The notes below the pieces were generated by a model that saw only the letters and a list, made by a program, of their open reading frames with translations, did not search any database and was not told the origin of the DNA. 64,000 nucleotides of DNA. It comes from Mobula hypostoma (Eukaryota). Where the stretch lies: contig NC_086097.1 in NCBI RefSeq assembly GCF_963921235.1, positions 19,222,001-19,286,000 on the forward strand, read 5' to 3'. This document shows positions 1-64,000 of the stretch, piece after piece. Each line of letters starts with the position of its first letter. The first letter of the stretch is position 1. The position numbers were made by a program, and so were the translations under genes.

Positions 1-504
1 GTGCATACCTCTAGCAAGGACAGCATTTATTCTGCATCCCTAATCACTCCCACAGCTGAATAGCTTTCCAATCAAATCAGTGAAGCAACATAAATCAACC
101 AAATTGCTTTGAGATCTGGAGTCCAGTTTGGTGAGGCCAAGGACTTGCTTCCTTGTCAGACATTAAAGAGCCAGATGGGCATTTATAGTTTTCCAGTCAC
201 CACTGCTACAATTTTTTTTTCATTCCAGATTTATTTCTTCAACTTAATCTCCTCAGGTGCCATGAAGGGATTTGAACTCACGGCCAGATTTTTCCAGGTT
301 GTCCCTTCCCCCACACAATCTAGCCATTACCAGCAAACTAAACTTTCTCTGCATTTGGAATGCCTCATATCCCTGGCTCAGAGCCCTGACTGATCACTGA
401 GTGACATGGAACAAGCTCCACCCACAAATTTCTCTGAGTCTTTGACTGATGACAAAGCTTTGCCTTCTGTTGATGCTAGAAGCACCCAGTGGGCCAGACA
501 GCAT

Positions 505-1520
505 CTGTGCAGCACACACAAAATGCTGGAGGAACTCAGCAGGCCAGGCAGCATCTATGGAAAAAAGTACAGTTGATATTTCGGGCCGACACCCTTCAGC
601 AGGTCTGGAGAATTAAAAAAGATAAGGAGTCAGAGTTAGAAGGTGGGAGGAGGGAAGGAAGAAACACAAGGTGATAGGTGAAACTGGGAGAGGAGAGGAT
701 GAAGTAAAGAGCTGGGAAGAAGATGGGTGAAAGAGATAAAGGGCTGGAGAAGTGGGAATCTAAGAGGAGAGGACAGAAGGCTATGGAAGAGAGAAAAGAG
801 GGAGTAGCATCAGAGAGAGGTGATGGGCGGGCAAGGAGATGAGGTGAGAGAGGGAAAAGGGGATGGGGGGAAAAGAGATAGGGGAGGACCATTCCTGGAA
901 ATTTGAGAAATCGATGTTCATGCCATCAGGTGGGAAGCTGCCCAGACAGAATATAAGATGTTGCTCCTCCATCCTGTGTGTGGCCTCGTTGTGACAGTAG
1001 AGGAGGCCATGGATGGACATGCTGGAATGGGAAATAGAAGAGATGCAGTTGAAGGCTATGCTGATGGTGGTGGAAGGGAAGCCCCTTTCTTTGAAGAAGG
1101 AGGATATTTCCTTGGTTCTGGAATGAAAAGCTTCATCCTGAGAGCAGATGCAGTGGAGATGGAGAGATTGAGAGAAGGGGATGGCACTTTTACAAGCAAC
1201 AGGGTGGGAAGAGGTATGGTCCAGGTAGCTGTGAGAGTCAGTGAGTTTGTAATAGACATCAATAGATAAGCTGCCTCCAGAGACAGAGACAGAGAGATTG
1301 AGAAAGGGGAAGGAGGTGCCTGAAATGGACCAGGTAAATTTGAGGGCAGGTTGGAAGTTGGAGGCAAAATTGATGAAGTCGATGAACTCGGCATTGACGC
1401 AGGAAGCAGCACCAATGCAGTTGTCGATGTAGCATAGGAAAAGTGGGGGAGTGATGCCAGTGTAGGCTTGGAACATAGACTGTTCCACGTAGCCAACGAA
1501 AAGTTGGGATCCATGCAGAG
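505..1520 (-). mobile_element. Penelope-like element remnant (RT/thumb region, internal deletion, terminal repeat)
   Basis: ORF 781..1488 has PLE RT motifs (FLCYIDNCIG, LKFTWSIS, FPFLNLSV, YYKLTDSHSYLDHTSSHP, IPFSQSLHLHCICS) fused to the GIY-YIG tail (EEQHLIFCLGS..PDGMNIDFS). Terminal repeat with decayed hammerhead at about 571-607. Confidence 0.9.
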
Positions 1521-1534
1521 TGGTTCTTACAAAA

Positions 1535-2010
1535 TTGGTTTTGGTATTGGTTTATTATTGTCATATGTACAGTGAGAAGCCTGCCTAACATACTGTTTAC
1601 ACAGATCAAATCATGGCACAGTGCATTGGGGTGGAATAAAGTAAAACAGAATAAAGTGCAAAAGCTACAGAGAAAGTGCGGGGCAAGTAAAAGATCAGGT
1701 GCCAGTTCATAATCTGGTGGATTGGAAGGCAAGGGATCCGTTCAAGAGTCCGATAACAGTTGGAGGATCCTGGTGCTGCATTCAGGCTTTTGTATCTTCT
1801 GCCCAATGGGAGAGAGGATAAAAGAGAATTTCGGGGGTAGGTGAGATGTTTCATTATGCTGGCTGCTTTACTGAGGCACTGAGGAGCATAGATGGAGACC
1901 ATGGAGGGGAGGCTGGCTTCTGGGATGTGCGGCGCTGTGATAACCCCCTATAGTTTCCTCCGGTCATGTGCAGAGCAGCTGCCATTCCCAGCCGTTATGG
2001 ATCCAGACAG
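1535..2010 (-). mobile_element. Rex1/Babar LINE 3' end
   Basis: ORF 1606..1902 has CLSKAASIMKHLTYP..LPLGRRYKSL, matching the Rex1 ORF C-terminus; AATAAA followed by a short-repeat tail. Confidence 0.8.
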
Positions 2011-2224
2011 AAGATCACACTGCCTTGAGTGACAAAGAACAAGCGCTGCCCACAAACTCCTCTGAGCTTTGGACAGATGACAAAGCTTTGCCGGATGCTA
2101 GAAGCACTCAATCCTTCAATATTAACACTCCTAAAATATCATAAAATTTCAATGCATTGAAAAACGTTTTTGAAACATTTTCAAAACTAACATCAAATCA
2201 GTGAAAAGCATGTGCAAATAATCT

Positions 2225-3215
2225 AAGCTAACACATATAAAGTGCTGGAGGGACTCAGGAGATCAGACAGCATCAATGGAAATGAATGACTATTCAATGT
2301 TTCAGGCTGAGTCACTTTGTCAGGACTGGAAAGAAAGGGGAGAGAAGCGAGAATAAGGAGGAGGGGAAAGGGGAAGGAGTACAGGCTGCAAGGTGATGGG
2401 TGAAGCCAGGTGAGTGGAGAGGAGGGCAATGAAGTAAGAAGTTGGGAACAGGTGGAAACAGCAAAGTTCTGGAGAAGAAGGGATCTGATAAGAGAAGAAA
2501 GTAGACCATGGGAGAATGGTGTAATGCCCTTGTTCATTTTTTTACTGTTATGCTGTACGCATTTCATTTTGACATCTCTGTAAGAGCAATTTGTTCTGTT
2601 TTCATGCTTGTTTGGGTTCCTGTTGAAGATAAGAGAGGAAATGAAGAGAGAAGATGCAAGGCAGAACCAGTTGTACCGTACAATCCGGTGGGAGACATGT
2701 TTGTTTGAGATGGATTGCGAGCAACTTTCCGAAGGTTTGTTTTCATGTTGACCGAGGACCCAGCGCGTGAGTGACAGAGAAGTTGAAGATGAGCCCCAAC
2801 TTGTGCACATTTGACTGTTTAATTAGAATGGGCCCTTTTCTTTTTGTTATTCTTTACTAACCCTTTAGTTAACATTCATAAATATAATTTCTTTAATCAT
2901 ATGCAGTGTACTGTCTTGTTATTTCGTGGCATTAATTTGTAACAGGAGAGCAAATGACACAGTGTCCACACAAACCGGGGTTTGGGGTGGGATGAAGCGC
3001 GCCTCGATCTCACGAGTTTGGCAGGGCTGGAGGTTGTCTTCTCTCGACTTATGCAGCCAAAGAAACCAGGGTGTTTCAAAGGGAAAGGGGTGTGGCACCA
3101 GGGGGAGGTGAGAAGAGAAAAGGTAAGGGGGGAGCCAGAGTGGGGAGTGGAAGGAGGGAAGAGGAAGGGGGGAAATTTATTGGAATTTAGAGAAGTCGAT
3201 GTTCATACTTGTTAA
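2225..3215 (-). mobile_element. Penelope-like terminal-repeat remnant, interrupted by a solo LTR
   Basis: Similar to 505-920 (gctggagg..ctcag..cagcatc, GA-rich tract, agaagtcgatgttcat). The sequence resumes after 3078. Confidence 0.75.
2520..3078. mobile_element. Solo LTR (LTR retrotransposon or ERV)
   Basis: TGTAATGCCCT...AGGGTGTTTCA inverted termini; flanks AATGG/AAGGG (5-bp TSD with one mismatch); cleanly interrupts a PLE. Confidence 0.7.
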
Positions 3216-3499
3216 ATAGGTGGAGCTGGAGTAGTAGGGTTCCGGCCCGAAACGTTGACCGATCTTTTCCATGGATGCTGCCTGACCTGCTGAGTTCCTC
3301 CAGCGTGTTGTGAGTGGAGCTGGAGTAGGCCACTCAGCCCTTCAATCTGCACCACTCCTCAGCAACTGATTGCAAAATTAACTCCGCAATCCTGCCCATG
3401 TCCCAGTAACCAGTTGGGATTAAATTTCATTTGACACTACTCTATACAACTTTCCATCTGATCTACACCCAGTGCATCCTTACAAAGTCTCTGAGTGGA

Positions 3500-4004
3500 C
3501 ATATGTAGCACTTACATCCACTGTGATGAAGTGTTTTGGAGTCTGATGATAAAACAAATTAACTTCTGTTTGAGAAGCATTTTGAATCCACTCCACTTTG
3601 CCTACTAATGCAACAGATTTACGGATGTGTGGTGGAGAGTATATTGACTGGCTGCATCACAGCCTGGTATGGAAACTCCAATGCCCTTGAATGGAAAAGC
3701 CCACAAAAGGTAATGGATACAGCCCAGCCCATCATGGGTAAAGCCCTCCTCACCATCTACATAGAGCACCGTCACAGGAAAGCATCATCCATCATCGAAA
3801 ACCCCCACCATCCTGGTCATACTCTCTTCTCGCCATTGCCATCAGGAAGATGCACAGGAGCTTCAGGGCCCATACCACCAGGTTAAGGAACAATTATTAC
3901 GCCTCAACCATCAGGCTCTTGAACAGAAGGTATAAGTACACTCAATTAGACTCACATCGATATCTGAACTGTTCCCACGTTCAAGGCCTCTTCATCGCAT
4001 GTTC
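3500..4004 (+). mobile_element. Rex1/Babar LINE fragment (its tail continues at about 5386-5545)
   Basis: ORF 3608..3886 has VESILTGCITAWYGNS..HPGHTLFSPLPSGR. Confidence 0.85.
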
Positions 4005-5385
4005 ACTGCCCCTACCTTCACTGTAGAAGATACTAGCAGTGTACCAGAGGTTTGTGCGTGTCAGGGAGCAGGAGAGAGTGCTAGGAACTGCTAGGCAAAC
4101 AAAGGTCTAAGGGTGAATAAGTCACCTGGACCAAATGGACTACATCACAGGGTCCTGAGACAGGTTGCTGAAGAGATAACGGATGCATTGGTCATGATCT
4201 TTCAAAAATCACTTGATTCTGGAATGGTCCCGGAGGACTGCAAATGTCACTTCACTCTTTAAGAAGGGAGGAAGGCAAAAAAAAAGGAAACTATAGGCCA
4301 ATTAGCCTAACCTCAGTGGTTGGGAAAACATTGGAGTCTATTAGTAAGGATGAGGTTTTGGGGTACTTGGAGACTAATATTAAAATAAGTCAAAGTCAGC
4401 ATGGTTTTTGTAAAGGGAGTGCTGAGTAGGTAATGTGAATGCAGCAGGACTTAGACATGTTGGAAGAATGGGCAAAAAAGTGGCCAATGGAATGCAGTGT
4501 TAGAAAATGTATGATGCATTTTGGTAAAAGGAACAATAGTGCGGAGTATTATCTAAATGGGGAGAAGGTTCAAACATTAAAGGTACAGAAGAACTTAGGA
4601 GTCCTCATACAAGACTACTAGAAGGTTAATTTACAGGTTGAGTCTGTGATAATAAAGGCAAATGCGCGTTGGCATTTATTTCAAGTGGAATAGAATATAA
4701 AAGCAAGGAGATAATGCTGAGGCTTCATAAGATGCTAATCAGGCTGCACTAGTATTGTCAACAGTTTTGGGCACCATATCTCAGAAAGGATGTGTTGTCA
4801 CTGGAGAGAGTCCAAAGGAGGTCCACAAGAATGATTCCAGGAATGAAGGGGTTAACATATGAGGAACGCTTGGCAGCTTTTGGCCTGTACTCACTAAATT
4901 TAGTAGAATATGGCGGGAGGGGTCCCATTGAAACCTACCAAATATTGAAAGGACTAGATGGAGAGGATGTTTCTAATGGTGGGGGTTTCCTGAACTAGAG
5001 GGCACAGCCTCAAAATTGAGGGGTAATCTTTTCAAACAGAAGTAAGGAGGAATTTTTTCACAACATTTTCACTTTACTCATGGTGAAAGTGGTGAAGGAA
5101 GACGTATATCAAACCGATATCAGAAGAGGCACAAAGGCCGTGGAATAATCTGAGGCTTTGGACTGTGTGTGGTGAATCTGTGGAATGATCGGCCGCAGAC
5201 TGCAGAGGAAACCAAGTCCATGGGTCTACTTAAGGCAGAAGTTGATCGTTTCCTGGTTGGTCAGGGCATCAAAGGATATGGTGAGAAGGCAGGTGTATGG
5301 GGTTGAGTGGAATCTGGGATCAGCCATGATGGAGTAGCAGAGCAGATTCAAATGGGCTGAATGGCTCAATCCTGCTCCTATGTTC
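4005..5385 (+). mobile_element. CR1 LINE, 5'-truncated, internally deleted ORF2 and 3' end
   Basis: GNYRPISLTSVVGK, QSQHGFCKG, QQDLDMLEEWAKKW, LERVQRRSTRMIPGMKGLTYEERL; CR1 3' UTR. Confidence 0.92.
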
Positions 5386-6419
5386 CCAATATTTGTTGCT
5401 TATTTATTACTGTAATATTATTATTATATTTTTTCTTTGTATTTACTGTGAATGTCTGCAAGAAAATGAATCTCAGGGTTGTATGTGGTGACGTATATGT
5501 ACTTAGATAATAAATTTACTTTGAAATTTGAACCTTGAATTTTGAAACAATATTATAACCATTTGGACTGAGACTCTTCAAGAATTCTTCCCTCTTCCTT
5601 TCCACTCCCGATGAAAGGTCTCAACATGAAACATTGACTGTTTACTCCTCTCATAGACGCTGCCTGATTTGCCAAGAGCCCCCAGCATTTTGTGAGTGTT
5701 GTCTGGATTTTCAGCATCTGCAGAATCCCATGTAGGTAATAACCTTATCATAATGTTCTGCTGTCTCCACCCACCCTCTTAAACTGAATGATAGATGTTG
5801 GCTGCATCCCTTTCTGAAACCAATTAACCCCTGTCAGTGCAGGTAAATCCACGAGCCTTTGAGACGCTCCTCGAGATTAGACCTGGAAACAAGATATTTG
5901 TGTTCTGTAGTGTTTCAGATCGGATTCTTGTAGTGTACAGTTGGTTGTATCTCCTTGTAACTACCTATACACGGGCCAACGGTCAACCTAATAACTGGAA
6001 TCAGAAACATTTCCACTTCAGGGAACCTTAATATCGTACTTCAGCCTCAGTGAAGACCTTTGACTGTTCTGCTCCAGAAAGCAAAACGTCTGTCAGGATC
6101 CTTCAGAGGTGCCTCAGCTTTTGGTATTTCCTTCCTACTGGCTCCTTCTTCGCAAAGAGACTCACAGACCATTTCCCGTGACAGTATTGAACACAGCACT
6201 TTCACTTTGCTCATGGTGAAAATGGTGAAGGAAGACGTATATCGAACTGATATCAGAAGAGGCACAAAGGCCGTGAAATAGTCTGAGGTTTTGGACTGTG
6301 TGTGAGCTTTCATACACACCCTGATATGAACCACTTCCACTTCAGGCTGGAGGTTCTCTTTGGTAAAAGTGCATTGCCTTTAAGGGAAGAAAACATAGAC
6401 AAATCTGTCTTGATTTGTT

Positions 6420-6970
6420 AGTTAAGGAGGGGTCATAAGAAGAGACATGGTTACAAGATACTGGACGGTCATTTAAAACTAACATGTCAAAATTCCTTAT
6501 TGCACAGGATGGTGACTCCATGGAATTCTCTATCCCAGAGGGTTGTCTGGATCACAAGAAGTATTTAAGATGAGGTAAAAAAGTTTTTTTTTGATTGGGG
6601 AATTGAAGGCTCTGGGGCACTGGCACTGAAGAAATGAGATCTGTGGCAATTCATAAGACTACAAGGGATAGGAGCAGATGAGGCCATTCAGTCCATTGAG
6701 TCTGCTCCGTCATTTCAGCTCCATTCACCTGCCTTCTCCCCATATCCATTAACCACCATAACCAATCAAGAAGCTATTAATTTTTGCCCTAAATGCACTT
6801 AATGACTTGGCCTCCACAGCCCTCTGCAGGCTCACCAGCCTGAAGAAAATCTCCCTCATCTTTGTTCTAAAGGGACATCTCCTTATTTGGATGCTGCGCC
6901 TGCGGATCTTAGACTTTCTTACTTATGCAAATATCCCCTCCATTTCTATTCTACCCAGGCCTTTCAGTAT
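6420..6970. mobile_element. Decayed CR1 3'-end fragments in both orientations
   Basis: ggaattctctatcccagagggttg on + and the aggagcag..aggccattcag..gcctccacagccctctg CR1 3' motifs on -. Confidence 0.6.
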
Positions 6971-7428
6971 TCAGAACCAGTTCTGATCACAGTAAATGGC
7001 AGGCAATCTCAAGAGACCTAGTGGCCTACTGCTGAGCTGAAACTATGTTTCACTAGCTGGGTTAGTAAGTGCCTCCACTTCAATCAAAGTCCATTATTTC
7101 CTTCCAAACACATTTCCCACTGTAACCTCGGTATGATTATTTGTTTCCCTGAAGTTTATTTATATGCTTACGTAAACTCATGAAGGCGTGGGTGGGATTT
7201 ATTCATCTTAATAAGAAGACCGAAAGTGGAAGAAATAGCAGAGCATTAAGGAGAAAGGATCTCATCCTCAGTATACTGATTCAAGATTCAAGATTGTTTA
7301 ATGTCATTTCCTGTACACAAATGTAAAGAACAAAATAATTGTTACTCCAGATCCAATGCAGCATGTACAAAAACTCAATAAGATAAAGAACACAATAATA
7401 AAAAACACAACAGATATAAATATATCAA

Positions 7429-8493
7429 GCAACACACATCAAAGTTGCTGGTGAACGCAGCAGGCCAGGCAGCATCTCTAGGAGGAGGTATAGTCGACGT
7501 TTCAGGCCGAGACCCTTCGTCAGGCCTAACTGAAGGAAGAGTGAGTAAGAGATTTGAAAGTGGGAGGGGGAGAGGGAGATCCAAAATGATAGGAGAAGAC
7601 AGGAGGGGGAGGGATGGAGCCAAGAGCTGGACAGGTGATTGGCAAAGGGGATATGAGAGGATCATGGGACAGGAGATCCGGGAAGAAAGACGGGGCGGGG
7701 AGGGGGGGAGAACAGAGGATTGGCAAGGGGTATAGTCAGACGGACAGAGGGAGAAAAAGGAGAGTGAGAGAAAGAATGTATGTATAAAAATAAATGACGG
7801 ATGGGGTACTAGGGGGAGGTGGGGCACTAGCGGAAGTTAGAGAAGTCGATGTTCATGCCATCAGGTTGGAGGCTACCCAGACAGAATATAAGATGTTGTT
7901 CCTCCAACCTGAGTGTGGCTTCATCTTTACAGTAGAGGAGGCTGTGGATGGACATGTCAGAATGGGAATGGGACGTGGAATTAAAATGTGTGGCCACTGG
8001 GAGATCCTGCTTTCTCTGGCGGAAAGAGCGTAGGTGTTCAGCAAAGCGGTCTCCCAGTCTGCGTCGGGTCTCGCCAATATGTAGAAGGCCACATCGGGAG
8101 CACTGGACACAGTATATCACCCCAGCCGACTCACAGGTGAAGTGTCGCCTCACCTGGAAGGACTGTCTGGGGCCCTGAATGGTGGTAAGGGAGGAAGTGT
8201 AAGGGCATGTGTAGCACTTGTTCCGCTTACAAGGATAAGTGCCAGGAGGGAGATCAGTGGGGAGGGATGGGGGGGACGAATGGACAAGGGAGTCACGTAG
8301 AGAGCGATCCCTGCGGAAAGCAGAGAGGTGGGGGAGGGAAAGATGTGCTTAGTGGTGGGATCTCGTTGGAGGTGGCGGAAGTTGCGGAGAATAATATGTT
8401 GGACCCAGAGGCTGGTGGGGTGGTAGGTGAGGACCAGGGGAACCCTATTGTTAGTGGGGCGGCGGGAGGATGGAGTGAGAGCAGATGTGCGTG
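7429..8493 (-). mobile_element. Penelope-like element, young 5'-truncated copy with GIY-YIG endonuclease and terminal repeat
   Basis: ORF 7827..8153 reads FTCESAGVIYCVQCSRCGLLHIGETRRRLGDRFAEHLRS. Flanked by AAATATATCAA at 7418-7428 and 8494-8504 and inserted in a Rex1 3' tail. Confidence 0.93.
7491..7528 (-). ncRNA. Minimal type I hammerhead ribozyme in PLE terminal repeat
   Basis: Minus strand reads TAGGC CTGACGA A GGGT-CTCG-GCCT GAAA CGTC GACTA: intact core, one stem I mismatch. Confidence 0.8.
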
Positions 8494-8789
8494 AAATATA
8501 TCAATTAGCTCATATACATAGATTATAGAAGTGTACAGAAAGTGTACAGAGAGATTACAGAAGTGTCCCTAGTGTACAGAAAGTGGCTCTAGGGACAGGA
8601 GTGTTTGTACATAAAGTGACTGACAGGAAATGATGAAGTGATAGTGGTGGGGGTGTTGACCGGCCTTGCTGCTTGGGGAAAGTAATGGTTTTTTGAGTCT
8701 GTAGGTCCTGGTGTGGTTGCTGAGTAGGACAATCAGCCCATGACCAGGATGGGTGGGACCCTTCACGATATTGCCGGCCTTCTTCTGGC

Positions 8790-9365
8790 ACAATGCTCAA
8801 AGTGTGATCTGATCAATGCCTTACAAAGCTTCAGCATTATATCCTTGCTTTTATATCCTAGTCTTTTCAAAATGAAAGTTACCATTGCATTTGCCTTCAT
8901 GAACACCGACTCGCCCTGCAGCTTAACCTTTAGGGAATCCTTTATGAGGACTCCAAAGTCCATTTGCACCTCTGATTTCTGAATTTCCTCCCCATTTAGA
9001 AAATAGTCTATGCCTTTATTCCTTCTACAAAAGTGCGTGACCATACACTTGCCTATACTATATTCTACCTGCCATTTCTTTGGCCATTCTCCTAATCTGT
9101 TTAAATCCTTCTGCAGACCTCTCTGCTTCCTCAACACTACCTCGCCCTCCCCCTATAACCATATAACCATATAACTATTACAGCACGGAAACAGGCCATC
9201 TCGGCCCTTCTAGTCCGTGCCGAACTCTTACTCTCACCTAGTCCCACCGGCCTGCACTTGGCCCATAACCCTCCATTCCTTTCCTGTCCATAATGCTATC
9301 ATCCACAAACTTGGCCATAAAGCCATCACATCCATCATCCAAATAATTGGCATATAATCTGAAAA
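8790..9365 (-). mobile_element. CR1 ORF2 fragment with a nested CR1 3'-end piece (about 9155-9290)
   Basis: ORF 8763..9137 has LQKDLNRLGEWPKKWQVEYSIGKCMVTHF; AKFVDDS near 9300-9320. Confidence 0.85.
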
Positions 9366-9414
9366 GAACATCAAGTTCAAACAAGAGAAAGCCTGCAGAT
9401 GCTCGAAATATGAG

Positions 9415-9597
9415 CAACACACACAAAGTGCTGGAGGAACTCAGCAGGCCAGGCAAAATCTAGGAAAAGAGTACGGTCGACATTTTGGGCTGAAACTCTT
9501 TTGTCTTGCCAAAGGGTTTCAGCCCAAAACATCAGCTATACTCTTTTCCTAGATGCTGCCTGGCCTGCCGAGTTCCTCCAGCATTTTGTGTGTGTTG
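9415..9597. repeat. Inverted repeat (about 87-bp arms) made of two PLE termini
   Basis: 9415-9501 is the imperfect reverse complement of 9511-9597. Confidence 0.9.
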
Positions 9598-9649
9598 TAG
9601 GAACAATCAACCTATTTGTGTCTTTGTTGCTACATGCCATTTATAGGGA

Positions 9650-10075
9650 TTAGAATCAGAATCAGGTTTGTTGTCACTGGCATTAGTCATGAAATTTGTT
9701 GTTTTGTGGCAACTGTACAGTGCAGAATCAGAATCAGATTTAAGATTGCCGGCATATGTCATGAAATTTGTTAACTTTATGGCAGCAGTACAATGATAAA
9801 TAAATATAGAGTTAAAAAATAAATAGCAAATTACTATAAGCTACAATAAATAAGTAAGTAGTGAAAAAGAGCAAAATAATGAGGTAGTCTTCATGCGTCC
9901 AAGAACTTCAGGGGAGAAGAAGCTGTTCCTGAATCATGTGTGTGAATCTTCAGACTCCTGTACCTCTTCCTTGGTGGCAGTACTGAGAAGAGTGCATATC
10001 CTGGATGGTGAGGCTCCTTAATGATAGATGCTGCCTTCTTGAGGTGCCCACTGCTTTTTGAAGATGTCCTTCATG
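9650..10075 (-). mobile_element. Rex1/Babar 3' end with duplicated tail
   Basis: Two successive agaatcagaatcag..catgaaatttgtt tails, then the Rex1 ORF C-terminus. Confidence 0.75.
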
Positions 10076-10599
10076 CTATTAATCTTTTATGCTCTAGATT
10101 CTGAACGCTATAAAAAGGTCTGTGGTGAGATAAATTAATTGGGATTAAAGAACCTAGAAGCATGTCTCTCTGTCACATTCTGAGATGAAAGAGTTAACCT
10201 GCACACATTCCTGCTTGGACGGGGAGGCACAGATGTCATTGACAAAGGGATTGCATAAAATGGTTCTCTGTACAACAAATTCCAGTCAGTAAAACATAAG
10301 GACAAGAAATGGCTGAGGGTTTAATGCAGAGCTTTAGAAATTTAACATTCTCACATGGCATTACAAGCGATTATACTTTCTGTTACAGCTTCCTAATTGT
10401 ACATAGACATCTGTTGTGTTGAAACCTACTGCATCAAAGTTTAAGGAGCTACAGTTCAGAGATTCATGCAGCTTGAAAGTAGGCCATTCAGCCCATTGTC
10501 TCCGTACTGGTCAACAAGTACCACACAATACTAATCCCATTTCCCAGCATTCTAAGACAAGGCCTCTCGAATGCTGATCCAAATACTTCTTAAATCTAG

Positions 10600-11035
10600 G
10601 ATTGGAAGGGTTAATGTATGAGGAGCTCTTGGCCTGTACTCACTGGACTTTAGAAGAACAAAGGGGGATTTCATTGAAACCTATCAAATATTGAAAGGCC
10701 TAGATAAAGAGGATGTGAAGAGGTTGTATCTTACAGTGGGAGAGTCTAGGACTGGAGGGCACAACCACAGATTACAAGCACCTACTTTTGGAACAGAAGT
10801 GAAGAGGAATTTCTTTGGGCAGAGGATTGTGAATCTGTGGAATTCATTGCCACAGACAGCTGTGGAGGCCAAGTCATCAGGTATATTTAAAGCGATGTTT
10901 AGTAAGGGCGTCAAAGGTTACGGGGAGAAAGCTGGGGAATGAGATTGCAAGGGATAATAAATCAACCATGATGGAATAGTGGAGCAGGCTTGTTGGGCTA
11001 AATAACCTAATTTTGTTCTTATGTCCTATGGTCTT
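10600..11035 (+). mobile_element. CR1 3' fragment
   Basis: ORF 10691..10942 has KGLDKEDV..RTGGH..RNFFGQRIVNLWNSLP. Confidence 0.9.
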
Positions 11036-11094
11036 TACCAACAAATCGGTGATGCTAAGAAGACTGGAATTATTACTAATTCCTTAATATCCAC

Positions 11095-12000
11095 TAGTAG
11101 TAGTGGAATCACTTGAGTCGAGTATGAGAGGCTGTCTATTGGTGGGTCCTCAGGTGGCTGTAGAAGCCGACCTGGATCCACATATTCTGGTGCAGTGTGG
11201 GCAAGACTAAGTGGTGGCTGTGGTTAGTCTCTAGGTCTTTTATTGCTCAGTCTCCCCCTTCGCAGTTGAATCTCGTTCCCTGCAGCACAGCGAGGTCACT
11301 CTCATATAGCGCAGCTCTCTCTAGAACAGATATCCTCCCAGTGTATCTATTGAGTGCAAAGTGTTCTCAGTTTTTAGGTGTCATGTTGAATTTCTTCTGG
11401 CTGATTTTGATGTTATCTTTGAAGTGCTTCCTTAGCTCACCAGGGGCTTGCTGCCATTCCATCAACGGGGAGTAAAGGATCTGTTGATCTATTAGGGAGA
11501 CATGAGTTAGGCATTTGGATGATATAACCTATCCAATGGAGTTGGTACAGCTTTATCTTGGTGGAGATGCTGTTCATGTTGGTCTCCTCCAGTATGCTGG
11601 TGCTTGTGTGTCTGTTTTTCCAGCTGGTCCTCAAAATCTTTCATAAGGCTCTCTGGTTCGAGGGCTTTCAGATGCCTATTGTAGGTGGTCCATGATTCAA
11701 CTCCATATAATAGTGTAAGAAGGATGACGGCTCTATAGATCGAAAGTTTATTTGGACTATAGATCACGGTATCCAAAGACAGTTTTCCTTAATCTTGAAT
11801 AGGCTCCACTAGCACTACTCAGACAGTGGAGGATCTCTGAGTCAATGTTTGCTTTTGAGGAGAAAATGCTGCCAAGATAGGAAAAGTGATTTACATTTTC
11901 AAGGGCGATATCATCAACTTTTTTGCAGGAATTTATCCGGCCTTCATTATGTAGGAGCTCGCACACACAGTGCCAATGAAGAGGACAACCCCGTCTTCTT
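11095..12000 (-). mobile_element. RTE-clade LINE 3' remnant
   Basis: LENVNHFSYLGS..ASGAYSRLRKTVF; KLSIYRAVILLTLLYGVESWTTY..LKALE; QLHWIGYIIQMP; short TAC-type tail. Confidence 0.85.
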
Positions 12001-12359
12001 CATTTCTTCTGCCAACTGATCAAAGTGCAAGACTCTCAAACAAACAGTCAGGGCAAGTTCATCCTTAATACCCCTGGCACCAGCAAATGAGTAGGACCTA
12101 GCTTATTCCAGCTGCCAATCATTACCTCTGTGTTATAAAATTTCTCATTGGAATTCATTCGGAATTTCAGTGTCACACAGAAAAATCTAATTAGGATTCA
12201 CTGGGCCTTCATCTAAAATTAAAATGAAGCCACAAGCTAACCAAATACTTTTAATTCACAGTCTGTGAAATATGAATCCCATATTTAAACAAACATTTCT
12301 TAAATGAGTAAAATCTTAATTATGAAGCTTACATTGTATTCCAGAGTCATATTGCTCCC

Positions 12360-14329
12360 AATCAAGTTCAAGTTTAAAGTCACCCGACTGTACATTTATA
12401 CAGACAAACTAAGCACCATTGCCCCAGACCGTGGGTGCACCCATACAATGTATACCGCACAGAGCACATAAACCAAAATATTATACTACAAATAAGTTAA
12501 TAAAATATAATTCAAAATGCATGTAGTAAAGCACAGAACAGGTAAACAGTTAACAGCGTGCTGTTCTAGTGATGACCTCGGTGGTGGCAGGATATTCATT
12601 AGTCTTAGAGCCTGAGGAGAGAAGCTGTTAGCCCATCTGGCAGTCCTAGTCCAGATGCTTTCGTACCCCCACCCTGGTGGTGGAGGGTCAAAGAGATTGC
12701 AGCTTGAGTGGTAGGAATCCTCAACAGTGCTTTGGGCTCTTCATCCACAATGCTCCCTGTAAAAGGCACAAATAGGGGCAAGGGAGACCTCAATGGTCCT
12801 TTACACCGTTCTTACTGGCCTCTGAAACGTCCTAGGTCTGAAGCCTCACAGCTTCTGATCCACACAACGGTGCAGCCAGACAGGACACTTGCCACGGCGC
12901 TCCTCTAGAAAGTAGAATAGAATGGGGACAGGGAACCTCGCACGCCTCAATCACTTCAGAAAGCGTAGACTTGCTATGCCTTCTTGACGAGTGAGGAGGT
13001 GTTGTGGGTTCAGGTCAGATCACCTGTTATGTGCACACCAAGGAACTTTGTGCTCTTCTCTCTCTCCATGGCAGAGCTATTGATGTAAAGTAGTAGTAGT
13101 AGTAGAAGTCATACTTTATTGATCCTGAGGGAAATTGTTTTTTGTTACAGTTGCACCATAAATAATTAAATAGTAATAAAAACCATAAATAATTAAATAG
13201 TAATATGTAAATTATGCCAGGAAATAAGTCCAAGACCAGCCAATTGGCTCAGGGTGTCTGACCCTCCAAGTGAGGAGTTGTAAAGTTTGATGGCCACAGG
13301 CAGGAATGACTTCCTATGACGCTCAGTGTTGCATCTCGGTGGAATAAGTCTCTGGCTGAATGTACTCCTGTGCCCACCCAGTACATTATGTAGTGGATGG
13401 GAGACATTGACCAAGATGGCATGCAACTTGGACAGCATCCTCTTTTCAGACACCACCGTCAGAGAGTCCAGTTCCATCCCCACAACATCACTGGCCTTAC
13501 GAATGAGATTATTGATTCTGTTGGTATCTGCTACCCTCAGCCTGCTGCCCCAGCGCACAACAGCAAACATGATAGCACTGGCCACCACAGACTCACAGAA
13601 CATCCTCAACATCGTCCGACAGATGTTAAAGGACCTCAGTCTCCTCAGGAAATAAAGACGGCTCTGACCCTTCTTGTAGACAGCCTCAGTGTTCTTTGAC
13701 CAGTCCAGTTTATTGTCAATTTGTATCCCCAGGTATTTGTAATCCTCTACCATGTCCACACTGACCCCCTGGATGGAAACAGGGGTCACCGGTACCTTAG
13801 CTCTTCTCAGGTCTACCACCAGCTCCTTAGTCTTTTTCACATTAAGCTGCAGATAATTCTGCTCACGCCATGTGACAAAGTTTCCTACCGTAGCCCTGTA
13901 CTCAGCCTCATCTCCCTTGCTGATGCATCCAACTATGGCAGAGTCATCAGAAAACTTCTGAAGATGACAAGGCTCTGTCATAAGTGCAGTTGTAAGTCAT
14001 CGCAGTGAACAGCAGCGGGCTGAGCACGCGGCCCTGGGGAGCACTAATGCTCAGTGTCATGGAGCTTCAGATGTTGCCGCCAACTCGGACTGACCAGGCT
14101 CATTCCATCCAGTTAAAGAGAGGGGTGTTGAGTTCAAATGAAGACAGTTTTCCCACCAGCCTCTGTGGGATGATCGCGTTAAACCCTGGGCTGAAGTCAA
14201 TGAACAACATCGTGGCATATGATGCATCATTTTCTAGGTGGGACAGGATGGATGTGGACGGCCAAGGCTATGTAGACCAGTTCGAGAGGTAGGCAAACTG
14301 GAAAGGATGCAATGTAGCTGGAAGGCTAG
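12360..14329 (-). mobile_element. Old Rex1/Babar element hosting a younger Rex1
   Basis: RT pieces at 13985-14329 and C-terminal plus tail pieces at 12360-13085. Confidence 0.7.
13090..13980 (-). mobile_element. Young 5'-truncated Rex1/Babar LINE with an uninterrupted 262-aa RT C-terminal frame
   Basis: ORF 13193..13981 has LQKFSDDSAIVG, LQLNVKKTKELVVDLRR, YKYLG, RLYFLRRLRSF; AATAAA then (TAC)n tail. Confidence 0.93.
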
Positions 14330-14562
14330 TGTTGTGTATTCAATATTTCAGTATTATTGTAAATATATTGTTTGATTAAATATTCTTTGTTGTTTACATA
14401 ATTCATTATGTTATATGTAAAAATACATAAACGACATACGTTATTACGCCACCACATCATATAAGTGTACAGCACACTAAAGTAAGAACGAGTAGACAAG
14501 TTATTCCCATCTCCATATTTTTATTATGATTAGGTTTTAGTGTTAGAAAACAGTGGCAATGA
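14330..14562 (+). mobile_element. Gypsy-type LTR with degenerate primer-binding site
   Basis: TGTTGTG...AAAACA (14330-14552) followed by GTGGCAATGAG, resembling the TGGCGACGAG PBS. Confidence 0.55.
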
Positions 14563-14744
14563 GTAAGTTTTAATTGATATGTGTTTGATTTCAATACTTA
14601 AAAGAAATTTGGATGGGAGGGGTATAGAGAACTATAGTCTGGGTGCAGGTCAATGGAACTAGGCAGAATAATAATTCAGCATGGAATAAGTAACCCAAAA
14701 GGCCCATTTCTATGCTCTATGACTCTATGATACCATTCTAAATG

Positions 14745-15153
14745 TGTAATAAACTCTTGGGCCTGTATGGAGAGCTACAGAGCATTGGGTTCTGAGGTTT
14801 TTAGAGCACCTGAATTGATTAATTGTTGTTTAACAAGAGTCATTAATTATTTAGAGTTCCTTGAGTTTTCTTAAACGACTCACTCTAATGTGGTCTCCTG
14901 GTGTCTTCTGTTTAAACTTGTTAAATTTACTTTGATAAGCGTCGGTATTCTGTGTTACTTGTATTATTTAAGTGAACACCTGATTAGCACTAATCGAGGG
15001 GTCTTAGTTTTGAGAATATTACTTCTCGCAGTGTTGCTTGGCCAAACCACTGATGTTATTTTGGAGTTATTATGAATAAACTTCCGTTGCCGGCTCTACA
15101 TCAGAACCTGTCTTTCCTCCGCACTGGGCTTTCGACATTGCCAGTGCGTGTCA
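14745..15153 (+). mobile_element. Possible solo LTR
   Basis: TGTAAT start, AATAAA near 15075, ends GTGTCA; no clear TSD. Confidence 0.35.
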
Positions 15154-16659
15154 TGATGAAAAAGGACAGCAGCAACAGAGGGACCTGGCTGGAAAGTGGA
15201 GCTGTGAACAAGGTATTATTGAATGTTGGACCGGGCTCAAAGGAATAGGTACTATTGCTGCTGCTGATTCATAAGTTCTTATAGCCTTATCCGTCATTAA
15301 CAAGAAATCAGGCAGGAGAATTAAATTAAATAATTTGCATCTAGCCTTATCTCAGTGAGCTTATTAGAAGCAGCAACCTCCAAAACCTTCTCAAGTGTGG
15401 CTGACGGAGTGAATCATCCCTGCTGGGCTTTATACTTCCCTAACTTTTTTAAAAGGATGTCTTTTTAATATTTCTAATAATATAAAATGATTATCCTGCT
15501 TCACTTGGACAATAAGAAGTCTTTCAAGGGTTACAGCATAAAGAGATTTTTTTTATATCAGTTAACTTCCTGCCGAGCTGCTTTGTCTCTGGTTTATTCA
15601 GGGTTTTGGAGAAATGAGCTAATGCCACTGCTTTGAAGCAGAAACTAAACTGATCATTGTACTGCACTTGAGTTTGAAGGATCAATAAGGGACTTACAAT
15701 CCATTAGGACAGTCTATGATGAGCTCAGTGCAATGCCAGTAGGCAGTCGACTTCTTCATTATTGTGTAACTAACCGCTGAAATATTGGCATCGGGGCCAC
15801 GATTAATCTTTAAATTGCTCCTACCTCTTTTAGATCCTACTTCCAAAAGTTACCGTGGGTCGTCTGATTCTTTATCCTAGTGGAAATGAGAGATGGCTGC
15901 ACACTACTTGTAGGTATAGCCAACCCACGCCGCAGTCCTCAACTTGTAAATGCAACGCCATCAATACATTGGAGTAGATGTCAATAATGCGCAGTGCACT
16001 GTTCTCTGGCCATGGGTATACACTCAAACCCAACCACACTCTAAGCATTTTGTCCAGCCTTTCAATTTTGTAAATCGAGAAATGGCCATATTTCCATTTG
16101 TTCACCAAAACCCACCATGATGGTTTGTTTTCATTCCCTCTATATCTTACTCCTCTCAAATTTTGTATCTCCACTGAATTCTTCAAGGTCTCTTCACTCC
16201 TCTAATCCTGACCTCTTTATTCTCTCTTCAGTAGCCAAAGCCCTAAGGTCAATCTTTCCTTCTTACATCTCTGATCTTTCCCTTATTTTCCTTCATGATG
16301 CTCCTCAGATCTAATCACCTATGTACTCGTATTCTAATATATGAAAGGAGGACCCCATTTCAAAATTTCCCTGAGATTTGCTTGGTAAAGTGCTTGGAGA
16401 TGTTTAGCTATTTTAAAGGTGATATACAACTGCAAGGTGTTTTTGTTGTAATCTATAAAACATAGGAATGGTCGAGCAAACTCAGTGGACCAAATGACCT
16501 AATTCTCTTCCTATGTCTAAAGGTCTTTTGGATTCCATTCAACATGTGGAATTTGTCCATTATTGTGTCCTTGGGAGATTCTAATGGACCTCACAGAAAT
16601 CTCACAGACTTCTGGAATGTTCAGGATGGGACACACTGCAAATTGCCTATCGCCACAAT

Positions 16660-17880
16660 AGGTCTTCAGTGGACAGAAATCTCATTGGCTCTCCATGCAG
16701 GTTTGGATCACTGGGACTATACAAGTACCTGTGTCAGGATGCAGTTTATTGACTACAGTTCATCATTTAACACCATCATTCCTACATTTCTGATTGAAAA
16801 GCTCCAGAACCAGGGTCTCTGTACCTCCCTCCGCAACCGGATCTTTGACTTCCTAACTGGAAGACCACAATATGTGTGAATTAGAAATAACATCTTCAAC
16901 TCGCTTACAATCAACCCTGGCACATCTCAGGGACGTGTGCTTAGCCACTACCCTACTCTATTTACACCTATGGCTATGTGGCTAGGCACAGGTCAAATGC
17001 CATCTATAAGTTTGCTAATGATACAACTATTGTTGGCAGAATGTCGGATAGTGACGAGAAGGCGTACAGGAGTGAGATAAACCAACTAGTTGAGTGATGT
17101 CGCAGTAATGCCTTGCACTCAATATCAGTAAGACCAAAGAAATGATCGTGGACTTCAGAAAGGGGAAGACAAGGAATATACACCAATCCTCATAGAGGGA
17201 TCAGAAGTAGAGAGAGTGAGTAATTTCAGGTTCCTGGGTGTCAAGATCTCTGGGGACCTAACCCGGACCCAATATATCAATGCAGCTATAAAGATGGCAA
17301 GAAAACAATTATATTTCATTAGGAGTTGGAGAAGATTTGGCATGTCACCAAAAGCACTTGCAAATTTCTGCAACGTACCGTGGAGAGCATTTTAACTGAC
17401 TACATCACTGTCGGATATGTCGGCGGGGTGGGGGGGGGGAAGCTGCTGCATAAGATCAAAGTAAACTGCAGAGCTGTAATATGACTCAGCTCCATCACGG
17501 GCACTAGCCTCCGTATTATCCAGGACATCTTCAAGGAGCGGTGCCTCAGAAAGGCGGCATCTATCATTAAGGATCCCCGTCACCCGCGGCATGCCCTCTT
17601 CTTATTGCTACCATCAGGAAGGAAGTACAGCAGCTAGAAGACACACTTAACAATTCAGGAACAGTTTCTTCCCTTCCGCTATCTGATTTCTGAATGAACA
17701 TTGAAACCCATGAACACTACCTCACCTCTCTTGTTTCTACTTCTTCGCAGTACTTATTTAATTTAGCTATTTCATATATATATAAAATATATATACAGTT
17801 TTTTCTCTCTATTGCCATGAATTGCATTGTTCTGCTGTCACGAAGTTAACAAATTTCATGACATATGATATTAGATCTGA
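16660..17880 (+). mobile_element. Rex1/Babar LINE RT half and 3' end
   Basis: [29 protein letters not shown]; downstream RT and tail segments resemble the other Rex1 copies. Confidence 0.9.
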
Positions 17881-18379
17881 TCCAGATTTTTTTCTCTACC
17901 ACACAATGAACATTTTTTATCTCCATCCTACTATACTAACAGCCTACAGTCTGCACTGTAATTGGTAATCGGCTTATTATCATTGCATGTACCAAGGTAC
18001 AATGAAAAGCTTTGTTTTCAATGCCATCAAAGCATAAGAACATTGAAGTACTGTAATACAAAGAGAAAAACAATAACAGATCCATGTCACATTTACAGAG
18101 AAAGTGCAGTGCAGGTAAACAAGGGTTATGATGAGGTAGACTGAGAGATTAAGATTTCATCTTTATTGTAAAAGAGATGTGCTCCAGTCTTATATCAGTG
18201 AGCGAGAGGCTGTCCTGGAGCCTGATGGTGCTTGATTTCAAGCTTCTGTATCTTTTGCCCAGACAGAGTGAGCAAGAAGAGATAGTCCTGTGATTACGTT
18301 GGCTGCATTCCCGAGGTAGCAGGCAGTGTGAGGTTGTCAGTGGAATGGGCACTGGTTTTCATGATGTAACACACATAAA

Positions 18380-18880
18380 ATGTGTGGTCCAGAATCTCCA
18401 GAGGGGAAGGCCCCGAGTCCTCGGCTTTGCTTGTTGCTCGGCGGCCGGGGTGGGGTCGAAGCGCTCAGCAGAGTATGGTGCTCGGAGAGGCTGTGTCAGA
18501 GGGGTTGGTCGGAGGCTCAAAGTTTTCGGACGGACTCAGAGCCCGCTGCAGTTCGGTGCTTCCAATGGTGCTGCATCAGCAAGTTCGCAGCGCTTGGATG
18601 TTCATGGCAGGGAGAGTTTCTCCCTTCTACTGCCTGCGTGGGATGATGAGTCTATCGGGACTTTGAGACTTTTTTTTACCGCGCCCATGGTCTGCTCCTT
18701 ATCAAATTACGGTATTGCTTTGCACTGTTGTAACTATATGTTATAATTATGTGATTTTGTAAGTTTTAGTCGGTTTGTCCTGTGTTTTCTTGTGATATCA
18801 TTCTAGAGGAACATTGTATCATTATTTAATGCATGCATTTCTAAATGATGATAAACGAGGACTGAGTGTCCTCATAATCT
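18380..18880 (+). mobile_element. 5'-truncated copy of the non-coding element at 37635-38297
   Basis: Shares gaggggaaggccc, atcaaattacggtattgctttgcactg and gaggactg.gtgtcctcataatc with 37810-38297. Confidence 0.85.
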
Positions 18881-18887
18881 TTAAAAA

Positions 18888-19045
18888 AAATGCCGGAGGA
18901 ACTCAGCAGCCCTGCTGAAGGGTCTCGACCCAAAACACCAACTGTTTATTCCTTTCCATAGACGCTGCCTGACTTGCTGAGTTCCTCCAGCATTTTGTGT
19001 GTATGACTCTGGATTTCCAACATCTGGAGAATCTCTAGTGTTTAT
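18888..19045 (+). mobile_element. PLE terminal repeat with a short inverted duplication
   Basis: aaaatgccggaggaactcagca (18888-18908) is inverted against tgctgagttcctccagcatttt; decayed hammerhead between them. Confidence 0.75.
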
Positions 19046-19199
19046 AGGTTCTCGAATGAATTGGGCTGATGGACTGGGCTGTGACCTCAATCTCTACAAT
19101 TTCTTGCACTCTTGGCTAGAGCACTTGCTTAGCTACAATACATCTGGGAAAGGATGGTCTCTATGGGTCATCCAGAGGTTCAATCAGCATCAGGAGCAG

Positions 19200-19757
19200 A
19201 GCACTGCAAATTAAATAGAAGTACAGAAGGGGAAAGTGGAGTGGCCGTTGTTGGGAGTAGGCCAGCGGTGAGAGCAGGAGCGTCAGGCTTTGACTCAGGA
19301 GGCTGAGGCCAAAGAAACAGCTTAGAGGATTTGGTCTTGATTGCCCATTGTACTGTGCAGACAGGATGGCAGATATGGCAGTGGAATGCTCCTCCTGTGG
19401 GATGTGGGAGTTCATGGAACCTGATGGTCTCCCTGATGACTACACCCTCAGGAAGTGCAGCCAACTCCAGCTCCTGAAAGACCGTGTTAAGGAGCTGGAG
19501 ATGGAGTTGGATGAACTTAGGATCATCCGAGAGGCAGAGCAATTGATAGATACAACTTTTGAGCAGGTGGTTACACCCAGAGTGCAGAATTCAGGGAATA
19601 CATGGGTGAACACTGAGAGATAGGTACATGGAGCTTAGAAAAATAGAGGGCTATGCGGTAGGCAAATTCTAGGCAGTTTCTAGAGTAGGTTAAATGGTCA
19701 GGACAACATTGTGGGCCGAAGGGCCTGTAATGGGCTGTAAATTTTCTATGTTCTATC
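19200..19757 (+). mobile_element. CR1 5' end (ORF1 zinc finger/leucine zipper) abutting a CR1 3' end
   Basis: ORF 19348..19623 has AVECSSCGMWEF..YTLRKCSQLQLLKDRVKELEMELDEL, then the CR1 3' UTR with ttctatg tail. Confidence 0.85.
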
Positions 19758-19926
19758 TATAAAAACTAGTGAGGTTCAGTGGGATCATACCAAATTTCTT
19801 TAGACTCTGGAAGAAGTAGAGGCACTTGGCCATACATGGTTATACCAGGAAAAAACAGTTGGTGATATTTACACTTAGGAACTTGACTGTCTCAATCACC
19901 TCTCAGCACCATTGATATACATATAA

Positions 19927-20230
19927 GGCATCCGTTAGTCTTACAAGACCATAGATCTGCGCCTGGAAAGTCTTCACTCTCCAGGGCGCAGGCCTGGGCA
20001 AGGTTGTATGGAAGACCAGCAGTTGCCCATGCTGCAAGTCTCCCTTCTCCACGACACCAATGTTGCCCAAGGGAAGGGCATTAGGACCCATACAGCTTGG
20101 CACCAGTGTTGCCACTGGTTAAGATTAAGTGCCTTGCTCAAGGACACAACACGTTCCCTCGGCTGGGGCTCAAACTCACGACCTTCAGGTAGCTAGTCCA
20201 ATGCCTTAACCACTTGGCCACATGGCCACA
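19927..20230 (-). mobile_element. tRNA-derived SINE (CORE-like body, probable RTE-type tail)
   Basis: Minus strand: A box TGGCCAAGTGG, B box GAGTTTGAGCCC, then GTGTCCTTGAGCAAGGCACTTAA. Second copy at 40388-40683. Confidence 0.88.
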
Positions 20231-20893
20231 CGTGGTATACATAGATGTATACATACTACATAGACGTCTAGGCCTAGAACTGATGACCTGTCTGTGCCAA
20301 ATGACTTGAGATTGACCAGAACAACATCTAATGTATTTAAATTGATTTTGGATCTTTAGATAAGCTGTGTTTACAACCCAATGCAATGTAATGCATTACT
20401 CAGCAAGAGCTGGCTTTCAGATGTGCTGTCAGATGTTATGTGAAAGTGAGTCACCATCTGCTTTTGTAAGTGGATGTAAAAGATGGGAGACTTCCTGTCT
20501 GATAGCTGTACCCCATTCATTGCCAGTAAAATGGGAAAACTACAGCTTATGGGTTTTCATGGAAGAGGCAAGGTGAAAATTGGATGCTCTTGGATACACC
20601 CTAAATACATGACATTATTATTAAGGAAGATTGCAGCAGAATTGGATCTGCAGTGCATGGAGAATTCCTTGAGGTTGAAAGAGGAACAACATAATGGGAG
20701 TACGCCCACCTTTTCTCCTTAAAAGTACCTCTAGGAGTGGTTTAATGATCTCATCAGGTCAACAGGAGAATACTACTCTGTTCTAAATCTATCAAGCACA
20801 TGCTGCCAAAATGTAGAGGGCATTTCCTCTGGAATTTCTGCCAAAGATGTATTACAGCAATGTGAACACCCACTTAAGAATCTTGTTAAAAAA

Positions 20894-21768
20894 AGTTCAA
20901 AGTACCTTTATTATAATGTATACATTATACAGCCTAAAGATTTGCCCCCTTACAGGCAACCACAAAACAAAAATGCCCAATATAACCCATTTAAAAAAAA
21001 GACTGCCAAATATCCAATTGTGCAGGAATAAAAATCGTGCAAACAATAAAAGAAAGCAAACAGCATGCAGAGCTGAAGGTGAGTCCACAGACATGATGCA
21101 ACTGATCCAGTTGTCCATTAGTTTCAAGCCATGTGCTTAGTTCAGAGCAGGGGTGAGTACTGGCCCATCTCTCGACTCCAGCCCCGACACCCCGAGCTTT
21201 TTCAGTCTGGCCTGGCACTCAAATCGTCCAACCCTTGGGTCATTCCTTGCTCTAGGACCCAGGACTGCCACTTCGATACACTGTTGGCCCCAGGCCCCAC
21301 TGCCTTGATTTGGCCCGTACCCAAACTTTCCAATTCAGTCTGTTACTTAAATCAATCAAACCTCAGATCTTTCCTTCCTCTGGGGCCCGAGTTCCGCCTC
21401 AACTCTGCCTCAACTCTGCTTGACGTATGTCAGTTCTGCCACATTGAATCATCTCCAAGTCCACTTCAGCAATGGCCAAACATCAGCTCATTCCCCACTC
21501 CCGTGCCCGGGCCAAACCAACCAAATCAATTCAGCTTCTCCTGCCAGACCACAACCATCCTCACCTTCGAGACTTCAATTCACACTGCAATAATGCCAGG
21601 TCATACAGGAGATTCAACAGCTCAACTCTGAAAGGGAAGTTACAGGCTATCGATTGCAGTGATCGTTTACCAGAAAAAGTATGACTAATAAAACAGTAAT
21701 TTTCTTTGTTTTGTTTACCAGCAGCAATTAGTCGGAGAGCTTCAGCAGCCATCTTAAACCGGAATCCC
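20894..21768 (-). mobile_element. Non-autonomous ORF-less element with LINE-like 5' end and Rex1-type tail
   Basis: Minus 5' end GGGATTCCGGTTTAAGATGGC; 3' end AATAAAGGTACTTTGAAC, like Rex1 tails in this window. Confidence 0.6.
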
Positions 21769-22689
21769 ACTGCGGAGTAATCAAAAATATTTGTCAATGA
21801 ATCTCATCTAGCACATCAGAAGTGTAAGGCTGAAGGAGGAGATGAAAGAAAGGGAGAGGGAGTTTGAGGATTAAAGAGTAAATTCCAGAGCTCAGGCAGA
21901 GCAAAGCTGTTGACGTAAAGCAATTAAAATCATGTCGGAAAACAAATTGGAATTCCCAGAAAAGAAATAGGCACCATCAGGATTCCTAGACCTGCAAAGG
22001 CTTAGATTGCCATCAGTCTGGAATTTCATTAACAGCGGGAAATTTGTATCTAGAAATCAATAGCTGAGCCTAACAGGCTTGAGCAAGACACCAGAGAGAA
22101 TTTTCTCACCTCAAAATACAACAAAGTCTCGTGGAGGAAAATAAGGATTTTCAAGACTTGCAATAAATCTTGCTGTGGAAATGAGGCCCCTTTAATTGGG
22201 CCAACTTGGAGAGGTTGTGCTTTAACGGAATCCTGGCAGCCTGATTCAGTACATTTCACAACTTGTTAATATTGTTACTGCCTGGCTACGAATCTTGGCA
22301 CCTTGCAGGGAATCAAAATGAGATTTAATAAGCATGAGGAATGAGATAGAATGCGAGCTCTACAAGCATTATAAAGACAAGTTTATTTCCCAAGGGAAGC
22401 TTACACTAAATCAGACTGGACTAGGTAAGAGGGGAGGAAAATGGCAATGAGTCAACAAAAGTTAGGAATTAACAAGCAAGGTGATACTTCTGGTATTTAG
22501 TGTAATGCCTTACAGTGAAGTGGTGAGATTTTATCTTGAATGTAAGAAACAATTGTTGTTGAGGATTTATGAACTTGGACTCTGGGATTGTACAGTGGAT
22601 CAGTTGTCCCTCCATTGCTAACCATGCCCCTTCTGTAAGGATCTGTAAGACAGAAAAGGTAAGTACACTGAAACATTGAAAAGAAATTC

Positions 22690-23045
22690 AAAAGTTCAGA
22701 GTAAATCTATTATCAAAGTGCATATATGTCGCCATGTATCACCCCGAGATTCATTTTCTTGCAGGCATTCACAGTAGAACAAAGAAATACAATGGAACCA
22801 ATGAAAAACCACACACAAGGACTGATAAACAACAATATGCAAAAAAACAAATAATAATAATATTAATAAATTAGTATGTAAATATATAATATTGAGAACA
22901 TGAGTTATAGAGCTCTTGAAAGTGATTCCATAAGTTGTGGAGTCAGTTCAACGTTGAGTGGGTGAAGTTATCCATGCTAGTTCAGGAGCCTGATGGATGA
23001 AGGGTATTATCTGTTCCTGAACCTGGTGGTAAGGCTCCTGTACAC
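22690..23045 (-). mobile_element. Rex1/Babar 3' end
   Basis: gttcagagtaaatctattatcaaagtgcatatatgtcgcc..ccgagattcattttcttgcaggcattcacag tail. Confidence 0.75.
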
Positions 23046-24089
23046 TGAATGATCATTGAAGTAAAAAAACACGAATGGAATGGTGTGTGGACAGTATCGG
23101 AGAGAGCAGGGCTGGACAGGCTCTCATAGAGCACAGACTCCAACATGGAGAAGCCCAAGGGGACTGTTTCAGTGCTAAATACTCCATGTAATCTGCAGGT
23201 TCTGGCAACAGTCCTAGCAGACTGGTAGGCAATACATGTAATACTGCTGTTCAGGAGAGAACAGAAAGAGAAAGCAGGAAGCTACAGAGCAATTGGCCTG
23301 GCATCAGTTGCACTGGAAGTACTACAATCCATCATTAAGCACATGGTAACAAGGCACTTCAAAAATCAGAGAATGATTGGAATCACATTGTTTCATGAAA
23401 GCGAAATCATATTTGATAAGATATTTTTGAGGATGTAGTTTGCAGGGTGCACAAAGGAGAATGAGCAGATTTTACTGTAACTGGCACAAATTCTGGAGTT
23501 AATTAACAGCCTGGTTCAAATTCAGATTGCTTCTGTACAACACATCAACAAATTTCCTTATTTCAGATGCAGGAAATAATAGATGCAGTAAATTATGTAT
23601 AATTTCCAGCTCCTCTCATTTCTGGAGACTCAGTGGAAGTTATAACCCAAGAATCTAGCAAGGGATCTTGACTTGGCCAGAAAATTAAAAAAAGAAAGTC
23701 CACACTTGATGTCCTGGCAGCATCTTGTTGAAGGACAGCAGGAGATGGCTTCTGATTGGCTGTTCGGAGATTTCATTTTTAAATCTTTTTTATCAATTAT
23801 TATTGAAAATCAACAACAAAGAAAAATACATCAAGATAATCAAGACAACATATCCATATGTAGAATAACAGTTAAACTATCAACCAAACTAAACAGTAAA
23901 ATAACTAAATAACCAAACTAAATAATAAAAAAAAACAAAATGTTAAAGCTATTTTTTTTAATGGAACGTAGGGTCGGCCAGCAGTGGTGAAGAGGCTACA
24001 TCAGATTAGTAGGACAAGGCATGATCCAATGTTCAAAATGGTTGCTGGGGTGAATGTGTTTACATTACGCTAAAAATAGATCACAGTTT

Positions 24090-25090
24090 ATGGACATCAC
24101 AGAAATCAGACACCCCTCTGTAGACCCTGTCTATACCTCTCTCTATCTTGGTAAAGCAGCCATTATATTTTATGACCCCACTCACCCCAGATATTCTCAC
24201 TTCTCCCCACTCCTACTGGGCAGATGATACAAAAGCCCGAAAGCACGTAGTAGCAGGCTCAAGGACTGCTTCTATCCCACTGTTGTAAGACAATAGGATA
24301 GTCCCATAGTTTGATAAGAACTCTGGACCTCACAATCTACCTCATTATGGTCTTGAAACTTTTTGTCTACCTGTACTGCACTTTCTCTGTACCTCTAACA
24401 CTTCATGTTGCATTCTGTTATGGTTTTACCTCAATGCACTATTGTAATGAAATTATCAGTAGGAACGGTGTGCATTTCACTGTACCTCATCACATGTGAC
24501 AATAATAAACCAATTTACCAATTTACTTACTGATTTTAAGATCAACTGTGGCTAGGCTTTTGCTTCTGAGTCAGATTCCCATTCTGAGAGTTGAGCACTG
24601 AACTCAGACTGGAACTAGTATTGGAATTGGTTTACATATTACTGCCACATGTACCAGAAGACAGTGGGGAGCTTGTCTTGCATACTGTTCAGATCAAATC
24701 GTCAACCGTGCATTGAGGTAGAACAAGGAAAACAATAACAATAAAATAAAGCGTAACAGCTACAGAGAAGGTGCAGTACACGTGAATGATAAAGCGCAGA
24801 ATCCTAACAAGGTAGACTGTGAGGTCAAGAGTCCATCTCATTGAACAAGAAGCCCATTCAAGAGTTTGATTAACAGTGGAATAGAAGCTCTCATTGAGCT
24901 TGGTTTATGTGCTTTCAGACTTTTGCATCTTCTGCCTGATGGTAGAGGAGAGAAGAGAAAATGTCCGGGGGGGGTGCATCTTTGATTATGCTGGCTGTTT
25001 TACTGAGGCAGTGAAAAATGTAGACAGAGGCCATCAAGGGGAGCTGGTTTCTGTGATGTGCTGGGCTGTGTCCAGAACTCACTGTAGCTT
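24090..25090. mobile_element. Two Rex1 3' ends, tail to tail (24090-24530 on +, 24620-25090 on -)
   Basis: CLSKTASIIKD-type C-termini and AATAAA tails, similar to 1535-2010. Confidence 0.7.
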
Positions 25091-26429
25091 CTAGTGAAAT
25101 GGAATTAATGGGAAAGTGGTTCAGGTCGTCCTTAAAAGAGCATGGGTCACAGCTTACGCATGTCTGAAATAAATTGTCACTTACTTTGAGAGTCATTGGT
25201 TCTCAACTCTACCTGAGACCAAGCAAGCTTCCTGAGAAAACCTTGTCTACAAGTGCAGTGAACAAAACATTTCTGCTCGATTTGTTGTTCAGAAAGCTGT
25301 TTCCATTTCACCCGATATTGATTTTTTTCATTGTCTAACAGCTTGAGGTCCGTAGCACTACACACAAGATCAATAAATATTGCCACAAACCCATCACAAA
25401 GCTTTTCCAGATGAACTGACACTCTATGAAACAATGTGTGCTGTGGATCAGACGTCAATCTTCTCCTCTGGGTCACGGACGACTTGCTTCAACTCTGGTT
25501 TTGTGGGTTCCGAGGTGGCTAATGAAGTGAATATTGTTCTCGTGCTCAGCTGGGGCACCCTTTAGCTGATGGCTTGGATGGTTGGTATTTGGTGAAGTGG
25601 GCCACTCCTTCTACCATTTATGAAAGACTTCTGTGTACCCCTGATGCACGGTCTGCAGGCTCCCAATACCATCCCGAATATTCCTTAACACAAGAGGTTC
25701 TGCATACGCTGGAAGACTTGAGCAACACACACAAAATGCTGCAGGAACTCAGCAGGTCAGGCAGCATCTCTGGAGGGGAATAAATAGTTGATGTTTCAGA
25801 TTGAGACCCTTCATCTGGACTGGAAAGGAAGGGGGCAGAAGCCAGAATACAAGAGATTCTGTAGATGCCAGAGGAATATCCCGTCCTGACTTTTGAACAG
25901 TTATGGGTCAGGAGTCCCAGAAGTCAGTGGGCATGTTGCAGTTCATATGGAGGCATTGGACACATCCTTGGACTTATTTCCTAGTACACCTGCTTTATCT
26001 CTTCCTGTGATAAAGCCCATTTCAGGAGTCTGGTGTCAGGCCGAATTACTTGATCTAGCCCAACAGAGCTAATTGAGTACAACTGAGACCTCAGTGCAGG
26101 ACCTTAGCCTGGGAGAGAATGAGCTTCTGGTGAGAACCTGGGGAGACCAGTCTGAAGGTGGTCCCCAAAGAGAGATCTATATCTTAGAGGAAGTCATCAC
26201 CAGGGTCCTCCTCACCACCTCCTCTCAGCAGCCAACGAGCTGCTCTCTGGATCGCAGACACATAAACACATGAAATTCTGTAGGTGCTGAAAGTCCAGAG
26301 TAACATGTACAAAATGCTGGAGGAACTTAGCAGATCGAACAACATCTATGGAGGGGAATAAACAGTCGATGTTTCATGCCAAGACCCCTCACCAGGACTG
26401 ATGGACTGAACTGCTGAGTCAGAAAAGGC

Positions 26430-29250
26430 AAAAGCTGGGGCACATGTTTCATGATAAACCCTCCGTGGTGGTTTTATCAAACCTGTATTCCCTCGACTTC
26501 GAACACCTACGGTCAAGTGTCATCGTTTCTATTTACCTAGGGAGTTCTCTTACATAATCCTGACCGCAATCACATACCTCCAGCGGCCGACTATAATCAA
26601 GCACTTGAAATACTGCATGATGCCCATCACAAAACATTTCAAATCATAGTCAGGGACTTCAACCAGGCAGGTTTGAAAAAACCCCTGCACAATTACCATC
26701 AGCATATAACCTGTAGCACCAGAGGTCCCAACACACTAAGATGGTATACTAAGATAATAAATGCTCACCATCCCATGCCCTGACTGCATCTCAGTAAAGT
26801 TGATCACATCGCTCTCCTTTCCTGCATCCAGGCAGAGGATGAAGAGCAAAGCTCCAGAGATTAGGACAACAAAGCGGTGGTTGTAGGAGGCAGGGGAGCA
26901 GCTGGTGGATTGCCTCGAGTTGGTGTACTGGGCCATGTGCAAGGACTCATCTGTGGATCTGAATTAATACACCATGGTTACCAGAACAGTTGTACATACA
27001 GTATGTCCCCATAGAATCATTCAGAGCCTCCCCCCGCCAGAACCATGAGATCAGCAATCTGCTGAGGGTCAGGTCAGAGGCATTCAAATCTGGTGACAAA
27101 GAATGTTACAAAAGGTCCCCGTATGATCTCTGGTAAGTCATCTCATGGACAAAGTAGTAATTCCGGACTAAACTTGTATCAATGAAGGATGCTCAACAGT
27201 TGTGATAGGGTTTGAATGCTATCACTTCTTATAAAGTACAACCAAGTGACATAGGCAACAACAGGGCTGCACTTTCAGATGAGCTCAATGCTTTCTATGC
27301 TCGCTTTGACCATCAAAGCATGAAGGAGCCATCATGAACTCCCACAGCCCCTGATGATCCTGTGATTTCAGTCTCTGAGGCCAATGTGCGAGCAGCCTTC
27401 AGGAGAGTGAACCCATGAAAAGCATCCGGCCCAGGTGGGGTAACTGACCAAGTACTGCAAACCTGTGCTGATCAACTGGCTGGAGTGTTCACTGAGATCT
27501 TTAACCTTTCGCTTCAACAGTCTGAGATACCCACTTGCTTCAAGCGGACTTCGCTTATACTAGTGCCTCAGAAGATCATGGTAAACTGCCTCAAGGAGTA
27601 GCATTCAGAAGCACTTACATCCATGGTGATGAAGTGCTGGTGGTGGTTGGTAATGCAATATATCAGCTCCTGCCTAAGAAGCAACCTGGATCCACTTCAG
27701 TTTGCCAACTGAAGCAATAGGTCCACAGCGGATGCCATCTCATTGGTTCTTTACTCAACCATGGAACATCTGGACATCAAAAATGCACAAATCAGAATGC
27801 TTCTTATCGACTACAGCTCAGCATTCAATGCCATCATCTCTTCAAAACTAATCCATAAGCCTCAATACCTCTTTGTGCAATTGGATCCTCAATCTTCTCA
27901 CTTGCAGACCCCAGTCAGTTCGGATTGAAATCAACATCTCCATGATCTCCACCAGCACCGGTTCACCACAAGGCTGTGTGCTTAGCCATCTGCTCTACTT
28001 ACTTCACACTTATGATACTGTGGCTAAGTGTGGCTCAAATGCCATTCATGTTTGGTGACAACACCACCATCATAATCCAAATCAAAGGCGGTGATGAATC
28101 AGCATACGGGAGGGAGAATGAAAATCTGGCTAAGTGGTGCCATAACAACAAACTCTCATTTAAAGTCAGCAAGAACAAGGAGCTGATTATTGACTTCAGG
28201 AGGAGTAAACCAGAGGTCCATGAGCCAGTCAGTCCTCATCAGAGGATCAGAGGTGAAGCGGGTCAGCAGCTTGAACTTCCTGAGTGTTATTATTTCAGAG
28301 GACCTGTTCTGGGCACGTGGCCAAGTGGTTAAGGCGTTCGTCTAGTCATCTGAAGGCTGCTAGTTCGAGCCTCAGCTGTGGCAGCGTGTTTGTGTCCTTG
28401 AGCAAGGCACTTAACCACACATTGCTCTAGTGTCTGTGTGAGGAGTGGCGCCCCACACAGACTTCCAATCTGCGCCTTGTAAGGCATGAAAATGCCCGAC
28501 GCAGGCCTCTCATGGTCTGAGTCAACATTTCCTCCCCCTGTTCTGGACAATTACAAAGAAATCACAGCAGCATCTCTACTTCTTTAGGAGCTTGCAAAGA
28601 TTCAAAGATTCAGCATGACATCTAAAACTTCGACAAACATCTGTAGATGTGTGGTGGAAAGTATATCGTCTGGCTGCCTGGTCTGGAAACACCAATGCCC
28701 TTGAACAGAAAATCTTACGACAAAATAGTGGATACGGCCGGGTAAACAGAGGTAAAGCCCTTCCTACCTTTGGGCACATCTACATGAAGCATTGTTGCAG
28801 GACAGCAGCATCCATCATCAGCGACCACCAACACCGAGGTCATAGACTCATCTCGCTGCTGCTATCGGGAAGAAGGCACGGCAGCCTCAAGCCCCACACT
28901 ACCAGAGTCAGGAACAGGTATTACCCCTCAAACATTAGGCTCTTTAAGTTGAGTTAAAGTCACTCAACTTTACTTATCCCATCATTGAAATGTTCCCACA
29001 ACTGGTGGACTCACTTTCTTCATCTCATAGTTCTTGATACTTATTATTATTATGTTTCTTTCATTTTGTATTTGTCCACATTGTTGTCTTTTACACACTG
29101 GTTGAAGACCCAGGTTGGTGCAGTCTTTCATTGAGTCTATTATTGTTATTATTCTATTATGGATTCATCGTGTATGCCCACAAGAAAATGAATCGCAAGG
29201 TTGTATGTGGTGTCAAATATGTACTTTGATAATAAATTTACTTGGAACTG
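26430..29250 (+). mobile_element. Decayed Rex1/Babar LINE (endonuclease C-terminus, RT, 3' end)
   Basis: [66 protein letters not shown]; tail at 29190-29250. Confidence 0.92.
28313..28536 (+). mobile_element. tRNA-derived SINE inserted in Rex1 with a 10-bp TSD
   Basis: A box TGGCCAAGTGG, B box GTTCGAGCC, CORE-like GTGTCCTTGAGCAAGGCACTTAACC; CCTGTTCTGG at 28303-28312 and 28537-28546. Confidence 0.92.
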
Positions 29251-29754
29251 TGAAAGGAAAGGGGAAGAAGCAGAATAAGAAGGTGGGAAGGAGGGAGGGA
29301 GGAATTCGGGCTGGCATATGGTAAGTGAAGCCAGCTGAGGGGGAGGGAACCTAAGCCGCTGTGTGGATTCAATCTACCTGAAGCCCAAGTAGGCGTGATC
29401 TTCACTGCACAGCTCCAAGAAGTGTGCAAGGAGCAGATTTCTTTAGTCCTTGAATCCATTGACCCAGAGGGATGCTGGGATACTCTCCTCATATTCGGCT
29501 GCCGATGGAAATTCATCTCCATCCCTCTGACCGGATTTGAAGTTCTCCCGTGGGGAGAGATGAAGACTTGTGATACATCTGTAGTTCTGAAAACTGAGCA
29601 AGGCTGACAGGGTGGGCACTGAGAGGCTGTTTCCCCCAACGGGGAAATCTACAGTTTAGGACTTCCAGTCAGGATAAGGAATCAGTCACTCAGATGAGGA
29701 GAAATTTCTTTACAAGGCGCAAAAGTAATTCGTTGGATACCTCTACCCAAGTGA

Positions 29755-29912
29755 GAAGTATCCAGTATCAGAGACAGGGACTGAATATCCATTACCATTG
29801 GGAATAAGTATGATCTATGGGGAATATTCAGCACTATCAGAGAAGGGTCTGATTCTTAGGGAATATCTGGTACCATCGGAGACGGGCACTAATCTGTGGA
29901 GAAATCCAGCAA
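29755..29912. repeat. Decayed minisatellite with about 40-bp units
   Basis: Recurrent gaatat(c/t)ca(g)..accat(c/t)gg..g.(c)tgatct.tgg units, about 4 copies. Confidence 0.6.
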
Positions 29913-30159
29913 CACGTACCAGCTCTAGACATTTCCTGCTCCATTGGTGGAGAGGCTGATCTAGGTAACACCTCCCTCCTCTAACTCCCCAAGCTCCTGA
30001 AGGAATAATTTCTGACTGAATTGTAATTAAGCAGTGGCTGGTCCCCAGTGACTGCCTACCCTGTCTGCATCTTGAGTTTTAAGATAATCACAGTATGGCG
30101 GAAATTAGACGAGGAATGAGATTTATCTAGCTGCCGGAGTGCCAGCTGTCTCAGAATTG

Positions 30160-30830
30160 GAATCCAAATCACATTCACAATCGGGTTTAATAGGACCAGC
30201 ATATGTTGCAAAATTTGTTGTTTTGTGGCAACACTACGTTGAAATACATAATTTTAAAAACTATAAATGACAATAAGAAAAATATATATATGAAAAATAA
30301 ATTAAGTAGTCGTGCAAAAGAGATGAAAAAATAGTGAGGTGGTGTTCATGGATTCATTGCCCGGGTCATGAGTGAGCCACCACAAGTAATCTACGCAAGC
30401 TTGATTTGAAGAGAAGTTTGGATAGGTACATGGATGGTAGGGATATGGAGGGCTATGGTCCTGGTGCAGAACAATGGGAGTAGTCAGTTGAATGGTTTTG
30501 GCATATAGATGGGCTGAAGGGCCTGTTTCTGTACTGTATTTCTCCATGACTCTATGACATACCAACTCTCATCAAACTCCTAATAAAATATAGCCACTGT
30601 CATGCCTTCATTGTAATTGCATCAATATGTTGGGCCCAGGACAGATCTTCAGAGATTTTAAAACCCAGGAACTTGAAAATGCTCACTCTTTCCACTGCTG
30701 ATCCCTCGATGAGAACCAGTGTGTGTTCCCTCGACTTCCCCTCCGTGAAGTCCACAATCAGTTCTTTGGTCTTACTGACATTGTGTGCAAGGTTGTTTTG
30801 GTGTCACCACTCAACCTATCTTGCTCTGAA
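30160..30830 (-). mobile_element. Rex1 fragments with a nested CR1 3' end (about 30410-30555, +)
   Basis: Rex1 tail plus the KTKELIVDF/FKFLG region; CR1 3' UTR gataggtacatggatggtagg..tgactctatga. Confidence 0.75.
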
Positions 30831-31631
30831 ATAGAACATTCTGATCACATTCTCCACAGTTCTTTATCTGTCTTAAGTACTTACCTTATACTTCAGTAAT
30901 CAATAGTAAGTAAAGCCTTTTCTAAATCTGCTAGAGGAACTCAGCGGATCAGGTAGCGTCAGTGGAGGGGAATAAACAATCAATATCCTTGGGCCAAGTT
31001 CCTTCATCTGGCCTGAGAGATGGGGGGAGATTGCTCAAGGGGATATAGGGACAGAGATAAAGGGGATCAGAAGTCCAGCCTTTTCACACGGAGGGTGGTG
31101 GGCATTTGCAACAGGCTGCTAGAGGAAGTGGTAGAGGTGGGTACAATTAAATGACATTTGGATTCATGGATATGAACAGTTAAAGAGGTCCAGGCCAAAT
31201 ATAGGCAAATGAAATGATCTTAGGTGAACAACTTGGATGGCATGGACTATATAGTTTAAAGGGGCAGTTTCCGTACTGAATCACTATGATCCTGTGACTC
31301 TATGACTATTTCTCAGGCATCAGTGACAGGAAAATTGTCCTGATGAAGGGTCACAGCCTGAAACAATGACTATTCCTCTCCATAGATGCTGCCTGACCAG
31401 CTGAGTTCTTCCAGCATTTTGTGTGTGTTACTCACCTCCACTTCTTGGTCTCCAGTGGGTAGCGGAGTATACTGCAGATATTTATGAATATTCAGACTTT
31501 CCTGAGATTAAGGTACCCGGGTTAAGTTCAGGAGAGTGGAGCCAGGGTAGAAGGTCAGCCCTGATGTTATGGAACAGCAGGGCAAAGGTGAGGGGCCGAA
31601 TGGTGCACTTTTCTTTCCAATGTGTTTCATT

Positions 31632-32280
31632 CTACGCTCTGTCTGTCAGAGAAAGCAGGATCTCCCAGTGGCCACACATTTTAATTCCAACATCCCATTC
31701 CTATTCTGATATGTCTATCCACGGCATCCTCTACAGTAAAGATGAAGCTACACTCAGGTTGGAGGAACAACACCTTATATTCCGCCTGGATAGCCTCCAA
31801 CCTGATGGCATGAACATCGACTTCTCTAACTTCTGCTAATGCCCCACCTCCCCCTCGTACCCCATCCGTTATTTATTTATATGCACACATTCTTTCTCTC
31901 TCTCTCCTTTTTCTCCCACTGTCCCTCTGACTATACCCCTTGCCCATCCTCTGGGTTTCCCCCCCTCCCCCTTTTCCTTCTCCCTGGGCCTTCTGTCCCA
32001 TGATCCTCTCATATCCTTTTTGCCAATCACCTGTCCAGCTCTTGGCTCTATCCCTCCCCCTCCTGTCTTCTCCTATCATTTTGGATCTACCCCTCCCCCT
32101 CCCACTTTCAAATCTCTTACTAACTCTTCCTTCAGTTAGTCCTGACGAAGGGTCTCGGCCCGAAACGTCGACAGTACCTCTTCCTAGAGATGCTGCCTGG
32201 CCCGCTGCATTCACCAGCAACTTTGATGTGTGCTGCTTGAATTTCCAGCATCTGCAGAATTCCTCGTGTTTGCGTGTTTC
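31632..32280 (+). mobile_element. Penelope-like element, 5'-truncated, same family as 7429-8493
   Basis: SHSYSDMSIHG..EATLRLEEQHLIFRLDSLQPDGMNIDFSNF followed by the terminal repeat. Confidence 0.92.
32139..32172 (+). ncRNA. Minimal type I hammerhead ribozyme
   Basis: GTC CTGACGA A GGGT-CTCG-GCCC GAAA CGTC GAC: core CUGANGA/GAAA/UH intact, predicted cleavage after C32169. Confidence 0.85.
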
Positions 32281-33179
32281 ATTCTGTTCTCTGATATCCT
32301 TGGCTACAAAAAGACACCTGATTCCCTGTCCTACCTGTACAAAGTTGAAGCCATATATGAGTCTCTGCCAGGGCTCTGGTGCATGCAGTGTACAACAGAT
32401 GCCAAGAATTTGGCCTCCCCATGGCTACACCTCCCTGCAGAACACACTACCCCACATTCTGCAGCACTTTCTGGCCTGTCACACCCACCAAAGCTTCAGA
32501 AAGCCCGACGTTTAAGTTTGGAATTGTTCTGAAGACTTATCTGCTGAAGGACTGCGTCCATTTCTTTCGTGAATGCCTCTGAGGACCACAGATGAGGAAT
32601 ACTGAGCCTCACCATGGCAGGTGCCAGTGAAAGAAAGGGGGAGCCCAGCAGGGTGAGACTACCCGATGAACAAGAGAAGAATGGTGTACATGTAGTGCCC
32701 TGAGACGTAAAACTATACAGCACTGATGTCTGTGCCAACCATGGTGCCAATTTAAACTACATGTCTATTGTAATCAGTTTTTTTCCTCCATTCTCTGCTC
32801 CCCCAACCCCACTCCATCTGACTCTCAGTTTCTCACTTAATTTGTCTATCTCTCATCCATCCTCTGGAGTCTCCCAACTCCATCTCTATTCCAATGCACC
32901 ACCTGTGCAACCAGTCGGTCATCTTACAACCTCCCCGTTAATTCACCAATCACCTTGGACTTCTGTCTCACCACCAATCCCCCTTCCCTCCCCTCTCTCA
33001 CTGTTGATGCAGGGTTTTGACCAAAAAATTCAATAATTCTTTTCCTCCTTCAGATGCTGCTCAGCCTACTGAGTTCTGGATATATACTAGAATGAGCAGG
33101 GCATAGAGGGATATGGATTGAATGCAGGCAAGTGGGATTAATATAGATCGGAATAAAGGTTTACACAGACACAGTGGAC

Positions 33180-33900
33180 AAACCAATCTCCTCTTTGCCT
33201 CCCTCAGTATCCTGGGTTTGGATTCGATTAGGCCCTGTTGACTATTCACCTTAATGTTTTTCAAAGCACCCAACACCTGCTCCTTCATAATATTGACATG
33301 CCCTAGAATATCAACATCACCTTCCCTGCTCTCCCTATAAGCAGTATTCTTTTCCATGGTGAATATCAATGAGAAGATCTCACTTAGGATTCGCCCTCAA
33401 CAATTTTTCCTCCCACTTTCTCCAGATTCGAGGGGTGGTCATGGGCACTCGCATGGGCCCCAGCTACGCTTGCTTTTTCGCTGGCTATGTAGAACAGTCC
33501 ATGTTCGAAGCCTTCCCCGGAAATGCTCCCCAATTCTTCCTTCACTACATTTCTGAATAAGCTAACATCATCTCTTAGAATATGGAATATTACAGCACAG
33601 TAAGGTCCTTCAGCCCATGATGTTGAGCTGACCTTTTAACTGTCCATTCCATATCATCTTGTAAACCTCTATCAAGTCACCTCTCATCCTCTGCTCCAAA
33701 GAGAAAAGCTGTAGCTCACTCAACAAATTCTCTTAAGTCATGCTCTCTAATCCAGGCAGTATCCTGGTAAATCTCATCCGCAGCTCCTCTAAAGCAACTA
33801 CATTCTTCCTACAGTGAGGGGACCAGAATTGAATATGATGTGCCAAGTCTGGTTTAACCGAGGTTTCACAGAGCTGCAACATTACTTCATGAAGCCACTG
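33180..33900. mobile_element. Cluster of CR1 (-) and PLE RT (+, about 33385-33550) fragments
   Basis: LALNNFSSHFLQIRGVVMGTRMGPSYACFFAGYVEQSMF (PLE RT); CR1 IQFWSPHCRKNVVALEELRMRFTRILPG. Confidence 0.8.
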
Positions 33901-34717
33901 AAGTTTCTCGAACTTTGCCATTCGTGTCTTTCATCCTCACAGGAACATGGTGGCCTCTGAAGAGCTGGTCTTTAAAGCATTCCCTGCATGTTCAATCTGG
34001 ATTTACACCCAGACAGAGACTCCAGTTCTTCATAAACAAAAGAAATTCTGCAGATGCTGGAAATTCAAAGCAACACACACAATGCTGGAGGAACTCAGCA
34101 GATCAGGCAGCATCTATAGAAGTGAATAAACAGTCAATGTTCAGTTATTTTCTATTACTGTTATAATTAGTGTTCTCTGCAGTTTAGCACTTTCATCCAA
34201 GGTCCTGTCTCATTCATACCTACGACAATCTTAAAGCTTACAAAATTATGATCAGTGTTATCAAAATGCTCCCCACTGAAACTTCCATCTCCTGGACAAA
34301 CTCTTTTCTCAATACAAGTCTAGTACAATCCCTTCCTTAGTTTGACTATCTACATATGGTTTCAGGACATCCTCCTAGGGACAGCTAACAAATTCTGTCC
34401 CAATTAGTGCCCCAATTGTCCCAGTCATTTATATTCCCATGAAAGTCCAGCCATGACATTGATCTAATAACTAATTCAAAAATAACCAGTATCACACCCT
34501 GCATTCACTCAGACCTGTTCCACTGAATCAGACTGGATTCACAATTCAAGTTTATTTTTCATGTGTACATTGAAACATACATAGACTATAAACTGAGGAC
34601 TTGAACTCACAGGACATAAGGTACACCATGGCTGATACCCACATAACAAATCGCCTTTGTGTCTCCTGTGGGCTGTCATATCTCTAAATACTTTCTGCAA
34701 TGGGACCATTCAATACA

Positions 34718-35120
34718 CACTTACTTATTGTCTGTTACACCACTAACATTTAGGGCAGCAATGAAGGTCCTACATCTCTGGCGGTGTTCAGGGCTTCCTT
34801 CATCATGTCTGTAGCTTCCTCTCGGTTTTCACTACTGTCAGTCATGCAAGTCCTGGATGGAGACTCAAGAATACTGTCACACCCAGATGTAGAAGGACTC
34901 TTAATTGCTGCTTCTGCAACAATTTTGTTAGACCTGAGCTGAATCCCCGAACCCGGAGGACCAGTGGACCTCTCTTAATCTGGTCTCTGCCCTTTGACCC
35001 GTTTGGCATGGGTGCCCTACCAAGAGCCAAAGCATAACTGACTCCAATCAACGTTGCTCTCCAGGTTATTGAGGCACGCAAGCCTCCAAACCCAACAACA
35101 AGCTTGCAGTCCTCTTGGAT
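34718..35120 (-). mobile_element. Short non-autonomous RTE-derived element (5' UTR joined to 3' end)
   Basis: Minus 5' part TTTGGAGGCTTGCGTGCCTCAAT..GGTAGGGCACCCATGCCAAACGGGTCAAAGGG resembles RTE 5' UTRs; ends in a TAAG-repeat tail. Confidence 0.55.
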
Positions 35121-35658
35121 GATCAATAAGAACAATCAGCAAGAACGGTGAGTCAGCACACAGAGAGCAGGTGCAGCGGCTAACGGACTGGTGCAGAGCC
35201 AACAACCTGCCTCTGAATGTGAGCAGAACAAAAGGGATGGTTGCTGACTTCAGGAGGACACGGAGCGACCACTCTCCGCTGAACATCGACAACTCCTCAG
35301 TAGAGATCGTTAAGAGCACCAAATTTCTTGGTGTTCACCTGGCAGAGAATCTCACCTGATCCCTCAACACCAGCTCCATAGCAAAGAAAGCCCAGCAGCA
35401 TCTCTACTTTCTGCGAAGGCTGAGAAAAGTCCATCTCCCACCCCCTATCCTCACCATATTCTACAGAGGTTGTACTGAAAGCATCCTGAGCAGCTGCATC
35501 ACTGCCTGGTCCCTGCAGCGGATAGTGAGGTCAGCTGAGAAGATCGTCGAGCTCTCTCTTCCCGCCATTACAGACATTTACGCCACACGCTGCATCCGCA
35601 AAGCAGACAGCATAATGAAGGACGCCACGCACCCCTCATACAAACTCTTCTCCATCCT

Positions 35659-35771
35659 AGCAACATACATCAAAGTTGCTGGTGAACGCAGCAGGCCAAG
35701 CAGCATCTATAGGAAGAGGCGCAGTCGACGTTTCAGGCCGAGACCCTTCGTCAGGACTAACTGAAGGAAGA
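35659..35771 (-). mobile_element. 113-bp PLE terminal fragment flanked by a 38-bp direct duplication
   Basis: GACGCCACGCACCCCTCATACAAACTCTTCTCCATCCT at 35621-35658 and 35772-35809; the insert matches about 7428-7540. Confidence 0.93.
35723..35758 (-). ncRNA. Minimal type I hammerhead ribozyme
   Basis: Minus strand reads AGTC CTGACGA A GGGT-CTCG-GCCT GAAA CGTC GACT: perfect 4-bp stem I and intact core. Confidence 0.85.
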
Positions 35772-36821
35772 GACGCCACGCACCCCTCATACAAACTCTT
35801 CTCCATCCTGCTATCTGGCAAAAGGCACCGAAGTATTCGGGCTCGCACAACCAGACTATGTAACAGTTTCTTCCCCCAAGTCATCAGACTCCTCAATACC
35901 CAGAGCCTGGACTGACACCAACCTACTGCCCTCTACTGTGCCTATTGTCTTGTTTATTATTTATTGTAATGCCTGCATTGTTTTGTGCACTTTATGCAGT
36001 CCTGGGTAGGTCTGTAGTCTAGTGTAGTTTTTGTGTTGTTTTACGTAGTTCAGCGTAGTTTTTGTATTGTTTCATGTAGCACCATGGTCCTGAAAAACAT
36101 TGTCTCATTTTTACTGTGTACCGTACCAGCAGTTATGGTCGAAATGACAATAAAAAGTGACTTGACTTGACTTGAATATGCACAGCTCCTTAAAAAAAAC
36201 CTTTGGACATATCAACAGCACCTGAGAGGAAATTAATACAATTGATTTAATCTCATTATAGGACTCTGACCACAAAACCTCAGTGAAATACAATCATTCC
36301 TCAATTCCAGCCTTCTAGATTGATGTAATTTTGTTTTGAAACTCATTTTGTGAAATTAGTTTCAAGAATGAAATTAGCCTGTCAGTGTATTGTGTACACA
36401 AGCCTTTGCACACAGCTCTTCTCTGCCACAGAAACAATAGGTCATAATCAGCGCTGCCAATCAAACATTAAAAACACTCATCAGTGAACATCCACTCCTT
36501 CCCACAAGCATCCTGCATGAAGCACTTTGTACACATTCCTGCACCATATTCTGCTGTTGGATAGTTCTGCATGGACTCTTTATTGATCTGCCTGTCAAAG
36601 ACCTCAAACGCAAAGTTATTACTCGATTATTCAAGGGAGGAGAAATGCCTGAGAGCAGCTAACGCAGATTTAACTGTAAAACCTCCTAAGGATCTTCTCA
36701 AATAAACTTGTCTCTGGCTGCCTAAATAGGCAATAGGCTGGCCATACTTTAACTGAAAGGCAGCACACACAAAAAAGTGCTGCAGTTCAGACAGCATCTT
36801 ATGACTTTAACCGAAGGAGGA

Positions 36822-37135
36822 GGCCTGGTAGCATTGTGGTTAGGGCTAATGCTTTACAGAGCCAACTATCACCAACGGGGGTTCAGTTTCCACCACTGCC
36901 TGTAAGGAGTTTGTACGTTCTCCCTGCGCTCGCTGGGTGCTCCAGCTTACTCCCACAGTCCTAAGCCGTGCAGTTAGGGTTAATGAATTGTGGGCATGTG
37001 TTGGCACAAGAAGCGTGGCAACACTTGCAGGCTGCCTCCAGCACGATCCTCAGATGTACAACAATGTATTTCCCTATACGTTTTGATGTTTCAAAGCACA
37101 TGTGACAAATAGAACTAATCTTTAATCTTAATCTC
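36822..37135 (+). mobile_element. V-SINE (tRNA head plus V domain)
   Basis: tRNA-like head, then GTAAGGAGTTTGTACGTTCTCCC..GGGTGCTCCAGCTTACTCCCACA; (TAATCT) tail. Confidence 0.8.
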
Positions 37136-37634
37136 TTTGTGAAGCGAGAGTGGCAGGATGGAAGAGATGCTTAGGAAGAGAATTGCAGAGTTTGGAAGCT
37201 TTTCCAAGGAAGGCACAGTTGCCAATGCTAGAGCAGATATGTTGGGCAGAATCGGGGACAGGGTATCTCACCAGTGGCGAAAATAAAATAGTGCAGATGC
37301 TGGAAATCTGAAATAAAACCAGAAACACTCAGCAGGTTAGGTATGTGTAGGGAGTAACAGGCAATGTTTTGGGTCAAAAGCCTTTCATCAGAAGCATGAG
37401 TTGTTTCTGTACCATGAGTACTGTCCAACCTGCTGAGGACTGTGAGCATTTAATTTGAGTGTTTAAAAAACACTCAAGAACAAAGAGAATATATCCAATA
37501 GGGTAAAACCAAATAATAATAAATCAAAGTCCAAAGTTCAAAGTAAATTTATATCAAGGTACATATATGTCACTGTATACAACCCTGAGATTCATTTTCA
37601 TGTGGGCATGCTTAATAAATTTATAGAATAATAG

Positions 37635-38297
37635 GAGGGAGGAGAAGATGGCGACGCGACACAGCGTGCACGGCCATTCTGAATGATATTGATATGTGTT
37701 AACTGGGATGCCGTGCACAATCCTGATTTGATGGAGACAGCCATGAGAAGCACGGAGGAACATCTGGAGAAACTTCTGAAATACTTGCTTCGCTGCCGCT
37801 GCTACTGTGCGATCGAGAATCTCCGGAGGGGAAGGCCCAAAATCCTCGGCTTTGCCTATTGTCTGTTGCCGGGGCTGGGGTCAAAGCGCGCGGCAGAGAT
37901 GGTGCTCAGTGCTTGGTGTCGGAGAGCTGGTCGGAGGCTCAGAGTTTTCGGACGGACTCGGAATTGGACTGTGGTCGGATGCTTCCAGTATGCTGCATCG
38001 GCAAGTTGGCGGTGCTGGAGGTTCACCGTCTGTGTGAGATGATGGGACTTTCGAGAGACTTTGAGACTTTTACCGTGCCCATGGTCTGTTCTTATCAAAT
38101 TACGGTATTGCTTTGCACTGTTCTAAATATATGTTATAATTATCTGGTTTTTGTCAGTTTTTAAGTCGGTTTGTCATGTGTTTCTGTTTCTGTGATATCA
38201 TTCTGGAAAAACATTGTATGATTTCTTAATGCATTTCTTAATCATTTCTTAATGATTTCTAAATGACAATAAAAGAGGACTGCGTGTCCTCATAATC
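37635..38297 (+). mobile_element. Full-length non-coding retroposon (about 660 bp) with a 9-bp TSD
   Basis: Starts GAGGGAGGAGAAGATGGCG and ends AATAAAAGAGGACTGCGTGTCCTCATAATC; flanks GAATAATAG (37626-37634) and GAATAACAG (38298-38306); second copy at 18380. Confidence 0.85.
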
Positions 38298-40387
38298 GAA
38301 TAACAGAATCAATGAAAAACTAAGCCATTCAACTAGATGCAGAAGACAACAAATATTGCAAATACAAAAAGAAGAAATAATAATAATAATAAATAAATAT
38401 TGAGAACATAAGAAGAAGAATCCTTGAAAGTGACTCTGTTGGTTGTGGGAAAATTTCAATGACGCAGCAAGTGAAGTTGAGTGAAATTATCCCCTTTGGT
38501 TCAAGAGCCTGATAGTTGAAGTGTAATAACTGTTCCTGAACCTGGTAGTGTGAGGCTGTTGTACTTTCTTCCTGATGGCAGCTGTGAGAAGAGAGTATGT
38601 CATGGGTGGTGGAGGTCCCGGATGATGAATTCTGCTTTCACATGACAGTGTTTAATGCAGATGTGCGCAATCGTTGGGAGGGCTTTACCCATGATGGGCA
38701 GGGCCATATCCACTACTTTCGGTAAGGTTTTCCATTTAAGGGCATTGGTGTTTCCATACCAGGCTGTGATGCTGCCAGTCAATATACTCTCCACTACACA
38801 CCTGTAGAAGTTTGTCAACATTTTAGGTGTCATGCTGAATCTCACATACTTCTAAGGAAACAGACACACTGCTGTGCTTTCTTCATAATTGTACCTACAT
38901 GCTGGGCCCAGGACAAGTCGTCTGAAATAATGACACCCAGGAATTTAAAGTTGCTAACACTCTCCATCTCTGATCCTCTGTTAAGAACTTGCTAATGGAC
39001 CTCTGGCTTCCTTCTCCTAGGGTCCATAATTAGTTCCTTGGTCTTGCTGGCACCGACTAACAGGTTGTTGTTATGACACCACTCAGTCAGATTCTCAATC
39101 TCCCTCCTATATGCTGATTTATCACTACATTTGATTCGGCCACGACAGTGGGGTCATCAGCAAATTTGAATATGGCATTGGAGCTATGCTTTGACGCACT
39201 GATATATGTGTAAGGTGAATAGAGCAGAGGGCTAAGCCCACAGCTGTGTCGTGCTCCTGTGCTGATGGAGATTGTGGAGGAGATGTTGTTGCCAATCCGA
39301 ACTCCACAAGTGAGGAAATCCAGGGTTTGAATGCACAAGGACGTACTGAGGCCAAGGGCTTGGAGCTTACTGCTTCGTTTTGAGGGGATGATGGCATTAG
39401 TCAATAAAGAATATCCTGATGTATCATCTTTGGTGTCCAGATGTTCCAGTTTAGAGTGAAGAGCCAATAAGATGGCATCTGCTGTGGACCTGTTGCTCCG
39501 GTAGGCAAATTGGAGCGGATCTAAGTCACTTTTCAGACGTGTTGGTATGTTTCACCAGCAGCCTCTCAAAGCACTTCATCATTGTGGATGTAAATGCTAC
39601 TGGAAGATAGTCATTGAAGCAGATAACCACGCCCTTCTTGAAGACTGGTATAGTGTTTAAAGCAGGTGGGTACCACACACTGCTGAAGCGAGAGGTTAAC
39701 GTTCTCTGTGAACACACCAGCCAGTGGATCAGCACAGGTCTTTGGCACTTGGCCAAGTACCCTCTCTGGGCCGTGTGCTTTTAGTGAGTTCACTCTCCTG
39801 AACGGTGCTCGCATGTTGGCTTCAGAGACTGAAATCACAGGTTCATCAGGGTTGTGGGAGATTGTGATAGTTCCTCCATGTTTTGACAGGTTAAAGCAAG
39901 CATTGAGGCATTGAGCTTATCTGGAAGTGAGGCCCTGCTGTCTCCTATGTCACTTGAATTAACCTTAGAAGAGGTTATAGTACTCAAGACCTGCCACAAC
40001 TGTTTAACATCCTTTGATGATTCAAGTTTGGTTCAGAATTGCCACTTCACCCATGATATGGCTTTCCAGAGATCGTACCTGGACTTCTTGTAACTTTGTT
40101 GCTCACCAGATTTGAATACTCGGATTTGGCTCTCAGCAGATTTCATGCAGATCTCGTGGCTCATCCAGGGTTTCTGATTGGCAAAGACTCTGAATAATTT
40201 GTGGGGGCGCACTCATCTACAGCTATTTTATTAAAATCTGTTACAATCATGGTGTATTCATTCAGATCCAAGAACAAGGCCCAGTCCACTAACTCGAAGC
40301 AATACCATAGCCATTCGTTTGCCTCTCATGACCACCTCTTTGCTGTCCTACTCCCTGAGCTTTGGTCTTTGGTCTCTGCCCGTATAT

Positions 40388-40683
40388 AGGCATCCGTTAG
40401 TCTCATGAGACCATGGATTTGCGCCTTCGAAGGTTTCCAGGGCGCAGGCCTGGGCAAGGTTTTATGGAAGACCAGCAGTTGCCCATGCTGCAAGTCTCCC
40501 CTCTCCACGCCACCGATGTTGTCCAAGGGAAGGGCATTAGGACCCATACAGCTTGGCACCAGTGTCGTCGCAGAGCAATGTGTGATTAAGTGCCTTGCTC
40601 AAGGACACACGCGCTGCCTCAGCCAAGACTCGAACTAGCGACCTTCAAATCCCTAGACAAACGTCTTAACCACTTGGCCATGC
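40388..40683 (-). mobile_element. tRNA-derived SINE, same family as 19927-20230
   Basis: Closely similar body and tail; A and B boxes on the minus strand. Confidence 0.9.
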
Positions 40684-41716
40684 CATATCTGCCTGAATGG
40701 TAGGAGAAGGACAGCCAAGTGATCCGATTTACCCAAATGCGGTCTGGACATGGAAGGGTAGGCATTCCTATCATAGTATATTAGTGGACTAGTATGCTGG
40801 TATTGCTGGTGCTACGGGTTGTATGCTGATGGTAATTGGACATTGGTTGCAGTCTCCACCTATGATTTGAAATGCATTGGGATGGACTGGTCCTTGTCTG
40901 GAGACAGTATCATTCAGTATGACGAGCACCTGATTATAGTTGGCTGCTGGTGGTATGTAAACTGTGGTCAGGATTACAGATGAGAACTCCCTAGGTAAAC
41001 AGAATGGACAGCATTCTAAGTTTTCCAGGTGTTGGGAGGACATGAGTTTGACAAATCCACCACATCAGAGCACCACTGAGAATTTATCATGAAGCACACA
41101 CCTCCTCCTTTTGTGTTTTCTGAATGAGCAGTTTGGTCCATTCTATAAATCGGGAAGCCTTCAGGTGTTATTGCTGTATCTGGAGTGCTGGGAGAAAGCC
41201 ACATCTCAGTCAGACATAGAATACAACAGCTTCTCATTTCTCTCCTATACAGTCATCATGCCCTCAGGTCCTTAATTTTGTTGTCAGCATTTGCCAACAA
41301 GATACTGGATAGAGGAGGCCTCATCCCGCTGTTTTAGCCTGGCTTGGAGTCCCTCCCTCCTGCCTCGCTTCCTGCCATGGCGATGAATCTTCGTCCCTTT
41401 AAGGGTGCCATGAGACCTGTAGATCATTAAGTTGATTGAAAAGTACATTGCTTAGAAGGAAATCACATGATGCAAATTGCAGTGAGAGTAATTCAAAAGA
41501 GCTGCATTTAAAAGTATATTTAGAAGTATTGTCTGCAGCCCACAAAATGTCACCGACAATCACCAGTGCCATCTGATGTCATATTAATACACAGATCATT
41601 AAAATTAACAGGACGTTCATTGGTTGCAGGAGCTTCATGAGGCCAATTGGAGAAGTTGAGGGTCACCAGGACAGCCACAGTTAGAATCGCAGTGAGAAGA
41701 ACATTAAATATTTTTC

Positions 41717-42718
41717 AAGCAACACACACAAAAAAATTGCTGGTGAACACAGCAGGCCAGGCAGTATCTCTAGGAAGAGGTACAATCGACGTTTTGGGCC
41801 GAGACCCTTAGTCAGGACTAACTGAAAGAAGAGCTAGTAAGAGATTTGAAAGTGGGAGGGGGAGGGGAGATCCGAAATGATAGGAGAAGACAGGAGGGGG
41901 AGGGATGGAGCCAAGAGCTGGACAGTTGATTGGCAAAAGGGATACGAGAGGATCATGGGACGGGAGGCCTAGGGAGAAAGAAAGGGGAGGGGGAAGCCCA
42001 GAGGATGGGCAAGGAGTATAGTGAGAGGAACAAAGGGAGAACAAAGAGAGAAAAAATGAGGAAAAGAAAAAAACCTTATAGTAAATAAATAAATAAAGGA
42101 TGGGGTACGAAGGGCAGGTGGGGCATTAACGGAAGTTAGAGAAGTCAATGTTCCTGCCATCAGGTTGGAGGCTACCCAGATGGAATATAAGGTGTTGTTC
42201 CTCCAGCCTGAGTGTGGCTTCATCTTGACAGTAGAGGAGGCCGTGGATAGACATATCAGAATGGGAATGGGACGTGGAATTAAAATGTGTGGCCACTGGG
42301 AGATCCTGCTTTCTCTGGCGGACAGAGCGTAGGTGTTCAGCGAAACAGTCTCCCAGTCTGCGTCGGGTCTCGCCAATATATAGAAGGCTGTATCAGGAGC
42401 ACCGGACGCAGTATATTACCCCAGCCGACTCACAGGTGAAGTGTCGCCTCACCTGGAAGGACTGTCTGGGGCCCTGAATGGTGGTAAGGGAGGAAGTGTA
42501 AGGGCATGTGTAGCACTTGTTCCGTTTACAAGGATAAGTGCTGGGAGGGAGATCGGTGGGAAGGGATGAGGGGGACGAATGGACAAGGGAGTCGCGTAGG
42601 GAGCGATCCCTGCGGAAAGCAGAAAGAGGGGGTGGGGGAAGATGTGCTTAATGGTGGGATCCTGTTGGAGGTGGCAGAAGTTCCAGAGAATTATATGTTG
42701 GACCCGGAGGCTGGTGGG
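41717..42718 (-). mobile_element. Penelope-like element, 5'-truncated, GIY-YIG plus terminal repeat
   Basis: Highly similar to 7429-8420; hammerhead core mutated (CTGACTA, AAAA). Confidence 0.92.
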
Positions 42719-45700
42719 TCTCAACATTATCTCCTTGTTTTTATATTTTATTCCCCTTGAAATAAACGCCAACCTTGCATCTGCCTTCTTTACCACAGAC
42801 TCGACCCGTAAATTAACCTTCTGGGAGTCTTGTACGGGGACTCCTAAGTCCCTCTGGCACCTCTGATGTTTGAACCTCTTTCCCATTTAGGTAATACTCC
42901 GCACTACTGTTCCTTTTACCAAAATGCATTATCATACGTTTCCCAACGCTGTATTACATCTGCCACTGTTTTGCCCATTCTAACAATTTGTCTGAGTCAA
43001 ATTGTCTGCTGCAATCGCATTGCTTCCTCAGCACTATCCACCCCTCCAGCTATCTTTGTATCATCCACAAACTTCACCACAAAGCCATCAATTCCATTAT
43101 CTAAATTATTGACAAACAATGTGAAAAGTAATGGTCCAATACTGATCCCTGAGGAACACCACTAGTTACTGGCAGCCAACCAGAAAAGGCCCCTTTATTC
43201 CCACTCACTGCTTCCTGCCTGTCAGCCATTCCTCAATCCATGTTAGTATCTTTCATGTTACGCCATAGGATTTTACCTTGTTATGCAGTCTCATGTGTGG
43301 CACCTTATCAAATGCATTCTGAAATCCAAGTAAATGATATCCACTGTTTCTCCTGTGTCCACCCTGCTTGTTACTTCCTCAAAGAACTCTAACAGATTTG
43401 TCAGGCAATAATTCCCTTCACAGAAACCATGCTGACTTTGACTTACTTTATCATTAGTCTCCAAGTACCCCAAAACTTCATCCTTAATAATAGACTCCAA
43501 CACTTTCCCAACCTCTGAGGTTAGGCTAACAGGCCTATAATTTCCTTTCTTTCGCCTTCCTGCCTTCTTAATGTCTGGAGCGGCTTTTGCAATTTTCCAG
43601 TCCTCTGGGACCATTCTTGAAAGATCATGACCAATGCATCCATTATCTCTTCAGCAAACTCCCTCAGGACTCTGGGATGTAGTCCACCTGGTCCAGGAGA
43701 CTTATCCACCTTAAGACATTTCAGTTTGCCTAGCATTTTTTCCTTTGTAATAGCAATGGCACTCACTCCTGTTCCCTGACACTCATGGACCTCTGGCACA
43801 TTGCTAGTGTCTTCCACAGTGAAGACAGATGCAAAGTACCCATTAACTTCATCTGCCTTTCTTGGTCCCCATTACTACCTCACCAGAATCATTTTCCAGT
43901 GGTCCAATATCAAGGCTCACCTCCCTTTTACTGTTGATATAACTGAAAATGCTTTCAGTATCCTGCTTTATATTATTGGCCAGATTGCCCTCATATTTCA
44001 TCTTCTCCCTTTTTATGGCTTTTTAATTGCCTTTTGTTGAATAATTTTAGCTTCCCAATCATCCAATTTCCCACTCACTTGCCCTTTCCTTGGCTTTTAT
44101 GCAGTTCTTAAATTCCGTTGTCAGCTGTGGTCACCTACCCTTGCCATTTGAGAACCTCTTCTTCTGTGGGATATAATTATTCAGCGCGCTGTGAACTATT
44201 CCCAGAAACTTCAGCCATCTCTGCTCTGCTGTCATCCCCACCCATATCCTCCTCCAATCCACCTGGGCAATCTCCTCTCTCATGCCTCTGTAATTCCCTT
44301 TATTCCATTGTCATACTGATACATATGACTTATGCTTCTCCCTCTCAAACTGCAGAATAAATTTTATCACACTATTATCACTGCTTCCTAAGGGTTCCTT
44401 TGCGTTCAACTCCCTAATAAGATCTGGGTTATTACACAGCATCCAATCTAAGATAGCCTTTCCCTGAGTAGGCTCAAGCACAAGCTACTCTAAAAAGCCA
44501 TTGTGTAGGCATTCAACAAATTTGCTCTTCTACGATTTGATACCAACCTGATTTTCCCAATCCCCTTGCATATTGAAGTCCCCCAATACAATTGTTGCAT
44601 TACCCTTATTACATGCCTTTTCCAGCTCCCTTTGCAATCTCAACCCCACATCTTGGCTACCATTTGGAGGCCTATATATGATTCCCACAATGGTTTTATT
44701 ACCCTTACAGTTTCTTAACTCCACCCACAAAGACTCAACATTCTCTGACCCTATGTCACTTCTTTCTAAAGATGTAGTTCCATCTCTTACCAACAGAGAC
44801 ACACCATCACCTATGCCTTCCTGCCAGTCCTCTCAATACAAAGTACGAGGGCTGATTGATAAGTTCATGGCCTAAGGTAGAAGGAGTCGATTTTAGAAAA
44901 TCTAACACATTTATTTTTCCTACATTTACACACTTAGTCCAGCGGTCATGGAGCATACGGATCCCGTCTTTGTAGAAGTCGGCATCTTGGACCTCCAGAA
45001 AGTGGTCCACAACAGGGGTGATTGATAAGGTCGTGGCCTAAGGTAGAAGATGAGTTATTAATTTCAAACTTTCTGCATAATCACGCAAAGAGTTGAACTG
45101 CACGTGCATGTAACGCGAGCTATATAACTCATTTCCTTCTACCTTAGGCCACGAACTTATCAATCACCCCTTGTATGTCCTTTGATGTTAAGCTCCCAAC
45201 TCTGGCCTTCTTTCAGACACAGCTCAGTGATGCCCACAACATCACACCAACCAATCTCTAATTGTGCCATGAGTTCATCCACCTTATTCTAACTGCTATG
45301 CACATTTAAATACAGCACCTTCAGTCCTGCATTCTTCACCCTTTTGAATTTTGCTTCTCTGGTACAATTTAACTTTTTGCTCTGTCTGCATTTGTACCCA
45401 ATCATTGACTTGTCCTTCCTTAATTCATCTTACATCCATCATCTACTTGTAAACCTGCCGGTTCATCTGAGCTCTACCATACTGGTTCACATCCCTCTGC
45501 CATATTAGTTTAAACCACTCCAAACAGCTCTAGTAAAGCTGCCAGCAAGAATATTGGTCCCCCTCCGATTCAAGTGCAACCCATCCTTTTTGTATAGGTC
45601 ACACCTGCCCCAGAAGAGATTCCAATGATCCAGAAATCTGAATCCCTGCCCCCTGCTCCAATTCTTCAGCCACATATTTATCTGCCACCTCATTCTATTC

Positions 45701-46260
45701 CTATCCTCACCGTTGTGTGGCACAGGCAGCAATCCCGAGATTACTACCCTTGAGGTCCTGCTTCTCAGCTTCCTTCCTAACTCTCTATGTTCTGTTTTCA
45801 GGACATCTTCCCTTTTCCTACCTATGTCGTTGGTACCAATATGTACCACGACTTCGAGCTGTTCACCCTCCCTTTTCAGGATATTGTGGACTCGTTCAGA
45901 AACATTGCAGACCCTGGTGCCTGGGAGGAAAACTCCCATCCGTGTTTTTTTTTCATTTCCACAGAGTCGCCTATCTGTCCCCCTGATACTGCTGCCATCC
46001 TCTTCCGTTCCCTACCCTCCTAAGCTACAGAACCAGACAGTGCCAGAGGCATGACTGCATTTGCTTCCCCATGGTAGGTACACCCTCACCCCCAATAGCA
46101 CTCAAAATAGAATACTTATTGTCGAAGGGACGGCCACAGGGGTGCTCTCCTTTATCTGATGTTCCTCCTTCCCTCTCCTGACAGTCACCCATTTACCTGT
46201 AGCCTTGGGGTGACTACCTCCTTGTTGCTCCTGTCTACCACATCTTCACTTACCTTAACA
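42719..46260 (-). mobile_element. CR1 LINE (ORF1 SGNH esterase, ORF2 endonuclease/RT), decayed
   Basis: ORF 45505..45939 has LPG..VVVHIGTNDIG..VVISGLLPVP..DGLHLNRRG; ESLWVELRN..GIIYRPP..LGDFN; KSPGPGGLHPRVLRE; GNYRPVSLTS. Confidence 0.95.
44846..45173 (-). mobile_element. Non-autonomous mariner derivative (MITE-like) inserted in CR1
   Basis: TA on both sides; about 40-bp TIRs (CGAGGGCTGATTGATAAGTTCATGGCCTAAGGTAGAAGGA); transposase C-terminus FYKDGIRMLHDRWTKCV; extra TIR copy at about 45013-45050. Confidence 0.9.
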
Positions 46261-46939
46261 ACTGGGATCAGAAAGCTGATTCTACCTCTTCCTGCCCCAA
46301 CTGCAGAAGAAATAGTGATTCCCACGTCTGCTTCGTCAGTCACTTCAGATCCCACACAGATTAAGAATGGAAGTGGTCACCCTCAGATTCTACAAAAAAA
46401 GAACTATTTCTAATACACACATTGACAAAGCATTTTGTATCCGTCAATAATGCAACACAAATCAATGTTTTGTAATTCCACTCAATTCTCCGCAGCTAAA
46501 TGTCAAACAAGCGCATTTTAAGTGAGCAAATTAAATCATAATAATGCATGTCATTAAGATTAACAGGATGTTCTCTCGGTTGCCAAAGTCCATGGAAAGG
46601 TTGTTGAGAACTGGAGTAGTCTCAAGGCCAACAATTCAGAGCAGGAGATGCAACTTCCCTCTTCACTGGAATTGGGGAAGATGGTTGCATTAATCATAAC
46701 AAAAGATTGGAAAATCTGGGACTACTCTTGCTGAAGCACAGGATCTTAATCTTTTGTGCACCACAGTTTCCGAAGAGGCATTGGACTGCATAGAGGGAAA
46801 GAGAGTTTAAAAGAAGCTAGTGGGGGCAGTCAGCACATTTAGCTCACTGGTGTTGGAGGGGTAGTTGAGGCTTTCATTCACTGGGGCATCGGTGAGGAGA
46901 GGAATAGGCTGTAGGTCGATTTTTTTTCAATTATTGATG

Positions 46940-49900
46940 CCTGCTTTCTTTTTACACATTTCGAGCATTGGAAATGCCAGGTAAGATAGTGGAATGCTCC
47001 TCCTGTGCGGTATGGGATTGCTGGGAGATCTCCTGTGTACCTGACAACCACACCTGCAAAATGTGCATCCAGCTGCAGCTTCTAGCAGATCGTGTTAAGG
47101 AGTTGAAGCAGGAACTGGATGAACTCTGGATCACAGGGGAGGCTGTGGGGTTGATAAGCAGGACATACAGGGAGGTAGTTACACCCAAAGTGCAGGACAC
47201 AGGTGACTGGGTGACTGTCAGGAAGGGGAACGCGGATAGGCAGTTGGTGCAGAGTACCCCATTCCCCTCAACAACAGGTATATTGCTTTGGATACTGACT
47301 GGGGTGGGGGATGGTGTGGCCTAGCAGAGGAAAGCCAGAGCATTCGCGAATCCGGCTCTGAGGGGAGAAGAGGTCAGCTGTAGTGATGGGGTATTGATCG
47401 GTTAGAGGAGCAGCAAGGAGGTTCTGTGGATAAGAGTGAGACTCCCGGATGATATGTTGCCTCTCAGGTGCCAGCATCAGGGATATCTCAGCAGGCTTAA
47501 GTGGGCGGGTGAGTAGCCAGATGTCTTGGTCCATGTAGGTACCAATGATGTGGGTAGGAGAGGAGACGAGATCCGTCAAAGTGAGTTCAGGGAGTTAGAT
47601 GCTAAGTTAAAGGATGGGACCACCAGGATTGTGATTTCAGGATTGCTACCCATGCCATGTGTGAGGTCAGAAATAGGAAGATCATACAAAGTAATACATG
47701 GCTAAGGAGATGATGCAGGAGGGAGGGTTGCAGGTTTTTGGATAATTGGGCTGTCTTCCAGGGAATGCAGGACATGTACAGAAGGGGCGGTTTGCACCTG
47801 AAATGGAGGGGAACTAATATCCTAGTGGGAAGATTTGCTAGTGCAGCATAGGGTAGGGGGAGGTTTAAACTAGACCGGCAGAGGGATGGGAACGAGCGTG
47901 CCAGAGCAGATAGTGGAGTGGTTGTGGGAAAAGAAGTGGTTAAGCTTACATATAAAGTTAGGAATCAAAACGCCGAGAAAGGAGGGATTGATGGTCTGAG
48001 CTGCGCATATTTCAATGCAAAGATTATTGTAGGAAAGACAGATGAGCTTATGGCATGGATCAGCATGTGGAATTATAATATTGTAGCCATTAGTGAGACT
48101 GACAGCTCAATATTCCCAGGTTCCGATGATTTAGATGTGATAGAGCAGGAGGGATTAAAGGGGAAGTAGTGACATTGCTAGTCAGGGAAAACAACAGGCA
48201 GTGCTCAGTCAGGACAGATTGGAGAGCACACGTGGTAAAATTTTATGGGTAGAACTGAGGAATAGGAAAGTTATGACCATGCTAATGCGATTATATTATA
48301 GACCACTCAACAATCCGCAGGATTTAGGTGAGCAAATTTATGGAGAGATCACAGACTGTTGCAAGAAACATAAGGTTGAGGTATTAGGTGATTTTGTAAA
48401 AGTGCTGGATGGGAAAGAGTTTGTCAAATGTGTTCATGATCATTCCTTAATCACGACATAGAAATCCCAACTAGGGAAAGTGCGATACTAGATCTCCTAT
48501 TTGAGAGATTTTGAAAGTACAAAGTTTGTATGTTCCTGTCATAATAAAGGGCAAGGAAAACAGGCTTAGGGGACCATGGCTTTCTAGAGATATTGAGGTC
48601 CAAGTTAAGAAAAAGAAAGGAGGTGTATTAGCAGATACAGGCAGGTAGGAATATAAGAAATGCAAAAGAATACTTAGGAAGAAAATCAGGAGGGCTAAAA
48701 GAAGACATGAGGTTGCTCTATCAGACAAGGTGAAGGAGAATCCTAAGGGTTTCTACAGATATATTAAGAGCAAAAAGATAGCAAGGGACAGAATTAGTTC
48801 TCTGGAAGATCAGAATAATAATCTATGCATGGAGCTGAAAGAGATCCTAAATGAATATCTTACGTTAGTATTTACTCGGGAGACTGACGTAGAGTCTATA
48901 GGCACAAGGAAAAGTAGCAGCGAGGTCATGGACACTGAACAGATTACAGAAAAGGAGTTGTGTGCTATCTTGAGGCAATTTGGGGTGGATAAATCCACAG
49001 GGCCTGACAAGGTGTTCCCTCAGACCATGTGGGAGGCAGGGTGCAGAAATTGCTGGGGCCCTAACTGAGATATTTAAAACACCTGTAGCTACAGGTGAGG
49101 TGCTGGAGGATTGAAAGATATCTAATGTTGTTCTGTTGTTTAAGTAAGTCTCTAAGAATACTCCAGGAATTTCTAGGCCAGTGAGCCCGACATCAGTAGT
49201 GGGAAAGTTATTAGAAGGTATTCTAAAGGCCCGGATATAAGTATTTGATTAGAGATAGTCAACATAGTTTTATGGATGCTAGGCCGTGTGTAACCGATCT
49301 TATAGGGTTTTTCAAGGAAAGTCAACAAAGGCAAGGCAGTGGATCTTGTCTACATGGACTTTAGCAAGGCGTTTCATGAGGTCCCATTTAGGAGGTTGGT
49401 TAGGAAGGTTCAGTTACTTGGCATTCAAGATGAGGTAGGAAATAGACATTGGCTTCACAGGAGAAGCAGGAGAGTGGTAATAGATGGCTGCCTCTCTAAC
49501 TGGAGGCCTGCGACTAGTAGCGTACTGGAGACTCCATTGTTGTTTGTCACCTATATTAATGATCTGCATGATAAAATGGTAAACTGGATCAGCAAATGTG
49601 CGGACGATACTAAGATTGGGGATGAAGTGGACAGTGGGGAAGACTATCAAACCTTGCAACAAGATCTGGACCAAATGAAAAAATGGACTGAGAAATTGCA
49701 TTTGGAATTTAATACCAAGTATGAGATGTTGCACTTCTTGAAGGCACACCAGGGTAGGTCTTACATGGTGAGCAGTCAGACACTCTAAAGTGTGGTAGAG
49801 CAGAGAGATCTGGGACTACAGACCATCATCTGTTGGCAGAAATTGAGATAATGATGAGCGGGCGTACTGGAGTGAGATATGCCAACTAGTGGAGTGGTTG

Positions 49901-50490
49901 GCACTATCCTTGAACATTACCTCACTTTTTTAATATATGTTATTTCTGTTTTTACACGATTTTAACCTATTCAATATACATATACTGTAACTGATTTACT
50001 TATTTATTTATTTATTTATTTTTTTCTTCTAGGTTATGTATTGCATTGAACTGCTGCTGCTAAGTTAACAAATTTCACAACACATGCGGTGATAATAAAC
50101 CTGATTCTGATTCTGATATTTCCTTGAAAGAGGCATCACAGATAGATAGGATCGTAAAGAAAGTTTTTGGTACATTGGCCTTCAAAATCAGTATTGAGTA
50201 CAGGGATGTTATGTTGAAATTGTATAAGATTTTGGAGAGACCTAATTTGGAGTATCCTGCGCAGTTTTGTTCACCTACTGTACCTACAGTAAATAAGATT
50301 GAAAGAGTGCAGAGAAAATTTACAAGAATGTTCCTTGGACTTAAGGACTTGAGTTATATGGAAAGATTGAACAGGCTAGGATTTTGTTCCCTAGAACATA
50401 GAAGACTGAGGGGAGATTTGATAGAGGTTTACAAAATTTTGAGGGGTATAGACAAGGTAAATGCAAGCAGGCTTTTTCCACTGAGGTTGA
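46940..50490 (+). mobile_element. CR1 LINE (ORF1 zinc finger/leucine zipper/esterase, ORF2), decayed, with nested Rex1 piece at about 49820-50117
   Basis: VECSSCAVWDC..HTCKMCIQLQLLADRVKELKQEL; KENPKGFYRYIK; DLVYMDFSKAF; KCADDTKIG; IERVQRKFTRM. Confidence 0.95.
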
Positions 50491-50734
50491 GTGAGAATTC
50501 TGCAACACTACATGGGGAGCAAAGAGGATGACAGGCACAGAAAAAAATCATGATCATCCACTGCAACCAGAGAACACCCCAGTTGTGATGTCTACTCGTC
50601 CCTCTAGACCCGGAACTCTGAGGTCAAGACAGTGGAGCTGCTCCAGTGAAGTGGCCCTTCACTTTAAAAAGCCTCCCATACAGGTTTCCTGTCATCATTG
50701 GAATTGACGGACAACCACAAGTAGTACTAGTAGT

Positions 50735-50912
50735 GCTCTCTTTTGTTCTGAATTTAATTTAAATACATAATTTGTTACTTGGTTGAATGTAGTTTGCCTT
50801 TTTTTATATACCTTTTTAACTATTTCCATGAAACCAGCTAATTGGGGCAGACGCCTAATTGGACCAAAATGTATTCGTCCCGATGTGTCTCAAGTAACCA
50901 GAATCCACTATG
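50735..50912. mobile_element. Possible pogo/Tigger-like DNA transposon end
   Basis: aattggggcag..aattggaccaaaatgt..gtcccgatgtgtc..taaccagaatccact resembles a Tigger-type terminus (recognition only). Confidence 0.4.
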
Positions 50913-51054
50913 TACAGTATTACCTGGGGTAAGCTGCCAGAAGAAATGGTAGAGACGGGTACAATTACAAGGTTCAAAGGCATTTAGACTATTACATGAA
51001 TAGAGAAGGTTAGGAGGGATATAGGCAGATGGAACTAGCTCAGATGGATATCAG

Positions 51055-52050
51055 AGTCAGAATCAGGTTTATTATCAGTGGCATGTGTTGTGAAATTTGT
51101 TAACTTAGCAGCACCAGTTCAATACAACACATAATATAGAAGAAAAAATAATAATAAGTAAATCAATTACAGAATCTGTATAATGAATAGATTAAAAATC
51201 GTGCAAAAACAGAAATAATGTATATTAAAAAGGTGAGGTACTGTTCACAGATTCAATGTCCATTTAGCATTTGGATGGCAGAGGGGAAGAAGCTGTTCCT
51301 GAATCGCTGGGTGAGTACCTTCAGGCTTCTGTACCTCCTACCTGATGGTAACAGTGAGAAAAGGGCATGCCCTGGGTGCTGGAGGTTCTTAATAATGGAT
51401 ACCTTTCTGAGACATCTCTCCTTGAAGATGTCCTGGGTACTTTGTAGGCTAGTACCCAAGATGGGGTCGACTAAACTTACAACCTTCTGCAGTTTCTTTC
51501 AGTCCTGTGCAGTAGTCCCCGTGCCCCCCCCATATCAGTGATGCAGCCTGTCAGAATGCTCTCCACAGAACATCTATAGAAGGTTTTGAGTGTATTTGTT
51601 GAAAACATACCAAATCTCTTCAAACTCCCAGTTATAACTGCATCAGTATGTTGGGAACAGGTTAGGGCCTCAGAGATCTTGACACCCAGGAACTTGAAAC
51701 TGCTCACTCTCTCCACTTGTAACCCCTCTATGAGGATTGGTATGTTGTCCTTCGTCTTACCCTTCCTGAAGTCCACAATCAGCTCTTTCGTCTTACTGAT
51801 GTTGAGTAGCAGGTTGTTGCTGCTACACCACTCCACTAGCTCCTGTACGCCCTCTCGTCTCCATCTGAGATTCTTCTGACAATGGTTGTATCGTCTGCAA
51901 ATTTACAGATGGTATTTGATCTGTGTCTAGCCACACAGTCATAGGTATAGAGAGAGTAGAGCAGTGGGCTAAGCACTCTGGCTAAGGTGCACCAGAGTTG
52001 ATCGTCAGCGAGGAGGAGGTATTGTCACCAATCCTCACAGATTGTGGTCT
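51055..52050 (-). mobile_element. Rex1/Babar RT 3' half
   Basis: EWCSSNNLLLNISKTKELIVDFRK, SFKFLGV, HPGHALFSLLPSGRRYRSL. Confidence 0.92.
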
Positions 52051-52687
52051 TCTGGTCTATTAACATCCATTAAACAGACAAAATCTTAGTGTTTCTGACT
52101 GTTGATCTCACTGTGGCTGTTCTCACGATCTCCAGTTTCTCCAAAGGGCCTCAAGAAACTCCAATAACCAAGGGAACATCCTGTAATATTTAATGATTCA
52201 TGTATTATTATTAACTGGTCTCACCTTATCAGACATATTCCTTATGTTCTACCCATCCCTCCCTCACTTCCTCTGCTACTGAAAACCAACTGGTTTTCTC
52301 TTCTCCCCATTTCTGCCAAAAGGTCCTGAACCTGAATCATTGCTGTTGCACTTTCCACAGATGCTGCCTGACCTGCTGAGTGTCTCCAGCATTTTCTGTT
52401 TTGTATTCATTGCAGTCCAGCTTTTCAGAGATGCCATCCTTTCTTCCAGAAGTTAGTGATACCGCAGCAACATATCAGAGGTAGGTAAAACCAGGACTCA
52501 ATCCTAGGACCAGGGGAAGAGATTTAGATGAGTTATGAGGCAAACTATTTTTCACCCAGGAAAGAGTAAGTCCCTCACCTGGATTGTCAATGTTTCAGGT
52601 CAAGACTCTTCATCCAAAATGGCAACCGTCCATTTCTTTCCATAGATGCTGAGTTCCTGAGCTCCCCCTGAGTTCACTTACGAAGTT

Positions 52688-53025
52688 ACATAGAACATAG
52701 AAATTTACCACACATTACAGGCCCTTCGGCCCACAATGTTGTGCCAACCATGTAATCTACTCTAGAAACTGCCTAGAATTTCCCTAGCACATAGCCCTCT
52801 ATTTTTGTAAGCTCCATGTACCAATCTAAGAGGCTCTTAAAAGACCCTATTGTATCGGCTTCCACCACCGTCGCCGGCAGTGCATTCCACACACCCACCA
52901 CTCTCTGTGTGAAAAACTTACCCCTAACATCCCCTTGGTACCTATTTCCAAGCACCTTAAAACTATACCCCTCGTGTTAGCCATTTCAGCCATGGGGACA
53001 AAGCCTCTGGCTATCCACACGAACA
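52688..53025 (-). mobile_element. CR1 3' fragment
   Basis: RGKFFTQRVVGVWNALPATVVEA; ttctatg tail. Confidence 0.9.
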
Positions 53026-53299
53026 ATGCCCCAATGTTCCTCCAGCTTTTTCTGTTGCTTCAAATTCCAGCATCTGTGGCCTCTTCTGTCTCCCTGGAAT
53101 AGACTGCCTAAGTGAGTGATTGAAACTGGGTTGCTGTCAGCTCTTGAAAAAACTATACACCAACTGCGGAACAAATAGGTTAATACGGAAAGGTGTCCAC
53201 TGCTCAGGATGAATGAGTTTGGCCAAATGTCCTCCTTCCATGCTGTGTAATTCTATCATTCAAAGAAGAGCACAACGTTTCTTCATCACTCTGCTACTT

Positions 53300-54995
53300 A
53301 TGATCATCACTTTGCCTTCCCAATTATCATGGGGGACTTCATCCAGACCAGCTTGAGGAGGTCTCTGAGAAACACCATCATGTCATCTGCAGGAAATCAG
53401 GAGCCAATACAGTTGATCACTGTTACACCTCCATCAAGAATGCTCACCGTGCCATCCCACGCGCACACCTTGGCAGGCCCAATCACCTGGCAGTACCTCT
53501 ACTGCTGGCAAACCAGCAGAGACTGAGGACCGCTGCACCAGTAGGGAATCATGTGAAGGTATGTTCAAGAGAGGTGGAGAAGCTCTTACAGAATAGGATA
53601 AGTGGACTGGACAATATCCAGGGATTCACCTTTGGTCTCAGCGAACATGCTATGTTCGTCACTGACTTCATCAAGGCCTGAAGGTCTTTCGAGAACACAT
53701 CGGAACATATCAAAATCTTCTCAAAGCAGAAGCCCTGGATGAAGCAAGACATTTGCAGTCTGCTCAGGGCTCGATCCAGGGCATTCAAGACCGGTGATCC
53801 AGGACACTAAAAGAAGTCCAGGTACAACTACAGAGGGCCATTTTGAGTGTGTGAAGTTAGAGACACAATCAGATGCACGACAGCTGCGGCAGGTGTCGCT
53901 GGCCATTACTTCCTAGAAGGCAAAACCTAACACCAAAAATGGCTGTGATGCTTCTCTCCCTGATGAGCTCAGCACCTATTATGCTTGCTTTGCAGGGGAG
54001 AATAACGCAACCCCTATGTGAATTTTCACAGCATCTGGTGACGTTGTGCTTTCCATCTCAGAGTCCAATGTCGGAACATCTTTCAAGAGAGTGAATCTTA
54101 GCAAGGCATCGGGCCCTAATCCTGTACCTGGCAGGGCGCTGAAAACCAGTGCTGACCAGCTGGCTGGGGCACTCAAAGGCATCTTCAGCCTCTCATTGTT
54201 GCAGCTGAAGTTTCCCACCTGCTTCAAATGGGCGCCAAACATACCAGTGCTCAAGAAAAGCAGGACGAGCTCTCAGTGACCAACGGCCGGTAACACTCAC
54301 ATCCGCTGTGATGAAGTGCTTTGAGAGATTGGTTGGGAAGTTGGGAGGACACTTATCAGTTCTCACTGAGAAGTCAGCGGAAAGGGTGGATGGTTTCAAG
54401 TTCCTGGCTGTTAACATCTCAACGGATCTATCTTGATCCCACCTCATTCATTGATTGAATCATGAAGAAGGCACGCCTGCAGCTCTATTTCATTAGAAGT
54501 TTGAGGAGATTTGGTATATCACCAAAGACGCTGGCAAATTTCTACAGATGTACCATGGAGAACGTTCTGACTGTCTGAATCACAGTTAGGTCTGGAGGTT
54601 CCAATAAACAGGATTGCAAATGCTACAGAGTGTTGGAGACTCAGCCAGCTCCATCAGGGGCACAACCCTCCCCACCATCGAGGACATCAAGAAGTGGTGC
54701 CACAAGAAAATGGTGTTGGTCATCAAAGATCCTCACCATCCAGAACGTGCACTCTTCTTGTAACTAGCATCAGGGAGGATGTTCAGGAAGCTGAACACAC
54801 ACGCTCAATGATTCAATTACAGCTTCGTCCCCTTCACCATCAGATTTCTAAATGGTCCATGAACCCATAGATTTACACTATTTATTGAGTTTTTCAATCT
54901 GCAGTAATTTCTTTGTTTTGCAGTGTACTGCTGCCACAAAATAACACATTTCACAATAACTATCAATGATAATAAACCCGATTTGGATTCTGACT
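53300..54995 (+). mobile_element. Decayed Rex1/Babar LINE with internal deletion
   Basis: KASGPNPVPGRALKTSADQLAG..PTCFK; C-terminus and AATAAA tail. Confidence 0.85.
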
Positions 54996-55458
54996 CTAGC
55001 CACATGGAGGGGCTTTCTGCTCATTCAATTCAATACTTTGTACCAAAATGTCCACAATGACTAAACTTCAAAGTGGTTTGTTGTATACAAAACACATTAC
55101 AGCATATCACAGATTCTCATCTGTATGGCTATTGCTTTCCATAGTTACGAGTTTTCTCTCCCTATTCATTTCAATGGTCCACTTAACCTTTGCTTTCTTT
55201 ATATTTTTATTTGTCTGCTTCTCAGCGAGAGATATTTTTATAGAAAGGGACAAGTGCTCCAAATCCTAGCAACATAAAGAAAATGACAGTGTGGTATTTG
55301 TGTTTTGCTTGCATACATGGGCACCACAGCAAATAAATAACTTAATCCATCCTAAAGGCTGAAATAATATCACAGCACCAATGTTCTTTCTATGACGTTC
55401 TCAATCACGTTCAGAGCTTCGGAGAGCTGCGTCTGGTGACTGAATGGATTACCTGGGG

Positions 55459-55510
55459 CAGGAAGTTGCGGGATAGGGCTATTTATAGATGTTTCCACCA
55501 GTAAAATTGG
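55459..55510 (-). promoter_or_regulatory. Candidate promoter/enhancer motif cluster
   Basis: In non-repetitive DNA, minus strand: CCAAT (55506-55510), CTATAAATAG TATA/MEF2-type site (55479-55488), ETS ACTTCCTG (55459-55466). Motif evidence only. Confidence 0.3.
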
Positions 55511-55914
55511 TATTACTGTCTACTAAGTTCCAATGGTGGGAAATGATTGATGTCTGTCTGTAATAGACAAAATCTCATGAATTTATGCACCATAATGTCA
55601 CTAGAGTCTTGAAGCATAGGTTGAGTGAATAGTCAGAGTCTTTTTCCCAGGTTAATACTTAAGTATGTGGAATGCCCTGCCGTGAGTGGTGTAGAGGCAG
55701 ATATATCAGGGGAATTTAGGAAACTGAGATGGAGGAATGGATGATAGAAAAATGGAGACCTATATAGGAGGGAGGGTTAGATGGATCTTAGAGTAAGTAA
55801 AAAGTTCAGTACAGTGTAGTGGGCCAAATGCACTGCACTGTGCTGTAATGTTCTATGTTCTATATAGAGACATGAATAAATACCAAACGTAAGTCTATCA
55901 GTCCATCAGTTACC

Positions 55915-56160
55915 ATTTACACTCTTCCTACATTAATCTCATCTTTCATTCTCCCCACATTCTCGTGAACTCTATCCCTCATCTACACATGAGGGGACAA
56001 TTTCACAGTGACCAATTAGCCTACCAAACCACACATCCTTGGAACACAGGTGGAAACTGGAGCACCCAGGGGAAACTCAAATTGGTCATTTCACACAGTC
56101 AGCAGGATTGAACCCAGATCTCTGCAGCTACAAGGTAGTGACTCTACTAACAACGCTAAT
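55915..56160 (-). mobile_element. V-SINE, decayed
   Basis: ggaaactggagcacccaggggaaac V domain and aggattgaaccca B box, read in reverse. Confidence 0.7.
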
Positions 56161-56174
56161 GGAGAAATCACTTT

Positions 56175-56712
56175 TGCTGTGAAGTTAGGCTCAAAGGATT
56201 CCATTCCACTTTTGTGATTGTGAACCAAGTCAGCAGAGAGACACAGATGGTGGATATAAAAGTCTTTATTTGGGACACGCACAAGCTGACAGCTTTGGAG
56301 TTACTCAAGAGAGGCTCCCCAATCCAACATTACAGCACATTTTTATATGTTAATGAACAAACGTAACAGGACAATTTCTATAGTTATAATGCCCGCAAGA
56401 TGCTTCTTTTGAGTTACATGTTATTTTTCAAATACCTAGGACTTCTCACCAACATACCCAAAATGAATGTTAATTACCGTGTCTCTGAGTCGTATTCCTG
56501 TAGTAGGGTGTTGGTTGCATTCATTCATATGCAAACATATCAGTCCATTGGATGTTTCCTGGTCTGCAATTTTCTCTAAAATGCAGCTTTAGGAAGACCA
56601 TTGTTCTAAGCTGCATTTTAATTCAATCTACAATCCATATTCAGATCTGAAAACTGGTTGCTATTGAAATTAATATTGACTATATTGCATATTTGCAGAA
56701 TACACCCTAACA
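56175..56712 (-). mobile_element. Possible solo LTR
   Basis: Minus strand TGTTAGGG...CACAGCA with TATA-like and AATAAA signals in LTR order; no TSD seen. Confidence 0.35.
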
Positions 56713-56829
56713 TCTACAAAGAATAATTTATTTCTACATCACTTTGGTTCTGATCAACAATTTTTTAAAAATTTATTTTACATGAACATCGCTCATCCAT
56801 TGCTGAATACCCATGAACAGATTGTCTAC

Positions 56830-57520
56830 CGCTAAAAAAAAAGCATATCCTTACCTGGAAAGACTTTGGAAACCGTCACTTAGAAGATTCTGTAAAGATG
56901 TGGAAGAAGGATTTGTGGAAGAATGAGACTAAAATGGAAGTTTTTGGCCCAACACTAAGCAGTAAATGTGATGTAAATCTAATACTGCGCATCAGCTAGG
57001 TAACACCATCCCTACTTTAAATTATGGTGGAGGTAGCGTCATACTATGGAATGTTTTACAGCAGCAGGGACTGGAAATCTGGACAGGATTGATGGGAAGA
57101 TGAATGGAGTTAAGTACAGAGAGATCCTGGATAAAAATAAAACCTGCTAGCCTCTTCCAGAAAGCTTAAACTGATGAAGAAGTTTGTCTTTCAGCAGGAC
57201 AATTACCCATAGCATACTGCCAGAGCAACCACAGACTGGCTTCAAGTGAAGAGAATTGATGCATTTGAGTGGCCCATTCAGAGTCCTGATCTTAACCCAA
57301 TCGAACATCTCTGGCAAGACCTGAAGATTGCTGTGCACTGCAGCTCCCCAACTAACCTGACACAGCTTGAGCAATTTTGCAATGAGGAATGGGCAAATCT
57401 TACTCCATCACGTTGTGCAAAGCTAATAGAGATTTATTCAAGAAGATTGCTGACTGTAATAGTGTGGGAGGTGGTTCAACCAAGTATTGAGCAAAGGGGG
57501 ATGAATACTGTGGAACTGCT
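56830..57520 (+). mobile_element. Tc1-family transposase remnant
   Basis: MWKK..ETKME, YGGGSV, FQQDN, WPIQSPDLNPIEHLW motifs with stops and frameshifts. Confidence 0.92.
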
Positions 57521-57629
57521 GACATTTTAGTTTTTCATGCTTTACATTTTTCTCTTTTTTGGGGGCTCTACAGTGAAAAAAGGAACATGTGAAAAAGGAT
57601 CTGGTGCTTTCCCAGCCATATGACAAAAA

Positions 57630-57910
57630 GCCATATAACCATATAACAATTACAGCACAGAAACAAGCTATCTCGGCCCTTCTAGTTCATGCTGAACTCT
57701 TACTCTCACCTAGTCCCACTGACCTGCACTCAGCCCATAACCCTCCATTCCTTTCCTGTCCATATAGCTGTCCAATTTAACTTTAAACGACAACATTGAA
57801 CCTGCCTCAACCACTTCTGCTGGAAGCTCGTTCCACACAGCTACCACTCTCTGAGTAAAGAAGTTACCCCTCATGTTACCCCTAAACTTTTGCCCTTTAA
57901 CTCTCAACTC
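57630..57910 (-). mobile_element. CR1 3' fragment
   Basis: RGNFFTQRVVAVWNELPAEVVEA; TATGGTTA-type tail as at 9155-9290. Confidence 0.9.
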
Positions 57911-57914
57911 AAAT

Positions 57915-59470
57915 AAACTCTTCTCGAGCTTCCAGTCAGGTACAGATATTGATTTTGACCAACATTTCAATGACAAACTCTGCCATCTTCTTCAGGGATG
58001 ATACCTGGGCATGCTTGGTCCAGTGATATTTATACCCACATAATCTGTCCCTCCTGATTGGTTAGTCCTCAGCCAACCAGTTTTCCACTCTCCCATCTTG
58101 TTTACAGTCAAATTCCAGTTTTTACGTAGAGGGAGACCTTTTCCTTTGTTAAAATTCTTTTCCTTGAATTTTATTTCAATAGCTTCCTTTACCAGGTGGT
58201 CCCAAAAAGCCATTGGCACGGCACAATAGTTTTGTGCCGTCAAAGTCAATCCTGTGGTCATTGTAAATGCAGTGTTCTACTACCACCGATTTCTCCAGGT
58301 AACCCAAACGGATGCACCTCCTGTGCTCCTTGATGCGGGTTTCCACCAGGTGCCCCATCTGGCCGATATACGCTGCTCCGCATTCACAGGGAATCCCGTA
58401 AGCGCAAGTCAACCTGAGTCCCAAGACATCTTTGACCCACCTAGGTTGTGATTTGAGCTTCTTTACTGGTTCGTGAATGGTATTATCTAGTATTTCCTCA
58501 GGATCCTGGCAATCCTTCCAGAATATGTGACAACATAAAGAAGGCAGCCGGTAGCAACGAGTTCCTCCTCATTGTTAGGTTTCCTGGTTTTTCTGTCAGC
58601 CCTTTTAAGGACCTGATTGATTTCCTTCACCTTGTAGCCATTCTGTAGGAATATCATGCGTGATTGTCTTATCTCCCAGTGGAGACTCCCTGGGTCCAAA
58701 ATAGTTTTTGCACAGTTAATCAAAGTAGGGAGAACCACTCTACGTTGGAAGGCATGATGGTGGTTGTTATTGTTGAGGTATAAGTCTGTGTGAGTAGGTT
58801 TCTGATAGACGCCATGTTGGAGGCTACCATCTGGCTTGTGTCATATTAGAATGTCCAGGAATGGGAAGCAACCATTCTTCTCCATCTCCATCGAATATTG
58901 AATGTTTGGATGAATGCTGTTCAGAACTGTTGGAGTGTCTGGAGTCTATGAGGCCACACTGCAAAGGTGTCATCGACGTATCTGAAGAAGCCTTTGGGAT
59001 GTAAGGGCGATGAACTCAGTCCCCTCTCCTCAAAGTCCTCCATGTAGAAATTAGCAAAAGCCAGTGACAAGGGCGATCCCACGGTCACTCCGTCCATTTG
59101 TTCATAGTCGCTCCCCTTATAGAGGCAGCACATCGATGTAAGGGTGTGTTCAAAGAAGGACAGTGGTATCCTTGCCAAACCTTCACTACGGGAGGACCAG
59201 GCTGTCCTTAATGGGAACTCTCATGACCAGAGGCACCACGGCAAAACTGATCATTATGTCCTCCAGGTTTATCATTTTAACAAAGTCAGTCGAATTTGTG
59301 AGGTGATGCTCACAGCCCCCAACAAGGGGAGACAACATGACCATTTAATGCTTAGTGAGGTAGTAAGTTGGAGAATCTATCCCACTGATGATAGGCCTCA
59401 GGGAGGAACCCTCTTTGCTTACTTTCGCGAGCCCATAACACCTTGGTGGTACCCATACCTGAGGCAGAAG
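57915..59470 (-). mobile_element. Second Penelope-like family: RT, GIY-YIG and decayed hammerhead
   Basis: YEQMDGVTVGSPLSLAFANFYMEDFE..FFRYVDDTFAVW; YGIPCECGAAYIGQMG..RIKEH; CTGAAGA..GAAA motif at 57957-57998. Confidence 0.92.
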
Positions 59471-59645
59471 TCTCTTGCATTTGTCTGCTGGTAGTCTGGA
59501 TTTCTTCAATAGCATGTGAATCACAAATAAAAGTTCTCAGTTAACTTGACTGAGATCCCTGGTTGTAATACTCATTATTGTGAACAAGGGGCTGGAGGCT
59601 GAATAATTGTTCAAGGCAGAGTATATAGAAAAAAATAGATAAATA

Positions 59646-60566
59646 GACTCAGTGGCCTCTTTATTAGATCCTGGAATGGAACCCAGTGTGGTCTTCTGTT
59701 GCTGTAGTCCTTCCAGTCCAAGGTTCCACACGTTATGCATTCGGAGACGCTCTTCTGCACACTAATGTAGCATGAGGCTTGTACTCGTTGGAATTTAGAA
59801 GATTGAGGGAGGAATCTGATTGAAACATATAAAATCCTAAAGGGATTGGACAGGCTAGAAGCAGGAAGATTCTTCCCGATGTTGGGGAAGTCCAGAACGA
59901 GGGGTCACAGTTTGAGGATAAAGGGGAAGCCTTTTAGGACCGAGATTAGGAAAAACTTCTTCACACAGAGAGTGGTGAATCTGTGGAATTCTCTGCCACA
60001 GGAAACAGTTGAGGCCAGTTCATTGGCTATATTTAAGAGGAAGTCAGATATGGCCCTTGTGGCTAAAGGGATCAGGCGGTATGGAGGGAAGGCTGGTACA
60101 GGGTTCTGAGTTGGATGATCAGCCATGATCATACTGAATGGCGGTGCAGGCTCAAAGGGCCGAATGGCCTACTCCTGCTCTTATTTTCTATGTTTCTATG
60201 AGTTACTGTCAGCTTCCTTTCAGTTTGAACCAGTCTGACCATTCTCCTCTGACCTCTCTCATTAACAAGACATTGTTGTCCTCAGAACTGCTGCTTGTTT
60301 TGTGTTTTTCACACCATTCACTGTAAAGTCTAGAGACTGTGGTGCATGAAAATCCCAGGAGATCAGCAGTTTCTAAGATGGTCAAACCACCCCATCTGGC
60401 TGGAACAATCGTTCCACAGACAAAGTCACTTAGATCACATTTCTTCCCCATTCAGATGTTTGTTCTGAACAACTGAACATCTTGAGTATGTTTGCACCCT
60501 TTATGTATCAAGTTGCTGCCACATGATTGGCTGATTAGATATTTGTATTAACCAGCAGGTGTACAG
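59646..60566 (-). mobile_element. Non-autonomous Tc1 derivative interrupted by a CR1 3' fragment
   Basis: ORF 60209..60451 MGKKCDLSDF..GTIVPARWGG..ETADLLGFSCTTVSRLY (Tc1 N-terminal HTH); TA followed by ACTCAGTGGCC.CTTTATTAG terminus. Confidence 0.8.
59765..60200 (+). mobile_element. CR1 3' fragment, little diverged
   Basis: RTRGHSLRIKGKPFRTEIRKNFFTQRVVNLWNSLP; ttctatg tail. Confidence 0.93.
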
Positions 60567-60569
60567 TAA

Positions 60570-60985
60570 TGCAAAATGAAAACAAAACTAGTAAGGTAGT
60601 GTTCTTGGGTTGAGTGTCCATTCAGAAACCTGAGGGTGGAGGGGAAAAAAGTAAGTAAAGTTCCTAAAACATTGAGGGTGTGTCTTCAGGCTGCTGTTCC
60701 TCCACTCTGATGATAGTAATGAGAGGAAGGCGTGTCCAGCGTGGTGGGGGTCCTTAATGATGGATGCTGCTTTTTGGGGTATCACCCTTTTAAAATGACC
60801 TCGGTGGTAGGGAGGCTAATGCCTATGATAGAGCTGCTTGAATTTATAAGCCTCTACAGCATTTTCCAGTCCTGCGCAGCAACCTCTCTGTTTCAGACGG
60901 CGATGCAACCAGTCAGAATACTCTCCACTGTACATCTGTAGAAATTTGCTAAAGTTTTTGGTGACATACCAAACCTCCACAGCTT
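60570..60985 (-). mobile_element. Rex1/Babar C-terminal fragment
   Basis: KAASIIKDPHHAGHAFLSLL. Confidence 0.8.
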
Positions 60986-61034
60986 TTTCTACATTTTCTG
61001 ACAATATTGGAGGCCACATTAGCCCATCAAATCT

Positions 61035-61960
61035 AAAGGTTCAAAGGCTCATTTTGTTGTCAAAATATGCATGTACAACACAACTCTGATATTTGTCTTC
61101 TCCAGATAGCCACGGAATACAGCAGAACTACGGGAATCATTGAAGGAAAAGAAAAGACATAAAACCTCCTACCCCGCATGAAAAGGAAAAAGAAACAAAA
61201 CTCACAAACTGCAAACTCTCCCATCCCCCCCCCACAAAAAAAAACTGATCGACACACGGAAAATGATAGCTAGAACATCAGACTCCAAACCCCTGACCCC
61301 TTCCCTCACACAAAGCTAACAGATCTCCCACCTGGAAAACAGCAGCTAGAATATCAAAAACCCCAAACACCCAACACACCCTCGCAAAAACGAACAGTAA
61401 CAATAGCATCAAACCTCCCACCCCCTTTTTCACACACACAAACTAACAGATCACCCACACAGATAAACCAACAAGAACATCAGACCCCAAATCCCCAACA
61501 CCCCTTCACAATCCTCCCATCAGAATCGAGGGGAGCGGCTGCTCAAACTCCATCCTTCTGTGAAGAGTGACTGCCACACCGCCAATCTGCAGCCTACCGA
61601 ACGCCACCAACCGCCGTCGACCCGTGGCCTACATGGAGACCAGCCGCTGACTTCCTCCACATTCACCTCAATGCTTCAGTCTTCCTCAATGCTTCGAAAT
61701 GGAGTGCGTCATGACCCCACACTCATTCTCTGGTCTTCTGCACGAGGCAGCTTATGCTTGCGGTCATCTCCGGGGTAGCAGAGTGCTAGATCATTCGATC
61801 AAACTCTAAACTTCACATCACAGGCTCCATTAGTTTCTGAAACACAATCAAGATAAAAAGAACAAGTAGAAGGCACAGAAAAAGTGAAATAATTAAAGGG
61901 ATAGGCTATCTGGATGATATTGGCCAAGGAATCGTTCATTGGTGCCATTTTGACTGGAAG
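61035..61960 (-). mobile_element. Non-autonomous ORF-less element with LINE-like 5' end, internal tandem repeats and Rex1-type tail
   Basis: Minus 5' end CTTCCAGTCAAAATGGCACC; 3' tail resembles 20894-20990; decayed repeats at about 61240-61510. Confidence 0.55.
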
Positions 61961-62629
61961 CTCATAAGCCAATCCCATTCTCCCATTATTCCATGTAACC
62001 TATTCTTACTCCAGACAGCAATCCCAATCCCCCATTATTCCACGTAACCTATCCTCACTCACTTGCACACTGTGGACAGCTCATTAGTCAGCACGTCCAT
62101 GCAATGTGGGAGGGAGTTGAAACAGCCAAAGGAAACTAACACAGTCATATGTAAGGTCCAGAAAGAGAGCAGCTGACCTCAGCATTGATCCTGTCACTGG
62201 AACTGTGCACCTCTATAATGTCACCCCTTAGTCTCCAATGTTTCAAGAAATAAAATCCTAATCTGCCCATCTTCTTCCTATAAATCAAGGGCCTCATCCT
62301 GGCAATATTCTAATAATATTCTTCTTTGCACTCTTCAGCTTAATGACAGCTATTCTATAACACAGTCACCAAAACGGAGCTCCGTACTCCAGATGTGGCC
62401 TCATCACTGTCTTGTCCAACAGCAACCTAATGTTCTAGCTCTGATACTGAATGCCCTGTCTGAAGAATACCGGCATGCTAAACATCTTTTTCACCTCCCT
62501 ATCCATCTGTGACTCCACTTTTCCAGAAATGAGGTACTCCTGGGCCCCTCTGCACTACAACACTTCCTGGGGCCATACGTTTAATTCTGATCAACAAAAT
62601 TCACAGTGAAAGTACCATCCTGAGCTTGC

Positions 62630-63785
62630 ATTGAACTTGAGTCTCAATGAGGACAAGACAAAAGAGATAACTGTGGATTTCAGGAAGGTGCAGGCTGACC
62701 ACTTCCTACTGCACATCCGTGAAGAGTGTCAGGAACTGAGAAGAAACAAGTGCACATCACAGCTGATCTCACCTAGTTCCTCAACACCACTTCCTTAGTC
62801 AAGGAAACACTTGAGCTGTTGAGGAGAATGAAGTGAGCAATGTTTCCCATGCCATTCGTAACCACAGTCTACCAGAGTGCCACCGAGAGTGCCCTGACCA
62901 TCCAGTATGGAAATTGCAAAGCATCTGACCACAAGACCCTGCAATGGATTGTGAGGACTGCTGGGAGGATCACCAGTGTCTCTCCCCTTCCCCCCCCCCA
63001 CCCAATCCAGGACATATGTATAACAGAACTGCTGCATTTGCAGAATCCTCGGCATTATTAAGGATCCCGCCCATCCGTCCCACAATCACTTTGACCTACC
63101 GTCAGGCGGAAGGTACCACAGCATAAGAACAAGGACTGTTAGACTGGGTAAAAGCTTCTTCCCCCAGGCTGTGAGACTTCTGAACACCCTGCTACCACCC
63201 AGTATACGTTATTTATGACAGTAATATTGTATAGAACATAGAACATAGAATAATACAGCACAGTACAGGCCCTTTGGCCCACAATGTTGTGCTGACCTTC
63301 AAACCCTGCCTCCTATATAAGCCTCCACCTTAAATTCCTCCATATACCTGTCTAGTAGTCTCTCAAATTTCACTAGTGTATCTGCCTCCACCACTGACAC
63401 AGGCAGTGCATTCCACGCACCAACCACTCTCTGAGTAAAAAACCTTCCTCTAATATCCCCCTTGAACTTCCCACCCCTTACCTTAAAGCCATGTCCTCTT
63501 GTATTGAGCAGCGGTACCCTGGGGAAGAGGCACTGGCTATCCGCTCTATCTATTCCTCTTATTATCTTGTAAATATAGTATATTTAACTATATAATCAGT
63601 ATATTCACTTCATGTCAATGTACTTATTTTATCTGTAAGTATTTTTGTGTTAATATTATTTTATGTGTTGTATGTGATATGTGTGCTGTGTTTTGCACCT
63701 TGCTCCTTGAGGAATATTGTTTTGTTCACTGTGTACATGTATGGTTGAATGACAATAAACTTGAAATTGAACTTGAAACTGTGTT
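62630..63785 (+). mobile_element. Rex1/Babar 3' part with a nested CR1 3' fragment (about 63232-63571, -)
   Basis: YGNCKASDHKTLQWIVRTAGRIT, sequence corresponding to SFFPQAVRLLN, AATAAA tail; atagaacatagaac CR1 tail. Confidence 0.85.
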
Positions 63786-64000
63786 TTATTGGAGAAGTGT
63801 AGGCAGCCTAAGGTACAGTGACACTGGCTTGGAGAAAGAACGTAAAGTTCATGATCAGTTTTGTTTGCTGGATGGAAATGAGCCACAAACTGAATGTCTG
63901 ATCTGCAAGATTAAAGTCTTTACTCTTTGAAGGTTGTAACACCTAATTGCTAAATATGTTTCAGCCAACCTCAAACCACTTCCAACCAGCATTAAGCCAC

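What the first reader, a model, noticed from the sequence alone, without database searches (positions are those of the whole stretch)
32139..32172. Dispersed minimal hammerhead ribozymes in the Penelope terminal repeat
Seen: stem I-CTGACGA-A-stem II-GAAACGTC-stem I has an intact core at 32139-32172 (+), 35723-35758 (-) and 7491-7528 (-). Decayed versions lie at about 571-607, 2295-2328, 5605-5640, 18910-18945, 25786-25822, 26363-26400, 31337-31372 and 41785-41820. Stem III is reduced to the palindrome ACGU. Established: PLE pseudo-LTRs carry minimal type I hammerheads whose short palindromic stem III is thought to work as a dimer. Inference: a transcript crossing this window meets intact cores on either strand, and the two minus-strand copies could pair and self-cleave a host intron or lncRNA.
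Basis: partly seen in the sequence, partly recalled or inferred. Interest (0 to 1): 0.7.

Follow-up and report, generated by a model that had tools for sequence, protein, structure and literature searches.

The report
Penelope minimal hammerheads in dead copies
The small self-cutting RNA motifs are real, but they are the already described passengers of Penelope-like jumping genes, sitting here in shortened, slowly decaying copies in a ray-like fish genome, with no sign that they cut a host RNA.

Summary
Observation confirmed: three intact minimal hammerhead cores (3 hits, chance mean 0.02; E 3e-10 to 6e-8 with a model built from other DNA), among 24 hits of the terminal repeat. They lie about 300 nt behind a GIY-YIG end with a CX4CxxC linker, in 5'-truncated Neptune-type Penelope-like copies with target-site duplications; the closest proteins are from rays. 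This is the min-HHR of Cervera and de la Pena 2014. The scan found it before, in this genome and in others. Stems covary across families, but dispersed copies show no excess core conservation (123/144 vs 203/240 stem/loop) and decay at CpG. The host-cleavage idea is weak: no host gene seen (7 of 308 ORFs hit Pfam, all transposon-type), the minus-strand pair is 28 kb apart, one partner has a broken stem I, and its dimer ranks worse than 94% of controls. One lead: a hairpin masks the core, and its upstream arm ends at a possible splice acceptor just before stem I, as in the Drosophila Penelope intron. Untested.

The parts
32139..32172 (+). minimal type I hammerhead, core 11/11, G10.1-C11.1, stem I 3 contiguous pairs; predicted cut after 32169
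31634..32273 (+). 5'-truncated Neptune-type Penelope-like copy: end of GIY-YIG coding part (to stop at 31837-39), pyrimidine-rich 3' repeat, hammerhead, and the optional tail
32238..32273 (+). optional 3' 'tail' of about 35 nt, absent from the other three copies of the young family
   Evidence: tail described in PMC8557442, PMC11167929
31622..31633 (+). left copy of 12-bp target-site duplication (right copy 32274-32285)
32128..32152 (+). alternative hairpin: upstream CCUUC and GUUA pair with the CUGACGAAGG box and mask the core; YAG at 32133-35 and 32137-39 after a 95-nt AG-free pyrimidine stretch
35724..35757 (-). minimal hammerhead, core 11/11, G10.1-U11.1, 5-bp stem I; best-preserved copy; predicted cut after 35727
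35659..35771 (-). 113-nt solo terminal repeat inserted into a LINE reading frame, flanked by a 38-bp duplication (35621-35658 = 35772-35809)
7493..7526 (-). minimal hammerhead, core 11/11, U11.1, G-A mismatch at stem I pair 2; predicted cut after 7496
7429..8493 (-). 5'-truncated copy with thumb end, CX4CxxC linker and GIY-YIG end (ORF 7830-8348); 11-bp duplication at 7418-7428 and 8494-8504
41785..41818 (-). decayed hammerhead (G8 and G12 lost) that keeps the ACGUC palindrome and a pairing stem I 3' strand; in a copy spanning about 41714-42730
507..620 (-). older decayed terminal repeat, behind an RT/EN remnant (865-1503)
25719..25835 (-). older decayed terminal repeat with tail; others at 2225-2341 (-), 3219-3323 (+), 5590-5705 (+), 26297-26413 (-), 30909-31028 (-), 31331-31434 (+), 32986-33085 (+), 34065-34147 (-), 37299-37405 (-), 52287-52409 (+)

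Best explanation
The motifs are the minimal hammerheads that Penelope-like elements carry in their terminal repeat. In the source element, which sits in a tandem or partial tandem, two hammerheads on one RNA (about 3 kb apart) pair through the ACGU palindrome and swapped stem I strands, probably helped by the element's own protein, and cut after GUC to process the precursor RNA (inferred from published work). Reverse transcription starts just 3' of the motif at one of two sites and often stops early, so many short copies carrying one hammerhead are scattered through the genome (shown by the shared 3' end, tail and duplications). These lone copies have no partner and decay neutrally; the three intact ones are simply young.
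For: Four copies share one 3' end, 5' truncation and about 90% identity (551/602, 536/598, 540/598); duplications of 12, 11 and 38 bp in 3 of 4. The upstream ORF is 92% identical to a Mobula hypostoma protein and 84% to a Hypanus sabinus one; relatives carry GIY-YIG and RT. Architecture matches the published consensus, including the unpaired base between 9 and 10.1. In 107 distinct motifs from metagenome and viral contigs, 68 have a stem I of 3 bp or more against a shuffle mean of 10.3 (max 21), and 18 of 124 loci have a PLE protein hit; 51 length-matched motifs show covariation 0.603 vs 0.175, 0/500 shuffles. Among 16 of 21 window copies, non-CpG core identity is 123/144, non-CpG stem/loop 203/240, tail 545/624; core CpG 23/32, other CpG 64/96. 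In 45,380 contigs of run X1 changes fall on CpG sites, including catalytic G8 (6.8%) and G12 (8.7%) against 11.9-12.9% for other CpG guanines.
Against: No cleavage was measured. G8 changes less often than other CpG guanines in both runs with data (6.8% vs 11.9-12.9% in X1; 1.1% vs 3.1-9.0% in X15), which may be mild selection, T7-bearing subfamilies or an alignment-edge effect; these are depth-weighted contigs, not copy counts. The in-window test has 16 copies, 5 of 21 being dropped as too decayed or partial. PMC11167929 found the hammerhead dispensable for insertion in vitro, so its role in the element is itself open. No full-length element lies in the window and no genome is held.
Confidence: 0.86

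Rival explanations
1. Lone copies on one long host transcript pair and cut it. The most workable version is not the pair named but the core of the 35724 copy cutting the decayed 41785 copy 6 kb away, since a half-site needs a core from one copy and only palindrome, GUC and stem I strand from the other.
For: 35724 core with the 41785 strand forms 5+5 stem I pairs, with a folding penalty of 7.4 kcal/mol, near the control median of 6.9 (68 of 107 control motifs used). Repeat sequence is present in contigs of a run guessed to be RNA (4,875 laid in X15).
Against: Named pair: penalty 15.7 and 18.4, worse than 94% and 100% of controls; loop-closure estimate 2e-8 M at 28 kb and 3e-7 M at 6 kb (a crude formula). 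In genomic context stem II has probability 0.02-0.04 in both minus copies. 7 of 308 ORFs of 65 aa or more hit Pfam, all transposon-type; small exons and lncRNAs would be missed. Published monomer inactive, dimer and trimer low; protein needed, no RNA-seq ends. X15 contigs show neither strand nor locus.
Confidence: 0.04
2. The ribozyme of this young family is gated: an upstream arm masks the core, and splicing at the AG just before stem I (or protein binding) removes the mask, so only the spliced element RNA can cut.
For: Masking duplex -11.3 kcal/mol; 3 of 106 control motifs reach it, 1.0% of shuffles, 0 of 255 other 23-mers of the same 3' repeat. Removing the arm from the 35724 copy raises stem I from 0.02 to 0.57 and stem II from 0.04 to 0.61. 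The commonest upstream variant (32130 C>T, 38% in X1) keeps the pair as U-G. Pyrimidine tract plus AG ending 2 nt before the core in 7 of 11 copies tabulated, an eighth off register. D. virilis Penelope intron ends at the 5' end of helix I. One of 3 ray gene models with this peptide starts where an acceptor at 32135 predicts (P0015).
Against: The whole 3' repeat is pyrimidine-rich, so tract and CCUUC may be chance; older families give only -5.7; no compensatory change seen; removing the arm does not rescue the 32139 or 7491 copies; the TACTAAC-like branch site is not fixed in the family (32123 A>G 39%, A>T 19%); the other 2 gene models do not fit; no loose end at 32136 or 32140 among the rows shown (471 rows hidden); the search in the other frame found nothing. 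The hairpin was noticed after the fact.
Confidence: 0.1
3. The motif is no longer a ribozyme even in the source element; it is kept as a binding or folding signal, or rides along as a parasite of the repeat.
For: Catalytic mutants did not affect insertion in vitro in the Anolis element; Naiads thrive without it and PMC8557442 raises parasitism; U11.1 is carried by a large subfamily (38.9% in X1 against 8.7% for the facing G).
Against: Core invariance with covarying stems across families (though my pattern fixed the core); G10.1-U11.1 also occurs in published motifs of cichlid, coelacanth and Xenopus; G8C/C3G rescue shown for the Anolis motif.
Confidence: 0.12

Closest known systems
Minimal hammerheads (min-HHR) of metazoan Penelope-like elements, Cervera and de la Pena 2014 (PMC4209133)
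   Same: CUGANGA-H, G...Y stem II, GAAA, palindromic 15.2-16.2, no helix III, short helix I, position in the terminal repeat, mostly lone dispersed copies; the Acropora Neptune motif has the same CUGACGAA-GGG start and CGUC end.
   Different: Stem II of 4 bp is at the short end; no cartilaginous fish in the paper's list of motifs (supplement file 1 and part 3 of file 2 not read).
Neptune-clade Penelope-like elements (Craig et al. 2021, PMC8557442)
   Same: C-terminal GIY-YIG with CX2-5CxxC linker, 5' truncation, inverted short copies, optional 30-40 bp tail.
   Different: No RT tree was built, so Nematis is not formally excluded; one copy has a 38-bp duplication, longer than the 8-10 bp in PMC3846280.
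PAc Poseidon element of Anolis (Frangieh et al. 2024, PMC11167929)
   Same: Hammerhead in the repeat, two 3' ends one tail apart.
   Different: Other clade; in PAc the ORF starts at stem II, whereas the start of this family's ORF could not be placed here.
Non-LTR retrozymes (bioRxiv 10.64898/2026.07.22.740005)
   Same: Type I hammerheads derived from PLE repeats; reported in one chondrichthyan.
   Different: Need two or more tandem units with complete motifs; none in this window.

Membership tests
Metazoan PLE min-HHR | Core CUGANGA, GAAA, UH | tested here: met
   11/11 in 3 of 21 copies scored
Metazoan PLE min-HHR | Unpaired base between 9 and 10.1 | tested here: met
   A32149 and equivalents; feature
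Metazoan PLE min-HHR | G10.1-C11.1 pair | tested here: met
   G-C in 32139; G-U in the two minus copies, a variant also in published motifs
Metazoan PLE min-HHR | No helix III; palindromic 15.2-16.2 | tested here: met
   ACGU at 32165-68
Metazoan PLE min-HHR | Short helix I closing the junction | tested here: met
   3 bp (32139) and 5 bp (35724); broken at pair 2 in the 7493 copy
Metazoan PLE min-HHR | Lies in the terminal repeat of a PLE | tested here: met
   300 nt behind the EN end in 3 of the 4 young copies; the fourth is a solo repeat
Metazoan PLE min-HHR | Covarying stems across families | tested here: met
   Shown in motifs from other DNA; window copies have one stem type and cannot show it
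Metazoan PLE min-HHR | Cleaves as a dimer, not as a monomer | not testable with these tools
   Only folding estimates
Neptune clade PLE | CX2-5CxxC linker before a C-terminal GIY-YIG | tested here: met
   CKRNKCYTC in ORF 7830-8348; GIY-YIG found in relatives P0007 (23.2 bits, above cut-off) and P0001 (20.9, below), not in the window ORF itself
Neptune clade PLE | RT phylogeny within Neptune rather than Nematis | not tested
   No tree built; both clades have the linker
Neptune clade PLE | Optional 30-40 bp tail and inverted truncated copies | tested here: met
   Tail score above the 99th percentile of random windows in 8 of 21 copies, the query copy included; inverted pairs at 9.5, 18.9 and 52.6 kb
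Non-LTR retrozyme | Two or more tandem units with complete hammerheads | tested here: not met
   Copies dispersed; nearest intact pair on one strand 28.2 kb apart
Host-domesticated intronic hammerhead | Core kept better than its flanks at a fixed locus | tested here: inconclusive
   No excess across copies; orthologous loci in other species not available

The most novel reading that the evidence does not exclude
The young ray Neptune-type family carries a splice-gated hammerhead: a built-in hairpin holds the core inactive in unspliced or read-through RNA, and an intron ending at the AG before stem I removes the masking arm. This would be a vertebrate counterpart of the Drosophila Penelope intron and would explain how a genome tolerates very many ribozyme cores in host transcripts.
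Probability: 0.1. Interest if true: 0.6.

Novelty: new member of a known kind. Interest (0 to 1): 0.15.

Why it matters
As it stands it adds a ray family to a kind described in 2014 and already noted by this scan. Its value is as material: a young, very abundant family (45,380 contigs laid in one run) in which the open question of what PLE hammerheads do can be tested. If the masking and splicing lead held, it would link two unexplained PLE features, the intron and the weak ribozyme.

Tried and rejected
Rfam search: no hammerhead family up to E=1, two chance snoRNA matches. Own-genome search: no genome held, so no genome-wide copy count. Raw-read runs X21 and X22: 0 reads laid, no test; 4 of 24 runs listed were laid. 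Lunse et al. (PMC5785218) not held; only its title was seen. Host gene search: 7 of 308 ORFs hit Pfam, all transposon-type; reading ALKBH8_N as a LINE C-terminal match is recalled, not from a call. U11.1 as a novelty: rejected, published motifs have it; the search for its kinetics gave 4 papers, listing only, none with 'U11.1'. U11.1 pairing with the extra A: about equal in isolation (-2.2 vs -2.5) but probability 0 in context. Stem I variants in the window as covariation: rejected, partners do not change. Open frame across the motif (31931-32515) as a gene: rejected, pyrimidine-rich DNA, no Pfam hit. In one search the 41785 piece was out of register; one search replaces it. Second-frame search for exonised peptides: none at E 0.1 among 21 candidates. 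No duplication found for the 41714 copy (best 7 bp, off the junction). Searches for a ray or shark PLE hammerhead in print: Penelope+hammerhead+ribozyme+shark gave 1 paper, where 'shark' is the name's image; for a vertebrate PLE intron: 4 papers, 3 listed, none by title or abstract on this. Most subscription papers and bioRxiv supplements are outside these searches.

Full report
1. Observation. 32139-32172 (+) has stem I, CUGACGA, an unpaired A, a 4-bp stem II with a CUCG loop, GAA, ACGU, C17 at 32169 and the closing strand. The core pattern has 3 hits, chance mean 0.02. A covariance model from 51 motifs found in public contigs gives E 3.3e-10, 5.1e-9 and 6.3e-8 for these three and 2.6e-4 for the 41785 copy. 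Rfam has no matching family. All 8 decayed copies exist; a profile search finds 24 hits and 0 in the reversed window. Each 'intact' copy has a stem defect: an A-A mismatch at stem I pair 4 in 32139, G-U at 10.1-11.1 in both minus copies, and a G-A mismatch next to the first pair in the 7491 copy.

2. What it is. The three intact motifs and the 41785 one belong to one young family. Three copies carry the end of a protein with a CX4CxxC linker and a GIY-YIG-type end, then 300 nt of pyrimidine-rich repeat, the motif, and a common 3' end about 70 nt after the cut site. They are about 90% alike. The peptide is 92% identical to a Mobula hypostoma protein and 84% to a Hypanus sabinus protein; longer relatives hit GIY-YIG and RT. 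So the DNA is most likely from a ray (inference) and the element is a Penelope-like retrotransposon of the Neptune type (linker as defined in PMC8557442; no tree built). Junctions fit retrotransposition: duplications of 12 bp (31622/32274), 11 bp (7418/8494) and 38 bp (35621/35772), none found for the fourth copy. The 32139 copy has the optional tail of about 35 nt, found above background in 8 of 21 copies. Head-to-head short copies at 9.5, 18.9 and 52.6 kb are also typical.

3. Selection. Across families the fold is real: of 127 matches with flanks in 124 loci, 107 are distinct, and 68 of them have 3 or more stem I pairs against a shuffle mean of 10.3. In the 51 of length 28, 82.8% of cells pair against 56.4% shuffled, covariation 0.603 against 0.175; related sequences inflate such figures, and my pattern fixed the core and two stem II pairs. 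Within the window the core is not spared: 123/144 (core, non-CpG), 203/240 (stems and loop), 545/624 (tail), 23/32 and 64/96 (CpG in and outside the core) over 16 of 21 copies. In run X1, changes in the motif sit mostly on CpG: G8 6.8%, G12 8.7%, others 9.2-12.9% (10 rows hidden). C11.1>T at 38.9% against 8.7% on the facing G points to a subfamily source with U11.1. Against my reading, G8 is somewhat lower than the other CpG guanines in X1 and in X15.

4. How it most likely works. Shown here: anatomy, position in the element, decay of lone copies. From papers: the S. mansoni monomer was inactive and dimers or trimers weakly active; the Anolis motif cut only with the element's protein, was not needed for insertion in vitro, and left no RNA-seq ends. 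Inferred: in a tandem source element two motifs pair through ACGU and swapped stem I strands and cut the precursor; short 3' copies spread single motifs that then decay. Confidence 0.86.

5. The host-cleavage idea. No host gene was seen (7 of 308 ORFs hit Pfam, all transposon-type), though small exons or a lncRNA would escape. The named pair is 28.2 kb apart. The folding penalty for the active dimer is 15.7 or 18.4 kcal/mol by which copy gives the core, against a control median of 6.9 (68 of 107 controls with a 3-bp stem I). These energies ignore tertiary contacts and serve only for ranking. A better partner for the 35724 core is the decayed 41785 copy 6 kb away (7.4), which keeps the substrate half. 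In context both minus copies fold away from the hammerhead. Probability about 0.04.

6. A lead. In the young family the 20 or so bases upstream pair with the CUGACGAAGG box (-11.3 kcal/mol; 3 of 106 controls, 1.0% of shuffles). For the 35724 copy, removing that arm lifts stem I from 0.02 to 0.57; it does not do so for the two copies with broken stems. The arm ends at YAG after a long AG-free pyrimidine stretch, and the D. virilis Penelope intron ends at the 5' end of helix I. One of three ray gene models with this peptide begins where that acceptor predicts. The repeat is pyrimidine-rich throughout, older families lack the strong hairpin, and no spliced read was seen, so I give it 0.1.

7. Comparison and verdict. 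It is a member of the metazoan PLE min-HHR kind by every feature testable here; cleavage was not testable. It is not a retrozyme array. A ray example was not found in the papers searched, but four earlier notes of this scan report the same kind, one in this genome; none lay near this window and none held the splice or masking idea. Interest 0.15.

Papers seen: PMC4209133 main text parts 1-2 of 4, supplement file 2 parts 1-2 of 3 and a term search (file 1 not readable); PMC11167929 parts 1-2 of 4; bioRxiv 10.64898/2026.07.22.740005 part 1 of 5 and passages, no supplements; PMC8557442, PMC6765202, PMC3846280, PMC6155905 passages only; Lunse et al. title in a reference list only; the papers as listings. 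Hammerhead numbering and the loop-closure formula rest on my own knowledge.

Noticed in passing
window 35621-35809: The 113-nt solo repeat is flanked by a perfect 38-bp duplication, much longer than the 11-12 bp of its sisters and about the length of the optional tail; its 5' end falls at the base of the masking hairpin. It interrupts a LINE frame that resumes on the other side.
   Followed up: partly
window 58179-58568 (-): Remnant of a second PLE type: GIY-YIG-like peptide (YGIPCECGAAYIGQ) without the Cys linker, Poseidon-like by recall; no Pfam hit, no similarity to other window copies.
   Followed up: no
window 43294-46011 (-): LINE remnant with a GDSL esterase-like frame (45508-46011), an endonuclease piece (44533-44832) and an RT piece (43294-43650); CR1/L2-type by recall. 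The 41714-42730 PLE copy abuts its broken 3' end.
   Followed up: no
window 57213-57527 (+): DDE_3 transposase fragment.
   Followed up: no
window 33369-33557 (+) and 865-1503 (-): PLE RT remnants; the second lacks the part between thumb and EN end.
   Followed up: no
proteins P0003, P0004, P0009, P0014, P0016: Ray gene models named mucin-2, DIPK1C, chitinase domain protein 1, STARD3NL and CoA synthase isoforms consist partly or wholly of PLE-derived sequence: annotation artefacts or exonisation.
   Followed up: partly
window 32167-32172: The cut site lies inside a second, longer palindrome (GUCGAC) that can form a competing inactive 6-bp dimer; it appears in the co-fold of the 7491 copy.
   Followed up: partly
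window about 8150-8158 (-) and 42450-42458 (-): Strong donor-like site CAG/GTGAGG in the EN-coding part, some 620 nt upstream of the possible acceptor.
   Followed up: no
L038, L046, L099: Loci from other DNA with two motifs close together on opposite strands, the inverted arrangement described for PLEs.
   Followed up: no
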